Shown piece after piece: positions 1-365 of a stretch of 365 nucleotides of DNA. The translations under genes were made by a program, and so were the position numbers. The stretch is from Escherichia coli (lineage in GTDB: Bacteria; Pseudomonadota; Gammaproteobacteria; Enterobacterales; Enterobacteriaceae). The notes below the pieces were generated by a model. The model worked only from the letters and a program-made list of their open reading frames with translations, had not been told where the DNA came from and made no database searches. The DNA is taken from the NCBI RefSeq assembly GCF_003334335.1, contig NZ_QOWQ01000203.1. The stretch is one strand, 5' to 3'. Positions within the stretch are counted from its first letter, which is position 1. Each line of letters begins with the position of its first letter.

Positions 1-365
1 AGTCCCCACACCCCGTATGTCTCCACACCATCAGGCAGGGTACTGACCTGTATCCGGTCCGGCGCGGGGTGTGCGGTGATGTCCACACTCACCGGCTTAC
101 CGCTGCCGTTAATCAGGTTCACCGTCGATGCACCTGTCCCCGGAAGTGTCACTTCACGGTCCAGCGTCAGGGTGCGGGTGGCAGCATCGATGGACAGGAC
201 ACGTCCGCCGGTCAGGGTCCCGGCATAGTCGTTATCACAGATTTCAATGATGTCACCGGGTGTGTGCCGCAGCCCCTGAGACCCGAGTGTGAAATCCACC
301 GTCTGCGTTTCCAGCAGTTCGGTCTTTATCACCCACAGCCCGGCACGGTGGGCCTGACCGCGGCT
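1..365 (-). CDS. J: Internal fragment of a lambda-like phage tail tip / host specificity protein (gpJ-family central tail fibre protein); partial at both ends
   Basis: Seen in sequence: the reverse complement read from base 365 gives 121 sense codons with no stop (complement of 365..3), and bases 2..1 begin the next codon. The other two minus-strand frames hit TGA within about 36 and 111 nt. Leucine is encoded almost entirely by CTG, as in well-expressed enterobacterial or lambdoid genes. Recognition from memory, not a database search: motifs such as SRGQAHRAGLW-IKTELLETQTVDF, GDIIEICDNDYAG, TRTLTLDRE and NGSGKPVSV match what I recall of the central region of phage lambda gpJ (about 1130 aa), with many substitutions. 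No start or stop codon lies in the window, so true gene boundaries are outside it. Confidence 0.87.

Follow-up and report, generated by a model that had tools for sequence, protein, structure and literature searches.

A 365-nucleotide stretch of Escherichia coli DNA assigned to the tail-tip gene J of lambda-like prophages

Here, we show that a 365-nucleotide stretch of Escherichia coli DNA, referred to as the window throughout, represents codons 440 to 560 of J, the tail-tip gene of a lambda-like temperate siphophage that almost certainly resides as a prophage in an E. coli chromosome. Each of the defining features accessible to testing, namely, sequence, whole-protein score, domain architecture, synteny, and coding constraint, establishes its membership in the lambda gpJ/TipJ family. 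The J fragment is ordinary and already known, and it shows no departure from the described lambdoid prophages of E. coli. An initial annotation made from the letters of the window had likewise spoken of an ordinary, well-described gene family and not of a new system, a judgment that agrees with all testable features of lambda gpJ/TipJ. The features assigned to the window and the positions of its two identical copies are compiled in Table 1.

Table 1. Features of the window and chromosomal positions of its identical copies
Feature	Position	Strand	Basis
Internal fragment of the tip attachment/central tail fibre gene J, codons 440-560 and first two bases of codon 561	1..365	-	Open frame, homology, identical copies, dN/dS
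Hub domain IV core, C-terminal portion through strand beta24 (J residues 440-482), end of PF13550	237..365	-	Pfam match and domain boundaries from PMC10721106
Inserted beta-sandwich of hub domain IV, major part (J residues 483-560)	3..236	-	Boundaries from PMC10721106
Antisense frame, open over 121 codons and codon-aligned with J, not considered a gene	3..365	+	Codon shuffles, no PHROG match, stops in relatives, dN/dS
Identical copy L001, strain STEC2018-607, NZ_CP075697.1	401383-401747
Identical copy L002, strain NCTC9112, NZ_LR134079.1	3340357-3340721

The window has a G+C content of 62% over its 365 bases, and its minus-strand frame 0 runs without a stop codon across the entire length, comprising 121 codons plus two bases and encoding a peptide of 121 residues (SRGQAHRAGLWVIKTELLETQTVDF...ETYGVWG). 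The earlier statement that one uninterrupted minus-strand frame spans the window is correct in this respect but incomplete, since plus-strand frame 2 is likewise open across the whole window and had gone unmentioned. In 5000 mononucleotide shuffles of the window, any given frame stayed open in 2 to 3% and one or more of the six frames in 14%. An open frame of such length is in itself weak evidence, and the case thus rests on homology and on the evolutionary pattern.

Five independent searches, against PHROGs, Pfam, NCBIfam, PDB sequences, and phage DNA, agreed on the identity of the minus-frame peptide or of the window, and gpJ-family proteins were the top matches in the four protein libraries as well as in the PDB. 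The reading of the translation as gpJ-like, for which a profile and protein search with the 121-residue translation had been proposed, was thereby borne out. Among PDB sequences, phmmer retrieved the lambda gpJ chains 8iyk_J and 9e7m_Ja with E values of about 1e-49 (1.3e-49), aligning query residues 1 to 120 with chain residues 440 to 559 free of gaps. Over lambda J residues 440 to 560, 77 of the 121 residues are identical (64% at the protein and 67% at the DNA level), and the two sequences are colinear without gaps. In PHROGs, the peptide matched two families, phrog_7997 at an E value of 6.5e-68 (tail protein and host specificity) and phrog_31 at 2e-54 (central tail fiber J), and in Pfam, fragment residues 1 to 54 matched positions 107 to 160 of the 164 positions of PF13550 (Phage-tail_3; E 1.5e-9). 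The NCBIfam model NF049904 (lambda_TipJ) gave 232 bits at profile positions 440 to 560; its curated cut-off of 1950 bits applies to the whole protein and is out of reach for a fragment of 121 amino acids, whereas the full-length J protein encoded at locus L001 scored 2321 bits.

Two copies identical to the window over all 365 bases were found among 5426 complete E. coli genomes. In both loci, the window (positions 20001 to 20365) lies within a full-length, non-pseudogene gpJ gene on the minus strand (17987 to 21682 in L001 and 18152 to 21682 in L002) and is in frame with the annotated start as codons 440 to 560, as expected from the initial annotation, which had placed it wholly inside a J-like gene. 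The J protein of L002 has the canonical architecture of FNIII-A_GpJ, Phage-tail_3, Ig_J, Ig_J_second, and Phage_Tail_Tip, with Pfam matches at residues 86 to 207 (PF24801), 331 to 492 (PF13550), 609 to 712 (PF24421), 714 to 816 (PF24489), and 871 to 998 (PF09327).

The surroundings of J are those of a lambdoid phage. Upstream of J and on the same strand, both loci carry genes for tail assembly protein I, the C40 peptidase K, L, M, the tape measure protein H, T, G, V, U, and Z, followed by a complete head and terminase module with terminase, portal, capsid, and head-decoration genes. Downstream of J, lom is present in L001 only, and tail-fibre genes follow in both. The gene order H-M-L-K-I-J followed by lom/stf, which had been quoted for lambda, was confirmed on the lambda genome (J02459), and J is the last large tail gene in both identical loci. 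Extended versions of the loci (L012 and L013) add genes for lysis, antitermination (Q), replication, and regulation, with an integrase gene at the far end, giving prophages of roughly 50 kb. One of them (L001 with L012) extends from a truncated ompW to xis-int adjoining yecE, and the other (L002 with L013) extends from serT to int adjoining yccA. Inspection of the flanks, recommended in the initial annotation and carried out on the identical copies, thus revealed both same-strand tail genes and an integrase, and the assignment of the locus to phage-derived DNA is upheld by their position inside complete, lambda-ordered prophages. Both identical copies are parts of integrated lambdoid prophages with an integrase end, chromosomal flanks, and full modules. 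For the window itself, which comes with no flanks of its own, we infer the prophage context from these identical copies elsewhere.

Comparison with phage genomes placed the window more precisely among its relatives. At an identity of at least 90%, it matched 149 phage records, in nearly all of which the matching segment carries a J, host specificity, or tail fibre protein annotation. The phage matches were bimodal: the group at 90% or above mostly contains Stx-converting phages and further lambdoid phages of E. coli, and a second group, at 60 to 80%, includes lambda proper and its close kin. Judged by nucleotide identity, the window belongs to the former lineage of Stx-converting/EHEC lambdoid phages. 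The J genes of VT1-Sakai, BP-4795, Stx2 phage 1717, JLK-2012, PPompW_EH1992, and the PhiR12 series are 92.6 to 99.2% identical to it over its whole length, differing by few synonymous changes and two to seven amino acid changes. No phage record among the phage DNA matches was 100% identical. In the J gene of VT1-Sakai (L004; AP000400.1, 11228 to 13648), which is annotated as a "truncated protein by a mutation," the part corresponding to the window is intact, with 95% identity.

Lambda gpJ itself (PDB 8IYK, 8XCG, and 9E7M; NF049904) resembles the J proteins found here in its colinearity over residues 440 to 560, its domain composition, its gene order, and its full-length Pfam architecture. It differs in length, with 1132 amino acids compared to 1231 and 1176 amino acids in L001 and L002, respectively, and in its C-terminal regions, to which those of the two J proteins are only 0 to 50% identical in most alignment bins. 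Considering this C-terminal divergence, the receptor is probably not LamB.

A different origin of the window would be a degraded, noninducible prophage remnant, in which J persists as a pseudogene fragment. Many EHEC lambdoid prophages are defective, up to 11 copies of the window occur in a single E. coli genome, and the truncated annotation of VT1-Sakai J illustrates that a frame intact over 121 codons does not prove that the whole source gene is intact. We nevertheless regard such an origin as unlikely, since the frame is uninterrupted over all 121 codons of the window, both exact-match J genes have their full length, carry no pseudogene flag, and are situated in complete prophages, and the relatives at 97.0 to 99.2% identity are isolated Escherichia phages of the PhiR12 and PhiR5 series, with E. 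coli K-12 or C as listed hosts. Derivation of the gene from a phage-tail-like bacteriocin (F-type tailocin) instead of a phage is scarcely credible, given that the weak match to an F2-pyocin tail fibre protein (E 1.4e-10; residues 447 to 539) falls about 40 orders of magnitude short of that to lambda gpJ and that terminase, portal, capsid, and head-decoration genes are present in both exact-match loci.

Selection on the J frame was examined in an alignment of the window with eight close relatives and lambda. Among the nine close sequences, variable columns were distributed as 6, 5, and 33 over the first, second, and third codon positions of the J frame, respectively, and Nei-Gojobori dN/dS ratios in this frame amounted to 0.08 to 0.14 in comparisons with the eight close relatives and to 0.21 in the comparison with lambda. 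The J frame is under clear purifying selection.

The same alignment bears on the plus-strand open frame, which might be taken for a real overlapping antisense gene inside J. This frame is uninterrupted over the full window, carries in L001 a 291-amino-acid mechanical open reading frame (20069 to 20944) that extends well past the window, and is open in the matching segment of lambda as well. Yet none of 5000 shuffles of the J codons closed it, because J lacks TTA, CTA, and TCA codons here, the reverse complements of the three stop codons. In six of the nine other aligned sequences it is broken by a stop; five are counted among the eight close relatives and none for lambda. Antisense-frame dN/dS ratios exceeded 1 in eight of nine comparisons, with values of 1.7 to 5.5 in seven of the eight close ones, as substitutions sit on the third codon positions of J. 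The plus-frame peptide had no PHROG match, and no promoter-like site was detected for the frame. On the strength of the codon-shuffle test, the stops in relatives, the dN/dS ratios above 1, and the missing PHROG match, we rejected an antisense gene, the probability of which we consider negligible; the frame is open as a side effect of codon usage.

Apart from the J fragment, the window appears devoid of embedded elements of the kinds that were searched for. Neither strand produced an Rfam match at E values up to 1, and the folding energy was no better than that of shuffled sequences on either strand (z scores of -0.71 and -0.65). Within the window, there were no internal promoter-like or terminator-like sites, no direct repeats, and no Chi sites; a single 12-nucleotide imperfect inverted pair is consistent with chance.

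Its position within J assigns the window to the structural hub of the protein and not to the receptor-binding end. Lambda gpJ is a trimer that builds the conical tip and the central fibre of the tail (PMC10721106, PMC11101478). Below the gpM ring, hub domains I and IV continue the tail tube and adapt it, domain IV together with gpL, and LamB is bound by the distant C terminus of J (PMC10721106, PMC11101478). In hub domain IV of lambda gpJ, an extra beta-sandwich formed by residues 483 to 569 is inserted between strands beta24 and beta25 (PMC10721106) and sits at the periphery of the domain (PMC10721106, PMC11101478). The window contains parts of both elements, of which the hub domain IV core (J residues 440 to 482) is 84% identical to lambda and the inserted beta-sandwich (J residues 483 to 560) 53%. 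None of the Pfam models covers residues 493 to 608 of full-length J.

The baseplate hub protein pb3 of phage T5 has structural counterparts of hub domains II to IV and of the FNIII domains in gpJ, and it is described as lacking the beta-sandwich at residues 483 to 569, a gpJ addition that fills two thirds of the window (PMC10721106). The fold with four hub domains is common to T5 pb3, T4, 80alpha, RcGTA, and the VgrG protein of type VI secretion systems (T6SS).

By analogy with lambda, binding of the receptor at the far C terminus of J would generate a signal that is passed up the fibre, whereupon the FNIII domains would swing away and the hub domains would move as rigid bodies, opening the tube for DNA exit. 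Trimeric assembly, this mode of tube opening, and C-terminal receptor binding may be expected for the J protein encoded by the window as well.

The structure papers on the lambda tail tip establish no role for the inserted beta-sandwich (PMC10721106, PMC11101478). A function as a dock for side tail fibres was considered and rejected, as Stf attachment has been described elsewhere on the tail in Ur-lambda, where the Stf N termini surround the gpV/gpM junction as a collar, with contacts described to gpV and gpM only (PMC12617516). One could speculate that the beta-sandwich (J residues 483 to 569) lies exposed and acts as an accessory module, such as one that binds cell surface carbohydrates weakly and varies between J lineages. 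This idea derives from its faster divergence from lambda compared to the hub core, and the data are otherwise neutral toward it; we consider it improbable. If it were true, the "structural" part of J would constitute a second, minor determinant of host range.

The two J proteins containing the identical window also provide insights into the mosaic structure of the gene. J of L001 (1231 amino acids) and J of L002 (1176 amino acids) are 100% identical over residues about 181 to 660, in contrast to the C-terminal approximately 400 residues, where identity varies between 3 and 72% per bin of 60 alignment columns. Thus, J is mosaic, and the window is located in its conserved half. The breakpoint of recombination can be placed downstream of the window, somewhere between about residues 660 and 840.

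These observations delimit what the window can identify. As the identical window is shared by J proteins with different C termini, it gives no indication of receptor specificity, and as its identical copies occupy different insertion sites, it is not assignable to one prophage, site, or source locus. Matches to the window are present in 1892 of the 5426 complete E. coli genomes, i.e., in about a third, at a median of two and up to 11 places per genome. Such a repeated segment can confuse assembly and mapping, and it offers prophages homology through which they can recombine. The window marks lambdoid prophage DNA of horizontal origin, from a lineage common in Shiga toxin-producing and other E. 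coli, and has little import beyond annotation. Plasmid records hold 14 of the 6244 matching places in the complete E. coli genomes; these may represent phage-plasmids or misassigned replicons.

The chromosomal flanks differ between the two prophages. In NCTC9112, the prophage of approximately 49 kb is situated between the tRNA-Ser gene serT and yccA (L002 12569 to 12656; L013 21298 to 23384). These two genes are adjacent in K-12, which gives the NCTC9112 copy the appearance of a simple insertion; its site is not that of the STEC2018-607 copy. The flanks of the STEC2018-607 prophage are mismatched (L001 7042 to 7167; L012 21495 to 23562; NZ_CP075697.1 at about 388.4 to 444.6 kb). A truncated ompW and trp-yciGFE are found on one side, and on the other side the integrase gene overlaps yecE (DUF72), followed by yecN-cmoA-cmoB-torZ. 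In K-12, a distance of 637 kb separates ompW (1.314 Mb) from yecE (1.951 Mb). This arrangement suggests either that the prophage is a hybrid or that recombination between a prophage at ompW and a prophage at yecE produced a large inversion of the chromosome.

Further genes lie past the tail-fibre genes at the prophage ends. In L001, the region from 7895 to 14346 encodes an S6-family peptidase (3993 nucleotides), which we take to be a SPATE-type autotransporter, and a YadA-like adhesin, and a YadA-like protein is encoded in L002 (13503 to 15520). These cargo genes are possibly virulence or adhesion morons. In NCTC9112, the late regulatory region additionally contains three tRNA genes (Arg, Arg, and Ile; L013 4925 to 5174) downstream of a DNA methyltransferase gene; they are absent from L012. 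tRNA genes in this region are typical of Stx-type lambdoid phages.

Follow-up and report, generated by a model that had tools for sequence, protein, structure and literature searches.

The window, by which we mean the whole 365-nt stretch of E. coli DNA analyzed here, derives from the interior of an intact-type J gene, which encodes the tail tip attachment protein (central tail fibre) of a lambda-like prophage or temperate phage of E. coli; we put the probability of this assignment at about 95%. Its allele class is almost certainly the one typical of long-tailed Stx-converting phages and of many other E. coli prophages (such as VT1-Sakai, BP-4795, an E2348/69 prophage and the PhiR12 phages). 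The encoded segment differs from lambda gpJ at 36% of its residues. This difference is an old divergence between two allele classes, built up under purifying selection, and most of it sits in an inserted sub-domain that is fast-evolving throughout the J family. The gene, the fold and the allele class are all already known.

Identity of the window and its domain layout

Six-frame translation of the 365 nt revealed that frame -1 is open across all 121 codons and that the other five frames contain stops. The minus-strand peptide of the window is SRGQAHRAGLWVIKTELLETQTVDFTLGSQGLRHTPGDIIEICDNDYAGTLTGGRVLSIDAATRTLTLDREVTLPGTGASTVNLINGSGKPVSVDITAHPAPDRIQVSTLPDGVETYGVWG. With phmmer this peptide aligned without gaps to residues 440-559 of the lambda gpJ chains PDB 8IYK_J (E 1.3e-49) and 9E7M (E about 1e-49), and it matched positions 440-560 of the NCBIfam lambda_TipJ profile with 232 bits, a score to be read in the light of the fact that the peptide alone is a fragment and cannot reach the whole-protein cut-off of 1950 bits. 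Its PHROG matches are 'central tail fiber J' and 'tail protein and host specificity', and gpJ is the annotation of nearly all matching copies in genomes. In the J gene numbering of STEC2018-607 the window corresponds to gene nt 1318-1682.

The HDIV domain of gpJ contains an extra beta-sandwich (residues 483-569) placed between strands beta24 (477-482) and beta25 (570-578) and missing from T5 pb3 (PMC10721106), and the same decoration of the HDIV loop has been named the OB domain (PMC11101478). On the basis of the domain boundaries given in these structure papers, the window was split into an HDIV-core part (gpJ 440-482) and an insert part (483-560), which leads to the following features:

3..365, minus strand: in-frame internal fragment of gene J, 121 codons, gpJ residues 440-560 (open frame, phmmer and NCBIfam profile)
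1-2, minus strand: first two bases of codon 561 (frame)
237..365, minus strand: C-terminal part of the HDIV core (hub domain), finishing with strand beta24, gpJ 440-482, the conserved part, inside Pfam Phage-tail_3 (PMC10721106, PF13550)
3..236, minus strand: most of the HDIV beta-sandwich/OB insert (full insert 483-569), gpJ 483-560, the variable part (PMC10721106, conservation)

Plus-strand ORFs of 22-50 aa in the window were rejected as artefacts that arise opposite a GC-rich coding sequence, and both strands of the window gave no Rfam match at E<=1. The sole repeat is a 12-nt imperfect inverted repeat within the coding sequence (window 4-15 and 65-76, 92% complementary, 49 nt apart), which is consistent with chance level in GC-rich DNA.

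Divergence from lambda gpJ and selection

Pairwise alignment of the window with lambda gpJ is gapless, far exceeds what chance would produce and gives 77 identical residues out of 121 (63.6%); at the nucleotide level, 245 of the 365 positions are shared with lambda J (67.1%; NC_001416). The substantial divergence suspected in the sequence-only reading of this DNA is therefore real. The lambda gpJ reference used by that reading, with a warning that it might contain errors, proved to be accurate, and all seven blocks that it cited (HRAGLW, IKTELLETQTVDF, EICDNDYAG, TGGRVL, TRTLTLDRE, GSGKPVSV and PDGVETYGVW) are found in the frame -1 translation. The likeness to lambda gpJ (NP_040600; PDB 8IYK, 8IYL, 8K35, 8XCG, 8XCI and 9E7M) over residues 440-560 thus comprises a gapless alignment, all landmark motifs and the same position in the protein. 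The two parts differ in their distance from lambda: the HDIV core is 84% identical, the inserted beta-sandwich 53%. The alignment across 483-560 is gapless and collinear even at this 53% identity, which suggests that the present allele would also carry the HDIV-inserted beta-sandwich, and the 64% identity to lambda gpJ over the window points to a similar fold and tail-tip role.

To place these values in the family, we compared 10 J homologues, namely this allele, lambda, Fels-1, SPN3UB and mEp554 together with those of Mannheimia, Klebsiella, Acinetobacter, Erwinia and Stenotrophomonas phages. Mean pairwise identity in this set is 51% over residues 440-482, similar to the flanking hub segments (48% and 47%), and 32%, with alignment gaps, over residues 483-560, which are about as variable as the FNIII-1 domain (27%). 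Distant J-like PDB proteins align to window residues 1-65, 1-76 or 1-95 only, and many distant phage matches end at about window residue 56-100. Pfam recognizes no family over residues 493-608 of the J protein of STEC2018-607, Phage-tail_3 covering 331-492 and the next family starting at 609. The excess divergence is thus located in a sub-domain that is variable in every lineage. Consequently, the premise that the divergence affects a normally conserved central region holds for one third of the window (440-482) and fails for residues 483-560, which make up the other two thirds.

The differences from lambda are distributed over codon positions 1, 2 and 3 as 35, 19 and 66. Nei-Gojobori dN/dS values versus lambda are 0.08 for the core (440-482) and 0.29 for the insert (483-560), both approximate because dS, at ~1.2-1.4, is near saturation. 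Among prophage alleles, dN/dS is 0.12-0.18 for the window and 0.15-0.27 for the insert. Both parts are under purifying selection, which is relaxed in the insert. Diversifying selection was rejected, dN/dS being <0.3 everywhere, and neither dN/dS nor the codon positions of the substitutions showed any sign of pseudogene drift.

Distribution, full-length relatives and recombination of the allele

Megablast of the 365 nt against 5,426 complete E. coli genomes led to the identification of two genomes with 365/365 matches, STEC2018-607 (NZ_CP075697) and NCTC9112 (NZ_LR134079). Fifteen genome records matched at >=99% nucleotide identity, 1,189 at 95-99% and 666 at 90-95%, so that 1,204 records in total reached >=95%; only 34 fell at 80-90%. 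A window-type match is present in 1,892 of the 5,426 genomes (median 2 copies, maximum 11 per genome) and the corresponding lambda segment in 4,434, which indicates that E. coli carries two abundant J classes. Sequence related to J occurs in 4,488 of the 5,426 genomes, with a per-genome median of 3 places and a maximum of 15. Phage records with >=90% nucleotide identity number 149, mostly Stx1a-, Stx2a- or Stx2c-converting phages and also VT1-Sakai, BP-4795 and PhiR12/PhiR5. Amongst these phages PhiR12_2, whose record describes an isolated phage and gives E. coli K-12 MG1655 as the host, is 99.2% identical to the window in nucleotides and 100% in amino acids. No J allele at 80-90% amino acid identity to the window was found in the phage records. 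In this segment the lambda-type and window-type alleles look discrete despite frequent recombination inside each class.

These counts put the earlier suggestion of a distinct lambdoid lineage in perspective. It stands in the sense that two major J classes co-circulate in E. coli and the window falls into one of them, but the sense is a mundane one, as the allele is common. The unusualness implied by that suggestion does not survive the 100% matches in two genomes and the ~1,200 records at >=95%; near-identity to a common prophage J allele, which the sequence-only reading had itself named as evidence against its proposal, is what these matches amount to. In the prophages and phages VT1-Sakai (AP000400), BP-4795 (NC_004813), E2348/69, PhiR12_2 (PV340550), STEC2018-607 and NCTC9112 the window segment is 93-100% identical in nucleotides and 94-100% in protein, with no substantial difference inside the window.

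The J protein of STEC2018-607 (1231 aa), which holds the 100%-identical window, scores 2321 bits against the NCBIfam model NF049904 (lambda_TipJ, 'phage attachment tail tip protein J'), above its curated cut-off of 1950. Over its residues 1-1000, Pfam places PF24801 at 86-207, PF13550 at 331-492, PF24421 at 609-712, PF24489 at 714-816 and PF09327 from 944. The resulting architecture, FNIII-A_GpJ / Phage-tail_3 / Ig_J / Ig_J_second / Phage_Tail_Tip, is the one expected for the lambda TipJ family. The gene lies in a complete late module of lambda type encoding head decoration, major capsid, FI, tail tube, the G/T chaperones, tape measure, M, L, K (C40 peptidase), I, J and Lom, together with the side-fibre genes, and the order L-K-I-J is also seen in NCTC9112, PhiR12_2, VT1-Sakai and E2348/69. 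This full-length relative shares with lambda both the Pfam architecture and the L-K-I-J-lom-stf neighbourhood. Its amino acid identity to lambda gpJ is 68% overall and, in 60-residue bins, 70-90% over residues 1-480, 57% at 481-540 and 39-50% near the C-terminus. It differs from lambda by ~99 extra residues in the shaft and by its C-terminal part. The last ~250 residues, being 39-50% identical, do not match a lambda-like (LamB-type) C-terminal receptor-binding domain, so that the use of LamB cannot be assumed for this allele.

The extra stretch in the shaft occupies residues ~839-937 of the STEC2018-607 protein (L001:13198-13494), corresponds to lambda ~809-861 in the alpha-helical shaft, and is also present in JNEC-KY208. 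Its Pfam matches are weak and coiled-coil-like only. If helical, it would make the central fibre shaft noticeably longer; the J proteins of NCTC9112, E2348/69 and BP-4795 are of intermediate length in this region. Directly 3' of the STEC2018-607 side-fibre genes (L001:18020-24365) are genes for a YadA-like adhesin, a hypothetical protein and an S6-family (SPATE-type) serine protease autotransporter. These genes may be prophage-linked virulence cargo or simply part of an adjacent chromosomal island.

In two of the relatives the J gene is interrupted as deposited. In PhiR12_2 (PV340550; L004:1684-5213) J is annotated as 954 aa. Behind it, in another frame, lies a second ORF of 175 aa whose end coincides with that of the NCTC9112 J; one base is missing in a G-run (alignment column ~3072), either through a homopolymer sequencing error or as a real frameshift. 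PMC12315714 was rejected as the publication describing the PhiR phages because they are nowhere mentioned in it. In VT1-Sakai (AP000400; L005:1682-5154) a 1-nt deletion (alignment column 1110) splits J into two overlapping ORFs, annotated 'truncated protein by a mutation', and this J is a defective copy of the allele class of the window.

An alignment of eight J alleles over their first 3 kb was scanned for informative sites. STEC2018-607 J is closest to that of JNEC-KY208 over gene nt 1-600 (95-99%), and from nt 1942 onwards the two are 100% identical. Between nt ~1200 and 1941 it is 99-100% identical to NCTC9112, while the identity to JNEC-KY208 falls to 89-97%. In this comparison 48 consecutive informative sites (nt 1212-1894) favour NCTC9112 and the next 176 (nt 1930-2991) favour JNEC-KY208. 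The switch is highly significant (Fisher p = 2.5e-37), and the two-breakpoint chi-square was reached by 0 of 200 permutations. The window (gene nt 1318-1682) lies wholly within the resulting ~0.7-kb recombination tract. Alleles that carry the window block have total J lengths of 1231, 1176, 1157 and 954 aa, and they differ both upstream (gene nt 1-600) and downstream (from ~nt 1940). The tract and the varied allele lengths indicate that the J gene is a recombinational patchwork subject to modular exchange. Such a patchwork is what lambdoid tail genes usually look like where a genome has several homologous prophages, and it is not a lambda/non-lambda hybrid. The mosaic J gene proposed earlier is thus borne out in that a recombination tract covers the window, but the exchange took place among closely related prophage alleles and is routine. 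Genomes hold a median of 2-3 J copies, and homologous recombination between prophages of the same genome shuffles blocks of J, the window being contained in one of them. Chi sites (GCTGGTGG) were rejected as a cause of the breakpoints, as none is present in the window, the J gene, the 24-kb locus or lambda J.

Structural role of the segment and alternative explanations

As part of the tail tip, a lambda TipJ protein is expected to be trimeric and necessary for adsorption and DNA ejection, and lambda host-range mutations are known to map to the C-terminal end of J. By homology to the lambda tip, three J chains would build, together with gpL and gpI, a conical hub that closes the tail tube. To this hub the window segment would supply the last HDIV strands and most of the beta-sandwich/OB decoration in the HDIV loop. 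HDIV would continue the tube under gpM, and the role of the segment would be structural. Receptor recognition would take place ~500 or more residues further towards the C-terminus, outside the window. As the window encodes scaffold and not the receptor-binding surface, it says nothing on host range, and the caution of the sequence-only reading that the segment permits no such inference was justified.

HDIV and the HDI of gpL form a pseudo-hexameric ring through which the gpM ring is connected to the trimeric HDIII-HDII portion of the cone. Once the C-terminal receptor-binding domain has engaged its receptor, the fibre is rearranged and the FNIII strings come apart, and an outward swing of the hub domains opens the channel (PMC11101478). 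The HDIV fold continuing the tail tube is also found in four-hub-domain baseplate hubs such as T5 pb3 and RcGTA gp15, but T5 pb3 is without the beta-sandwich of gpJ 483-569, which fills two thirds of the window (PMC10721106). PMC10721106 and PMC11101478 give no function for this beta-sandwich, and PMC11101478 was the only paper found in a full-text literature search that combined gpJ, OB domain and HDIV. Docking of the side tail fibres to the inserted domain, or co-evolution with it, was considered and rejected since the side-fibre collar of Ur-lambda is at the gpV/gpM junction and not on gpJ (PMC12617516).

Could the window come from a genuinely new J lineage, or from a lambda/non-lambda hybrid missing from databases? 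Its identity of only 64% to lambda would fit such an origin, but we discard it outright in view of the 365/365 matches in two genomes, the >=95% identity in ~1,200 records and the complete amino acid identity in PhiR12_2. An origin in a decaying, non-functional prophage remnant, with the differences from lambda reflecting pseudogene drift, has in its favour that defective prophages are common in E. coli and that the J genes of VT1-Sakai and PhiR12_2 are annotated as truncated and as a shortened ORF, respectively. It is nevertheless extremely unlikely: the 121 codons contain zero stops, the substitution pattern is that of purifying selection, 100%-identical copies reside in full-length J proteins of 1231 and 1176 aa with complete tail modules, and the 99.2%-identical copy in PhiR12_2 comes from a phage deposited as an isolate whose host is K-12 MG1655. 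The open frame speaks for these 121 codons, as the integrity of the whole J gene lies beyond what a 365-nt fragment shows and some relatives, such as VT1-Sakai, are frameshifted.

A further alternative attributes the divergence of residues 483-560 to diversifying or adaptive selection on an exposed sub-domain with a lineage-specific function, for instance weak glycan binding, that bears on adsorption or host range. The insert is indeed a decoration absent from T5 pb3 (PMC10721106). It is also much more variable than the surrounding hub, and the alleles in phage records form two separate classes, the range of 80-90% amino acid identity being empty. We nonetheless regard adaptive divergence as highly improbable because the dN/dS of the insert, at 0.29 versus lambda and 0.15-0.27 between prophage alleles, is well below 1 and third codon positions dominate the differences. 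The known location of lambda host-range mutations at the C-terminal end of J argues in the same direction, as do the attachment of the side fibres at the gpV/gpM junction (PMC12617516) and the absence of any function for the insert in the structure papers (PMC10721106, PMC11101478). That the two beta-sandwich classes, the lambda type and the Stx-prophage type, reflect an undescribed lineage-specific function such as binding of an envelope component or matching of a tail-tip partner is very unlikely; if it were true, the two classes would not be interchangeable.

In all, distance from the lambda reference alone is no sign of novelty for J, of which E. coli genomes carry two abundant classes. 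Comparison with lambda only overstates how unusual an allele is, and its frequency in the prophage pan-genome is the proper baseline. What looks most diverged within the window is an accessory domain of the tail-tip hub that evolves fast, and the finding as a whole matters little.

Follow-up and report, generated by a model that had tools for sequence, protein, structure and literature searches.

High GC content of a 365-nucleotide Escherichia coli segment as a feature of the tail-tip gene J of a lambda-like prophage

Introduction

What kind of DNA is a stretch of 365 nucleotides from Escherichia coli that consists of nearly 62% G and C, and where does that composition come from? The whole stretch that was analysed, all 365 bp of it, is called the window here. 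A preliminary description made from the letters alone had counted 226 G+C, taken this as higher than in E. coli-like chromosomes, and read it as a weak sign of phage origin that fits the GC-rich late or tail-gene arm of lambdoid phages. The count is exact on recount (226 of 365, or 61.9%; C 120, G 106, T 76, A 63).

Phage lambda provides the natural frame of reference. [quoted passage not shown] The GC-rich tail-gene arm is thus a documented pattern and nothing new in itself. We consider it highly probable that the window comes from the interior of an ordinary gene J in a lambda-like E. coli prophage, and that its GC content is accounted for by two effects, one of protein composition and one of codon choice.

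Results

Base composition of the window

The elevation extends across the entire window, with 54–67% GC in 100-bp sub-windows. Our host baseline comprises core regions only, 150–175 kb of one genome that contains an exact match to the window, and is not a whole-genome average. Three scattered 50-kb core stretches (150 kb) have 52.2% GC, and 101 complete core CDS have 53.5 ± 2.4% GC (maximum 58.1) and a GC3 of 58.4 ± 4.8% (maximum 70.9). Relative to host DNA, the binomial probability of the window's GC is 1.1e-4 (p = 0.522) or 1.2e-5 (p = 0.508). Of 17,317 overlapping 365-bp windows drawn from about 175 kb of core DNA in the exact-match genome, 0.09% are at least as GC-rich as 61.9%, and these are located in uvrD and purL. 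Among the 365-bp windows of the prophage the proportion is 3.3%, all within the structural arm, and the likelihood ratio of prophage versus core DNA for a 365-bp window at 61.9% GC is about 36.

The preliminary description was right to place the window above an E. coli-like chromosome (61.9% versus 52.2% in the sampled host DNA, the top 0.09% of host windows). The sampled core DNA, at about 52% GC, is also far from the 60% at which, by its own reckoning, the composition would have become uninformative. Its caution about a weak signal was about right as well, since a likelihood ratio of about 36 is set against core genes that reach the same value. In short, 61.9% GC is a true outlier with respect to E. 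coli core DNA, yet as an indicator of phage DNA it is of moderate strength and not diagnostic alone. Within J itself 20% of all 365-bp windows match or exceed the window, whose GC is not unusual for its own gene.

Assignment of the window to the tail-tip gene J

When all six frames were checked, minus-strand frame 0 was found to be open through all 121 codons. The window corresponds, in frame, to nucleotides 1318–1682 of the 3696-nt gpJ gene in E. coli STEC2018-607 and includes neither the start nor the stop codon of J; its bases 1–2 are part of J codon 561. Its features are as follows:

1–365, minus strand: internal coding fragment of the tail-tip/host-specificity gene J (codons 440–560 of the 1231-codon gene at the exact-match locus)
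237–365, minus strand: conserved portion of the hub (the HDIII/HDIV region in lambda gpJ) plus the C-terminus of Phage-tail_3 (residues 440–482, by alignment to lambda gpJ)
3–236, minus strand: most of the predicted beta-sandwich inserted in hub domain IV (residues 483–560, by colinearity with lambda gpJ)
3–365, plus strand (frame 3): reading frame antisense to J and in register with its codons, 0 stops; compositional by-product, not a gene

The protein encoded by the window matches PHROG 7997 (E = 6.5e-68) and PHROG 31, “central tail fiber J” (E = 2e-54), and its residues 1–54 (window 204–365) match the C-terminal end of Pfam PF13550 (Phage-tail_3; E = 1.5e-9). At the exact-match locus, the complete J gene reaches 2321 bits with the NCBIfam model NF049904 (lambda_TipJ), whose cut-off is 1950. 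J or host-specificity annotation lies under the match in all 149 phage records with at least 90% nucleotide identity, the majority of which are Stx-converting and other E. coli lambdoid phages, and gpJ features are annotated under the match in 1904 E. coli records. On model score, colinearity and synteny alike, the sequence is assigned to the lambda TipJ family, so that the phage origin proposed in the preliminary description stands, with the identification as a phage J gene founded on homology and not on GC. No observation runs counter to this identity or to the figures given here.

Residues 1–120 align without gaps to residues 440–559 of lambda gpJ (PDB 8iyk, 9e7m; E about 1e-49), with 64% amino-acid identity over the window; further structures of lambda gpJ for comparison are available (PDB 8iyl, 8k35). 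In lambda, residues 483–569 of gpJ form a beta-sandwich insertion in hub domain IV (PMC10721106), and the domain boundaries in the window were carried over from there by alignment and would hold to the extent that the two proteins are colinear. The putative beta-sandwich portion (residues 483–560) is the more divergent one; it is rich in Gly and Thr and contains most of the differences from lambda. Lambda gpJ is a low-copy virion protein that forms a trimer at the tail tip (PMC10721106). By homology to it, the J protein described here would likewise form a trimeric tail-tip hub and bind the receptor (PMC10721106, PMC11101478); the C-terminal receptor-binding region falls outside the window. 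The window allele differs from lambda in several respects. At the nucleotide level the two share only 67% identity, the window allele representing instead the J type widespread among E. coli prophages, including Stx-converting ones (93–100% nucleotide identity), and the gene has 1231 codons here compared with 1132 in lambda, with a different C-terminal region.

Two readings that would detach the composition from gene J have to be weighed against this assignment. The window might belong not to a phage but to another GC-rich native or mobile component of an enterobacterial chromosome, such as an Rhs core or an unusually GC-rich core gene. The Rhs core has about 62% GC, and GC by itself cannot exclude such an origin given the equally rich windows in uvrD and purL. 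The homology evidence speaks uniformly against it, however: gpJ annotation is found under every match, PHROGs, Pfam, NCBIfam and PDB all give tail-tip protein J, and lambdoid tail genes flank the locus. A non-phage element, Rhs-like or otherwise, is refuted by this homology and the flanking tail genes, and we regard such an origin as vanishingly unlikely. A second gene on the antisense strand might also shape the composition, as plus-strand frame 3 runs through 121 codons without a stop and antisense stretches free of stops reach up to 317 codons in J. This openness follows arithmetically from the lack of TTA, CTA and TCA codons in a gene with predominantly G/C-ending codons: none of the three occurs in the window, and the whole of J contains 1, 0 and 13 of them, respectively, giving 14 stops in the antisense frame over J. 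Family, RNA or annotation support for an antisense gene was not found at the locus. The antisense frame as a gene is rejected in favour of the codon-usage explanation, and we give it next to no credence. An Rfam scan of the window with E up to 1 produced no match, and a search for repeats in the window returned only short direct and inverted repeats of 10–17 nt, at chance level.

Distribution and gene neighbourhood

Of 5426 complete E. coli genomes, 1892 (35%) carry the segment, with a median of 2 and a maximum of 11 copies per genome; 6230 of its places are chromosomal and 14 are on plasmids. Near-identical J segments in E. coli genomes constitute a large reservoir for recombination between prophages. 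Matches with 100% identity are found in the chromosomes of E. coli STEC2018-607 and E. coli NCTC9112 and in one IMG/VR contig (L011). A lambda-type tail-gene cluster is annotated around J in both chromosomes, and in STEC2018-607 the order is tape measure (H), M, L, K, I, J, lom and tail fibre, the same as in lambda. Although the 365-bp segment is identical, J comprises 1176 codons in NCTC9112 (L093 4152–7682) and 1231 in STEC2018-607 (L001 17987–21682). The 3′ regions of the two J genes differ, and lom is present at one locus and absent at the other. An identical segment within J genes of unlike length and 3′ region shows that J is mosaic in its part downstream of the window.

The surroundings of J in STEC2018-607 show several further peculiarities. 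The spacer between I and J (L001 21683–21935, minus strand) has 253 nt and 43.5% GC, compared with 60 nt in lambda. Within it lie an ORF of 41 codons and, shortly before the start of J, a strong hairpin with a subsequent T run that resembles a terminator (21756–21733, minus strand); another terminator-like site is found on the plus strand. PhiR and Stx-converting phages keep the spacer at 77–99% identity. A small moron-like insertion is one possible interpretation of the spacer, and a regulatory element within the tail operon is another. The cargo downstream of the tail-fibre genes (L001 7895–14346) consists of a 3993-nt S6-family (SPATE-like) autotransporter peptidase gene and a YadA-like adhesin gene, and a YadA-like gene lies beside the same tail module in NCTC9112 as well (L093 63–1520). 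The tail end of the prophage (L001 7042–7167) adjoins an ompW remnant beside trp-yciEFG, and the integrase end (L002 20747–22814) adjoins yecE (DUF72)-yecN-cmoAB; the region spanned by the junctions is NZ_CP075697.1, about 388.4–444.6 kb. Junctions from different chromosomal neighbourhoods suggest an inversion or a recombination between two lambdoid prophages.

Composition of the prophage and comparison with lambda

A per-gene survey of GC and GC3 over the prophage of the exact-match genome (about 55 kb) placed the GC maximum in the tail-tip block. H, M, L, K, I and J have 58–60% GC and a GC3 of 0.66–0.73, the head genes 52–59% GC, and most early, regulatory and integration genes 42–52% GC, with a GC3 of 0.39–0.52 in most early genes. 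J itself (58.7% GC, GC3 72.7%) lies above all 101 sampled host genes. The fit to a GC-rich late or tail arm, which the preliminary description had put forward, was borne out: GC amounts to 56.5% from Nu1 to J and to 58.6% from H to J, versus 49.1% in the early region, much as the left arm of lambda has 56.9% and the right arm 46.1% (overall 49.9%, b region 36.1%). Lambda J has 57.1% GC and its homologous codons 440–560 have 59.5%. The prophage displays all three marks of a GC-rich late arm, namely the split between the arms, a synonymous excess and a window above the host.

[quoted passage not shown] It departs from that landscape in that the maximum lies in the tail-tip genes and not in the head genes, that the excess is specifically G-ending, and that about half of the window's excess is due to amino-acid composition.

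The whole prophage, at 52.45% GC, cannot be told apart from the host sample because the GC-rich late arm and the AT-rich early arm cancel. The locus resembles genomic islands recognised by atypical composition insofar as a locally deviant GC flags mobile DNA (likelihood ratio about 36) and is unlike them in that the element as a whole is host-like (52.4% versus 52.2%): upward deviation is confined to the tail and head modules, and the early region deviates downward, so that it is not a GC-atypical island as a whole and a whole-element GC test would miss the prophage. The preliminary reading is supported in a refined form, the signal marking the tail module and not foreignness in general.

Codon choice versus amino-acid content

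For the separation of synonymous from protein-level contributions, the same protein was recoded 20,000 times with host synonymous frequencies. The window is expected to have 58.1% GC under this recoding and has 62.0% (z = 2.6, P = 0.005); the corresponding expected and observed values for the whole of J are 53.6% and 58.7% (z = 10.9). Because the expectation for J equals, within a fraction of a point, the host coding average of 53.8%, the excess of J as a whole is entirely synonymous. The excess of the window, in turn, divides into about 4 points of amino-acid composition and about 4 points of codon choice, about half each. The window protein contains 12.4% Gly and 13.2% Thr, is rich in Asp, and is poor in Lys, Phe, Met and Asn.

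Codon usage in J is distinctly unlike that of host core genes, with a distance to the host pool of 0.199 versus 0.074–0.147 for host genes of at least 2 kb. CTG accounts for 87% and CAG for 97% of their codon families, and the shares of AAG (51% versus 25% in the host), ACG (50% versus 29%) and GTG (67% versus 42%) are likewise raised. The shift concerns G at third positions (0.41 versus 0.31 in host genes), C3 being unchanged. Across the late genes (L001 17987–37372), G3/C3 is 0.43/0.23 in H, 0.46/0.28 in L, 0.38/0.22 in the portal gene and 0.41/0.32 in J, compared with about 0.31/0.30 in host genes; this excess of G over C in the late operon amounts to a strand asymmetry on the coding strand.

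Homologous segments of other phages were collected by tblastn of phage records together with the whole genomes of six distant phages. Their GC is 45.5% in a Yersinia phage, 45.9% in Serratia, 46.1% in Mannheimia, 58.7% in Pseudomonas and 70.5% in Burkholderia; it tracks that of the respective genome, with GC2 constant near 0.40–0.47. The record of Salmonella phage SPF_0923 carries obvious host genes, so that its genome GC provides no clean phage baseline. That the GC of homologues ranges from 45 to 70% and follows their own genomes indicates that the gpJ protein does not force the composition. In 80 close relatives from IMG/VR (93.7–100% nucleotide identity), by comparison, the segment always has 60.0–62.5% GC, and a scan of viral contigs with the 121-residue fragment yielded only close relatives with 96–100% amino-acid identity.

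Origin of the GC excess

One account that competes with the one that we favour is that the amino acids of this part of gpJ, a beta structure rich in Gly, Ala, Pro, Arg and Thr, force the GC of the window entirely, with no part for codon choice. The window's GC1 of 0.65 and GC2 of 0.51, which exceed the gene averages of 0.59 and 0.45, its Gly and Thr content, and the 58.1% GC that persists after recoding with host codons all lend weight to this account. It is contradicted by the observed GC, which exceeds the recoded expectation, by the nil effect over the whole of J, and by homologous segments with as little as 45.5% GC. Amino-acid composition as the sole cause, which we judge very improbable, is refuted by the recoding and the distant homologues and stands only for the half of the window's excess noted above. 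Translational selection has been proposed for lambda and might be the main cause, if late genes made in bulk adopt host-preferred G/C-ending codons and GC3 rises as a result; we consider this unlikely. J does shift toward CTG, CAG, CCG, GAC, TAC and CAC, which, by the E. coli codon preferences of Sharp and Li, are preferred in highly expressed genes. J is also enriched in AAG, ACG and GTG, however, which are not known to be favoured in E. coli genes of high expression, and the excess resides in G3 and not in C3. The abundance of the products is also at odds with such selection, as the low-copy J has the highest GC3 of the prophage (0.73), compared with 0.59 in the abundant capsid gene E and 0.57 in the tube gene V. 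The lambda literature provides arguments on both sides, the CAI of structural genes being raised beyond the GC3 and amino-acid controls and GC3 being non-random independently of CAI (Lucks et al, 2008; PMC2266997).

A non-translational variant holds that the tail-tip GC3 excess is a by-product of exceptionally frequent homologous recombination, in the manner of GC-biased gene conversion. The occurrence of the segment in 35% of complete E. coli genomes, with 2 copies at the median and 11 at the most, would provide the opportunity, and G/C-ending codons, G-ending ones specifically, are more prevalent in the low-copy genes J, L, M and H than in the genes of the abundant capsid and tube proteins. 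We regard this variant as improbable; if it were true, GC3 along lambdoid genomes would map the intensity of recombination and not the level of expression.

The account that we favour combines two effects. Protein composition contributes through the hub-core end and beta-sandwich of gpJ, which even under host codons would have about 58% GC, against 53.8% in the host. Codon choice adds about 4 points of GC in the window and about 5 over the whole of J, through a preference of the tail-tip block H-M-L-K-I-J for G/C-ending, especially G-ending, codons beyond that of host genes. This second effect corresponds to what is classically known of lambda, a GC-rich left (late) arm, and is probably a module-level signature that travels with the tail genes when enterobacterial lambdoid phages exchange this module. 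The codon bias probably arises mainly from the mutational, recombinational or ancestral history of the module, with translational selection in a secondary role. We infer that the tail-tip data fit a module-level signature better than pure translational selection, which was assessed qualitatively, because J is a low-copy protein gene with the highest GC3 and because its excess is G-ending and includes AAG, ACG and GTG.

Discussion

The importance of this locus beyond annotation is small. In an E. coli background, 62% GC over 365 bp is a usable, not a decisive, pointer to lambdoid structural genes, and it marks the tail and head module and not the prophage as a whole. That low-copy tail-tip genes have a stronger G-ending GC3 bias than the capsid and tube genes is a poor fit to a purely translational account of GC3 in lambda.

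Follow-up and report, generated by a model that had tools for sequence, protein, structure and literature searches.

A 365-nucleotide fragment of the lambda-type tail tip gene J in Escherichia coli and the previously recorded prophage cargo that follows the gene in matching genomes

The window, by which we mean the whole 365-nucleotide stretch of Escherichia coli DNA that was analyzed, is almost certainly a mid-gene piece of the gene for tail tip protein J of a lambda-like E. coli phage or prophage. It contains no separate system, and its J fragment belongs to an already known kind of gene, so that nothing in the window is new. The cargo found after J in genomes matching the window is of a known virulence and surface-protein type (Lom, an EibG-type adhesin, an ORF-156-like protein, and an Eaa SPATE) and not of a defense type. 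Taken by itself, the window is of little consequence, being an ordinary piece of a prophage gene that ranks among the most repeated in E. coli. The idea that cargo lies after J, once traced through genomes with the identical sequence, leads to an eib/eaa module already deposited as GenBank AF151091.

Minus-strand frame 1 was free of stop codons over all 365 bases in the ORF analysis of the window and encodes a 121-aa product. Codons 440-560 of J are complete in the window, positions 2-1 hold the first two bases of codon 561, and neither the start nor the stop codon of J falls within it (Table 1). The product aligned without gaps to residues 440-559 of the lambda Tip attachment protein J in a phmmer search (E 1.3e-49 with 8iyk_J), with 64% identity to lambda J. 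PDB entries 8iyk and 9e7m were both matched at an E value of about 1e-49, and PHROG tail and host-specificity families were matched with a best E value of 6.5e-68. Among the matches listed, an annotated gpJ CDS encloses the whole window in E. coli genomes as well as in annotated phages. The window holds no intergenic space, and the open frame and the homology to lambda J agree with the view of an earlier note on this DNA that one minus-strand structural gene accounts for all of it.

Table 1. Features of the window and of the loci discussed in the text. Positions refer to the sequence named in the first column.
Sequence	Feature	Position	Strand	Basis or remark
Window	Internal fragment of lambda-type tail tip attachment/host specificity gene J	1..365	-	Open frame; homology to lambda J and PHROGs
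Window	Codons 440-482 of J, part of the HDIV core and C-terminal part of the Pfam Phage-tail_3 match	237..365	-	84% identical to lambda J
Window	Codons 483-560 of J, most of the beta-sandwich inserted in HDIV	3..236	-	53% identical to lambda J; the more variable half
Window	Codon-aligned antisense frame, stop-free, judged a non-gene	3..365	+	Open frame; unconserved
L001	Copy of the window	14001-14365		100% identical
L002	Copy of the window	14001-14365		100% identical
L001	Gene J	11987-15682	-	1231 aa, intact
L002	Gene J	12152-15682	-	1176 aa, intact
L001	Part of J diverging from L002	11987-13233		Identity falls from about 100% to less than 60%
L002	Part of J diverging from L001	12152-13233		Identity falls from about 100% to less than 60%
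L001	Mechanical ORF containing the antisense frame	14069-14944		291 aa, GTG start
L001	I-J spacer, between tail assembly gene I and J	15683-15935	-	253 nt, AT-rich
L001	ORF in the I-J spacer	15758-15883		41 aa
L001	Terminator-like hairpin and T-run in the I-J spacer	15756-15733		Strong; follows the 41-aa ORF, just before the J start
L001	Genes after J, in order: Lom, tail-fiber N-terminal protein, DUF4376 protein, YadA-like protein (508 aa), 157-aa hypothetical protein, S6 peptidase (1330 aa), truncated ompW
L002	Genes after J, in order: tail fiber, DUF4376 protein, YadA-like protein (485 aa), 157-aa hypothetical protein, YkgJ, tRNA-Ser
L001	Gene for the 157-aa protein	6260-6733	-
L002	Gene for the 157-aa protein	7503-7976	-
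L083	Gene for the 157-aa protein	4297-4770
L084	Gene for the 157-aa protein	4384-4857
L085	Gene for the 157-aa protein	4141-4614
L083 (EC2)	Annotated 'porin OmpC' gene	15252-16415		WP_000738902.1
L085 (STEC17-183)	Annotated 'porin OmpC' gene	15167-16330		WP_000738902.1
L076	Secreted alpha/beta-hydrolase-like protein, 494 aa	4780-6264 nt after the J stop	-	Beside an omptin protease gene

Coding constraint was assessed in 80 IMG/VR loci encoding relatives together with the two loci that carry the identical window (L001 and L002, described below), which yielded 31 distinct ungapped homologues of 93.7-100% DNA identity. Variable sites fell on sense codon positions 1, 2, and 3 in the ratio 7/5/46, a third-position bias that confirms the minus-strand frame. 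Among the changed codons, 260 were synonymous and 85 non-synonymous in this frame, and the sense frame is under purifying selection.

The earlier note had also stated that there was no additional supported ORF. Apart from four ORFs of 22-50 aa, the mechanical ORF list of the window contains two full-length open frames, the second of which (plus-strand frame 3) had been missed; it exists but is unsupported, and the statement therefore stands. It is very improbable that this frame represents a genuine antisense gene that overlaps J and lies wholly inside it, even though the frame runs for 121 codons without a stop and in L001 forms part of a 291-aa ORF with a GTG start. Read in the antisense frame, 312 of the 345 changed codons (90%) were non-synonymous and only 33 synonymous, and a stop codon interrupts this frame within the window in 12 of the 31 distinct homologues. 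Nor is the length of the frame beyond chance. The codons TTA, CTA, and TCA, the only sense codons that give antisense stops, make up 1.1% of J codons and are absent from the window; the probability of 121 codons without them is 0.25, and 22% of codon-order shuffles contain a run as long as the longest antisense stop-free run in J (317 codons). A PHROG search of the 291-aa ORF gave no match, and no promoter-like site was found in the window. The antisense ORF was thus rejected as a second gene on account of its non-conservation (stops and non-synonymous changes) and its chance-level length. Long codon-aligned antisense ORFs are well known to arise where a GC-rich gene lacks TTA, CTA, and TCA codons, and a fully open antisense frame in such a gene is to be expected and discounted.

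It is still harder to believe that the J fragment conceals a functional non-coding element, be it a structured RNA, an internal promoter or terminator, or a recombination signal, and we regard this as extremely improbable. An Rfam search of the window returned nothing at E<=1, and 22 of 100 shuffled sequences folded as well as the window did (RNA fold z-score -0.65); a structured or known RNA was rejected on these results. Promoter-like or terminator-like sites were not found in the window, and no internal promoter or terminator was thereby detected. As for repeats and recombination signals, the only repeats are short and imperfect (10-17 nt, at chance level), and the window lacks a Chi site. 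The ORF, RNA, promoter, terminator, repeat, and fold tests all agree with the earlier view that no novel system is present in the window.

The position of the encoded stretch within J can be read from lambda. Residues 477-482 and 570-578 of lambda J form strands of hub domain HDIV, and residues 483-569 form an additional beta-sandwich between beta24 and beta25, inserted in HDIV (PMC10721106). This inserted beta-sandwich has been named the OB domain decorating HDIV; HDIV itself, with HDI of gpL, links the overlying gpM hexamer to the trimeric HDII-HDIII underneath (PMC11101478). The full-length J of L001, an exact-match genome, shows the full J domain architecture, with the Pfam order FNIII-A_GpJ (PF24801), Phage-tail_3 (PF13550, spanning residues 331-492), Ig_J (PF24421), Ig_J_second (PF24489), Phage_Tail_Tip (PF09327), and Ig_GpJ_C (PF12421). 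We infer the structural role of the encoded stretch from lambda cryo-EM, carried over at 64% identity. In the virion, three copies of J would build the lower tail-tip hub and then run on as the central fiber that binds the host receptor. The stretch encoded by the window would sit in HDIV and its inserted beta-sandwich or OB fold, where HDIV, with HDI of gpL, would act as the adapter between the trimeric tip and the overlying hexameric gpM ring. The receptor-binding C-terminus of J lies outside the window. The inserted beta-sandwich was also considered as a docking site for side tail fibers; this was ruled out, as the Stf collar in the Ur-lambda structure is located on gpV and gpM and not on gpJ (PMC12617516).

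A 100% identical window was found in two complete genomes, STEC2018-607 (NZ_CP075697, locus L001) and NCTC9112 (NZ_LR134079, locus L002), and one IMG/VR contig (L007) contains the identical sequence too. In both genomes J is intact and closes a complete head-tail operon running from portal to J. According to the annotation of five genomes, J is the last gene of the tail operon, with the tape measure gene and the equivalents of M, L, K, and I before it and lom/stf after it. The annotation of L001 and L002 agrees with the earlier note that J is encoded on the minus strand and that downstream means toward position 1. The note erred in placing the region immediately after J just beyond position 1, since the window is mid-gene and the end of J lies about 2 kb further on (about 1.85-2.0 kb): J continues past position 1 for another 2014 nt in L001 and 1849 nt in L002. 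Among 68 related loci where the stop was reachable, nearly all have it about 1.3-2.0 kb past the window. A 365-base window midway in a 3.5-kb gene is uninformative on what follows the end of that gene.

The two exact-match loci are identical over 674 nt around the window. Their J genes diverge sharply from about 0.8-1.1 kb past it, identity falling from about 100% to less than 60% at roughly 1.1 kb, which indicates a mosaic junction inside J, with receptor-binding C-terminal thirds that differ. Because these C-terminal thirds are unlike each other, receptor specificity need not be LamB. The prophage sites also differ, L001 lying beside an ompW remnant and L002 beside tRNA-Ser/hya. One and the same window sequence is thus found at no fewer than two chromosomal sites that differ in what lies downstream, and the flanks are not deducible from it.

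In megablast searches, 149 phage records, most of them from Stx-converting phages, matched the window at 90% identity or more. Of 5426 complete E. coli genomes, 1892 contain the segment, with a median of 2 places and a maximum of 11 in a single genome. Such numbers provide plentiful substrate for recombination between co-resident prophages. Matches in E. coli genomes were mostly 90-99% identical to the window. An abundance of this kind, together with the fact that many lambdoid prophages of E. coli are defective, would also fit a fragment derived from a decayed, cryptic prophage remnant in which J is a pseudogene, and in 3 of 68 related loci J ends prematurely, at a stop codon 235 nt beyond the window. 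We nevertheless consider a decayed source unlikely, given that there is no frame disruption within the window and that both exact-match genomes carry an intact J of 1176 or 1231 aa in a complete portal-to-J operon.

Turning to the region after J, windows 99.5-99.7% identical to ours were found in EC2 (L083), DETEC-S792 (L084), and STEC17-183 (L085). These three loci have the same gene series after J, Lom being variably present, and the series closes with a DinI-like gene and host genes; YadA-like proteins hold the same post-stf position in L001, L002, L083, L084, and L085. The earlier claim of a cargo hotspot downstream of J is upheld by the presence of cargo in all five genomes examined with windows of at least 99.5% identity. 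The downstream ORFs of matching genomes were not confined to canonical tail genes, as the note had allowed they might be; inserted cargo was present. The comparison with profile databases that it had proposed returned adhesin and SPATE cargo along with tail fibers and a blank PADLOC result for L001 and L002.

The 508-aa YadA-like protein of L001 matches EibD (2xqh, E 7.6e-94), has a YadA membrane anchor, and falls into a 90%-identity cluster with the UniProt 'Immunoglobulin binding protein' entries Q0EAF1 and D8WUI9. The S6 peptidase of L001 is a class-2-like SPATE whose best solved relatives are Pic and Hbp, and over its entire length it shares 93.9% identity with EaaC and 93.7% with EaaA; an Eaa SPATE is absent from L002, L083, L084, and L085. 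NCBIfam and PHROGs are consistent with the Lom, tail fiber, and autotransporter assignments. None of the six L001 and five L002 downstream proteins matched a PADLOC defense family, and on this basis a known or candidate defense system in the J-downstream flank of these two loci was rejected.

In every case the Eib-type adhesin gene is followed by that of the 157-aa protein, whose position and size match those of ORF-156A of P-EibA. It belongs to a 90%-identity cluster of 553 member sequences, and the exact protein occurs on at least 1000 contigs. No significant Pfam, NCBIfam, or PADLOC family was found for it, the only match being PHROG 6585, of unknown function. Judged by eye, its C-terminus looks like a helix-turn-helix.

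Accessory genes are not restricted to the downstream side. The earlier note had placed any accessory cargo in the flanks, beyond position 1; this holds for the region downstream of J, but an ompC gene lies upstream in L083 and L085. This annotated 'porin OmpC' gene (WP_000738902.1) is set in the tail operon between an M-like 'phage tail protein' and minor tail protein L. The ompC insertion is missing from both exact-match genomes.

Also upstream of J, L001 has a 253-nt AT-rich spacer after tail assembly gene I, in which a 41-aa ORF is followed by a strong terminator-like hairpin and T-run (Table 1). The I-J gap of lambda is much shorter. Of 85 loci, 71 have a conserved counterpart of the spacer, but the many indels among them point to non-coding sequence; an Rfam search of the L001 spacer gave no match.

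A wider survey places the downstream cargo in context. It took in 53 related loci whose sequence extends 1.5 kb or more past J. In 43 of them the next ORF is Lom-like, followed by various tail fiber or assembly genes and then by variable cargo, which includes NleH (NCBIfam E 5e-175), a Rha-family regulator, integrases, host genes, and methyltransferase-like and other ORFs. The occurrence of Eib/Eaa, NleH-type effectors, and methyltransferase-like and other ORFs at one position shows that the post-J/stf site is exchangeable, and it is a known exchangeable cargo site. There is a slight chance that the source locus of the window holds a different, undescribed set of cargo genes after J/stf. In L029 and L030 (3.6-7.7 kb after the J stop) and in L032, type III effector genes replace eib, the windows being 96.7-97.5% identical to ours; NleA-like and NleG-like sequences in related loci were recognized by eye only, and NleH by NCBIfam. 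A single hit to a PADLOC candidate family (PDLC01094, 'TAP-like protein', E 1e-56) came from L076, a locus less similar to the window, where it fell on a secreted alpha/beta-hydrolase-like protein of 494 aa.

Of the known systems, lambda gpJ (PDB 8IYK, 8XCG, 9E7M) is the counterpart of the gene itself. The alignment is collinear and ungapped with the same residue numbering (440-559), the Pfam domain series is that of the full-length L001 J, and the gene likewise closes the tail operon, coming after the equivalents of M, L, K, and I. It differs in sequence, with 64% identity in the window that divides into 84% for the HDIV core and 53% for the inserted beta-sandwich, and in length, lambda J having 1132 aa (chain length) vs. 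1176 and 1231 aa in L002 and L001, respectively.

For the cargo, the closest counterparts are prophages P-EibA and P-EibC of E. coli ECOR-9 (AF151091, AF151674). In AF151091 (P-EibA) the order is J, lom, orf-401, orf-191A, eibA, orf-156A, orf-60A, eaaA. The order after J in L001 is the same except for orf-60A, which is unannotated there: L001 has lom, an orf-401-like stf, a DUF4376 gene at the position of orf-191A, eib, an ORF-156-like gene, and eaa. The Eaa proteins of P-EibA and P-EibC are 93.7-93.9% identical to the L001 S6 peptidase, and the presence of eaaA and eaaC on prophages linked to eib genes has been noted in SPATE reviews (PMC3153244, PMC6956023). P-EibA differs in that its eibA encodes about 392 aa, whereas L001 has an EibG-type allele of 508 aa. 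The Eib protein of L001 falls in the EibG cluster, which relates this locus to EibG-encoding STEC prophages. Cargo of the eib/eaa type was first described in 2000. Judged by sequence and gene order, the predicted cargo after J in the exact-match genomes is the P-Eib prophage cargo module, already on record, although lom and eaa are missing from L002, whose prophage adjoins tRNA-Ser and is not in ompW. The exchangeable effector loci downstream of the tail fiber genes in STEC lambdoid prophages occupy the same post-stf/tfa position with other cargo and have windows 94-98% identical to ours; they differ in that effectors were not seen where the window is at least 99.5% identical, those five genomes all having Eib-type adhesins.
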